DNA of 64,000 bases from Octopus vulgaris. Taxonomy: Eukaryota. The position numbers and the translations under genes were made by a program. The stretch is from positions 141,856,001 through 141,920,000 of the forward strand of contig OX597816.1 in assembly GCA_951406725.2 (NCBI GenBank), read 5' to 3'. The first letter of the stretch is position 1; each line of letters opens with the position of its first letter. The notes beneath the pieces are model-generated. The model was not told where the DNA came from and did not search any database. It saw only the letters and a list, made by a program, of their open reading frames with translations. This document shows, piece by piece, positions 1-64,000 of the stretch.

Positions 1-429
1 AATATACTTAACATTCTGAACTGCACCTTCAAATAATATCCAACTACTCACAGTACCCTACAACCTAAAGTCGACATAATTGTTGTTTCTTCTCGTTCTT
101 TCTCTTCCTCAATGACTACGACCTTTCTTCTAAAGTACCATCTCCGTCAAAGTACACCTGACTTACTCCCTCCCCATCACACATCATTTATCCATCCGTT
201 ATCTCAGTTGGTTCTCTCTACTGCTATTTTTTTTTTTTTTTTTTCATAAAGAACCTAGCCTTCGCCTTCTGGAATTCTCTCTCTGCGCACATTTCTTTCT
301 CAGGGGCATCAACTTTCAGCTAATTTTCAGCTGCAGCAACCTCACCAGTTTGGAAAGGTTACATAAGATATCCTTTCTACTCCGACTAATTATTGTAACA
401 CAAAATGGATAATTGCTTGGTTTCTACTT

Positions 430-1560
430 AACCCTGGTAATTATTCATCTATTACTCTTCTGACATCGCAAAGGTGATAAAGACAGTCATAAACAATAAC
501 TTTCTCCATCGACTTGAAGCTCTTTCTCTCTTCATGGGCTGCCAATATAGGTTTCATAAAACCAAATCTGCTAGAATCCTATTTTCCTTCATCATCCACC
601 TGTGAGCTAGCTCTCATCTTCTAGAAATTTAGGGAAAACAATGTTGTTGCACTTGACATCAGTAAACCTTTCAACCATGTCTGACATGTAAATCTTTTAA
701 TAAATCTTCCTGCCTATTGAGCCGATCGGTGGTTTCCTGTCATATAGCATCTCAACAGTGCAGATGAATCTTTCTTTGGTATACCCTGCTTTCTTACCCA
801 TCCTCTTATAATGCCTATTCAACCTTCACACATGCATCATTTATATGCAACCTAAACACCTCCTACCAAATTTACACTGTGAACAGTGATCTCAAAATCA
901 TCCTTTGGTGCTTCAATCTTGTTTACTTCAACAGCCCAAAGACAAATTCTTTGTATGTGTCAAGAAAACATCACACTCCACCCTCTATAACTGAGTAACA
1001 TGTAACTAGGACCTTCAAAAACCAGGGGACCACTAAGGATGTCTCCTGGTGAATCCACATGTTCAACAAACTAAAACTTGCATCACAATGACTGCCCTTC
1101 CTCTTCACAGCTGGACAGTACTTCATCCTTATCATGTGAGACCACAAGAAAGTACTGCTCTGTCATTTGAGACAGTGCTACTGTAACATATACAGACGTA
1201 GACTACATTCAAAGGATGGTCACTCAACTGAGTAGCATAAAACCACTCACACATGCACCAGCCTTTAGCTCACTAATATGCTGTTTCACCTCCTTACCTT
1301 TTTACTGCTACCACAGTGATCTCTGCTACTCAGATCTGATAGGTTTCATGTTGCCCCCAATAAGGCAATCATGATGTGCTCATCTCTCTTTTTTTTACCT
1401 CACCTATATTGTGTTCTGTCTTCTGGCTCTTACTGACCATTACACCCAGTATGCCAGCCCACTGGAATCTCCTTACATATTTTTTTGTTACTGTCATTGA
1501 CTTGCAACTATTCAAGAGGTATATTCACTGCATGGACCTCACCAGACTCATAACTTCACT
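430..1560 (+). pseudogene. Highly decayed non-LTR retrotransposon RT fragment (CR1/Jockey-like)
   Basis: Broken frames give NPGNYSSITLL (cf. PSNYRPISLL), QYRFHKTKS (cf. QYGFRxxRS) and ALDISKPFNHV*H (cf. LDISKAFDRVWH) at ~430-690, with many stops and frameshifts. Confidence 0.65.
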
Positions 1561-1803
1561 AGATGCCTATAAAAGATGGAGACACAACACCTTATTCCAT
1601 ATCAAACAAATAAAAAAAAGTGTATATAACATTTAATTAAGCACATCTAACCATCATCATCACCACCAACCCAACATTCCATCATTGAATATTACACCAC
1701 TACAAACATTGATATCATCACTCCACAATTTGTCAATGATATTATCACTTCTCACAGCAATAAACCTGACAATTTCTGGTGATATGAAATGCCTAATTGG
1801 TAA

Positions 1804-3600
1804 TATCATCATCATTCAACATTCGTTTTCCATGCTGACATGGGTTGGACAGTTTGACAGGAGCTGGCCAGCTGAAGAGCTGTCCAGGATCCATGTCTGT
1901 TTTGACATGGTTTCTACTGCTAGATGCCCTTCCTAACACCAACCACTTTACAAATGTACTGGGTGTTTTTTCACAGCACCAGCATGAGTACTTTTATGTG
2001 ACATTGGCACAGATGCTTTTATGTGGCAGCAGCACCCATGAGCCCACAAAATTAGGAACGTTCAGCTGAATAGAGATGTAGGGGACATAGTTGAATGCAA
2101 GGACAACCATGATTTTACTTAGATTGAGCTTGGCATGTCTTCTCAAGCACAGCAAACCGCCCAAAGTGTCAGTCCTTTGTCATCCCCTCTGTGAGGCCCA
2201 ACATCTGAAGATCCCTTCTCACCACTTTGTTCCATGTCTTCCTGGGTCTTCCCATTCCACATGCTCCTTCCACTATTAGAGATTGGCACTTCTTGACACA
2301 GCATTTCTCATCCATACACATTACATTACCATACCAGCACAGTCTTTTCTCTGGCACACTTCATGCGCTGCCCTGTATACCCAGTTCTCTCAAATCACAC
2401 ACTGTTAGATATGCACATTGACATTACCCATCCAACAGAGCATGCTGGCTTCATTTCTTTCAAGCCTTCACATGTCCTCAGTAGTCACAGTCCATGTCTC
2501 ACTGCCATGTAGAATAGCTGTTCATACACAGGCATCATGCAATCTACCTTTCACTCTGAGAGAGAGGCCCTTTGTTACTAACAGAGGTAGTAGCTCTCTG
2601 AGCTTAGCTCAGCCTGTTCTTATTCTAACAGCTATGCTTTTGGAACAACACCCACCACTGCTAACTCAGTCACCTAAGTAATGGAAACTGTCTATTACTA
2701 CTTCTAAGGATCTTCCCTGACATTTGATGGAGTCTATTTTCTACACATTCCTGGTGTTTAATGTACCTGCACATCTGTCTCATGTAAAAACTACTTTCTC
2801 TGTTAATCTTCCAGTAATACTGCTGCACTACTAATGTGTCCATAGCTTGCACTAGGTACACTGTATGGAGTTTCTACTGACACCTTTTCTTCATATCAAG
2901 CAAGACCATCTCCTGAGGGGATTTGTGATGTATCTGTTTCCTATTTATGAGGACTTTGATTTTTGCTAAATTAATTCTAAAGTCCTTTGATTTCAGACCT
3001 TGTTTCCATACCTGAAATTTCTTCTCTAGTTCTGGTAGTGATTCAGCTATAAAAACAAGGTCATTGGCATAGAGGAGCTCCCAAGGGTAGCCAGTTTAAA
3101 TTCCTTTGTTATATATAGGCTGGAGGACAATGATAAACAAGAGGGGGCTGAGAACCAATCCCTGGCAGATTCTTACTGTACACTAAATTCTTTGCTATAC
3201 CCATTGGTGCCATTCCTCTTTTAGACAGCTCTCATCAACCACTCATCTATCCCTAGCTTCTGCATTGTCCACCAGATAACAAAAGCCAAATGCAGAGGTT
3301 TATTTTGGCCAAGTACTTCTTCACCAGAAAGGTAGCATCAATAGTGCTCCTTGTGGGCACAAATCCAAACTGCATCTCATCTGCACTAACTCACTTCTTA
3401 ATTAATTGAGTTATGACTCTTTTTGTGACTTTCATCACATGGTCTAGCAATTTGATGCCTTTGTAATTATTTCTGCTTAAAGCATCACCTTTACTTTTGT
3501 GTATGCTGACTATGTTGTTGTTACACCAATCATTGGGGTATGTCTCCTGCATGAACAACCTGATTAATTATGCAGGTAACTAGATCATATACCTCTTTGC
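1804..3600 (-). mobile_element. Decayed 5'-truncated RTE-clade LINE with (ATG)n tail
   Basis: Minus-strand RT remnants (PWELLYANDL at ~3060-3085; WYGNVMCM...GRPRKTW at 2169-2357). The 3' UTR and tail match the younger copy at 56285-58672. Confidence 0.85.
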
Positions 3601-3668
3601 CAAGGTGACAAGCTGGCAGAATTATTACTGCAATGAAAAATATAACAGTGACACCATTACTTCCTAGC

Positions 3669-3710
3669 AATATCTGAAGAAGGAATTTTTATATACCGAA
3701 ATATTATATT
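3669..3710 (+). ncRNA. Minimal type I hammerhead-like motif (decayed)
   Basis: aatat-CTGAAGA-a-gg..cc-GAAA-tatt-atatt. Stem I (aatat/atatt) pairs. Stem III is the palindrome AATATT, plausibly a CpG-decayed AACGTT. Stem II is weak. Confidence 0.45.
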
Positions 3711-3931
3711 ATATCAGGTCATCCCATAAGTTCTATCCAAATTTTGAATTCACAAACAGAAAAAATATGACAAGTTCATTAATAAGAAAAGACAAATTCT
3801 CCAGACTGAATGGTAAAAAAGACAATTTATGAGGAACACAACAAAAAATATATAAAAATGAAAGAAATAAATAAGCAAGGTCATGAAAGAAAACTGTGAC
3901 AGAGATATTCCTATATCTTTTATTTATTTTT

Positions 3932-4321
3932 TATCTTTTACTTGTTTCAGTCATTAGACTGTGACCATGCTGGGGCACCACCTTGAAGAATTGTTAGTTG
4001 AATGAATCAGCCACAGGACTTATTGTTTTTTAAAGCCAGGTACTTATTCTATTGGTCTCTTTTATTGAACTGCTAAGTTATGGTGTAAACACACCAGCAC
4101 TAGTTGTTAAGCAGTGCTGGGGAACAAACACAAACACACACACACACTCGTACACACACACACACACACACAAGATGGGCTTCTTGCATTTTCCATCTAC
4201 CAAATCTACTCACAAAGCTTTGGTTGGCCCGAGGTGATAGAAGACACTTGCCCAAGGTGTCACACTGTGGAACTGCACCTGAGACCATATGGTTGGGAAG
4301 CAAGTTTCTTACCACACAACC
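3932..4321 (-). mobile_element. tRNA-derived SINE (family A: tRNA head, CCTTGGGCAAG core-like block, internal (TG)n, conserved tail)
   Basis: A/B-box-like head at ~4260-4321. Head or tail sequences recur at 5285-5670, 19405-19560, 23390-23590, 24290-24385, 45765-46070, 47630-47775, 55915-56070, 59100-59300 and 60350-60503. Confidence 0.8.
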
Positions 4322-4379
4322 ATAGAGTCTTTTTCAACTATACTACAAAATAAGACCTACTGTATGAAGTAATGCTTGA

Positions 4380-6185
4380 AGTGGTGGTCTTGTCACACTT
4401 AAAAAAATAAAGAAAAATTTTGAAAACTATTTTATAAGTCAGACAAACCAGGAGTTACAGCTAAATCTAAAGCCTTTTGTCAACCTGGAGATGGTAAAAA
4501 GGCAACTGTCCATGAGAGTGGACAATGCAAAAAGGATGGTAAGCTTGTAAAAATAAGAAGGTCACAATGATGATTTTTTGAAGGGGAGCAAAGGAAAGAA
4601 CACTAATGGGAAGAGAGAAGAAGGACCACAGAAAGATAAAACAGAGTAGAAATGGATAAACTGATAAAAGAAATAAATTGGAAGTTAGAGACAGACAGAT
4701 ACAAAGGAGAATACATACATTCATACATACATAAGACTTGGAAGGCTGGCTCCTTGAGCAGCATTCCTTGTCTGATAATCTTAAATTCATGCCCAAAGAA
4801 GTTGTGTGACTCTCTTGCAACATATCATCAGATGAAAGAATGAGTGTATATGAGCAGAAGACCAAACATGGACATGTTAGTAGAAAGCTCTGAGAAGATA
4901 GTAACATTGATCATCAAAGCAGTCTATCATGGACCAGCAACTAAGATCACTGACTCTCACTTTAACGGGTATGCATTTGCAATCCAAGAACAGGAAATAG
5001 CAACCAAATACCTGATGTACAAAAGGGACAGACACAGGAAAAACATCATATATGATAACTGATGCAGACTTTGTCTGAAGATATCATCCACCCCATAAGC
5101 ATTTATCCAGAAATGTCATTGCAGTATTATCTACTGAGGAGACATGATGTTGCTAAGACACTGTATAATGAGATCTATTGGAAGGATAATCCTGAGGTAA
5201 AAAAAATAAGAACCTACAGTATGGTAGAAGATATAGCCACTGGTAATATGAAAGAGTACTGGGGGTATGTCCCAGTAAAAATAGGCATGGCTGTGTGGTA
5301 AGAAGCTTCCTTCCCAATCACATGGTTCTAGGTTCAGTCCCACTGTGTGGCATCTTGGGAAAGTGTCTTCTACCATAGCCTTGTGAGTGGATTTGATAGA
5401 TGGAAACTGAAAGAAGCCTTTCATACATGTGTGTGTGTTTGTCTTTGTGTCTGTGTTTGTCCTCTCACCATCACTGCTTCACAACCAGTGTTGGTGTGCT
5501 TACATCCCTGTAACTTAGCAGTTCAGCAAAAGAGAGCAATAGAATTAGTACTAATAATTATGAAAAGAAATAAGGCCTTAAGGAAAAAATAATTTTGTTC
5601 AACTAAAATCCTTCAAGGTGGTGCTCCAGCATAGCCACTGTCAAATGACTGAAACAAGTAAAAGATAAAATATAAACACAAGTGACCTGACATAATGATT
5701 TGGGAAAAATACCTATGCTGAACTAGTGAGAAACTTAAATTTACTCTACTTGAATTATAAGTTCAGGTTTATACCTGTAATTATTGAGGTACTGGGGGTA
5801 TGTAATGCATTGCCTAAGTGCCAATCTTGTGAAATTAGGCTTCTCAGAGACTGAAAGGAGAGAGCTACTTCAAAGACAACAAGTTCAAGCCATCAATGTA
5901 ACAGTAAACATTTGTAAAACTTTCCAGAAGTTTGTCATTTAAGTATACATGGGCATGTCAATGCAACTATCTGCATAGAGCATGTCTGTGCAACTATATG
6001 CCTGAGAAGACATACATAAAACAAAACATACAAATCTACGCATGCATGGTTTCCAAATACTACACACATACATATACAAATACTCTGTTCATGTTACTGC
6101 AATTTTAATGAAGGAGCCTTGAGTCTTGGTTAGAAACTGACTCCTTCACTATTGGTAAGAAATTTTGAAATAAAACTAAATAACA
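4380..6185 (+). mobile_element. Decayed R4/Dong-type (restriction-like endonuclease) non-LTR element, 3' portion, interrupted by a SINE
   Basis: AIQEQEIATKY, CRLC..EDIIH zinc-knuckle remnant, YYLLRRHDVAK (RHD motif) at ~4980-5170, and KNTYAELVRNL..FIPVIIEVLG at ~5706-5797. Confidence 0.7.
5285..5670 (+). mobile_element. tRNA-derived SINE family A, inserted in the R4/Dong element
   Basis: Head TGGCTGTGTGGTAAG...GGTTCAGTCCC, internal (TG)n, and tail ending CAGTCAAATGACTGAAACAAGTAAAAG-like. Confidence 0.85.
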
Positions 6186-6460
6186 TACAGTGCCATCAGT
6201 ATCAGGCATACATGCAGAGGACCATTTAAAAATGGCTTTTAGAATGTTTTCTTCTACAATTATGCTGACTCTTCTAGTCTAAGTCAGCAATTGGTTTTAT
6301 TTTCCTCTCTTCTAAATAAGAGCAACACCTTTTACTTACAAAGTTAAAATTATTCAGACCAAATTACTAACTGTGTTTTACACTATGTGAAATTTTGCCT
6401 TTACAGTTATAGGTGATATTAATAGCAACACAAGCAGTATTATGATACCTATAAGTTACT

Positions 6461-6666
6461 TTACCCTTTAGCATTTAAACTAGCCATATCAGGCTTAAAT
6501 ATACGGCCGGTTTTATGTATAAGCTGGCCAGATCCAACTTCTTGCACCTACCCTACAATGTCATTTTTAAAATGTCAAAGCTATAAGATAAAGCATAATT
6601 AATTGAAAACAATGTGAATAAGTAAGCATTACATTTGACAGAGTAATATGAATTTTAAAGAGTTAA
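6461..6666. mobile_element. Short MITE-like element with piggyBac-like ends
   Basis: Imperfect terminal inverted repeats (TTACCCTTTAGCATT... / ...AATTTTAAAGAGTTAA), TTAA at the right end, no ORF. Confidence 0.45.
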
Positions 6667-6737
6667 GATGATATATGTACTCTTCTCACTTCACTTGGTC
6701 TTTACATTTAAACCAAGATCTACTTCAGTGCTATATA

Positions 6738-7227
6738 AAAGCCTGTAATGATATGCATAAGATCTGGTCATCAAACCTAAGTAGAGATTTCAAACTTAAA
6801 ATCTTCAAAGCCGAACCAATTCTACTATATAGCTCAGAAACCTGGACGTTATCAAAGAAGCTTGAGAGGCGGTTGGATGGTACTTACACTCGCCTCCTTA
6901 TGAGAGCTCAAAATCTCTTGTGGAAGTGACATCCAACCAAAGTACAAATATATGGGAAATTATCACCTGTATCATCTTTTGTGAATGGTAGAAGAGTCCA
7001 GTTTGCTGGACATTGTTGTAGAGCTGAAAACGAGGTAATTTCTAATCTTCTCCTCTGGAAGCCATCGGCTCGCGATACCAGAGGGTGCACACTCTCCTAC
7101 CCTGATGTAATCTCCAGGGATACAGTCATCCAGCAACAGGACCTCCGTAATGCTATGATGGACTGTGAAGTCCAGCGTAACATAGTAAATTTCATTGTAT
7201 CGACCACGGTCGAACAATGATGATGAT
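6738..7227 (+). mobile_element. 5'-truncated RTE/RTEX-like LINE 3' fragment, copy 1
   Basis: ILLYSSETWTL..RLDGTYTRLL..RRVQFAGHC, followed by a (TGA)n tail. Confidence 0.8.
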
Positions 7228-8039
7228 ATAAAAGCCTGAGATGACCCTTCTATATGAAGTAGTTAAAAAATACTGGGACAAAACTCACCAAGACTTTAAC
7301 TGTTTTGCAGCCAAGCACTTTTGGCAACAAGATTTCTTTACCAAAGATGCCTGTTATAGATAGTAATTGTTATTCCATCTGTTTATCCGTCTATCTATCT
7401 GTCCATCCGTTGCCCTCATGCATGCATGTGTGTGTGTGAGAGAGAGAGAGAGAGTTTATATTTCCTATGAATATAAGTGCATGTGCTGGTTGTAAGCAAT
7501 GACAGTGACATTTGCTTGCAGTCTACTGTGAAATCATGTCCAGGTTGTTTGTTAATCAATAGACTGAGCAATTATTGCCTTGCTTAGAAAAAATAAAAAC
7601 AGAGATTGTCAACAAGTTGGGCATCCAACTGCAGAATACTGTCATCCAACCTATGCAAGTATAGAAAAATAGACATTAAATCAATGCTGATGACGGTAAT
7701 ATAAATAACAATATAAGACTTATAGAAATGATATAAATATATTTTTGATATAGATATGATATGAAAAAGATAAAGAAATAGTTGAATTTGCCATGTATCT
7801 ACTACATAGGTTTACATACATTATATCATGCCTAGTTACTGTGTAGACTGTGATCCTCATTGACAAGCCACTGATATTAAATAAAGTTTTAAACACTTGT
7901 ACACAAATTAGTTGCCCCCATCCTCTGAAGTTACTGGATTGGTTGTATATAAAAACTGATTGGCTGTTTTGTTTCTCTGGGATTAGTCAAATGATGTAGA
8001 TACCTCTAGTGAGACTCCCATGAGGATATAAAATTGATT

Positions 8040-8472
8040 AAATCTTCAAAGCCACAGTCAAACCAATTCTATTATATAGCTCAGAAACCTGGACATTATC
8101 AAAGAAGCTTGAGAGGTGGTTGGATGGAACTTACACTCGCCTCCTTATGAGAGCTCAGAATCTCTCGTGGAAGTGTCATCCAACCAAAGTACAAATATAT
8201 GGGAAACTACCACCTGTATCATCTTTTGTGAATGGTAGAAGAGTCCAGTTTGCTGGACATTGTTGTAGAGATGAAAACGAGGTAATTTCTACTCTTCTCC
8301 TCTGGAAGCCATCTGCTCACAATACCAGAGGGCGCACACTCTCCTACCCTTATGTAATCTCCAGGGATACAGGCATCCAGCAACAGGACCTCTGTAATGC
8401 TATGATGGACTGTGAACTCCGGTGTAACATAGTAAATTCCATTGTCTCGACCACGGTTGAACAATGATGATG
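8040..8472 (+). mobile_element. 5'-truncated RTE/RTEX-like LINE 3' fragment, copy 2
   Basis: Close paralogue of 6800-7227, with the same motifs and (TGA)n tail. Confidence 0.8.
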
Positions 8473-8554
8473 GTGAAAGCTGGTTGTTATTCTTTTCAAT
8501 CTCTGGAGAAGTAGTTAAATTTGACATGTTTGTCTGTCTACTGCATATCTGTTA

Positions 8555-9123
8555 GCAGCAGAAGCACTATTAATACCACAAGGTAATATTTGTCCCCACT
8601 TAAATGTGGATGGTCTATTAGAACAAACTATACAGTGGTAGTTGTCATGAGAGAAACTCACATGTTGGCATTTAATGTAAAACGGAATTGTTTATTTTGC
8701 TAGTGGGAAGATAAATCCTCACCACTTCCAGCACCAAAACCCCCAGATCACGTAATTTTGAACTTCCTTAGTCTTGTCAATGATAGATACTCTGCTGCTA
8801 GAGATAACAGTGATTCAACTCCTGCCAGTTATACATAGAATAACAGTGTGAGAACAGGCAATGGTGTTGTGATTAGCCAATGAGCTTGTTAAAAAAATAC
8901 ATATTAGCAACAGAGGCAGCATTAATACCAAGAGGTAATGTTTATCCCTACTTAAATGTGGATGTTCTGTTAGAACAAACTATACTGTTGTAGATACCAT
9001 GAGAGAAACTCTCATATTGGCTTTTGGTGCAAAATGTACTCTTGTTAATATATCACTAGTGGGAGATAAATTCTTGCCATCTCCAGCACCGAAACTACCA
9101 GATCATGTGATTTTAACAACCTC
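8555..9123. repeat. Diverged direct duplication of ~220 bp (8565-8770 and 8920-9123)
   Basis: Shared blocks ATTAATACCA.AGGTAAT, CTTAAATGTGGATG, TTAGAACAAACTATAC, CATGAGAGAAACTC and CCAGCACC.AAAC..CCAGATCA. Confidence 0.8.
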
Positions 9124-9164
9124 TAGAGATTACATATATTTACAAATATGAGATATGAAACAGT

Positions 9165-9389
9165 TTTATATTTAAGAACTGAGGAATTATGTACATTATT
9201 TACATTTGATGGATATTTGTCCTCATCTTGTTTGCGGTTAACACAATGCTTCAGCTGATATATCCTCCAGCCTTCATCAGATGTCTTGGGGAAATTTCGA
9301 ATCTGGGCTCTCATTCCTAAGGTATTTTTCAATGTTATTGTTGTTGGTGGTGGTGGCGGAGGTGTTGTTGTTGTTGTTGTTGTTGCTGC

Positions 9390-9420
<31 letters not shown>

Positions 9421-9445
9421 ACTGTTGTTGCTGCTGTTGTTGTCT
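9165..9445 (-). mobile_element. Short HHR-bearing PLE-pLTR-like element next to (TTG/CTG)n; decayed HHR at 9241-9284
   Basis: Minus strand reads acat-CTGATGA-a-ggctg(gaggatatat)cagct-GAAG-catt-gtgt. Stems I and II pair; the GAAA core is mutated. Confidence 0.55.
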
Positions 9446-9647
9446 GGAATACTACCTGTGACCTTAAATATCCACATGATTAATAAGCCTTCAAATTTAA
9501 TAAGTGCTCAAAACACTTCTGATGACCTTGGGTAGCCTAGAGCAGTTATTTTCTAAAACTGACCATGTTAAGTACAATTTCCTTCTTTATTTTAAATCAT
9601 AAGCAATATTTTTACCTTAAATTAAATAAATTTCATTTTTTAAACCT

Positions 9648-9720
9648 GGTTACTGCCTGGAATCAAACTCAGAATCTTGGGGTTAGTAACCCATGCTCTT
9701 TACCACCACACCATATGAGC
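9648..9720 (-). mobile_element. tRNA-like SINE head
   Basis: Minus strand TGGTGTGGTGGTAAAG (A box) ... GAGTTTGATTCC (B box), but no intact cloverleaf. Confidence 0.5.
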
Positions 9721-10380
9721 AATTATGGAGTGAATTTCAAGGTCTATAAATCTAATACTTTCCTATCCTTCCTTAATACTGGCTCCCATATGCTATTAAT
9801 ATCTGCATTCGGTCTGCTTAGGAGGTTGTTGTGTAAATAATGTAAATAATGAGATATGAGTTAAAATATAAATGGAGCTATTGAAGATTATATTTAAGTT
9901 TTCACAAGGAAAGTGAAATAACAAGATTTTTAAGTATGAGAAAATTGTAGACCAATTCATACTGAAAAACCAATTTGTTCACCTCACTTACATGAATCTA
10001 TAAGAATTTATGAATTAGTCTCAACTATTTCCTCATTTTCACAAATCATTATCAAATTGTGTTGAGTCTTTGTGCTAAATAGTTCCATAGAATCAGTCTA
10101 GGAAAATTGCAATAAGAACTGCTTTCTTCTTTGGTGGTGCTCTTTCAGAGCTCCATCTTTCGAATCTAGAAGAAATTATTTGCTTATGTAAATTAATAAA
10201 TCTCAAATGAGGAACAATGTCATGAACAGATACACGAATTTTGACAGTCTTTATGACTATTACTATGACAACTGACAGAATTGTTGCTTCTTGTCTATGT
10301 AATTTTCATTTCGGCATCATTAAAGTATTTTGCTTGTGATAAGACAATATTTCAAACTTGTCTCTATCAGTATTATTTGT

Positions 10381-10530
10381 AGAAACAGAATTTTGAAATT
10401 ATTGGGATAAAAATAGTTTCAGTATAAACAATATGTATGTATGTATGTATGTATATATGTATGTATGTATGTATATATGTAGAAACAGAATTTTGAAATT
10501 ATTGTGATAAAAATAGTTTCAGTATAAACA

Positions 10531-10561
<31 letters not shown>

Positions 10562-10650
10562 TGTATGTATGTATGTATGTATGTATGTATGTATATATGT
10601 AGAAACAGAATTTTGAAATTATTGTGATAAAAATAGTTTCAGTATAAACA

Positions 10651-10681
<31 letters not shown>

Positions 10682-10850
10682 TGTATGTATGTATGTATGT
10701 ATGTATGTATATATGTATGTAGAAACAGAATTTTGAAATTATTGTGATAAAAATAGTTTCAGTATAAACAATATGTATGTATGTGTGTATGTATGTATGT
10801 ATGTATGTATGTATGTATGTATGTATGTATGTATGTATGTATGTATGTAT
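10381..10850. repeat. Compound tandem repeat: four copies of a ~52-bp unique unit, each followed by variable (TATG)n
   Basis: AGAAACAGAATTTTGAAATTATTG.GATAAAAATAGTTTCAGTATAAACAAT starts at 10381, 10481, 10601 and 10721. Confidence 0.95.
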
Positions 10851-10890
10851 GCATGCATGCATGTATAAATGTATGAATAAATGAATGTCA

Positions 10891-11060
10891 TTATTACCTC
10901 CGCATTAGTGAAGGCAGATGTATTGTTTTCAGTTGTGTTTGTTTGTCCATGGATAAAGATATCTCAAGAACTACTGGATGGATTTGAATGAAACTTTCAG
11001 AGATGTTTGGCCTCATGACTGGCATGAACTGATTAAATTCTGGGATTGATCTGGTACCAA
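10891..11060 (+). mobile_element. HINE/DINE-1-like (Helentron-associated) non-autonomous element 5' fragment
   Basis: Starts TTATTACCTCCGC, followed by a TGTTTGTTTGTCC tract and the GGATTTGAATGAAACTTT core typical of DINE/HINE elements. Confidence 0.55.
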
Positions 11061-11066
11061 ACAAGG

Positions 11067-11756
11067 ATGTGTCTCAGATGGATCTATGGCATTAAGTGGA
11101 AGGACCACATCAGTGATCTTGAAATATTGGAAGGCTCTCAGTGTGAAAGTATAGAAGCTCTTGTGTTAAAGCAAAAGCTCAGATGGAGTGGTCATCTGGT
11201 CAGGATGAAGGATTCAAGGATGCCAAAACAACTCTTTCATGGAGAGTTAGCTAAAAGAGAACGACCTCCACATAAACCAAAAAAGAGGTATAAGGACTTG
11301 CTGAAGGCTTCCTTTAGAAATGCTCGCATCTCACCTGACACATGGGAAGGCATAGCTATTGATCGTAGCAGGTGGAGAAGGATTGTGCACGAGGGGACAG
11401 CCACTTTTGAGAAATCTCGATTTGCACATGAGAAAGTAAGGAGGGATGTCAGGAAGGGCATCGCTGTTACACTTCCAGATGGGAAGAGTCTTCCTATGAT
11501 GCTGACATGCAGTGTCTGTGCAAGACCCTGCTTCAGTAAAGCTGGACTCATGAGTCATCTTCTTAGTCATAAAGCGAGACAGATGAGTGACAACCTGGCC
11601 ACTGGTGGTGGTGTAACACACCATACTAATCATATCTGTCGGGCATGTGGAAGAGAGTGTAATTCGGCAGGAGGACTTAAACGACATGCAAAGGTACATG
11701 AAGCCCAGTTACAACTACAGCCGGCTATTACCGGTAAAGGTTTCAGTTGCCAATAA
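11067..11756 (+). pseudogene. RTE (BovB-like) LINE ORF C-terminal fragment with C2H2 zinc fingers
   Basis: CLRWIYGIKWKD..LRWSGHLVRM..RMPKQLF.GEL..RYKD, then CSVC..HLLSH, CRAC..HAKVH and a truncated third finger (FSCQ). Confidence 0.85.
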
Positions 11757-12339
11757 TTGGGGCTGGTGATGTAGAAATTCTCTGACAATCACTCGCGACT
11801 CTTTCCAGAGCCAAATGCTGCTGCCTTACAGTAGTAACCTCTCCTACTAGAGTTTGACTACATGGTCATCTGAATTGAGCTTCAGTAGCTTCACATGGTC
11901 TTCTGAATTGAGCCTAAACCCTGTCCAAAGATGTGGGGCAGCATGTTATCATACTCACTAGAGAACGCTCAAAGACCATCAGAACTTGATTTTCATGATG
12001 TCCATGTCACATCTTACAACCTTAACAATGTACATAGAACATTGATCTGCAGTCATGACATTAGCATTTTGACACCTAGCACAACTCACCATGAAACAGG
12101 TAACTCTTTTCCAATATTCAGATGACTTTCAGCTTTCATTTTCAACAACTTCAGTCTTTACGCTCTCCAATGCCATTGAGTGTTCACCAATACATCAAAC
12201 TGTTTCTGAAAAAGGAGGCATAAAATATTGCCAAATTTAGCCCAATGCTCTCTCTCCATACATATATATATGCAGAGAGAGGGGGGGAGAAAGAGAGAGA
12301 GAAAGAGAGGGAGTGGGAGAAAGATAGAGAGAGAGAAAG

Positions 12340-12392
<53 letters not shown>

Positions 12393-12892
12393 GAGAGAGA
12401 GAGAGACCCATCTATAATCCAGATACTGTGGTTTTCATTCAAGATAAAAGTCCATTGTAGACATGATGTTTTTAAAGACAATATGTATCAGAAAGAAATG
12501 AAAAGTCACCCTAGCAAGAATGCCAGATGCGTTTTGGCTCTTTTGAATTTTGTCAATAACCTGTACTCTCAGTCAACCACACGTCTAAATGAGATTTGTT
12601 GCCTCCAATATAGGAAACAGTGAATAATACATTCACTGACTTTGCAAATAACTGCTAGGCTTAATAAATAATGAGAGGTATGCAACTTAAACAGCATTAA
12701 ATTAAAATAGTCTTATATGTATCATACATAATGTATATACACTATTGACAGGCCAGACACTGAAGATTTTGTCTGAGACAAAATCTCTCATGGACTTCTT
12801 GTGCTGAAAAGCACAATATATAAGAGAGACAAAAAATTGTCCCAGTAGTGGCTAGTAAGAATGCCATATAATATGCATGTATTTAGATATAG

Positions 12893-13130
12893 TGAGGAGG
12901 CACATGGCTTACTGGTTAGGAAGTTGGACTCATGATCATAAGGTTGTGGTTTCAATTCCTGGACTGGGCAACAAGTTGTGTTCTTGATCAAAACACTTCA
13001 TTTCATGTTACTCCAGTCCACTCAGCTGGCAAAAATGAGTAACCCTGCCGATGAAGCAGTGTCATGTCCACATGGAGAATATATACACCGGGAAATCAGC
13101 CCTATGAGTCTATGACTCGGGAAGGAGCTT
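12893..13130 (+). mobile_element. tRNA-derived SINE family B
   Basis: GAGGCACATGGCTTA.TGGTTAG...GGTTTCAATTCC...CTTGA.CAAAACACTT. Paralogues at 47357-47605 (+) and 53385-53602 (-). Confidence 0.8.
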
Positions 13131-13145
13131 TACTTACTTTTTTTT

Positions 13146-13185
<40 letters not shown>

Positions 13186-13294
13186 TATATATGTGTATAT
13201 GTGTGTATGTGTATATTGTTACTCCCTTCCTGAAAGCATTTCCATTATGTCTGGTTCTGCTTCAAGAAATCACAAGCCAGGCATCCCTACCAAC

Positions 13295-16200
13295 TGAGAC
13301 AACCCCAGTAGTCTTGACATAAAACATTGTTTATTAATTGTCTATATTTTTATTCATCCAATCATATGATATGATTGATTCTATCATGGGGCGTTTTCCT
13401 ACTCCCACATCATTTATGTTTTAACTCGCACCTATTCATCCAATCTGGTGACACTTCATTGACTCTACCAGGTGATATTTTTTATACATTGAATCATTTT
13501 ATGGATCTATTCTTTTCCACTGAGCAAAACTTGTTTTTAGCACCATCCTATTGTGAACAATTGGAATTACAGTTTGCCATTTTACATTTCATTTAGGAAT
13601 TATTACAATATTTTTCAATCATTAATAAAATCATTATCCAAGCACAATATTATTATTTGTTCCTACATTATAACATTATTTGACATCAAGAATGAGATGG
13701 AATTTACTGCAGATCTCATTAATTTATTGTGCATGCAACAAGAATCCTTAGAAATGCAAAACACAACATGACAAGCTGCAATTGGATATTTTAACTGCTT
13801 TAGCTTCCAAGCTTATGCAGTCAAATACAGTTACATTGATTAACAATCAAAGAAGCATCACTTCAAAAGTTTTTGAATATGATGAACAAAATGAACTAAC
13901 TTTTGCATCTTGGTATAACTGTTATCAAGATCTTTTTGTCACTGAAGCATTGGAACTAGATGATTCAAGTAACCAAAGACTATTATTGTGAAAATTAGGC
14001 AGTATTGAATATAACAAGTATTTTAACTTTGTATTTCCCCAAACATCCTAATGAATTTGACTTTAAAATGATGGCAGACCAACTTGCAAAAATATTTGGT
14101 GAGACATCATTATTGTTTAACAGCAGATATAAATGTCTGAAATTAGAAAAATACCCCAAAGAAGATTTTAATGCATACACTGAATGTATAAGCAAAGAAT
14201 GTGAAAAATTTAATAAACTGACAATGACTAACAACATCATCATCATCATCATCATCATCATTTAGCGTCCGTTTTCCATGCTAGCATGGGTTGGACGGTT
14301 TAACTGGGGTCTGTGAAGCCGGAAGGCTTCATCAGGCCCAGTCAGATTTGGCAGTGTTTCTACGGCTGGATGCCCTTCCTAACGCCAACCACTCCACAGG
14401 TGCCAGACAGAGCTGGCACAACGGCCACGAACGGATGGTGCTTTTACGTGTCACTGGCACGGGGCCAGCCGAGGCTGGCAACGAACACGAGCGGATGGTG
14501 CTTTTACGTGCCACTGACACGGGGCCAGACAGAGCTGGCAAACGGCCACGAATGGACGGTGCTTCGATTTAAGAATCTAATTTTCATATTTGATCTGACA
14601 TCACCAAACTATGATGATATAAAACTCATGTCCTAACCAAACTGGATGCATCAGATAACATTACCTTACAACAATTAATGTGTGAATGTCAACAACTAGT
14701 TAATATTAAGCATGATATTCAAATGGTACAAAATTATATCCAAAATGAAATAGTTTCAACCTCTAATGCAGTTACTACAAAAAGACAAAGCTGGACTTCA
14801 TAAAATCCTAAACTGTTTTATGCATCTATGAGAACTTAGCAATGCTCTCCAACAGCATGTTGGAACTATGGTCAATGGCACCAAGCAAATTATTGTCCTT
14901 ACAAGAATGAAAAATGTCTTAAATGTCACAATTCTGAACATAGATATGATTATTGCTAATGTCCTGGTCATTCCAGTAACTGTAAAAACCATTGAATCAG
15001 ATCCAACCACAGAAAGTATTATTTCAAATGGAGTTTACACCACATTTAAAGGGAAAGTTACTGCAAAAGGGTAGTATTTTACTGTACAGATAGATGGATA
15101 TGATATATGCTTACAGCTTGACACTGCATCTGATATTACCATAATTTCTGAAGAAACAGGGCACAAAATTGGTAAACTTGCCATTTTATCAACTGAACAA
15201 AAAGCCAAGGTTGCTTCCAACAAACCATTGATTATCAAAGGTAAAGTATCATGTTTTTATTTACTCAAACACTCAACTTCCATTCATTCAGGATTTTACC
15301 ATATTACTGAGAATCCTTATCTGGATGTCTTCAGAATAGAATGGATTAAGAAACTTGGATTATGGATTATACCACTAAGTAACACATGCCCTTTTAAATA
15401 GGACTGGCATTATTGATGTTGAACATATTACACACACTAGCCATAATGGAAAATTCCAGCAAGAATTTAAATCAATTTTTGAAGTTGGCTTAGGATTATG
15501 CCCAAAATTTACTGCATTTTTATATCTTAAACTCAATGCCAGATCTGTTTTCAAACCAAAATGCCCAGTACGTTATGCCTTGTCATCGTTAGTTGAAAAT
15601 GTCACATGATAGAATCATGTAACATGATCAGATGATTAAAAATAGACCATTAATAAACAGTATTTTGTGTCGAGACAGCTGGAATTGTCTCATCTCCCCT
15701 TTTATGAAAGATGAATTTTATGAAAGATGAATATGAAAATGTTTTATTTTGAGAGTTTACCTGTATGTGCTCAGCAGGTTTTCTATTTCAACTGGATCTT
15801 CTTAAATTTGATGAAGTGGTTTCTAATTGAGTTTGAATATCTTGAAAACAAGCTGTGTAGATTAGAAAATTTGAATGTAATATCAAAAGTGAATTATTCA
15901 TCATGTGCAGCATCCATTGTTTTGGTTAACAAAAAAAAGCAAATGGCTCTATGGCTCTATAGGTTTATGTGCTAATTTCTCTATGGGACTTATTGATTCA
16001 TTAGAGCTACATTGTTATTCACTACCTGTTCTGAAAGACTTATTTACAAAATTAAATGGGGGGAAATGGTTTTCTAAGAGTGACTTAGCAGAAGTATATT
16101 TACGAATAGCTGTAAATGATGCATCAAAAGAATTCCTAACTATAAAATTTCCTCATGGCTAAAGTCTGTTCCAAGGATTTTTCAACAGCAAACACTTGCA

Positions 16201-18023
16201 GATTTTTCACACACCTTTGTGTACCTCGATGACATTACTGTTGTATCATCAACTGAAGCTGAGTATAAAAGAACATTTAAGGAATTTTTTTTAATGAATT
16301 ATTTGTTAGCAATGCAAAATAGGACTGGTCTCCACAATGTCAAGAATTCAACTTTATCCTTTGCTTATGCAGACAGTCTTTCATGCTTAATAACCAAATA
16401 CCCAGCAATGACTGATGTCATAATTACTAATACAAATACTGAAGCTGAGGTCTGCCAAGTGCTAATGGATTCAATCAAATTTTTACCTGTTACTTTAGAG
16501 ATGGTAAAACAAGAAACATTAAATGAACTTGTTCTACAAGAAGTTATTAAATATTATAGATATGGTTGCCCAGAAAAAGTCTGTGATAAAGATATGAAAC
16601 CATTCTATATGAAATGTGATTATCTATCAGTTGTTAATGACTGTTTAATGATGGCTAATCTTACTCTTATTCAAAACTGTCTTAAAAAGTTGGTACTTAA
16701 CCAATTTCGTGCACACCATCCAGGAATTTCAAGAATGAAGACTTTAGCAAGAAGCTACATTTATTGGCCGGTACTTGACAAAGATATTGAGTCCCTTGTG
16801 CAAGCGTGTTCAAAATGTGCAAAAGCCTCAAAATTACCTATTCAGATAAGCATTCCTTGGTCAAATCCATAAGTGCAATGGTCTAGAGTACACATAGACT
16901 TTTCAGGACCTCATAATAGTAGTACTTTTTAATCATGGTTGACACATTATTTAAAGGACTGGAGAGCTTCATTATGAGCCAAATAATAATTTCATCCACA
17001 ATATAAAAGTTTTTTCAAGATCTGGGTAACCAAAAGTCTTAATATTGGATAATGGTCCACAATTCACTTCTTTAGCATTCACAATCTTTTGTAAGAAAAA
17101 TGGTTTCAATAACATAAGAACTCCTCAATATAATCCTCAATAAAATGGCTTAGCAGAGAGATTCACATATATCCTTAAGCATTCATTACTCAGAATTGAG
17201 GGGAGTGGCAAGCTAGAAGAAAACTTGCAACTGTTTTTAATGAAGTACAGAATAACACTGAATTCTGCTGTGCCTGGGGACATGTCACCTGCAGAAATAA
17301 TGTATCAGAGAAAAATTCAGTGTCTTTGATTTGATGAAACCTAGAAATGCAAAACATTCACCTAAAATAACTAATATACCAAAGAACAGGTTGGGAGATC
17401 TGGTATATGTACTTGATACTCAACTAGGTCACTCCAAGTGACCTTCATCTTGGTGTGGCATGTTAACTTGTTAAGATGGAGGAGAGAGCAGTCAAAGCCA
17501 CTATTTATGAATCAAGATCAAGGAAATACAATAATTCAAGATATTCAAACTTAATTAGAAACCACTTCAACAAATCTAAGAAGATCCAGTTCAAATAGAA
17601 AACCTGCTGCAGACTAAAAGGTAAACTCTCAAAATAAAACTTATTCATATATCAACAAGTCATCTTTTGTTGTCTCAACACAATCATTGCTTATTAATTG
17701 TCTATTTTTATTCATCCAATCATGTAACGCAATTCTATCATGTGACATTTTCCTATTCTCATGTTGTTTATCATGTAGCTTGCACCTATTCATCCAATCA
17801 AGTAACACTTTATTGACATTTTTCAGGTGACATTTTTTATAGATTGACTCATTTTCCACCACACAGCACTAGTTTTTAGTAGTCTTGTTTACTTTTTATT
17901 GTGGATAATTGGAGTTACAGTTTACAATTTTACACTTTATTTTGGAATTATTGCAATATTTTCCATTCATTAATAAAATCATTATCTGAGCACAACGTCA
18001 TTATTCATTTCTATGATATAACA
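13295..18023 (+). mobile_element. Decayed Gypsy (Mag-like) LTR retrotransposon; 5' LTR 13295-13675, 3' LTR ~17670-18023
   Basis: Homologous LTRs (TGAGACAA...ATAACA); gag CCHC remnants at ~14855-14955; protease QLDTASDITIIS at ~15114; RT YLDDI at ~16222; integrase HHPGISRMK..YWP..C..C, WSRVHIDFSGP and DNGPQFTS. Order is PR-RT-IN. Confidence 0.9.
14231..14565 (-). mobile_element. RTE 3'-UTR-only insertion (three ~61-bp minisatellite units plus (ATG)n tail) inside Gypsy gag
   Basis: Near-identical to the 3' end of the RTE at 56285-56640. Confidence 0.9.
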
Positions 18024-19835
18024 TTATTACCATCAAAATAGCTTATGTGTGTATTCAACTTAATTATTAATTAGTTTATACAAAAAAAAAACATACCTAT
18101 TTTCAAATTTTTCAGTGCATTAAGCAAACCAAAATAAATACACTCTTTTATCTTGTCCTGTTAAAACTTCTAATTTCACTGGTTGCAAGTTGATAAGCTG
18201 CTTTGGTATATTGGTTATTGCAGTTATCCAGCACATAACAGATACATGGTTTGATTCCTGTAAATGATTCTGCCCACTTTTTTTATCATTGAGAGATATT
18301 TTACCTATTATATATGCACAGCTCCATTTGCCCTGCAGCACTTCCACAAATGCCCTCTATAATTAGAGTCCAGTACTTCTTTATGCAGCTGTCCTCGTTG
18401 ATATGCATCAGGACACCTGCATAAAGAAGTGCCAAGCTCTAATAGTGAAGGGTACCTGTGGAAGGAGTAGACCCAGGAAGACATGGGGCCTGTGGAAAAA
18501 AATGCATGAAGTTGATGGGGGTGTCAGGAATGATGGATGTGAATTCTAAAGCAGGGTGGAAAGAGTTAACAAAAGAGATAAAGGAAGATCATGAAGATGA
18601 TAGTAGGTGCCAATACAGTCACCCATATAATAACACCCAGTTTGCTAGTACAAACAGAGAGAAACTGCTTTAGTAGTGGAAGAAAAAAGACAAAAGGAAG
18701 ACGTATAGTGTTTTAGAGAATGTTGCATGTTGGTTAGAGAAGGTTCACTCATCTGGAGGCAGTAGTATTTTTGTCTAACATTTGTAGCAATTGCATCCTC
18801 GTATGTGAGTGATGTGTGTAACATGTGTATGTGTGGTGTGTGTATGTGTGCATGTGTGTGTCCATGTGTGTGCATGTGTGTGTGTGTGTGTACTATATGC
18901 TATGAGATATATTATATCATGAATTTAGGTAAGAAATATATAGACAATACTTTAGAGGGATGAAAACATCTCAAATTCTATAGAAAAAAAAAATAAGGAG
19001 AAAGTGGTAAATGTATGCGTGGCTGCTTAATTGCAGATTTTTCTGGAATGTATTTTGTTTCATGTTTCAAAATGTCCAGGAACATAATTGGCACTGATTT
19101 AGCTGATGTTCAGTTGCTTTGTGCTAAGGAATAATATAAAAATGAATGTATTTACAGCTGACTTCAGTCAGTTAACAACTAGAAACATGCAGAAACTCAA
19201 AGTTGTCATGGAAACAGCTGAGATCAAATGTAACTGTATGTAACAAATGAATGATTAGAGAAAGGATTTGATAGTTTACACTCAGACACCCACTTGCTTT
19301 TATGCACATGTGCTTGTAATACATGTACATGTATATTCATCTATGTATATTTATGGACACTGATAAACACTTACAAACAAAACATTTATAATAATATTTA
19401 GGTGAAGGCATAGATGTGTATTAAAAAGCTCGCTTCTCCACTGCATGGTTCTAGGTTCAGTCCCACTGCATGGCATCTTGGACTAGAGTCTTCTACTATA
19501 GCCTCAGGTCAACCAAAGCCTTGTGAGTGGAATTGGTTGACAGAAACTAAAAGAAGCATATAGATACATGCATCCATATGCCATACTGATACCATGTAAA
19601 AAGCTTCCATGCCACCACCATGTTAATAGCACTTGTGCCACTGCCACATAAAAGCACCCATACTGGTGCCACATTTAAAAACATCCAGCTCACTCTGTAC
19701 AGTTGGAAAATGGACACATTAAATGGTGATGATGATGATGATTGTTGATGTTATAAGAATTTAGAAACTTCAAGATGAATGTGAAATGTTTCTTTGTTGG
19801 AACCTTGTAACTTAAAGCATATAAAGCTATAAATA

Positions 19836-21095
19836 CTGGGTCATCCCATAAATAATGCAGTTTTTTTAATTGTATGAACTAAAAATTGTAGGGGAATGGG
19901 ATTAACTACCTGCATCAACTAACTATAAAAGCAGGTAGTGATTTTACCTCGTACTTATTTTTAGTGCAAGTTTTGAAGAGTGCAGTTCGATTTTAACAGT
20001 TATTTTTTCAAAGCTATATTGGAAGTGTCAAAGGAACATATTTGGCATATTTTGCTTTATGAGCTCAATAAAGGCACAACACAATATTATTGCAGTATAT
20101 GGATATCGGACAATAAGCGTAAGCCAGTGACAGTGGTGGTTCTAAAAATTCCAAGCTGGAAACTACAGCCTAAAAGATGAGCCTTGTTCTGGAAGATCTG
20201 TAGATCTTGTTGAGGATGTCCTGTAAACCCTGGTGGAATGAAATCCCATTGTAGCTGTTGAGGAACTAGCAGAGAAGCTTGAATTTTATCACTCAACCAT
20301 TTATCGACACCTGCGTGCCATCAGAAAAGTCAGCAAATTGGGTCAGTGGGTTCCTCATAAACTTTCTGAGTCTAATCCTATGCAGAGAGTGAATGTGCTC
20401 TTCTTTGCTGTAACATCTCATGAATGAACCTTTTTGGACTGAATAGTGACTGGTGATGAGAAATGGGTTCTCTATAAAAATGTCAAGCCCCAAAGACAGT
20501 AGGTAGGGAAAGGAGAACCATTGCACCCTAGGCTAAAAAAAGGTCTTCACTCACGTAAGTGTTTGGTAGGATATGAAAGGTTTAGTCCACTTTGAACTTT
20601 TAAGCCCAACCCAAATGATAACAAAGGAGATCTACAGCAAGCAGCTTGAGTAGCTTAAGTCAGCGCTAGAAGGAAAACAAGCATCTTTGGTTTCAAGATG
20701 AAAGGTATTCTTCCATCAGGGTAATGCTCAGCCTCATACAGTGAGGATGACATTCCAGAGGCTGATGCAGTTTGAATAGGAAACGATGTCCCACTCACTA
20801 TATTTGCTGGACATTGCCCCATTTGATTATCATTTATTCCACAGTTTTCAAAATCATTTTTTGATGGAGAAAATATGAATTCTGTAGATGATGTCAGAAA
20901 GTACTGGAGGAGTATGAGTATTTTTTGTCATAGACGAGTGAATTTTGGAAGAGGGGCCTTGCAAGTCTACCAGATAGATGGAAGAGCATTGTAGAAAATG
21001 AAGGAGAGTATATTTTAGATTAAAAAAGAACTTTATCATAATTTTGTAAAATAAAAGCAGTATAAAAAAAACACATTATTTATGGGGCAACCTAA
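19836..21095 (+). mobile_element. Full-length decayed mariner (DD34D) transposon
   Basis: TA-flanked ~28-bp TIRs (CTGGGTCATCCCATAAATAATGC / CATTATTTATGGGGCAACCTAA). Transposase remnants GQWVPH, IVTGDEKWV, HQGNAQPH and DIAPFDYHLF. Length ~1.26 kb. Confidence 0.92.
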
Positions 21096-21649
21096 TAATA
21101 GTATATAAATATGGCATTAAAAAGCCTTTGGATAGAAAAAGTCAAAGGCCTGACTACTACAAGATTTCCAATAAACATAACAGAAAAACATATTCATATA
21201 CTCTGTGCTATTTTCATTCTGAGTTCAACTCCTGCTACAATAAGCTTTATATTTTATCCTTCTGGGATAAAAAATTAATGACAGTTAGGTAAAAAGGTTG
21301 ATTAAATTGGTTGTTCCCTCTTCCATAATTTGTGACCTATGTATGCTAAAGGCAGATATTTTCACTCAAAGGAGAATAGTCAGTTTATAAACCTTAGTCA
21401 GATTTCCCAGGTTGATGCAATATATTTTCAGAGAGCAAAGGAATGATAAGAGAAGAAAAGTAGGTGTAAGAAATGGATTTGTATGAAGACAGTACCCATT
21501 TTATTCGCTGAAAAGCAGGATACATGTCAGTATGCTAGTGGATGTAATGTGTTGGTTAGGAAAGGTTTATTTATCTGGTGGCTAGCTGTGTTTTTGGATA
21601 CCATCTAGGATATTTGTGGATGTAGCAACTGCAGCCTTTTATATATGAA

Positions 21650-22997
21650 CTAGCAAACACACCTGTCCTTTGGACAGTTTAAGTTGCTCTGGTAGTATTT
21701 TTTCACCAAATAATTGAACTACCAAGAAGATTTATGAGTAGCACAGCAATCTATGTTCCTGATTAACCTAGGTATGGAAAATCAAATTGAAGGCTGGTTA
21801 TTGCGGAGGTCGTTGCACTTTTAATGATCATAGAACATATAAGTTTGCAAGCCATGTAAAGTAGAGCTACTGAAGTGTTTTGGGAATAGATTACGGATAA
21901 TGACTACAAAATATAGTTGTTTTACATGAAAGCGAAATTTCTTGTCAGAACCAGCCATATAAATGGTGAAAGGAAATTGAAGGAAGAAGTTGAAACTTCC
22001 CCTCTGCGAGTTAATTTTTTTATTTTCAACAGCAAAGGGAGCTAACAAAAGCCCCTTTATTCTGTCTTCCCACATAGCCTGCGCATAAACTAACAGTGAA
22101 TGCTGTATAAAGTGAAATTGGTATAGAACTTTCTGAAAGACACATAGCTTTCGATAGTGGGAACAAAACTCTTATTTAAAGGTTGGTTCTTTGGGATGAA
22201 TCATATGTGATTGTTTAAAAAAGGCTAGAATGACAATGCTAAAACATATTTGAAACAATGGACAACAGTCGAAATATCACAATGGATTGATAAATAAGCA
22301 TCTTAAAAGTAAAACAAGGCATTGGTAGGTAAACAAATAGAAGAGAGGGAAGGGAGCATTACCTTTCAAGTAACTCGGAATAGGTAATGATAAGCTTGTC
22401 AAAGATTAATCCAGTTTAAATATAGAGATTAAAATTGTTTGGTATTGGATATTCATCACATACAGTGTTCCCAGGCAATTTAATCACTGTGGTAGGTATA
22501 CAGTCAAAATAAATAAATAGACAAAATCCTTTCACTTTTATAAAAAGATTTTAAAAGTATGGAACACCCTACATACAAAACAGCTATGTCCATTTATGTC
22601 TATTTACACGGGTGCTCTGGGCAAAATGTTTAGTGAATGACCATCCGTGGGACATAAGTAACGTGTGTGTATAAAGTTTGGTGAAAATCGGTTGAGAATT
22701 GTGGGAATGTGTGCGTTCAGTGTTTCTAGTCGCTGGTGGACAGAGGAAATAAATAAATAGATAAAATCATTTCACTTTTATAAAAAGATTAAACAAGTAT
22801 GGAACACCCTACATACAAAAAAGCTATGTCCATTTACGTCTGTTTATGTAAGAGCTCTAAGCAAAATGTTATAGTTCATGACTATCCTTGGGACATAAGT
22901 AATATGTTTGTAAAGTTTGGTGAAAATCAGTTGAGAATTGTAGAAATGTATGCATTAGTCATTATACACAGAGATACTGCGATTTATATATACTAGA
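21650..22997 (-). mobile_element. Non-autonomous Helitron
   Basis: Minus strand A|TC 5' end at 22997; 3' hairpin CTGTCC-AAA-GGACAG (21663-21677) shortly before CTAG|T at 21650. Internal ~240-bp direct repeat (22505-22740, 22745-22960). No RepHel motifs seen. Confidence 0.8.
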
Positions 22998-23594
22998 TGA
23001 TGTTGTGTGTAACAGATGTGTGCATGTATGTGTATGTACATGAATGCATATGTACATGTATATGTATGTGTGTGTGTATATGTGTGTGTGCGTGTGTATG
23101 TAGTCTACCTGAATCTGTCTGTATCTGTGCATATACTACTTGTTATGAGATATATTATGCCATTAACTTAGGTAAAAAATATATAGGCAATACTTTAGAG
23201 AGATAGAAGCATCTAAGACTTCAACAAAAAATAAAGGGTAGGTGGTGAGTATAAGAGTGCTGCTTAATTATGATCTGATAATGAATAATATAACCACCTC
23301 TCAGCTGTTCATAGCCAACAGTCAGTGAATACCTGTACAGTTATGGAATCTGTTTTTACTTCATCTTACTAAATTTATCTTTTGTCTGTTATTTATTTCA
23401 GTTCTTGGATTGTAGCCATGCTGGGGCATCACCTTGAAGGGTTTAGCCAAACAAACTGACACCAATACAAATATTTTTTTTCAGTCTAGTATTTATTCTA
23501 TTGGTCTGCTTTGCTGAACTGCTAAGTAACAGGGATGTAAACAAACCAAAACCAGTTGTCAAGTGACAAACACAAGGACACACATACATAGATA

Positions 23595-23658
<64 letters not shown>

Positions 23659-23720
23659 TATACAACCATGTATGAATTAATGTGTATATGCATGTATGTA
23701 TGAGCATGAAGATGGGAGTA

Positions 23721-24208
23721 GACTCAGGAAGATGTGAGACAAAGTTCTGAGGAAGGATCTAGAGATGTTGGGACTCAAATAGGGGATGACAGGGGACCAA
23801 GACTCCTGCCGGTTTGCTGTGCTTGAAAAGACATGTCAAGCTAAGTAAAAGCATGGTTGCTCTTGCATACTAGTTTGACCCCTGCATCCCTCTCCAGCTG
23901 TGCATTCATAATCTTGTGTGCACATGGGTGCTGGTGCCACTTAAAAAGCACTCATATGGTGCCATGTAAATGCACCCATGCCAGTGCCACCGAAAAGCAT
24001 CCAGTACACTCTGTAATGTGGTTGGCATTAGGAAGGGCATCCAGCCATAGAAACCGTGCCAAAACAGACATGTAACCTGGGCAGTAGAAACCAAGTCAAA
24101 ATCACTGGAGTCTCGTGCAGATCTCTGGCTTACCAGTTCCAGTCAAACCATCTAACCCGTGCCAGCATAGAAAATAGATGCTAAATTATGATGATGATGA
24201 TGATAATG

Positions 24209-24239
<31 letters not shown>

Positions 24240-25055
24240 TATGACAGGTATCTTTAGATTCTATCTCCCAAATCCTATCATAAGTTGGCTCAGGGCTATA
24301 GTAGAAGATACTTGCCCAGGGTAACATGCAGTGGGACTGAACCTAGAATCATGTGGTTGGGAAGTAAGCTTCTTACCACATAGCTGCAAAGAAAAGGAGA
24401 ATACAGAAATGAGAACAAGTGACTGAGAAAGGTAGAAAAGTAGATGAAAGCATTGACTATATCTAGAAATGGCTGAGAAGAAAACATTTAAAATGATTTG
24501 AAAGATAGAAGTAGAATGTGAAGGATATAATGTACTAAAAAGATTGACTTAAGATTGACTCAGGAAGATGTGAGACAAAGTTCTGAGGAAGGATCTAGAG
24601 ATGTTGGGACTCAAATAGGGGATGACAGGGGACCAAGACTCCTGAGAAAGATTGAGAAGTGGTGAAAGCATTGACAAGATATAAAAACATTGGGAGAAAA
24701 TATAACATGATTGAAAAGTAAAGAAACTGCATCCCTCTCCAGCTGTGCATTCATAATCTTGTGTGCACATGGGTGCTGGTGCCACTTAAAAAGCACTCAT
24801 ATGGTGCCATGTAAATGCACCCATGCCAGTGCCACCGAAAAGCATCCAGTACACTCTGTAATGTGGTTGGCATTAGGAAGGGCATCCAGCCATAGAAACC
24901 GTGCCAAAACAGACATTTGTAACCTGGGCAGTAGAAACCAAGTCAAAATCACTGGAGTCTCGTGCAGATCTCTGGCTTACCAGTTCCAGTCAAACCATCT
25001 AACCCGTGCCAGCATAGAAAATAGATGCTAAATTATGATGATGATGATGATAATG

Positions 25056-25086
<31 letters not shown>

Positions 25087-25291
25087 TATGACAGGTATCT
25101 TTAGATTCTATCTCCCAAATCCTATCATAAGTTGGCTCAGGGCTATAGTAGAAGATACTTGCCCAGGGTAACATGCAGTTCAGGGACTGAACCTAGAATC
25201 ATGTGGTTGGGAAGTAAGCTTCTTACCACATAGCTGCAAAGAAAAGGAGAATACAGAAATGAGAACAAGTGACTGAGAAAGGTAGAAAAGT
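23721..25291 (+). repeat. Near-identical tandem duplication of RTE tail + microsatellite + SINE head (23721-24441 vs 24557-25291)
   Basis: Near letter-for-letter match over ~650 bp, including microsatellite lengths. One ~75-80-bp internal block differs. Confidence 0.9.
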
Positions 25292-25605
25292 ATATATATA
25301 TACATATATATATATAATTGTCAATACCTTTTTTAATATTATTTTACTGTAAATCTCAGTAAGTTTTAAAAACATTTTGTAAGTATATATATATATAAGC
25401 ATGTGTATGTGTGTGTGTGTGTGTGACTGTGTGCATGTATGTGTGAATCTCCGTATGTTTGTATATGTGTGTGTGTGGATATAAGTATATAAATATATAT
25501 ATATTTGTTTGTATATATAAGTATATATATATGTGTATATATATATATATATATCATCACGATGATGATGATATATATATATATATACATATATATATAT
25601 GCATA

Positions 25606-25654
<49 letters not shown>

Positions 25655-26147
25655 TTATATATACATACATACATACATACATACATACATAGATACATAT
25701 ATATATATATATATACACACTTATACACACACTTACACATACCTATATATACTTATTAATTGTTTTTAAAAAGTACTAAGATGTACAGTAAAATAATAAT
25801 AATAATAAAAGGTATTGAAGATTACCAACAATTATTGAGAGTATTTAGAAATATAGTTAAAAGAGACTAAAAAATAGTGATAAAATCCTGTTATCAGGAA
25901 AAATATTTGTATTGTAAAAGTCAGAAAATGAATAAGAACTACCAAAAAAAAAAAAGTAAATTAAAATATAGAATATAAAAGATTGAAATTTCTGGGGAGG
26001 ATTAGGAAAAGCTGAAAAACCTGAAGAGAAGTGAAAGCAGCTGCAAACTTCAGAAAAAGTTTTAGGAAATTATAGAAATTCAATAGAATCACTGACAACA
26101 TACATAGTATTGTGTATGTGTTTCTGTTTGGAATATATATATATATA

Positions 26148-26696
26148 TCATCATCATCATCATCATCATTTAGCGTCCGCTTTCCATGCTAGCATGGGTT
26201 GGACGGGTCAACTGGGGTCTGTGAAGCTGGAAGGCTTCGTCAGGCCCAGTCAGATCTGGCAGTGTTTTTACGGCTGGATGCCCTTCCTAACGCCAACCAC
26301 TCCGCGAGTGTAGTGGGTGTTTTTTACGTGCCACCTGCACAGGTGCCAGACAGAGCTGGCGAACGGCCACGAACGGATGGTGCTTTTACGTGTCACCGGC
26401 ACGGGGCCAGGCGATACTGGCAACGGACACGAACGGATGGTGCTTTTACGTGCCACCGACACGGGGCCAGACAGAGCTGGCAAACGGCCACGAACGGACG
26501 GTGCTTTTACGTGTCACCGGCACAGGGGCCAGCCGAGGCTGGCAACGGACGCGAACGGATGGTGCTTTTACGTGCCACCGACACGGTTGCCAGACAGAGC
26601 TGGCAAACGGCCACGAACGGACGGTGCTTTTACGTGTCACCGGCACGGGGGCCAGCCGAGGCTGGCAACGGACACGAACGGATGGTGCTTTTACGT
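26148..26696 (-). mobile_element. RTE 3'-UTR-only insertion with six ~61-bp minisatellite units, flanked by (TA)n
   Basis: (CAT)n tail and UTR match 56285-56700. The units alternate between two hairpin variants. Confidence 0.9.
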
Positions 26697-26828
26697 ATAT
26701 ATATATATATATCAAAATACAACATATATATAATTGTACAATACCTTTCATTATATTATTTTAAACTGTAAATCTCAGTAAGTTTTAAAAACATTTTGTA
26801 AGCATATATATATATATGGAATGTGTGT

Positions 26829-27211
26829 ATTAAATTTATAATGTTCATTTTTATACTTATTCCATTTGCCAACATTACAAAGAGGGTAGGTATATAGACA
26901 GAAAGGTGAATTTCATCAGTAAGAACATGGTAGTAGATCTTTCCTCATGGGCAGATTTTTTATCACTGAGTTCACTTTGTTATTTAGATTTACCAATGGG
27001 GAAGGTTTTTTAATTTTATTTAATAAAACAACCCCTCCCCATTGGTAAATCTAAATAACAAAGTGAGCTCAGTGATAAAAAATCTGCCCACGAGAAAAGA
27101 TCTTCTACTACCATGTTCTTACTGATAAAATTCACCTCCTGTCTATATACCTACCCTCTTTGTAATGTTGGCAAATGGAATAAGTACAAAAATTAACATT
27201 ATAAATTTAAT
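26829..27211. repeat. Inverted repeat with ~190-bp arms and almost no spacer
   Basis: TTAAATTTATAATGTT...GATTTACCAATGGGG and CCCCATTGGTAAATC...AACATTATAAATTTAA are reverse complements. Centre at ~27020. Confidence 0.92.
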
Positions 27212-27226
27212 TTTAAAAATTCCATA

Positions 27227-27314
27227 TGTGGCTGAAGAGTGCTCTACATTATAAAACTGATGTAATACTTACATTGTTTAATTAAATGAAGTAGGATGAA
27301 ACGATTGTACTACA
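27227..27314 (+). ncRNA. Type I hammerhead ribozyme with long stem II
   Basis: tgtgg-CTGAAGA-[..ctac..atgtaa-tac-ttacat..gtag..]-GAAAC-gatt-GTA-ctaca. Stem I is tgtgg/ctaca; predicted cleavage after GUA at 27309. Confidence 0.7.
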
Positions 27315-27641
27315 CTACCTTTGGATATCCTTAATACCATACCAAATTCTGGTGCCTTTAACTTAAATACCATATTCATCTGAATTAAAATTTTTACTTA
27401 ACTTATATATATATATATATATACTTAATAAAATAGGGTAATAATAAATTATTATTACCAGTGGCCTAGCACAAAAAAATGAATTAGTCATTAGACTATA
27501 TATAATTCATATAGAAATACAATAAGAGGCTTCCAAATAGGAAAGCGTTGTGCTAGAAAAAGCAGTAGAAATCTCAAGACCACAAAAAGGATAAATTCAT
27601 GAGAGGAATGAAAATTAAAAACGTTTACCATCTCAACTATT

Positions 27642-27711
27642 TCCCAGACCGACAGTTTCTAACTATTGCCAGCAAAAAAGTATTTGCTGAAGGCCAGTTT
27701 CTTCAGTGGGA
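27642..27711 (-). ncRNA. Type I hammerhead ribozyme
   Basis: Minus strand tccca-CTGAAGA-aact..cagcaaa..tttgctg..agtt-a-GAAAC-tgtcg-GTC-tggga. Perfect 5-bp stem I and a GUC cleavage triplet. Confidence 0.8.
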
Positions 27712-27924
27712 CAGCCTTTAGAATCCAGACATACGGACCGCTACATCTGATTTATTTCCTCATATGTGTTGTATGTCATAGGCACATACACATGTGTGTG
27801 TATGTGTGTGTGTGTGCATGTGTGTATATATTCATATATATATGTATGTGTATATATATATATTATATATATATATATATATATACACATATATACATAC
27901 ATATACACACACACACATATGTAC

Positions 27925-28006
<82 letters not shown>

Positions 28007-28008
28007 TT

Positions 28009-28060
<52 letters not shown>

Positions 28061-28063
<3 letters not shown>

Positions 28064-28211
28064 GATAGATAGATATACTTTTATTACAGCTGAAAAATTC
28101 TTCAGAAACTGTTATTCAGAGTTTCTTGTTGCCGTTTGTTGACCAGTATGTATGGTAATGTGAAACTCTGAGTACCAGTTTCTGAAGAATTTTTCAGCTA
28201 TAATAAAAGTA

Positions 28212-28230
<19 letters not shown>
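28061..28230. repeat. Hairpin formed by two inverted, decayed or partial HHR-element ends, flanked by mirrored (ATAG)n/(CTAT)n
   Basis: Arms 28061-28125 and 28162-28230 are reverse complements. GAAACTCTGAGTA matches stem III and the cleavage site of the HHR at 59567-59603. Confidence 0.8.
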
Positions 28231-28274
<44 letters not shown>

Positions 28275-28279
28275 ATATC

Positions 28280-28336
<57 letters not shown>

Positions 28337-28933
28337 AATATATACATATATACATATATATATGTATATGTATATATATAGACATATATATATACATATA
28401 TGTATGTATATGTATATATATGTTCTCTTTTATAAATCTCAGATTCCTGCAACTCTGACCTAGATTTTCTGTCACCACAGAAATAAACTATTCTGTGTAG
28501 GTTGTGTACTTACACCCTTTCCAATCAGTTGTCCCATAATGCCCTATTTGGGCGGTTTTCTGCTTCACTAACTTCTTTTAGCCAATATAATTCCAACATA
28601 GTAGTTTTGTGAAATGAACAGAAATGTGATCAGCATCTTCTCATATATCAGGAAATTATATCTACATTATTATGGATAAATTCATCGTCTCTGAGTATGA
28701 AATATCTCCTCATATCTCCAGAAATTACACCTGCATTATTATGGATGGATTTACCTTTTCTGTGAAGCTAACAAACTTTTTTAAAACCTTTTTTAAAACC
28801 TTTTATAAAACTGTGCATCATTAGAGAACTTTTGAAGTCTGCTTACAATCTAACTTTGCTTTTTATAGAACTCTCTTCGATACTTCATGAATGTAGCCTC
28901 ACCCCCTAGGATGTTTGGAAAGCTCATAGGTGT

Positions 28934-29022
28934 TTTGGCTGATGAATATGGGACACTTGTATTTGCTGCAATATTTGCAGCTTTTAATAAAGCTGTTCTT
29001 CGTATGAAACAATTGTACTGAA
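28934..29022 (+). ncRNA. Type I hammerhead ribozyme with branched stem II (same family as 58865-58951)
   Basis: tttgg-CTGATGA-atatg..cgtat-GAAAC-aatt-GTA-ctgaa, with a palindromic stem III (ACAATTGT). Lies inside a ~750-bp element at ~28420-29172. Confidence 0.82.
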
Positions 29023-29208
29023 CAACTAATCCATTCTTGTTGCTTTTTTCTTGTTTATAATCACCCCACATTATTTTATGGTTAATACCATATAGATTTC
29101 TGGTGCATCTAAGTTAAGTACCGCATTCATGTGAATTCATTGGAACTCACTTGAATCTTAATTGTTTTTACTGAATATATATATATATATAATTTATTAT
29201 ATAGAAGG

Positions 29209-29259
29209 AGCTTCTACAGGACTAGAACTGTTTCATTCAAGAGAAATCTTCAGGAAGCT
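29209..29259 (-). ncRNA. Type I hammerhead ribozyme at the left end of the giant palindrome
   Basis: Reverse complement of the HHR at 39526-39576. Confidence 0.8.
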
Positions 29260-29559
29260 AGTTAACAAGTTTTGTATTGGCATTTATACATTTAGGCAGG
29301 TTTAAAGGGGTGGTGGTGGGGGACTTTTTGGGGGTAGGCATAGCGCAAAAAAATCATACTTGGGGGAGTGGTCAAGGAGTCAGTGGTAAATTAGATAGAA
29401 GAATAAATAAAAGAATAAAAAAAAGGAGAATAAAAAAATATATAGAAGAATAGAGTTTTAGGTAAATAAGGAAAATCTCACTTATACCTATACACATATG
29501 TATACATATATACACACACACACACACATATACATACACACATACATACACACACACCC

Positions 29560-29590
<31 letters not shown>

Positions 29591-29604
29591 TACATACATA
29601 TATC

Positions 29605-29652
<48 letters not shown>

Positions 29653-30329
29653 CACATATACATGCATATACATATACACACACACATGTATATATACACA
29701 CACACGACCACACATACACATACACACAAAAAAATATATACATACACACACATACACATACACACATACACACATATATATATATCCACATACACACATG
29801 CACACACAACACACAAGTCTCTATATACTCATATATACATATACACATACATGTATATATACATATATACATATATATATATACATACATATGTGTACCT
29901 ATTCATACCTACACATACACACATATATACATACAAATACAAACCCATTCCCTAATTTTAATTTTATTATCTTCATTTATTACTTTTGTTATCTTTGACC
30001 GCTGGTCACAAGCATCTTGGCTACGACAGCTAGTCCCTTTTATCTTTCTACTTGAGCACAAGCACTCACTCATGCACGCACACTCCTTAGCACGCACACT
30101 CACTCATTCGTACACTCATACACATACACGCACGCATTATATTCATACATACATACATCTACATACATACACGTATATACACATACGTACGCGTACCTAC
30201 AGATTCATGTCTACAATCTTAGAAGACTAGTCTATACATATACACCAATAAATATATATACACACATACATATACACCTACATACAAATACATACATACA
30301 TATATATACACACACATATACATACACAT

Positions 30330-30370
<41 letters not shown>

Positions 30371-30515
30371 TACATACATATCCGCATACATACATACATA
30401 CATACACCCATACATACATACATATATACACACATACACCCACCCACACGTATACATATACATACATATACGCGCATGCATACACATACAAATACATACA
30501 CATACACATATACAT

Positions 30516-30566
<51 letters not shown>

Positions 30567-30939
30567 CATACATATACATACATACATATACATATATACA
30601 CACACACATACATACACATATACACATACATGCACATACACATATACATGCGTACCCATACACACACACACACACGCGCATCCATATATACACATAAGTA
30701 CACACATGCGTAAAAGTATACATATATCTATGCTTACACATACACACAGACACACGCCACACCTTATGTTCATACTTACATGCATACTCAAAAAATAAGT
30801 AATAAAATATATATACGTGCAGTTATTCATACATGCATACTCAAAAAATAAATAATAAATAATAAATAATGAATAATAAATATTAAGTATATATACGTGC
30901 AGTTACCTATTATACAGACGGATACATACATATAAACTT

Positions 30940-31006
<67 letters not shown>

Positions 31007-31155
31007 CTTACACATATGTACATATACATACACACATACATAACTCTACGTACCTACATATACCTAAACACACGAGCGTACACGTATATGTACATATACA
31101 CATACACATACACACACATATATATACATACATACATATACATACACGCATATAT

Positions 31156-31215
<60 letters not shown>

Positions 31216-31263
31216 TCACATACACACATATATACATACATATACATACACACACATACACAT

Positions 31264-31322
<59 letters not shown>

Positions 31323-31449
31323 TATATATACATATACACATACATACATACACATACATATACATATACACACATACACACACACACATACATATATACA
31401 CACACACATACATATACATACACACATACATACATATATATATACACAT

Positions 31450-31510
<61 letters not shown>

Positions 31511-31611
31511 CATGTGTGCAAACATACATACATACTCATACACACTCACACACTTACATATACATATATACACACACTTACACACATATATATGTATATA
31601 TATATATATAT

Positions 31612-31642
<31 letters not shown>

Positions 31643-31704
31643 CATACATACACATACATATATATACACACATACACATATGTACACATACACACACATA
31701 TATT

Positions 31705-31742
<38 letters not shown>

Positions 31743-31971
31743 CACACACATATATATATATACATATATACACACATACATATATATATATACACATACA
31801 CACACACATATATATATACCCACACCTACACATACACACATATATACATATATACATACATATACACACATACACACACACACACATATATGTACATACA
31901 TACACATACACATACATATACATATACATATACATATACACATGCACATACGTATAACTCTACATACCCAC

Positions 31972-32020
<49 letters not shown>

Positions 32021-32172
32021 TATATACACATACACACATGCATATATACACACACATATATATACCCATCTACAATCTGTATATACACACACATAACTCT
32101 ACATACCTACATATACATCGACATACTCGCGTACACTCATATATATATATATATATATACACATACACATAC

Positions 32173-32216
<44 letters not shown>

Positions 32217-32248
32217 ATATATATATATACACACGCACATATATATAC

Positions 32249-32285
<37 letters not shown>

Positions 32286-32288
32286 TAC

Positions 32289-32348
<60 letters not shown>

Positions 32349-32629
32349 ACAATTGAGGGTAAAGTTAATTAGTTATTAATCAATTTCACCAAGTATTCAG
32401 TATGTAAAAGGACCATTATTTTTTTGAGTAAACATTGTCTGAGAGAAAATTTTCTTTAAGTAGTGGAAAAGGCTAAAAAACTTATTTGGCTGCTATTTCT
32501 AGAAAGTTCAGTATGTGGCAAAGTAATTTATTTTACTAAGCCCTAATTATATAATATTTTATATATACATACACATACATACACACATACATATACACAT
32601 ACATATGCATACACACATATATACATATA

Positions 32630-32661
<32 letters not shown>

Positions 32662-32870
32662 TACATATATATATATATTTTTTACATACATACACACACA
32701 CACACACATAATACATGCGTATATTCCTACTATACCCATACATTTCTATACATATATACGATACACACATACAAGCGTGCACATACAATATGTGAAAGGT
32801 CTTAGGAGAAAAGGTAGTCGGGGGTGCTAGGGGAACGGTGGGATTGGGGGGGTTTGTGGGTGGGGTGTCA

Positions 32871-33405
32871 TCAATCTGGTTGCCGGGTAGGTCTATAGTT
32901 CTTGTAGTTTGCATAATTCTTATGCATGCAATTTGGGGAGTGTTCTGAGATCTTGTTAAGGAGAGGGCCTTTGGCGAACAAGATCTCTAGGCTCTCCGAA
33001 ATGCAAAGGTCACAGCAGGTATGGCCTCCTGTGTACGAACGCGCTTTCTGTAGTAGTTTCCACTTGGTCTTGAAGGGGATGGAGTTCCTTTTAAGGTACC
33101 AGATGTGGGCGGCGAGGGTAGTTTGGTTGGATTTATCCGGTCGCCGGAACGAGTGTGTGTGTGCGTACCAACGGGTCTTAAAGCTGTTTGACGTCATTCC
33201 GATGTAGGAGGGCCTGATCTTTTGTATATCTCTGTAGCAGTTTGTTGAGGGGCAGGTGGTTTCGTCAGGGCCAATTGATCTTGGATGTAGTAGATATGTT
33301 AAGTTTTTTCACATTGTTGTTGGCTAGGTTCCTGGCTAGATTGGGCGTGGTAGAGTAGGAGAGTCTAATAGTGTTCTTATTTAGGATAGTGTAGTACTTA
33401 TGTTG
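32871..33405 (-). pseudogene. Penelope-like (Neptune-type) GIY-YIG endonuclease fragment, left copy
   Basis: YIGMTSNSFKTRWYAHTHSF..LAAHIWYLK..CDLCISESLEI..LLNKISE..CMH. Multiple small deletions at ~33208-33295. Confidence 0.9.
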
Positions 33406-33418
33406 TAGTACTTATGCT

Positions 33419-34064
33419 ACACCTGTAGCTAAAATCTTCTTCACTCTCCTACAGAAACACTTCCCCACCCAACATAAGTACTACACTATCCTAAATAAGA
33501 ACACTATTAGACTCTCCTACTCTACCACGCCCAATCTAGCCAGGAACCTAGCCAACAACAATGTGAAAAAACTTAACATATCTACTTTTTCCGAGGCCCA
33601 TCCAACGTCCGATAGCAATTGCAACTGCCCTGATAAAACCACCTGCCCCCTCAACAACAACTGCCTACAGAGGGACCTAGTATATACATGCGAGGTAAGA
33701 TCAGGCCCTGACGATAAAAGAAAATCCTACATCGGAATGACGTCAAACAGCTTTAAGACCCGTTGGTACGCACACACACACTCGTTCCGGCGACCGGATA
33801 AATCCAACCAAACTACCCTCGCCACCCACATCTGGTACCTTAAAAGGAACTCCATCCCCTTCAAGATCCAAGTGGAAACTACTACAGAAAGCGCGTTCGT
33901 ACACAGGAGGCCATACCTGCTGTGACCTTTGCATTTCGGAGAGCCTAGAGATCTTGTTCGCCAAAGGCCCTCTCCTTAACAAGATCTCAGAACACTCCCC
34001 AAATTGCATGCATAAGAATTATGCAAACTACAAGAACTATAGACCTACCCGGCAACCAGATTGA
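33419..34064 (+). pseudogene. Penelope-like (Neptune-type) linker + GIY-YIG endonuclease fragment, right copy, 5'-truncated
   Basis: KHFPTQH..NKNTIRLSYSTTPN, Cys-rich CNCP..CPL..CL, then LVY(x13)SYIGMT..R..H. One +1 frameshift at ~33869. Confidence 0.92.
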
Positions 34065-34272
34065 TGACACCCCACCCACAAACCCCCCCAATCCCACTGT
34101 TCCCCTATTACCCCCGACTACCTTTTCTCCTAAGACCTTTCACATATTGTATGTGCACGCTTGTATATGTGTATCGTATATATGTATAGAAATGTATGGG
34201 TATAGTAGGAATATACGCATGTATTATGTGTGTGTGTGTGTGTATGTATGTAAAAAAATATATATATATGTA

Positions 34273-34306
<34 letters not shown>

Positions 34307-34585
34307 TATATGTATATATGTGTGTATGCATATGTATGTGTATATGTATGTGTGTATGTATGTGTATGTATATATAAAATATTATATAATTAGGGCTTAG
34401 TAAAATAAATTACTTTGCCACATACTGAACTTTCTAGAAATAGCAGCCAAATAAGTTTTTTAGCCTTTTCCACTACTTAAAGAAAATTTTCTCTCAGACA
34501 ATGTTTACTCAAAAATAATGGTCCTTTTACATACTGAATACTTGGTGAAATTGATTAATAACTAATTAACTTTACACTCAATTGT

Positions 34586-34675
<90 letters not shown>

Positions 34676-34704
34676 GTATATATATGTGCGTGTGTATATA
34701 TATA

Positions 34705-34749
<45 letters not shown>

Positions 34750-34955
34750 GTATGTGTATGTGTATATATATATATATATATGAGTGTACGCGAGTATGTC
34801 GATGTATATGTAGGTATGTAGAGTTATGTGTATGTGCATGTATGTGTGTGTATATACAGATTGTAGATGGGTATATATATGTGTGTGTATATATGCATGT
34901 GTGTATGTATATATATGTGTGTGTATATATATATATGTATGTATATATATATATC

Positions 34956-35418
34956 TCTGACAAAGGATATTTAAAACATTTCTAAAAATAACCCAACAAT
35001 TGCTGCTTCGGCCAGGGTCAAGATACAGGACTCTTGACCTGTCCAACAAAGCGTGATGCCTAAACCAATCAGCTCAACCAACCAATCAGCTTAAGTAATT
35101 GAGTGATACTACACACTGATTGGTCAGAATACAGTTTGCAAAACCTAGCACTCTGGAGCCTACCCAGCTGTATTTATAGCACAGAATCACTCATCTTGCT
35201 ACAGTCAAAAATTGTGAAGCATGACTGTCAACACTACTACATGAACCCGAAGATTGCAGAATTCAATGCATGAAAGTACTAGTTCAATCAGAATGAATAT
35301 TTAACATTCTACTATTTCATTTTATTTTATTCAATTATAATATATTATCTTATAATATATCATTATAAGATTGTAAATAAAACGTGAAAATCAGACAAGG
35401 TTGGAATTCTTTTTATTA
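34956..35418 (+). mobile_element. ~460-bp non-coding HHR-bearing element inserted in (TA)n of the right arm only
   Basis: Absent from the corresponding left-arm position (~31980-32010). Contains the HHR at 35242-35286. Confidence 0.8.
35242..35286 (+). ncRNA. Minimal type I hammerhead ribozyme, CCGAAGA core variant
   Basis: tgaac-CCGAAGA-t-tgca(gaattcaa)tgca-t-GAAA-gtac-TA-gttca. Perfect stem I and a palindromic stem III (AGTACT). Confidence 0.7.
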
Positions 35419-35677
35419 ATATATATATATATATGTATATGTGGGTATGTAGAGTTATACGTATGTGCATGTGTATATGTATATGTATATGTATATGTAT
35501 GTGTATGTGTATGTATGTACATATATGTGTGTGTGTGTGTATGTGTGTATATGTATGTATATATGTATATATGAGTGTATGTGTAGGTGTGGGTATATAT
35601 ATATGTGTGTGTGTGTATGTGTATATATATATATGTATGTGTGTATATATGTATATATATATATGTGTGTGTATATG

Positions 35678-35708
<31 letters not shown>

Positions 35709-35903
35709 GTGAATATGTGTGTGTATGTGTACATATGTGTATGTGTGTATATATATGTATGTATATGTATGTATATATATATATATTTATATGTATGTAT
35801 ATATATATATATATATATACATATATATGTGTGTAAGTGTGTGTATATATGTATATGTAAGTGTGTGAGTGTGTATGAGTATGTATGTATGTTTGCACAC
35901 ATG

Positions 35904-35966
<63 letters not shown>

Positions 35967-36100
35967 GTATGTGTATATATATGTGTATGTATGTGTGTAT
36001 GTATATGTATGTGTGTGTGTGTGTATATATGTATGTGTGTGTGTGTATGTGTGTATATGTATATGTATGTGTATGTATGTATGTGTATATGTATATATAT

Positions 36101-37488
36101 GTTGGTGAGATCTCGAATAACCCAATTTCTGGAAAGCAACAGACGGCTGATCTCCAACCAACATGGGTTCCGTAATGGAAGGGACTGCCTAACGCAGCTC
36201 CTGCATCACTTTGAGGACATTTTGAGAGCTTTGGGAGAGGGCTCCAACACCGATGTCATCTACCTTGATTTCAGTAAGGCCTTCGACAGGGTCGATCACA
36301 AGATCCTATTGAAAAAACTATCCAACATTGGTGTCTCTGGAAAGTTACTGAAATGGATTAAGTGTTTCCTGACAGACAGATCTCAACATGTTGTAGTTGA
36401 AGGGGTAAAATCAAGCCCAGCCAAAGTCAGTAGTGGCGTTCCGCAAGGCACTGTGCTGGGCCCACTTCTTTTCATCATTTACATTAATGACATTAATGAC
36501 ATCATCAAGCACAGCAACATAAAAATCTTTGCAGATGACTCCAAGCTACAGAAGGTCATAAATGAGGCGAGTGACCGGACATGCCTTCAGTCAGATCTAC
36601 TGGCTGTTATCCAATGGGCAGAAAAAAACAATATTGTGCTGAACGAGGATAAATTTGAGCTAATCCACTTTGGAAAAGAGGATGCCCTGAAACTCCCATA
36701 CTCCCTTCCTTCAGGTGAAACTCTCGCGGCGTCCAACAACATCAGAGACTTGGGAGTAATTGTGGACAACAACATAAGCTGGGCCACTCATATAAACACC
36801 AAAGTTGACATGGCCCGCAGAATGTGTTCCTGGATTCTCAGAACTTTCCAGTCGAGAGATATCCACACCATTATCCTTCTCTTCTCCACTTTTGTCCGAC
36901 CCCACCTTGAATACTGTTGTCCACTGTGGTCTCCCCACACAATACAAGATATCATAAAAGTTGAAGCACCTCAAAGGGCAATCACAAAAAAGATAGATGG
37001 CATGACAGGCCTCGACTATTGGGGTCGACTAGAAAAGCTAAAATTCTATTCTCTCCAACGTCGTCGTGAGCGCTACATCATCTGCATGATGTGGAAAATA
37101 TTCCATCAGCATTGCCCAAATGATGTTGGCATCACCTTTAAGGTACATCCAAGGCTTGGGCCCCGTGCCATCCGCCCAAAACAAAAATCGCACTCTCATC
37201 TCATAACAACAATACGGCACAATTATTTCACCTCAATTGGCCCCGCTCTCTTTAACATTACACCAAAACACATTAAAACAGAAACTGACCCTATAGGGTT
37301 CAAGAAATCTTTGGACAGATTCCTTCAAGAAATCCCAGATAAACCCCCTACACCCGGATATGTCTCTGTAAACAATAACTCTCTACTTGAGTGGGCCATA
37401 GTGCCCAAATTCTGACTTGAAAGACTTCACCAGGTGGTGCTATTAAGTTAGACATGGCCTGGGCCAATAATGGCCGAAACCTATCAAA
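36101..37488 (+). mobile_element. Young 5'-truncated CR1-group LINE; uninterrupted RT frame to the stop at 37415
   Basis: [40 protein letters not shown] and RPHLEYC. Short 3' UTR with a GGCCA-ATAA-TGGCC hairpin. Inserted in a microsatellite. Confidence 0.93.
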
Positions 37489-37532
<44 letters not shown>

Positions 37533-37581
37533 ATGTGTATGTGTGTGTATGTATATGTATGTATATATGTGTGTATGTGTG

Positions 37582-37646
<65 letters not shown>

Positions 37647-37793
37647 ATATATGCGTGTATGTATATGTATGTATGTATATATATGTGTGTGTATGTGTAT
37701 GTGTATATGTACATATACGTGTACGCTCGTGTGTTTAGGTATATGTAGGTACGTAGAGTTATGTATGTGTGTATGTATATGTACATATGTGTA

Positions 37794-37845
<52 letters not shown>

Positions 37846-38224
37846 GTGTGTGTAAGTTTATATGTATGTATCCGTCTGTATAATAGGTAACTGCACGTAT
37901 ATATACTTAATATTTATTATTCATTATTTATTATTTATCATTTATTTTTTGAGTATGCATGTATGAATAACTGCACGTATATATATTTTATTACTTATTT
38001 TTTGAGTATGCATGTAAGTATGAACATAAGGAGTGGCGTGTGTCTGTGTGTATGTGTAAGCATAGATATATGTATACTCTTACGCATGTGTGTACTTATG
38101 TGTATACATGGATGCGCGTGTGTGTGTGTGTATGGGTACGCATGTATATGTGTATGTGCATGTATGTGTATATGTGTATGTATGTGTGTGTGTATATATG
38201 TATATGTATGTATGTATATGTATG

Positions 38225-38265
<41 letters not shown>

Positions 38266-39134
38266 ATGTATATGTGTATGTGTATGTATTTGTATGTGTA
38301 TGCATGCGCGTATATGTATGTATATGTATACGTGTGGGTGGGTGTATGTGTGTATATATGTATGTATGTATGGGTGTATGTATGTATGTATGTATGCGGA
38401 TATGTATGTATATATGTATATATATATATATATGTGTGTGTGTGTATGTGTATGTATATATGTGTGTGTATATATATGTATGTATGTATTTGTATGTAGG
38501 TGTATATGTATGTGTGTATATATATTTATTGGTGTATATGTATAGACTAGTCTTCTAAGATTGTAGACATGAATCTGTAGGTACGCGTACGTATGTGTAT
38601 ATACGTGTATGTATGTAGATGTATGTATGTATGAATATAACGCGTGCGTGCGTGTATGTGTATGAGTGTACGAATGAGTGAGTGTGCGTGCTAAGGAGTG
38701 TGCGTGCATGAGTGAGTGCTTGTGCTCAAGTAGAAAGATAAAAGGGACTAGCTGTCGTAGCCAAGATGCTTGTGACCAGCGGTCAAAGATAACAAAAGTA
38801 ATAAATGAAGATAATAAAATTAAAATTAGGGAATGGGTTTGTATTTGTATGTATATATGTGTGTATGTGTAGGTATGAATAGGTACACATATGTATGTAT
38901 ATATATATATGTATATATATATGTATATATACATGTATGTGTATATGTATATATGAGTATATAGAGACTTGTGTGTTGTGTGTGCATGTGTGTATGTGGA
39001 TATATATATGTGTGTGTATGTGTGTATGTGTATGTGTGTGTATGTATATATTTTTTTGTGTGTATGTGTATGTGTGGTCGTGTGTGTGTGTATATATACA
39101 TGTGTGTGTGTATATGTATATGCATGTATATGTG

Positions 39135-39176
<42 letters not shown>

Positions 39177-39190
39177 GATATATGTATGTA

Positions 39191-39225
<35 letters not shown>

Positions 39226-39525
39226 GGGTGTGTGTGTATGTATGTGTGTATGTATATGTGTGTGTGTGTGTGTATATATGTATACATATGTGTATAGGTA
39301 TAAGTGAGATTTTCCTTATTTACCTAAAACTCTATTCTTCTATATATTTTTTTATTCCCCTTTTTTTTATTCTTTTATTTATTCTTCTATCTAATTTACC
39401 ACTGACTCCTTGACCACTACCCCAAGTATGATTTTTTTGCGCTATGCCTACCCCCAAAAAGTCCCCAACCACCACCCCTTTAAACCTGCCTAAATGTATA
39501 AATGCCAATACAATTCTTGTTAACT

Positions 39526-39576
39526 AGCTTCCTGAAGATTTCTCTTGAATGAAACAGTTCTAGTCCTGTAGAAGCT
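39526..39576 (+). ncRNA. Type I hammerhead ribozyme at the right end of the giant palindrome
   Basis: agcttc-CTGAAGA-t-ttc(tctt)gaa-t-GAAA-cag(ttctagtc)ctg-TA-gaagct. 6-bp stem I and 4-bp stem III; cleavage after GUA at 39570. Confidence 0.82.
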
Positions 39577-39662
39577 CCTTCTATATAATAAATTAATTTT
39601 ACTCTGCTATGTATTGAGTACCTTATTTACTGTGGTTAACCCCGAATCAACCCGGGACCTAC

Positions 39663-39699
<37 letters not shown>

Positions 39700-40355
39700 C
39701 ATATATATATACACATATATATATATACACATATATATATATATATATATATGCATATATATATAGGTATTTATATATATATATATATACATATACACAT
39801 GTACACACATGCACACAAACACACACACACACTCTCATATATATATATACACATACATATGTATATATAGATATATAAATATATATATATATCCACTTAT
39901 GTTCATATACTTACACATATATATCTATCTGTTTCTCTGTCTATCTATATATCCATCCTTTCATACATATATATGTGGAGGGGTGGGTATATGCACATAC
40001 TTCACAAGCTTACACTTGTCCAGTTTTGTGTTGCCTAGCAACCTCTAGAAAACATGACAAAATTTGTCTCACTTATTTTAGATCTGCTTGAATCTGGACT
40101 AGCCACTAAACATTAGTTGTTTCTTTTACTTTTGCTTCATTTTAATCTATTCTGAAGTATATTAAGAATAAAAATCAAATTTTAAAAAACTTTCAGTATT
40201 TTCCTTCTATTTCAGCAGTTTTGATAATTATATTAATATGATTTTTGTTAAATTTTCTTATGAAACTTGTATTTTCCTTTTCAGTATCTTTTGCCTGAGT
40301 TTTGCTTGTTTTGACATTGTATAGCTTAACATTAGCTCATTACTGATTCATTTAC

Positions 40356-40512
40356 TCATGTGTGTTGTATGTCATAGGCACATACACATGTGTGTGTATG
40401 TGTGTGTGTGGTGCATGTGTGTATATATTCATATATATATATGTGTATATATATATTATATATACTTACATATATACACACATATATACATACATATATA
40501 CACACACACATA

Positions 40513-40599
<87 letters not shown>

Positions 40600-40627
40600 G
40601 TATATATATATATACACACACACACAC

Positions 40628-40658
<31 letters not shown>

Positions 40659-40686
40659 CTTTTATTATAGCTAAAAAATTTTTCAG
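40356..40686 (+). repeat. ~330-bp direct repeat of 27761-28105
   Basis: Both start CAT.TGTGTTGTATGTCATAGGCACATACAC and end ATAGATATACTTTTATTA.AGCT.AAAAATT.TTCAG. Confidence 0.85.
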
Positions 40687-40783
40687 CCTTAATAAAAGAA
40701 AATTACTTTACCACTGGTATTTGAGTACTATTTTTCCACTTTGTTTTGCATATATGTGCTTACTCATAAGCATATAGCATATA

Positions 40784-40859
<76 letters not shown>

Positions 40860-40910
40860 TGTGTGTGTGTATATGTATGTATATATATATATATAATATA
40901 TATATATTGC

Positions 40911-41134
40911 CTTGTGTTCTTGAGCAATACACTTCATTTTTCACATTGTTCTGCAATATTTCATCATCTGACATGTGGCATGTTGTGCACCTGTACAGCT
41001 AATGATGATTTGATGGCAAGGGTGAGCTTATGTGAGCACAAACATTTGATCATTATCGACAAATCATTTGTGTTGTTGTTCAGCAAGAAATTGCAGAGCC
41101 CTCATACATCGTCTAATGACAGGTGGGTCAATGA

Positions 41135-41183
<49 letters not shown>

Positions 41184-41386
41184 TAGACGATGTATGAGGG
41201 CTCTGCAAGTTCTTGCCGAACAACTACACAAATGATTTGTCGATAATGATCAAATTTTTGTGCTCACATAAGCTCACCCTTGCCATCAAATCATCATTAG
41301 CTGTACAGGTGCACAACATGCCACATGTCAGATGATGAAATATTGCAGAACAATGTGAAATGAAGTGTATTGCTCAAGAACACAAG
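40911..41386. repeat. Inverted repeat of a headless SINE-like fragment; arms 40911-41117 and 41182-41386, (TA)n in the loop
   Basis: Arms are ~205-bp near-perfect reverse complements. The outer ends resemble the TTCTTGAGCAA.ACACTTCATTT core of SINE family B. Confidence 0.92.
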
Positions 41387-42561
41387 CTGCATATTAAGTA
41401 TGAAACAGTTACTAAAAGTACTAAAAGAAAGCAATTATTAAAGGGTTGACTATCTGGAAATATTTTTATAAATTCATGTTCTAAGAAATATCCTGTAACT
41501 TCGATTTCTCAAGTTTAATGAATTTTTTAACTCCAATTTCTCATAAATTTAAATATTCATTGCATTCACTGCGAAGTATTCCATTTTCATTTGCAAAGTC
41601 TCTCACATTCTCTTTCAATGTTTTCATTTCAAGTTATAATTCGCTGTTTGGAAAACCGACTGTTTATTCTATTAATGTATACATAATGTAAAAACATTAT
41701 TGAATAAAATTTTTTAATATACCCATATAATTTTTGTAAAAAAACTTTTAAGTGATTTTGTTGTTATGGCTGTTTGGAATGCTATAAGCCTCGCAATAAT
41801 ATCTATCTGGACTGATATTGGCCATTTTCTTTTTAATTTAAAAACCATGGGAGGAGCCTTTTCAGTGTAAAAAAGAAACAAAAATTGTAAATGTTTTCAG
41901 AGGAAAAGGTGAACAATTCAAGGGAAGTCTCACTGTTGTTTCTAGCACAACCCAAACCACCCTCCCTTTTCACTTTCACATGTATTGATGTTTTTCTAAT
42001 AATTTTCTCCCATTAAATATATTTTATGGAATGATGTTGCCGAAGTAAAACACGCATTCTCCATTGGTGGAATATAAGCAACAAAATAAATTACAATTTA
42101 AATTTTTACCTCTACCTCAATCAAGTCTGCAGTGGGAGGATGAGGGAGGGGGATGTAAAAAAAAAAGGAGTTTTGAAACTTTTTTACATATAAAAATGCC
42201 CCGAAAAAATTTTCCCGACAAATTTTTTTATAATTATAATTTATGCTGTTTGAAATGGATTTGTATAAACTTTCATTAAAAAATACTCGTTTTCCTGATA
42301 GTTATGAGGGAAAGAAATCAGATCGTGAGAATTTTTTGAAACTCTTCTTTCCAGCCCCTCAGAAAAATTCTTTCCCATTAATCCCTATATACTCTGAAGC
42401 CACAACATCTAAGTGGGATTTGTAGGGAATTTTGTTAAAAAGTATCCATTTATCTGGATGTTATGAGGCAACAAAGTTGGGGGCATATACATCTGTAGTA
42501 ATGCCCTTTTGTTTATACAATTTTTTCATTTCATATTTATTTCATTCATTGTCTGCAGTGT

Positions 42562-42601
<40 letters not shown>

Positions 42602-43449
42602 ACTCTCTCTCTCTCTCTCTCTCACACACACTGCAAAGCTTACAGATGGGCTGCTGAATTGAAATCTCTATGTTGTTATGAGGGAAGGTAAAACTCAACA
42701 AACTGCTTCTCCTTCTGTGAGATTATGACTGTGATAAAATAATGAAAGCAGTATTTACTAAGCAAGTGAGCACTATTATATAAAGAAATAATTAGACGTA
42801 AAATATAAAAATTATTAGAATCGGGAATCAAATTTGAAACTATTATCAAGGGGATAGCAGAAAACTTCCCGGAGGGCAGTCTTTCTGCTATATAAAAGAT
42901 CCAATACAAGGAAACAAGCTCCTCTTATAGGGATGTAAATCATCCAATTTTCACTGGTTAACTGTTTAATACCCAATATTGTGGAAAAATTTTTCTCCAA
43001 TACAAATGGATATATATAGACAATATACAATAATAAAAGTCTGTTTTACAATTGCAAACTTCTCATATGTGATTTTCGTCCAGTATACCCTGATAAGATT
43101 CTTACTCAAATATTTCAATAATATATATTTTTGGTTTTGAGTTTGAATTGAAACAATTGTAGAGATTATATTTATTTTATATTATAATAATAATATTATA
43201 TTATGTTAATAAATTAACATATGTCAGTTTAAACTCTCTGTTTTCCTTTTATTATTGTATATATATATGTGTGTGTGTATGTGTATAACATAAGAACCTG
43301 AATCCAAGAAGAAAGATGGTGGTTTACATCAACCAAAAAATTGTACTTATTGATTAAGTGTAATGATACATAAATTTGTCTGGTGCTGGTTGAAAACTTT
43401 CTGCTATTTAAGACATGAGCCTTCTTCAAAGAGCAACAAGAGTTGTCAG

Positions 43450-44400
43450 TTTTCCTCTCTGGTATATGACTCTATTTTCTCCCTTCTATCATCATGACAA
43501 CTAGAACTTTTCTGAGACTATGACTGATCAAGGGCTCTTTTAACTTCCATGCTTACCTTCCTCAAATTATCTTTTCTCTCAATCAAGCTCTTAACTCCCA
43601 AATTACTTATTATAAACATATTGCTAATGAAGGCATGTGACTTAGTGTCAGTTAATATATTGTTGGGTTGTACATCTTTCACCAGAAAAAGACTTTACTT
43701 ATACTATTTCCTGATGGCAATTAAGTCTCTCTAGCCTATGTGTTTGTCTGATTTGTAGGTGATCAGGTAGCTGACCGATTTCCTACAGTTCATATTGCAA
43801 ATAGTTTAATCATTTGTATTGCAGGAAACTGGATACATTCCTTGTACCATATCCATAGCCTCCATTTGCAATGGAAAAGTCATCATTAACAGCGAGGCTG
43901 CTGTTATTCACTATTGAGGCAATCTGTAATCTGTTCATTTCCCAGCCCTATTTGTTATGTGTATGCAGAAATAACTTTCTGTGTTGTTTTGTCTATGACC
44001 AGCCTAAGTTTAATTATTTTGTTGCATATTCAGTTATCTTAACCATGCATTTCTTTGCTAACAAAACACCAGTTCCACCTACTCCATTACTATTACCAAC
44101 CTAGAAGTACTTGTACCTTTATTCCTTGCCTGTGAGGTATTTGATGAGGTTCTCCATCATATTGCTTTTTGAATATAGCATATATCTAATTCCTTTGCTC
44201 TGGCATTTCTGTAATCTCTTTTGACCTATCTTTCATCATGTTGACATTAATGATGGCAGCCCTAAGATTTTGAACAGTCAGGAAGAGTAAAGCTTCCAGT
44301 TGTAGGTGGGTGAGCACTGATAGGAAGTGGGTTTTTAGTGAGCTGGTAAGTCGGTATCTATTTTTCGCACTTGAAAAGACGAATGCTTGTGAAAGCAACT
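43450..44400 (-). pseudogene. Decayed RTE LINE 5' region (AP endonuclease)
   Basis: Minus-strand remnants INVNMMKDRSKEITEM, LDICYIQ, GNSNGVGGTGVLL, IIKLRLV and VISAY. Confidence 0.65.
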
Positions 44401-44861
44401 GGTGCACAATACCCCACCACCACCACCACACACACACACACACAAGTGTGTGTTTCCATTTGTGTAAGATAAACTGTGTGTTATAATTTTCATGAGACTA
44501 TTACTCATAGATTTTCTTGTATTTTGTTAACTAAATAGATATAGTTAATTTATATTCATAACAAGCCACATAACTTCATTTTTACTCCAGGAATTCTATC
44601 TAAAATAACCCTTAACTGTTATGTGATATGTATACTTATTACTACTGTTGTATTGCTAAAAGCTTTAAGCATGATAACATTTTACTCATCACAAACTTCT
44701 ACTCACATGTAACATAAATATAAATACCACCTCCTCTTTTTTCTTCCCATTCTTTTTTATTCCTTTTCTCTATTATTCAACTGCTATCAGAATCATATCT
44801 TATAAATCTATTCATATAAACAATTCTCTTTAAAAAATCTAATAAAAAATAGTATAAAAAT

Positions 44862-44894
<33 letters not shown>

Positions 44895-45233
44895 TATATA
44901 TACCTCCTTGAACCTGAGCTACCTGATACATCTGTTGTTCTTCTTGCCATCACACCAACAGTGTTTAATAATCTTCCCAACAACCCTAGCTTTGTTTAAT
45001 ATTTGTTATATAACACCTTTCTCTCATTAATATTCTGCATCCCACTTTAATCATTTCTCCTCAAGAATTCTCTGCTCACCCCCTTGCTCTCTCTCTCTCT
45101 CTCCTTTTTCCTGTCTCCGTATAATGTTTTTATCTAAATACATCAGTCTTACAGTCTGTTCAAACTGAATAACAACATCTGAGATTGCTTAACTTACAAA
45201 AAAAAATCAATGTTTAAAGTAGTTATAGGTTTA

Positions 45234-45295
<62 letters not shown>

Positions 45296-45702
45296 CATCA
45301 TCAACATCATCATCATCATCATCATTTAACATCCCTTTTTCATGCTAGAATGGGTTGGATGGTTTGACAGAAGTGGCAGACTCTGATGTCTGCTTTGGCA
45401 TGGTTTCTACAGCTTGATGCTGTTCATAATGCCAACCACTTGCTTTTTCTTCATACTATCAACACTGATGAGGTTACCAAGTACTCACAAAACAAGACCC
45501 CTCCCTCAACTGAGTGCAATACAATATTGAAGGATGTGAAACAGAGAAACAGGAACAGGTGTCTAAATGAAGTGGTCTATTGAAGAATAGAATTTGGTAA
45601 GAGGGATTTACTCCAAGAGCACACCAAAGCATCACTGCTGCTGATTCATTCCAGAACAAATGTATAAATATATGTTCTAAACATACATTTACAGAGAAAC
45701 AA

Positions 45703-45754
<52 letters not shown>

Positions 45755-46085
45755 TCTTATGCATGTTTCATTCATTTGACTGCAGCCATGCTGGAGCACT
45801 GCCTTTAGTCGAACAAATCGACCCCAGGACTTATTCTTTGTAAGCTTAGTACTTATTCTATCAGTCTCTTTTGCTGAACTGCTAAGTTACAGGGGATGTA
45901 AACACATCAACATCAGTTGTCAAGCAATGGTAGGGGGACAAACAGACACACAAACATAAACATACATATATATATAAACATGAAGAGCTTCTTTCAGTTT
46001 CCATCTACCAAATCCACTCAAAAGGCTTTGCTTAGCCTGAGGCTATAGTAGAAGACACTTGCCCAAATACACACACACACACATA

Positions 46086-47130
46086 TGACAGGAGTTAACA
46101 GACACCCCATAAAACATCATTTTATGTTTATTCTAGCTTGTAAAGGTTTATATTTATTATTAATTGACATTTTTATGCTTCAAGTTCTATAAAATTGCAG
46201 AAAACCTTGGGATCACACTTTCTACAGTTAATAGAGTGATTGTGCAATTCACCAGAGAGGGGAAGGAGTCACATCACCTTGCCCAGATCAACCAGGGTCC
46301 TCTGACTGGTTCCTTCTCTTTGTTAAGGGAAATGTGGAGGATAATCCTTGTTGCAATGCTTCTGACATAGCATAACAAGTTGATGTCAGTCCCAGAACAG
46401 CTGTCAGGTATCTCCACAAACTTGGTTACTATGACAGAGCAGCAAGAAGGAAGCCACTCCTTCGATCAGCCAACATCAAGTGGAGAAACGATTGAGCCAG
46501 TGAGACAGTGGAGAGGCCACTAACATTTTGGGACACTGTCATATTCTCTGAGGAGTCCAGATTTGCTGTATTTCCTGACAGTGGTTGAGTGCGTGTCTGG
46601 AGACTCTGTAATCAAGAATTTGATGTGAAAAAAGATTGCAGCCAACAATGAAACATGGCAGCTATTATGTGATGGTCTGGGAGCAATGGTTGATCAGAAC
46701 TGGTGGAGTGTGATGGAAACTTAAACTCAGGTATAAATGTGTCCATTTTGCAGAAAGGACTCCTTCCAGTCTCCTGCACTGGTGAAATGATTAAAGAAGA
46801 CTCTTTATTTATGGAAGATGGGGATCCTGGTCACAATGCTAAAATGATCCAAGATTTGTTGGATGGGAATGGCATTAAAAAGCTTCCATGGCCAAGCCAG
46901 TCACCAGATATGAACCTTATTGAACACCTCTGGGACATAATGGACAGGACACATCATAAATAGAAGAAGAAAGCATCTTCAAAGCCAGATCTTTTGAGAT
47001 TGCTACTTGGCAAGAAATTCCGCAAGAGAATATTCATCATCTGATCACTAACATGCCCAATAGGGTCCTTGCATTGAAAAATGAGAAGAGCATGTCTACT
47101 AAATATTATATGCTAAATGATTTGAATGTT
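46086..47130 (+). mobile_element. Decayed Tc1-family (DD34E) transposon
   Basis: [16 protein letters not shown] (HTH), VIFSEESRF, FMEDGDPGH and WPSQSPDMNLIEHLW. N-terminal deletion near 46185. Confidence 0.88.
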
Positions 47131-47281
47131 AGGAAAAGCATCCAGTTATAGAAACCATGCGACATCAAACTGGAATCTGGTGTAACTTCCCAACTTGCCA
47201 GTTCTAGTCAAACCATCCAAACCATGCCAGCATGGACAAGACATTAAATGATGATGATGATAATGATGATACATACATATG

Positions 47282-47358
<77 letters not shown>

Positions 47359-48045
47359 AGGCACGTGGCTTAGTGGTTAGGGTGTTGAACTCATGATCGT
47401 AAGGTTTTGGTTTCGATTCCTGGACTAAGCGTTGCATTGTTTTCTTGAGCAAAACACTTTATTTCCTGTTGCTCCAGTCCACTCAGGTGGCAAAAATGAG
47501 TAACGCTGCAATGGACTGTTGTTCCATCCAGCTGGGGAACACATACGCCATTGAAACTGGGAAACCAGGCCCATGAGCCTGGCTAGGCTTTAAAAGGGTG
47601 CATTTATTTATTTATATATAATATATGATGGGCTTCTTTCAGTTTCTGTCTACTAAGTCTGCTGACAAGGCTTTGATCAGCCTAGATCTATAGTAAAAGC
47701 ACATGTCCAAGGTGCCATGCAGAGGGACTGAACTCAGAACCATATAGCTGGGAAGCACATTTCTTACCACACAGCTGAGTGTGTGTGTGTATGTGTGAAT
47801 TTATATAAGTATATATATATTCATATTTGTATATATGTATATATATATTGATATATTTTAATATAATCTGGTTAAAAAAAACCTTGTAGTGTGCTTTACA
47901 AATCTCTTCTACAGGTATTGGCTACCAAATGTTATCATACAGTGATACATCTCCTGTCACTGTATATGCATGGGAAATTCATAAATATCCCTAGAGTTTA
48001 TACAAAAATTAATAAGAAAAAATAGAGTGATATGGCTTATTATAT

Positions 48046-48158
48046 ACCATTACAATTGTTTCAACACATCACTACCAGCTGTTCATTGCTGAATGTTAAA
48101 TGCATTGTGTTAATCATTGCTATTCAGCAATACTGGGAGATGCAGTTTCTTAAATGAT
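48046..48158 (-). ncRNA. Decayed long-stem-II hammerhead-like motif
   Basis: Minus strand atcat-(T)TAAGA-aac..attgctgaat..attcagcaat..gtt-GAAAC-aatt-GTA-atggt. The CUGA core is damaged. Confidence 0.45.
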
Positions 48159-49559
48159 TATGGTAAAAAAAAACAATGTTGAATTAGAATTTCATTTCAA
48201 CTTAAAATATATCCACACCAAAATACTGCTTTTAACAATCTATACACAAAAACTAAACAACAAAATGCAAATAAAAACAAAGCAAAACACTAAGCAAAGA
48301 ACAAAAAACATCATACTTGTTTAACCATAAACCACAACCTTATCGTCCTCAGCCACAATAGGAAAAATAGGAATAAACATTAAAAGATAAGAATAATATA
48401 TATATGTATGTGTGTGCCTATGTGTGTGCATGTGTGGTTGTGTGTGGTGTGTGTGTGTGTGTGTTTATGTGTGTTTGTGTGTATCTGTGCCTGTGTGGGT
48501 GTGCATGCACGTGTGTGTGTGTGGGTGTGTGTATACACACACACAGTTTGTGTATTATATACTTCAAAATAACCTATGCATAAATCTATAGGTTGATTTG
48601 TAGTTGTTAAATCAGAAACAGGTCACTAGTCGTAGGAAATTAAATGCTTGTTTGTGGAGATAAAAACAGTAATGGTTTATATCTAAAATGCAGAAATGCT
48701 TTTACTTATTACAAGTCACCAAAGAATAGATCTCTTCTGGTCTGATTTATAGAGTAATGTAATAAAGAAATTACACAGCACATGGTTTGTGAGGACAGGG
48801 TAATTCAACTGAAAATAAAACAGGTCTTAATTCAGAAAACCAATCAAGGCAAAATTTACAAGTATTTGTGCAGTAGAAAAAGTATTATGGAAAGTATACA
48901 TAAGTGTTTTCTTGTTTTATAAAGTCTTTTGAGAGAAAGAAAATGAGAGGGAGAGAGAGAGAGGGAGGGGGAAAGAGAGAGAGAAAGAGAAAGAGAGAGA
49001 GAGGTGGGGAAGATGATGTGTGGCTGGGTTGGTTGCAAGAGAGCATGGGAGGATAGTGGTAGGCATAGTGCATAGGGAATGTAATAGATGTATTATGGTG
49101 GAGAATGTGAGCTAACTTGCTGGAGAAGGAGGGTGATCAACGTAAAATATGGGTGGAGAAGACAGTATTAAGAATAAAGAATGGATATCAAGTGAAATGG
49201 TTCCTGCTAGTGAGGAAGACAGATGTCATACAAACATACAGGTTGACAGTATCCTTGAGAATCCTTACACTGAAAAATGACCAAACAACAATGTATGGTT
49301 AATTATTTGCAGGGTTTTGTTTTTATTAACTTTTGGCAAAAGAAAATGAAAAAAAATTATTACTTTTTTTAATTATATTTCTTTTCTAATGCATTTTCTT
49401 AAAATCCTTACTAAGGAAGAATCAATTAATCAAAAGGAATAGTCTAGGGATGTTGTAGTTGCACAGCAAGTGATACAACCAACTCCTTCTGTGTTTCTCA
49501 GTCAGCTGTCAGCCTCATGATTTCTACCATTTTTCCTCATCCATTCATTGATGTTGCTT

Positions 49560-50179
49560 GACCTCTTTCATCATGAACATCATATACCCCAACAAACTTG
49601 TTATGCATGTCTATTTTAGCTACAGCTATTATATCATTGTATCATATTACAGAAACAAAACACTTTAATTTCTATTTTTTGACAATTGACAGAAAAGCTT
49701 TGTCTTTTGTAATCTCATCAAGAATTTATTCAGAAGTTGTTGCTTTGTACCCTAAGTTGGACTGTTCTAGCAGATGTATGATTGAAGGTGTTTCAGTTAT
49801 GACTAGTCTATTTCATATTTTAGACTCTGTAATCCAAAGTATATTTTTTTAAAAGAAAGTAAGAAGTGATTTTGCCTTGTGTAATTTACTTGACATGCAA
49901 GAGACCAGCTTGAACTGAAGCCTCAAAACATTTGAAAGCATTTTCAAAACATCTATTTCAGTCAACACAGCTAGCTTTCTATAGGACATGTATAGAGAAC
50001 GGAAATCCTCCTTCAAACTGTAGTTTGAAATTTCTGATAAATTTGCAGATTTTCTGTTTATTTGAACAACAATTCCATTATGGGGTTCCTTTTGCAATTT
50101 TTAAATTGCTGCTGTCCATAGAAATGTTTCCGAAGTTAAATGCCTGGATTATTTTATCCCAACTGATCTACTTCCTCTC

Positions 50180-50220
<41 letters not shown>

Positions 50221-51860
50221 ATACATATATACATGCATGCATGCATACATCCATACATCCATCCATACATACATACATACAGTCAGTTGCTCATTAGTCT
50301 GAAAGAAGTACACTCTAAAATAATCTTAAAATTTGATGTAGTTGTTGGTTATAGCAGGTCAGAAAGTTACCATTGGTTTCATGCCAATTATGTTCTCAAC
50401 AATATCAGCAATTCATCAGACCTGCTGGCCAAAGGCACATATCCCTTATACCAATGGCCAACTAACAGTCCAACAGTCTTGCTCAACTAGGGTTCTGAAA
50501 AAAAACAAACTTCAAAGTAAAATTCCTTCTGGGTGAAATGGAATTATCTCCATTTGACCTAGGGGCCTTGTTAAATTCCAAAAGTGAGATGTTTAGTCAG
50601 TGCCTTCATGACAGAAAATTCATGTGGTAGACATGGAATTCCCTGCTTGCTGACTAGCAAATGGAAAACGTACATAAACTGACCCTTTTCAGATACAGAT
50701 GGATATCAATAAGGACAGGCTGAGGGGAAAGTGAATATGGGAAAGCTGATGGGAAAAATTCAGTTTTTAAATGATTCACTTGATAACCAAACCAAGAATA
50801 GGCACTGTCCATTGAGTTCATCATGTGTTGATGAGTCATGAGGGTATGAGATGGTGCAGCTGAATCATTACCATACTGAATCTTGTACACAGGGTTTTTG
50901 ATGTGGTTTTCAGGCAGTGAGTGTTAAAGATGATACCATCATGGCAATACCTGATACAAATTTGATCTTTTTTGGCGAACTGTCTCCTGGAAGAAAGGGT
51001 TACAGCCATAGGGTAAATGTTAAACAGCAGAGAGGTAAAGATGCATCGACCTGGACATCAAGAGGTTCTGAGGTTTCACTGTCTGTTGTCACTCTTCCTT
51101 GCATACCACTATGAATTTTCTAGATAATTGAAAGACATGTTGGTGAATTGCCAAATTTCTGAATCAGGTGCCACAATATAGGACAATTGACTGTGTCAAA
51201 TACCTTTGTAGGGTCTATGAATGCATAACATATGTTTCCCTACTATTCAGGACACTTTTCAAGGAGACGACAGTTTACAAATACCATGTCAAAAGTACTT
51301 CTTTCTGGTCAAAATCCACATTGAAATTCAGGTATAATCAGGTTGCTATCACGAAGTAGAAGATGATGTTCATGCAGTCTCACTCGAAGTTCTGTCATCT
51401 TAGTTGCAATGGAGGCCTTCACAGTGAAGGTCACTCCATCAGTTCTATCTTTGTCAAAGGGATAAACATCTAGAAGCATGTTTATCCCTTTCCCTGTTCA
51501 ATGAGAGAGCCTTCCTCAGAGAAGTGTGACTCACTAAGAGCTGTTATGTCAATGTCGTGATATTTCAAATGAAATTCAACCAAAGCAGTCCTTCAATGAG
51601 GTCATTCTCAGTTAGAAAGGTCAAATAAGTTTCTAACATTCCAGGAAGCAATTAACAGCTTCTTGAAGTTTTGACCACATTTGACCACCTGATCAGGTAG
51701 AATGAGGCTAGCTTTATTTGGGCCACCTTTTCTAGGCCTTTCTTCAGACTGAGGTAGGCAGTATTTTCCCTGAATAAGGACTACCTTGACACATGACCAG
51801 GACCAAAGAAGTCTGTTGTCCCCAGGTGCAGATTTCAGCAATCATCTTACTCATGCTGTT
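49560..51860 (-). pseudogene. Highly decayed RTE (BovB-like) LINE
   Basis: Minus strand LIASWNVRNL..RTALV..DIDITALSE (AP endonuclease N-terminus, ~51535-51660), with RT-like remnants at ~50650-50950. Confidence 0.6.
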
Positions 51861-52744
51861 ACTGTGCAAGCTTTGACTAGAGGCTTCCATCATCACCCTT
51901 GCTTGCCTCCATCACCAGCTGCTCATCACTAATTGGACTTGGGAGTAGAAAAAAATTAAAGAAGAGAAGGAAAATCAAAGAAGAAGGCTGAAATTGACAC
52001 TGCTTGGATAGCAGTGGTGTTTGTCTATGTCTTGCAGCTTGGCAATTAACCCTTGATGACGAGCTGAATAATGCAGCTTACTTTGAAAGCAAATATAAGC
52101 TGGCTTTAGAAGGGGCACCCAACCATTAAAGTATTGTCTACCAATGCCACCATAGAAAAATGCAGACATATAAACGTTGGTGCTGATAATACAAATGAAA
52201 GGTCTCATATTGGAAACTCTGTGTAGTCATGGAAGAAATCATCAGCTGTTTACTGAGTAAATGGAGTAGTTTTTCTTCCTTTTGTATTAAAAAAATGTAT
52301 GTACGTATGTACATGTGTATAAATACATGTATGTCATTATTCAGTTTTATTTCAAGATTCCTGGCCTGTAGAGAAAGTGTCAGTTTGTAACCTAGATCCA
52401 AAGTTCCTTCATTAGAATTTCAACAACATTAACAGGGTACTTTTGCGTGTATGTGCGTGTATGTGTGTGTATGTGCAGTATTTGGAGTCAGTGCATGTTT
52501 TATTTTATGTATATATTCTCATGCATATAGTTGCATTACTAGACATACACATATATACTTAAATATATACATAAATGATAAACTCAAGAAAAGTTTTGCA
52601 AATTTTTACAGTTCCAGGGATGACTTGAACCTGTAGTCTTCAAATCAACTTTTTCCTTTACAGTTTTGAGAAGCTTAATTTCTCAAGATTGGTATTTAGT
52701 CAGTGCTTTACATATCCCAGTGCCCCAGTGGTATGCATGTATGC

Positions 52745-52775
<31 letters not shown>

Positions 52776-53629
52776 TGTATGTATGTATGTATGGCTGGCT
52801 GGATGGATGGAAGGATGTATGTATGCATGCATGCATGCATGCATGCATGTATGTATGTATGTATGTATGTATGTATGTATGTATGTATGCATGTATGTGT
52901 GTCTGTCTGTCTGTCTGTCTATCTGTCTGTGTGTCTGTATGTAAATATGTATGTCTGTATAACTGTATGTATGTATGTATGCATGCATGTATATATGTAT
53001 ATATGTATGTATTTATGTATGTCTGTTTGAATTACGTCTGTCTGTCTGTCTGTATGTATGTTTGTATTTGTGCATGTGCGGGCATGCATGCATATGTGTG
53101 TATGTTTGTCTGTCTTTATGCATGTATGTATGTCTGTCTGTATGAATGTCTGTATGATTGTATGTGTATGTATGCACGCATGCATGTATGCATGTGTACT
53201 CTTTGTATGTCTGTGCATATGGATGTCTGTATGTATGAATGTATGTATGTCTGTGTGTATGCATATATGTCTGCATATCTGTATGTCCATATATATATAT
53301 GTCTATCTGTCTGTCTGTATGAATATATGTATGTCTATATGTATGTATCAAAAGGATCAAAGGTCCTTCTTGAGCTATGGGCTCATAACACTAGAGTCCC
53401 GGATTCTGTGGCATTTACAAAACTCCACTGGACAGGATGCTAGTCTGTCAAGATTATTCATTTTTACCAGCTGACTGAAATGGGGCAACATGAAATGAAG
53501 TGTTTTGCTCAAGAACACAACACACTGCCTGGTCTAGGAATTGAAACCACAATCTTATGATCATGGGTGCAACACCCTAACCACTAAGCCATGTACCTCC
53601 ACTCACACACGCACATATGCATTTATTGA

Positions 53630-53826
53630 TTTCAAATTTTGACACAAGGCCAGGAATTTCAGGTAGGGAGTAAGTCAATTACATAGACTCCTGTGTTCAA
53701 CTGGTATTTATTTTATTGACCCTGAAAGAATGAAAGGTAAAGTTGACCTCAGCAGAATTTGAACTCAGAACATAAAGATGGGACAAAATGCCTGATGTGC
53801 TAATGATTCTGCCAGCTCACCACCTG
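53630..53826 (-). mobile_element. tRNA-derived SINE family C
   Basis: Minus-strand head AGGTGGTGAGCTGGCAGAATC...GAGTTCAAATTC. Paralogue at 61565-61750. Confidence 0.7.
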
Positions 53827-53963
53827 CATACATATATATAACACATGCATACAAACACACACATTGTTTTATACAATTATTTACACAGGTATACATACAT
53901 AATGCTGTAGGTTGTAAGAAGAATGTAATTTTACTTAATTCCTATGTCTATTTTTACAGAAGG

Positions 53964-54020
<57 letters not shown>

Positions 54021-54721
54021 AGGGGAGAGAAAGACAGAGAAAGACAGAGAGAGAACTGAGGAAAGCTATGAATAGGTAAGGGATGTATGCTGAAGTTTGA
54101 AAATAGCAACTTTTCAGTGAAGAACAAATGAGTTTGGAAATTCGTAGGCAGCAAGAGAATCAGATTACATTTCTGTGAGACTGACAGTCCTAGTAAAGCT
54201 CTATCACCTGCAATAGTCATTGCATGGTTAATTTTAGTGATGCTTTACTTTTTTCCCCGCCTTCTCTAAGAACTGTACTTCATGGCAGTAGGACCTGTTG
54301 CACACCAAAGATTTATCAAGCAGCAAAATCTAGATGTAAAGTTCTAATTTCGGTAAGTAAAAAATTTCTAAATTGCACTTTTAGGAAAATTAAATCTACT
54401 CTTCAAATCTGTTAAATCTTGCAAGAATTTATTTGTTTTTAATGTTTTGAAAATTCACTGTATTCAATGAGATATGAAAGTTCTTTGAAAATGTTTAGCA
54501 TTTCATAAGATATAAGCAACAATTCTAAAAGCAAGACTAATTCAATTCATTTGCATCTTTTTGTTCTTAAATGAAAAGTCTAGCTAATTTTCCTGATATT
54601 ACCTGAACAATATGGAACTTTCTTCTTTGCTAGTATTAACACAACTTTTAAACAGTAATATGACTCAACAGGTTGTTTAGCACACGGATGTACACTCACA
54701 TACATACTCTCTCTCTCCCTC

Positions 54722-54763
<42 letters not shown>

Positions 54764-54856
54764 TTTCCACTCCCTTTTTCTTCTCTCTCTCTCTCTCTCC
54801 ACACACACACACTCACACATATATCCATAACAATATGTGTGTGTATATATATATAT

Positions 54857-54904
<48 letters not shown>

Positions 54905-54906
54905 AT

Positions 54907-54947
<41 letters not shown>

Positions 54948-55047
54948 TTTTCAAAATATATATACTTTTTCAAAATGTGACCTTGTGTGTACCGTTGGCG
55001 ATTTTTTTTCCTCTGTCTTCCTTTCTCTGGATCTTTCCTTCTCCTAT

Positions 55048-55082
55048 GTTTCCGACGAAGAGCTCCGCTCGAAACGTTAAAC
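55048..55082 (+). ncRNA. Minimal type I hammerhead ribozyme, CCGACGA core variant, within a (TA)n-flanked element at ~54945-55180
   Basis: gttt-CCGACGA-a-gagc(tcc)gctc-GAAAC-GTT-aaac, with a palindromic stem III (AACGTT). A decayed sibling lies at ~55295-55328. Confidence 0.65.
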
Positions 55083-55763
55083 CCTCCTTCTTTCCTTCTT
55101 TCCTGAGCGTCCAATAATACTATATTTGTTCCACATCCTCACGTTGTTGTTTTTTTGTGCTTTCTTGTTTGGATTAACTATATATATATATATATATATA
55201 CACACACATGCACACATACATATATATATATAATGTAACTACACGTGTGCTGTTGATGATTTCTTTTTCCTTCTTTGGATTTTTCCCTTTCTTTTTTCCA
55301 ATGAAGAGCTATGCTTGAAAATTCAAACTTCCTCCTTTCACCAAATGTCAAGCTAATATATTTCTTATGCATGTCTATATGTTGTCCGTTTTTATTCACT
55401 TCTGTGAACTATTTGTTTATTTGAATTGACTATATGTAAATATATGACTTTATGTATGGAACTTATTTTGATTTGAAAACCCCACTAGAATGGGAGAAAG
55501 CGCTAATGATCTAAGTGATATGATATATATGTAAAAAATGTAATATATAAATAAATATCTGTAAATATAAACCATCCGATCTTCTGATTACCTCATTTCT
55601 TCTAATATATAATACCTGTACGTCATCTCCAAACCTTGCAATATATATATATATATATATATGAATAAAAACGGACAGCATATAGACATGTGTGTGTGTA
55701 TACATGTGTATAAATACATACATATGTGTGTATGTTTGTATATATATATATATCTATGTATAT

Positions 55764-55799
<36 letters not shown>

Positions 55800-56174
55800 C
55801 ATACATACATACATACATACATACATACATACATACATACATACATACATAAATACATATATATATATATATATATATACATGGCTGTGTGGAGGCACAG
55901 GAGTGGCTGTGTGGAGGTGTAGGAGTGGCTGTGAGGTAAGAAGCTTGCTTCTCAACCATATGTTCTGGGTTCAGTCCCACTGTGTAGCACCTTGGGTAGG
56001 TGTCTTCTACTATAGCCTTGTACCAGCCAAAGCCTTGTGATTGGATTTGGTAGATGTAAACTGAAAGAACATGTCATATATGTGTGTATTTGTATGTGTG
56101 TGTGTATGTGTGTGTGTATGTGTATGTCTGCATGTATTTATGCATGTTTGTCTAGATCTATCTATCTATCTACC

Positions 56175-56214
<40 letters not shown>

Positions 56215-56284
56215 TATATATATGCATACATACATACAAATATATATATACATATATATATACATACATACATATATATATATA

Positions 56285-58670
56285 TCATCATCATCATCAT
56301 CATCATCATTAGCGTCCGTTCTCCATGCTAGCATGGGTTGGACGTTCAACTGGGGTCTGTGAAGCTGGAAGGCTTCATCAGGCCCAGTCAAATCTGGCAG
56401 TGTTTCTACGGCTGGATGCCCTTCCTAACGCCAACCACTCCGTGAGTGTAGTGGGTGCTTTTTACGTGCCACCTGCACAGGTGCCAGACAGAGCTGGCAA
56501 ACAGCCACGAACGGATGGTGCTTTTACGTGTCACCGGCACGGGGCCAGGCGAGGCTGGCAACGGACACGAACGGATGGTGCTTTTACGTGCCACCAACAC
56601 GGGGGCCAGACAGAGCTGGCAAACGGCCACGAAACGGATGGTGCTTTTACGTGTCACCGGCACGGGGGCTAGGCGAGGCTGGCAACGGGCACGAACGGAT
56701 GGTGCTTTTACATGTCACCGACATGGGGGCCAGACAGGGCTGGCAAACGGACACGAACGGATGGTGCTTTTACATGTCACCGACATGGGGGCCAGACAGG
56801 GCTGGCAAACGGCCACGAACGGATGGTGCTTTTACGTGTCACCGGCATGGGGGCCAGGCGAGGCTGGCAACGGCACAAACGGATGGTGCTTTTACGTGTC
56901 ACCGGCACGGGGGCCAGACAGAGCTGGCAAACAGCCACAAACGGATGGTGCTTTTACGTGTCACCGGCACGGGGGCCAGGCGAGGCTGGCAATGGACACG
57001 AACAGATGGTGCTTTTACATGTCACCGACATGGGGCCAGACAGGGCTGGCAAACGGACACGAACGGATGGTGCTTTTACATGTCACCGACATGGGGGCCA
57101 GACAGGGCTGGCAAACGGCCACGAACGGATGGTGCTTTTACGTGTCACCGGCACGGGGGCCAGACAGAGCTGGCAAACGGCCACAAACGGATGGTGCTTT
57201 TACGTGTCACCGGCACGGGGGCCAGGCCAGGCTGGCAACGAACACAAACGGATGGTGCTTTTACGTGCCACCGACACGGAGGCCAGACAGGGCTGGCAAA
57301 CGGCTACGAACGGATGGTACTTTTACGTGTCACCTGCACGGGGGCCCTGATGTTGATCGACCTCAATTTGGTTTGATCTTGATTTTGACTGTTCTCACTG
57401 GTCTTGCCGGGTTTTCTCACGCACAGCATACCTCCAAAGGTCTCGGTCACTGGTCATTTCCTTGGTGAGACCTAAAGTTCGAAGGTCGTGCTTCACCGCC
57501 TCGACCCAGGTTTTCCTGGGTCTACCTCTTCCACAGGTCCCCTCAACTGCCAGGGTGTGGCACTTTCGCACACAACCATCTTCAGCCATTCTCATCACGT
57601 GACCATACCAGCGCATACGTCTCTCTTGCACACAACAACTGATGCTTCTTAGGTTCAACTTTCTCTCAAGGTACTTACACTCTGTCGATTATGAACACTG
57701 ACATTACACATCCATCGGAGCATACTAGCTTCATTTCTTGCGAGCTTACGCAAATCCTCAGCAGTCACAGCCCAAGTTTCACTACCATGTAGCATGGCTG
57801 TACGTACACATGCATCATACAGTCTGCCTTTTACTTTGAGCGAGAGGCCTTTTGTCACCAGCAGGGGTAAGAGCTCTCTGAACTTTGCCCAGGTTATTCT
57901 TACTCTAACAGTTATACTTTCAGCGCACCCGCCCCCGCTACTGACTTGGTCACCTAGGTAACGGAAACTATCAACTACTTCTAGCTTTTCTCCCTGGAAA
58001 GTAACGGAAGTTGGTCTCAGAGCATTTTCAGTGTTAATTGTTCCTGAGCATCTGCCACATACAAAAACCATCTTCCTAGTTAGCCTTCCTTTGACATTGC
58101 TGCACCTCTTATGTGTCCATAGCTTACACTTGGTGCATCTTATAGAGTTTCTACCTACACCTTTTCTACAGATCGAGCAGGGCCATCTACCTGAAGGCGT
58201 TTGTGATTGGTCTACCTTCCTACTTATTAGGACTTTGGTTTTGGCTAGGTTGATTCTAAGGCCCTTCGATTCTAAACCTTGTTTCCATACCTGAAACTTC
58301 TCCTCTAGTTCTGATAGAGACTCAGCAATTAGAGCAAGGTCATCAGCATAGAGGAGCTCCCAGGGGCATCCTGTCTTGAATTCCTCCGTTATTGCCTGGA
58401 GGACTATGATAAATAGGAGGGGACTGAGGACTGAACCTTGGTGGACCCCAACCTCTACCCTGAATTCTTCACTGTACTCGGTGCCAACCCTCACCTTACT
58501 AGCAGCGTCTCTGTACATGGCTTGTACAGCTTTCACTAACCATTCATCTATCCCTAGTTTCCTCATTGACCACCAGATGAGGGATCGGGGGACCCTGTCG
58601 AAGGCTTTCTCCATATCAACAAAAGCCAGGTATAGGGGCTTGTCTTTGGCTAAGTAGCTTGTCTTTGGCT

Positions 58671-58672
<2 letters not shown>
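56285..58672 (-). mobile_element. Young 5'-truncated RTE LINE with a minisatellite-containing 3' UTR and (ATG)n tail
   Basis: DMEKAFDRVP, GVHQGSVLSPLLF, LLYADDL, FRYLG, HGSETW, RWYGHVMRM and GRPRKTW. Single frameshift near 57660. 15-bp duplication at the 5' junction (58638-58671). (TA)n on both sides. Confidence 0.95.
56455..57345. repeat. ~61-bp GC-rich minisatellite, ~14 units, in the RTE 3' UTR
   Basis: Recurring ACGGATGGTGCTTTTACGTGTCACCGGCACGGGG-GCCAG(n6)CTGGC-AA. Confidence 0.95.
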
Positions 58673-58722
<50 letters not shown>

Positions 58723-58864
58723 CTATTAAGATTCAAGTGAGTTCTGTTGAATTCACATGAATGCGGTACTTAACTTAGATGCACCAGAAATCTATATGGT
58801 GTTAACCATAAGATAATGCGGGGTGATTATAAATAAGAACAAAGCAACAAGAATGGATCAATAT

Positions 58865-58951
58865 TTCGGTACAATTGTTTCGTACGAAGACAGCTTTATT
58901 AAGGCTGCAAATATTGCAGTAAATATAAGTGACCCGTACTCATCAGCCGAA
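58865..58951 (-). ncRNA. Canonical type I hammerhead ribozyme with branched stem II
   Basis: Minus strand ttcgg-CTGATGA-gtacg..ctgcaa-tat-ttgcag..cgtac-GAAAC-aatt-GTA-ccgaa. All core nucleotides and stems are intact. An inverted partial copy lies at 58981-59086. Confidence 0.9.
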
Positions 58952-59566
58952 AAAACATCTGAGTTCTCCAAACATCTAAGGGGTCACTTATATTTACTGC
59001 AATATTTGCAGCCTTAATAAAGTTGTCTTCATATGAAACAATTGTACCGAAATATTGATCCATTCTTGTTGCTTTGTTCTTATTTATATATATATACACT
59101 TTTTTACTATTTTACTTGTTTCAGTCATTTGACTGCAGCCTTGCTAAAGCACCGCCTTTAGTTGGACAAATCAACCCCTGGACTTATTCTTTGTAAGTCT
59201 AGTACTTATTTAATTGGTCTGTTTTGCTGTACTGCTATGTCATGGGGATGTAAACACACCAACATTGGTTGTCAAGCTATGGCGTGGTGACAAACACAGA
59301 CACAGATATATACATATATGCATAAATGTGAAACAAAGTGGAAAAAAGAGTGCTCAAATACCAGAGGTAGAGTAATATGCAAAACAGACCAATAAAATAA
59401 GTACTAGGCTTACAAAGAATAAGTCCAGGGATTGATTTGTCCAACTAAAAGCGGTGCTCTAGCAAGGATGCAGTCAAATGACTGAAACAAGTAAAATAGT
59501 AAAAAAGTGTATATATATATATATATAAATATAAATAAGAACAAAGCAGCAGAAATATAACAAAAG

Positions 59567-59603
59567 CTGTTACTCAGAGTCTCATGTTCCCATCGTCGGA
59601 CAG
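59567..59603 (-). ncRNA. Decayed hammerhead motif, CCGACGA variant
   Basis: Minus strand ctgt-CCGACGA-tgggaacat-GAGA-ctc-t-gag-TA-acag. Confidence 0.55.
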
Positions 59604-59668
59604 TTTTGTTAAAATAGAACTGAAATAACAATTTGATCAAATAACGTACAGATATATATATATATATA

Positions 59669-59716
<48 letters not shown>

Positions 59717-60781
59717 TAAATATATGTATATATATGCATATAGGAGTACAGGACATCACCAACATTAAACAACATAAAGTACGACCCTCCATCAGTTGCC
59801 ACCTGTCTATCTACTCCTCATTTCAAGCTTTGAGCAACAATATGAGTCTTTGAAGACAGTTGCTTCCATAAGAACCAAAATAAAATTTGGGATTTATGGA
59901 AGGTCATATTTGGGAACAAAAACAGGACAGTGGAGACATACAAGGAAACCAAATGAAAACAAACATGGAGGGTCATTAGACCAGAAAGACGGTAAAATAG
60001 TAAATGCTGGAGAAATATTTTCTTTGATGAAAGAAAAAATAGAAGACAGAGACAGGATACATCCAGTCTTTAGGACAGCTCTGAAAGACAAGAAAGATGA
60101 TCACGTGAGGAAAAGAAAGATGGACAATGGTCATGTGTGAGCAAAAAGAGAGAGAAAATGAGAAAGAGGGGAGAGAGAGAGACAGACAGAGAACGGTGAA
60201 GAGGAGAAAAAAGGAATTAAAGAAAGGATGAGAGAGAAAATGAAAGGGGGAGAAAACACTATAAGGTAGAGTCACATCAAAAAGATAAACTTACTTGGAA
60301 ATGGATGCGTGGAAGTCAATCAAATAATATATATATATATATATATTCACAACAGGCTTCTTTCAGTTTCCATCCACCAAATCCACACACAAGGCTTTGG
60401 TTGGCTCGAGTCTATAGTGGAAGACACTTGTCCAAGGTGCCATGCAGTGGGACAAAACCTGGAACCATGTGGTTGGGAAGCAAGCTTCTTACCACACAGC
60501 CATACATACACACACACCACACCACACACCACACATACACACACACATATGTATATTTATCTATCTATCTACCTGTCTATATATATATCTGGCTTTGAAG
60601 ATGCTTTCTTGTTTTATTTATGAAGTGCCCTGTCCATTATGTTCCAGAGGTGTTCAATAGGGTTCATATCTGGTGACAGATAAGAAAGCTGGTGAAGATG
60701 TAACAGAAAAGGGACAGGTACCATACACCTAAGTTACCGGATATGTATAAATGTATACATATGTATAAATATATACATACA

Positions 60782-60853
<72 letters not shown>

Positions 60854-60884
60854 CATATGTATGTATGTATGAATGTATGTATGT

Positions 60885-61290
60885 GGCTGTCCCCTCGTGC
60901 ACAATCCTTCTCCACCTGCTACGATCAATAGCTATGCCTTCCCATGTGTCAGAAGAGATGCAAGCATCTCTTAAGGAAGCCTTCAACAAGTCCTTATACC
61001 TATTTTTTGGTTTATGTGGAGGTCGTTCTCCTTTAGCTAACTCTCCATAAAAGAGTTGTTTTGGCATCCTTGAATCCTTCATCCTGACCAGATGACCACT
61101 CCAGCTGAACCTTTGCTTTAACACAAGAGGTTCTATACTTTCATACCGAGAGCCTTCCAATATTTCAAGATCACTGATGCAGTCCTTCCACTTAATACCA
61201 TAGATCCGTCTGAGACACATCTGATGGAAACGTTCCAGTTGTTTAAGGTGGTATCAATACGTGACCCACGTCTCGCAGGCATAGCGAAGG
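60885..61290 (-). pseudogene. RTE (BovB-like) fragment, paralogue of 11067-11403
   Basis: CLRRIYGIKWKD..WSGHLVRMKDSRMPKQLFYGEL..RWRRIVHEGTAT. Confidence 0.88.
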
Positions 61291-61983
61291 GAGCACACAT
61301 GTCTTGTACACCTTTATCTTTGTCTTTCTGCATATGTCTCGCCGACTCCTCCTCTTTCCTCACTTTAGGTGTCTTGTCCTGCAAGTGACTGGGTGACTTT
61401 ATTGTTGCTAGTCCCGCATAAAAACATTACCCAGTACTCTGTGAAATGGTTGGTATTAGGAAGTCTATCCAGCTGTAGAAGCCATACTAAACAGACAGCA
61501 GACATACGTGCAGTTTTTTAACTTTCTAATTCCTGACAAACTGCCCTACTGATGTTAAATATTCTTTTCTACTCTAGGCACAAGGCCCGAAGTTTGGGTG
61601 GAAGGGGCAGTCGATATGATCGATCCCAGTATGCAACTAGTACTTAATTTATTGACCCTGCAAAGATGAAAGGCAATATCAACCTCAAAGACAGACGAAA
61701 TACCGCTAAGCATTTTGCCCGGCATGCTAGCGTCTGCCAGCTCACCACCTTACAGATGTTAAATATTGAAAGTGATGTTGTTGCATGTATTGAAAATTTC
61801 CTTCCAAAAGATCCATATCATTTTAGGAATTTTTTTTTGGAGTTAATTTTTATTTTAAGAACGTACTATATTGTGACTGCAGCAAGAAGTATGTTTTGTA
61901 CAAATTTTATGTATGTGTGTGGGTGTACACACACACACGCATACACATGCACACACACACACACACACATGCACACACACGTG

Positions 61984-63080
61984 CAAGGATCCTATTGGGC
62001 ATGTTAGTGATCAGATGATGAATATTCTCTTGCAGAATTTCTTGCCAAGTAGCAATCTCATAAGATCTGGCTTTGAAGATGCTTTCTTCTTCTATTTATG
62101 AAGTGTTCTGTCCATTATGCCTCAGAAGTGTTCTATAGGGCTCATATCTTGTGACTGGCTTGGCCATGGAAGCTTTTTAATGCCATTCCCATCCAACAAA
62201 TCTTGGATCATTTTAGCATTGTGACAAGGATCCCCATCTTTCATAAATAAAGAGTCTTCTTTAATCATTTCACCAGTGCAGGAGACTGGAAGGAGTCCTT
62301 TCTGCAATATGGACACATTTATACCTGAGTTTAAGTTTCCATTACACTCCATCAGGTCTGATCAACTATTGCTCCACATTGCTCCCAGACCATCACATAA
62401 TAGCTGCCATGTTGCATTGCTGGCTGCAATCTTTTTTCACATCAAATTCTTGATTACAGAGTCTCCAGACACGCACTCAACCACTGTCAGGAAATACAGC
62501 AAATCTGGACTCATCAGAGAATATGACAGTGTCCCAAAATGTTAGTGGCCTCTCCACTGTCTTACTGGCCCAATCGTTTCTCCACTTGATGTTGGCTAAT
62601 TGAAGGAGGGGCTTCCTTCTTGTTGCTCTGCCATAGTAATCAAGTTTGTGGAGATACCTGACAGCTGTTCCGGGACTGACATCAACTTGTTCTGTTATGT
62701 CAGAGGCCTTGCAACAAGGATTATCTTCCACATTTCTCTTAGCAAAGAGAAGGAACCTGTCAGAGGACCTTGGTTGATCTGGGCAAGATGATGTGACTCC
62801 CTCCCCTCTGGTGAATTGCACAATCACTCTATTAACTGTAGAAAGTGTGATCCCAAGGTTTTCTGCAATTTTATGCTGACTGTGTCCACCTTCAGAATGT
62901 CCCACAATATGGCTTCTTTGAAAGTCAGACAGTTCCAAGGCTTCTTTTGTACATGGCATAATTAAACAGTCACATATAGAACTTGAAGCATAAAAATGTC
63001 AATTAATAAAAAATATAAACCTTTACAAGCTAGAATAAACATAAAATGATGTTTTATGGGATGTCTGTTAACTTCTGTCA
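61984..63080 (-). mobile_element. Decayed Tc1-family transposon, inverted paralogue of 46086-47130 (an extra fragment lies at 60586-60665)
   Basis: ELSDFQRSHIVG, HTH, VIFSDESRF, FMKDGDPCH and WPSQSQDMSPIEHF. Confidence 0.9.
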
Positions 63081-63773
63081 TATGTGTGTGTGTATAGATA
63101 TATACATACATACACACATACATACATGCATACATACATACATACATACATACATACATACATACATACATACATACATACATACATACATACATACGTA
63201 CATAAGTATATATAAATATATATAAGCATGAATATGTATGTTTGTGTAACAATCATTATTGCCATTTAGCATCCATACTCCCATACTGGTATGGGTTAAT
63301 TGGGTTACCAGGAGACAAAGGACCCAATCATGATCTAGTGGCTGTTTTGGCAGGTTTCCTACAGCTATATGCAGTTTCTAATGCTAGCCACTTTACAGCA
63401 TGCACTCAGGCTTCTTTTTTGTGCCACCATCACTAGTGAGGTCACCATGCAGCTTGCATGACTACGAATGCTGAAGGAGAAGCTTTGCAGAAGGAGATGG
63501 TGTAGGGATATAAAGCATAAGAGAAGGGGTCACAACAGAGTAGGTTTCTTGCTGTGGAGGAGCAACACGACAACTTACATTTTAGAAGAGAGTTTGGGAG
63601 GAATTAGGCAGAAATGGAAAGTGATAATAAAACAGTGGTGATGAAGTTTCTGAGCAGACCTTAAGTAACAAGTTGTGTAGAAATAAATGGGACAGAGGAA
63701 CCAGAAATGTGGATGGGAACAGTTTGCTAGATAATATAGTGGAATGAGAGTAATGAAAGAAATTGTCCTGATA

Positions 63774-64000
63774 TCCATATCTATAAAACAGAGGTTGTCT
63801 GTGTGTGTGTCTGTCTGTCCGGGTTCTTCTTCGAAACTAGCCAACATTTTTTTTTGAAACTTTGCATATCGGTGCACTTTTGGACAAGATGGGTCATGAC
63901 GCTATTGATTTTTCATATTGATATCGGGTTGCTCCAAAAAATCGATAAATCAATATTGATCTTTTTCAAAAGTTGTCCGATTTTGATCAAAATCAAAATA
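63774..64000 (+). mobile_element. 5' end of a probable non-autonomous Helitron, running off the window
   Basis: A|TCCATATCTATAAAA start, a (TGTC)n tract and a GAAACTTTGCA core. The 3' end is not visible. Confidence 0.45.

Follow-up and report, generated by a model that had tools for sequence, protein, structure and literature searches.

In the 64-kb window of the Octopus vulgaris genome analysed here (the whole stretch of DNA, to which the positions in Table 1 refer), the minus strand carries what its sequence identifies as a genuine type I hammerhead borne by a Penelope-like element (PLE), with predicted cleavage. The interpretation we favour, and hold to be likely, is that the motif belongs to the 3' pseudo-LTR of a young Hydra-clade PLE, that its 58-nt stem II forms an unbranched rod, and that it would cleave at GUA only as a dimer or with the element's protein. 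As such, this long-armed, probably dimer-type hammerhead of a Hydra-clade PLE is likely a new form of a known kind of ribozyme.

Table 1. Hammerhead motifs and associated features in the 64-kb window.
Feature	Position	Strand	Remarks
Type I hammerhead motif (focal)	58864-58952	minus	stem I: 58947-58952 pairs with 58864-58869
Core CUGAUGA	58940-58946	minus	from sequence
58-nt stem II region	58882-58939	minus	G10.1-C11.1 at base; predicted unbranched irregular rod
Apical hairpin CUGCAA-UAU-UUGCAG	58905-58919	minus	predicted; covaries across subfamilies
AAUAAA, 3' arm of stem II	58895-58900	minus	25 nt before cut; candidate poly(A) signal
GAAA, palindromic stem III ACAAUUGU and GUA	58870-58881	minus	predicted cut between 58870 and 58869
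GAAA	58881-58878	minus	conserved core element of the focal hammerhead
Stem III palindrome ACAAUUGU	58878-58871	minus	
Sense arm: 5'-truncated 3' pseudo-LTR of Hydra-clade PLE	58722-58980	minus	includes 106-nt tail, 58722-58827
(TA)24 target microsatellite	58674-58721		tail end of the focal insertion
Inverted partial copy	58981-59088	plus	spans -65 to +42 relative to the cut; without CUGAUGA
Paralogous hammerhead, subfamily B2	28934-29022	plus	60-nt stem II; A10.1-U11.1
Hammerhead, subfamily C	27227-27314	plus	59-nt stem II; apical AUGUAA-UAC-UUACAU; ~54% identical to focal insert
Hammerhead of another family	27642-27711	minus	40-nt stem II; GUC triplet
Decayed hammerhead, core UUUAAGA	48046-48150	minus	family with ~98-nt arm

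Results

The focal motif and its inverted copy

The elements that define a type I hammerhead (CUGANGA, GAAA, A15.1-U16.1 and an NUH triplet) are all present, here with CUGAUGA, GAAA and GUA, and together with the G10.1-C11.1 pair they bear out the first-pass annotation of this DNA, which had called the core perfect. Stem I comprises 6 bp and is open, as in the type I layout, stem III has 2 bp, and the seven basal pairs of stem II enclose 44 nt, which gives the 58-nt region and agrees with the roughly 45 nt counted before. A strict hammerhead descriptor matched only this motif and its paralogue at 28934 in the 64-kb window. With a relaxed descriptor, 26 matches (19 distinct sequences) were obtained in 800 kb of unselected genome, above the chance level of zero to two per shuffle in five shuffles, and the focal motif itself is present in many identical genome copies. 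Rfam returned no hammerhead family among the best 150 of 287 matches for the window; at the focal interval a miRNA model alone matched, far under threshold and because of the inverted repeat.

The motif had also been described as intact, which holds for the sequence, with its complete core, but not for the context, where 108 bp of pairing are possible with the adjoining inverted copy. When the sense and inverted arms were folded together, this duplex (-178.6 kcal/mol) absorbed stem II, GAAA and the cut site. Since the duplex occupies the hammerhead, read-through transcripts of the focal copy are not expected to cleave, and the copy is probably inert. The plus strand of the same region (58853-58984) holds a short open frame, 44 codons long in intact A copies and open in A3, which is probably incidental.

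The host element

Searching the whole 2.8-Gb genome yielded 1638 preliminary candidates, with 100% identity in the first 12 of the list. Following the repeat upstream reaches an ORF for a reverse transcriptase (RT) and an endonuclease. At locus L082, two hammerheads (at 3835 and 8034) stand as a direct repeat 4.2 kb apart, and these pseudo-LTR hammerheads flank the RT and a C-terminal endonuclease, in agreement with the earlier assignment to a PLE. The RT matches Pfam RVT_1 with an E-value of 5e-4, under the curated cut-off, and the ORF contains one frameshift and two in-frame stops. Its motifs are RIRWK, ADKTGN, a CxCX5C linker (CNCRIRSKC), CQLC (CxxC) and CIH (CxH), without CCHH; GIY-YIG went undetected by Pfam in this family, and the endonuclease was assigned by motif reading. 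The diagnostics given for the Hydra clade are a C-terminal endonuclease, RWK, DKT, CxCX5C, the lack of CCHH, CxxC/CxH and (TA)n targeting (Craig et al. 2021, PMC8557442). By these motifs, with Hydra-1_Obim compared by eye, the host, a young and very abundant PLE, is assigned to the Hydra clade.

The copies are flanked by (TA)n, which shows the insertion preference; in the focal insertion a short (TA)n also lies beyond the other end, near 59086-59097. Hallmarks of PLEs, namely 5' truncation, an inverted copy and a tail at one end, are seen in the window copy and in L001-L030. In many copies the sense arm ends 148 nt past the cut and the inverted arm 42 nt past it, both abutting (TA)n, and these ends therefore suggest that uncut RNA was copied.

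Other hosts were rejected. A Naiad-clade element would have an N-terminal endonuclease, DKA and no canonical hammerhead, in contrast to the C-terminal endonuclease and DKT of L082; a non-LTR retrozyme would be a short, ORF-less tandem unit, whereas this repeat runs on into the RT-endonuclease ORF; and a Neptune-like RT with GIY-YIG beside L031 has no match to the family ORF and was taken to be an adjacent, separate element.

Among other features of the window, fragments of another Hydra-type endonuclease with a CxCX5C linker lie in a partial tandem at 32871-33925, and a 337-codon fragment of a non-LTR reverse transcriptase (57655-58668, minus) adjoins the (TA)24 target. A 755-nt inverted repeat, 92% complementary, has its arms 8.9 kb apart (29190-29944 and 38841-39595), and a GC-rich tandem repeat family of 60-62 nt occupies three sites (14402-14564, 26322-26696 and 56454-57346).

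Long stems II in the window and the genome

Long stem II inserts had been noted elsewhere in the window, and those at 27227 and 27642 stand, with arms of 59 and 40 nt. The motif at 48046 is decayed in its core; its relatives have CUGAAGA or CUGAUGA cores and an arm of about 98 nt. In the 27227 copy a private change weakens the base of stem II; upstream of it, a long near-perfect inverted repeat (26850-27190) is probably the inverted 5' part of the same insertion. Long stems II are a genome-wide trend: the 19 distinct motifs of the unselected 800 kb have arms of 13-100 nt, and in eight of them the arm is at least 42 nt, although two of these eight are probably chance matches. The focal arm, which the first-pass annotation had called unusually long, exceeds the published Hydra range (about 12-26 nt) but is not unique. 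When the other long arms were folded, nine of 11 gave single rods.

Several further long-armed families were encountered. A very young, non-coding tandem repeat of 535 nt (L278:2365-2470 and L319-L333), for which the 40 matches listed are 100% identical over 106 nt, has a rod-like stem II of 51 nt, stems I and III like those of subfamily B, and a UGUAA/UUACA apical hairpin; it is retrozyme-like, being (TA)n-flanked with inverted arms, and its arm is without AAUAAA. Another group (L096:398, L120:2803, L222:8221, L289:2824 and L316:1002) has stems II of 54-57 nt with GUC or GUA, and G.U changes keep its basal stem. At L133:1270-1720 lies a 172-nt tandem repeat related to the motif at 48046, in which every unit has a hammerhead core with an arm of 98 nt.

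Predicted fold of the arm

The minimum free energy structure of the focal insert is a rod (z -2.8). The earlier description of stem II as branched finds no support: branched structures made up one of 995 samples for the focal insert, and 0-26 per 1000 across 12 representative copies. The apical hairpin CUGCAA/UUGCAG forms with a probability of 0.999-1.0. Taken without the basal pairs, the inner insert has a modest folding advantage over shuffles in five of six subfamilies (z -0.5 to -1.9) and a clear one in D (-4.0). The canonical 4-bp helix II with a loop contacting stem I is absent, and what is predicted instead is a 58-nt rod capped by a 3-nt loop, on which grounds a canonical, tertiary-stabilised metazoan type I hammerhead was ruled out.

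Subfamilies and covariation

Related forms were gathered by targeted genome searches, of which the best 40 candidates each were kept; the copies therefore resemble the query sequences, and near-identical ones are favoured. De-duplication reduced 275 matches to 208 copies in nine subfamily groups, a count that leaves out partial copies and stems II outside 52-66 nt. The covariation alignment consists of 18 rows, hand-picked as subfamily forms.

From these 18 rows RNAalifold recovered the hammerhead and one apical hairpin. The share of paired cells is 93.6%, and none of 500 shuffles reaches the covariation score. Two-sided changes occur in nine of 20 pairs, a count that 49 of 500 shuffles match, and most double changes fall on the single split between A/B and C/D, that is, on few independent events. 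Stems I and II covary, and within the arm insert covariation is limited to the apical hairpin, where pair 37-51 is C-G, A-U or U-A and pair 40-48 is C-G, U.G or U-A. The stem changes had been proposed to preserve structure, and this is what the alignment indicates. As for the insert across copies, the apical hairpin is conserved and covarying, while the middle of the rod is without consensus pairing.

The pair at 10.1-11.1 is G-C in 47 of 49 A copies, G.U in eight of nine B1 and all 38 B3 copies, A-U in all 29 B2 copies and U.U in C2, so that G10.1-C11.1 is lost in most subfamilies. Natural hammerheads tolerate U.U at this position (PMC3088659). The series fits a path from G-C through G.U to A-U in amplifying lineages, as read from sequences in which the order of change is not polarised. 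The paralogue at 28934 sits in a pseudo-LTR copy that matches the focal element over 28903-29162. Its stem II had been reported to read atatg/cgtat in place of gtacg/cgtac, with stem I retained through G-U pairs; both changes were confirmed, and stem I has 5 bp including two G.U pairs. The accompanying worry that CpG decay might explain such differences is justified for the U.G wobble, which occurs in two of 29 B2 copies and appears to be near-private CpG decay, but not for the A-U pair, which all B2 copies share: C11.1 lies within a CpG, and the change from G10.1 to A falls outside CpG context. In eight of nine groups the commonest form of stem III is self-complementary (ACAAUUGU, ACGAUUGU or ACGAUCGU), and the five decayed C3 copies are without a common form. 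A single B3 copy (L275, minus strand) has a deletion that cuts stem II to 26 nt and leaves the core intact.

Is the arm then under selection at all? It could be neutral baggage, with selection acting on the core and basal pairs only and the apical symmetry produced by quasi-palindrome correction in AT-rich, inversion-prone DNA. The continuous range of stem II lengths across families (13-100 nt) speaks for this, as do the weak folding of the inner insert in most subfamilies, the lack of consensus pairing in mid-rod and a C.A mismatch within the apical stem of B3. Moreover, the 16 G.U cells of the apical stem are accompanied by seven A.C mismatch cells, and DNA-level palindrome correction may therefore contribute. 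However, a length of 58-60 nt and the position of the apical hairpin are retained even though inserts of the A/B and C/D groups are only 51-63% identical, two apical positions each show three pair types, one series passing through U.G, and the UGUAA/UUACA apical hairpin recurs in the 535-nt repeat, which is otherwise without BLAST similarity to four element loci. On this evidence we consider an entirely neutral arm unlikely.

A candidate poly(A) signal and a proposed switch

AAUAAA or AUUAAA is found 23-26 nt before the cut in 204 of the 208 de-duplicated copies, with every one of the nine groups represented, despite the low identity of inserts between A/B and C/D. The hexamer columns (57-63) show 0.43 changes per column, more than the core (0.23) but fewer than adjacent unpaired stretches (1.25-2.3), and subfamily-level substitutions interconvert the two hexamers. 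The spacing from hexamer to cut fits metazoan poly(A) sites. The arm might thus exist to carry a poly(A) signal: hexamer and a U/GU-rich tract would direct polyadenylation near the ribozyme site, the rod would partly hide the hexamer, which is partly paired in predicted folds, and the state of the fold would settle whether a transcript becomes mRNA, cut RNA or full-length template. This account is post hoc, and 5.8% of random 37-nt windows also contain a hexamer. Only one of 21 other hammerhead clusters has it at that distance, and the 535-nt repeat has a similar hammerhead without it. With respect to polyadenylated retrocopies, none of seven genome matches to the hexamer plus an A-tail derives from the focal PLE family, and the insertion ends fall beyond the candidate site. 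Furthermore, conservation of the hexamer could reflect pairing or protein binding, and the 208 copies, picked by query likeness, are mostly identical by descent. A role in polyadenylation as the reason for the arm is therefore doubtful, and we are just as sceptical of an extension in which a ribozyme with its own poly(A) signal has a rod capped by a conserved hairpin that docks the Penelope protein and switches the transcript between mRNA, cleaved RNA and full-length template. Among the passages covered by a literature search for a link between hammerheads and poly(A) signals there was no such report, only a review passage on Clec2. If the embedded signal were used, ribozyme folding would be linked to 3'-end formation.

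Finally, a branched stem II in which two competing hairpins act as a conformational switch for cleavage, a reading built on the overlapping alternative hairpins of the first-pass annotation, is highly improbable. The sequences of subfamilies A, B1 and B2 permit either hairpin, but the two overlap in CAG and are mutually exclusive, so no branch could arise from them. Only CUGCAA/UUGCAG stands, since the CAGC/GCUG alternative has a probability of 0.000-0.001, 12 of the 18 rows in the alignment cannot form its central pair, and 233 of 500 shuffles reach its level of pairing. A branched or switchable insert built from these hairpins was rejected on the sampled folds and the unconserved alternative.

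Predicted mode of cleavage

About 97% of the monomer ensemble contains stems I and II, but the full active fold accounts for 2.4%. Closing stem III as a monomer hairpin costs +2.4 kcal/mol, compared with a self-duplex of -6.4 kcal/mol for the focal form and -5.8 to -10.0 over all forms. The short helix III with a palindromic loop is a feature of dimer-type PLE hammerheads, and metazoan PLE hammerheads are weak in vitro and cleave as dimers (PMC4209133). The palindromic stem III thus fits dimer cleavage, by prediction and by analogy, in line with what had been suggested for this motif from the palindrome. For the anole PLE hammerhead, protein-assisted cleavage was described, with uncut RNA as the insertion substrate (PMC11167929).

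A genomic footprint of cleavage was sought in 30 ORF-start copies, none of which begins within 25 nt of the cut; 18 extend upstream past the cut and 12 start at +27 to +206, with some ends limited by reference divergence. This neither proves nor excludes cleavage, and is consistent with an uncut template. Three of the 30 (L295, L301 and L306) begin at +157 to +161, at the tail end, and are possible exact unit-length insertions.

Discussion

The octopus motif shares much with the hammerheads described for Hydra-clade PLEs (PMC8557442): these are likewise type I, on the sense strand and in the 3' UTR or pseudo-LTR, with a stem I of 4-7 bp, a self-complementary stem III and frequent GUA or GUU, and their elements have (TA)n targets and 5'-inverted copies. 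Penelope-13_HM and Penelope-17_HM have G.U at 10.1-11.1, as do some octopus subfamilies. In contrast, stem II measures about 12-26 nt by our own count in the 26 Hydra rows of File S2 of that study, as opposed to 58-60 nt in the octopus element, more than double the longest Hydra stem II tabulated there. Hydra-1_Obim, a different family, has a stem II of about 23 nt. Furthermore, units of the clade are generally reported as shorter than 3 kb, compared with about 4.2 kb here, where Asn-rich linker inserts between RT and endonuclease (L082:5565-6500 and L079) lengthen the element.

Closest in arm length are PLE-X1_sMoe and PLE-X1_sTam of spike mosses (File S2, PMC8557442), PLE hammerheads that are likewise of type I and long in stem II and are flagged as non-canonical; in PLE-X1_sMoe stem II is about 54 nt long and an inner hairpin is visible by eye. 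Unlike the octopus family, these are endonuclease-less plant elements that target 28S rDNA and are unrelated in sequence, and the table gives neither covariation nor activity for them. The minimal or small-helix-III hammerheads of metazoan PLEs (Cervera and de la Pena 2014, PMC4209133) share the pseudo-LTR location, a palindromic helix III, a larger-than-usual helix II and pairs on opposite strands 100-700 bp apart, and are dimer-dependent with low in vitro activity. Their helix II, however, has 6-8 bp with a short loop, and the passages covered contain no 58-nt rod. The literature covered describes no 58-nt stem II in an animal PLE, and the supplementary figures of PMC4209133 may bear on this novelty; the main text of a 2026 retrozyme preprint does not mention stem II or helix II.

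Poseidon PAc of Anolis (PMC11167929) offers a comparison for the way these elements insert. There, two reverse-transcription starts downstream of the cut define the tail and uncut RNA is the template, which in octopus is indicated by the insertion ends. The PAc ORF starts in stem II, whereas the octopus start codon lies about 210 nt after the cut. The PAc tail is 30-40 nt, compared with 106 nt in octopus, and its protein-assisted cleavage is a measured one.

How could a hammerhead accommodate such an arm? We propose that the distal arm is tolerated because hammerheads of this kind may do without the canonical contact between loop I and loop II, and that selection would keep the arm folded and away from the core. 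The folded arm may perhaps also offer the element's protein a place to dock. Tandem precursors would be processed by cleavage, leaving a 5' end roughly 210 nt upstream of the start codon, while uncut RNA would serve as the insertion template. The focal copy itself would be a truncated, inverted insertion, with its hammerhead sequestered in the 108-bp duplex in read-through RNA.

The length of these arms may also affect how PLE hammerheads are counted. Craig et al. 2021 (PMC8557442) searched for cores with a spacer of 7-17 nt. With stem II more than twice as long as the published Hydra arms, short-loop descriptors would likely miss such motifs, and therefore PLE hammerhead counts may be too low. 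The nine groups constitute a natural mutational series, with G-C, G.U, A-U and U.U at 10.1-11.1, three palindromes and three apical pair types, that lends itself to the question of dimer and protein dependence.
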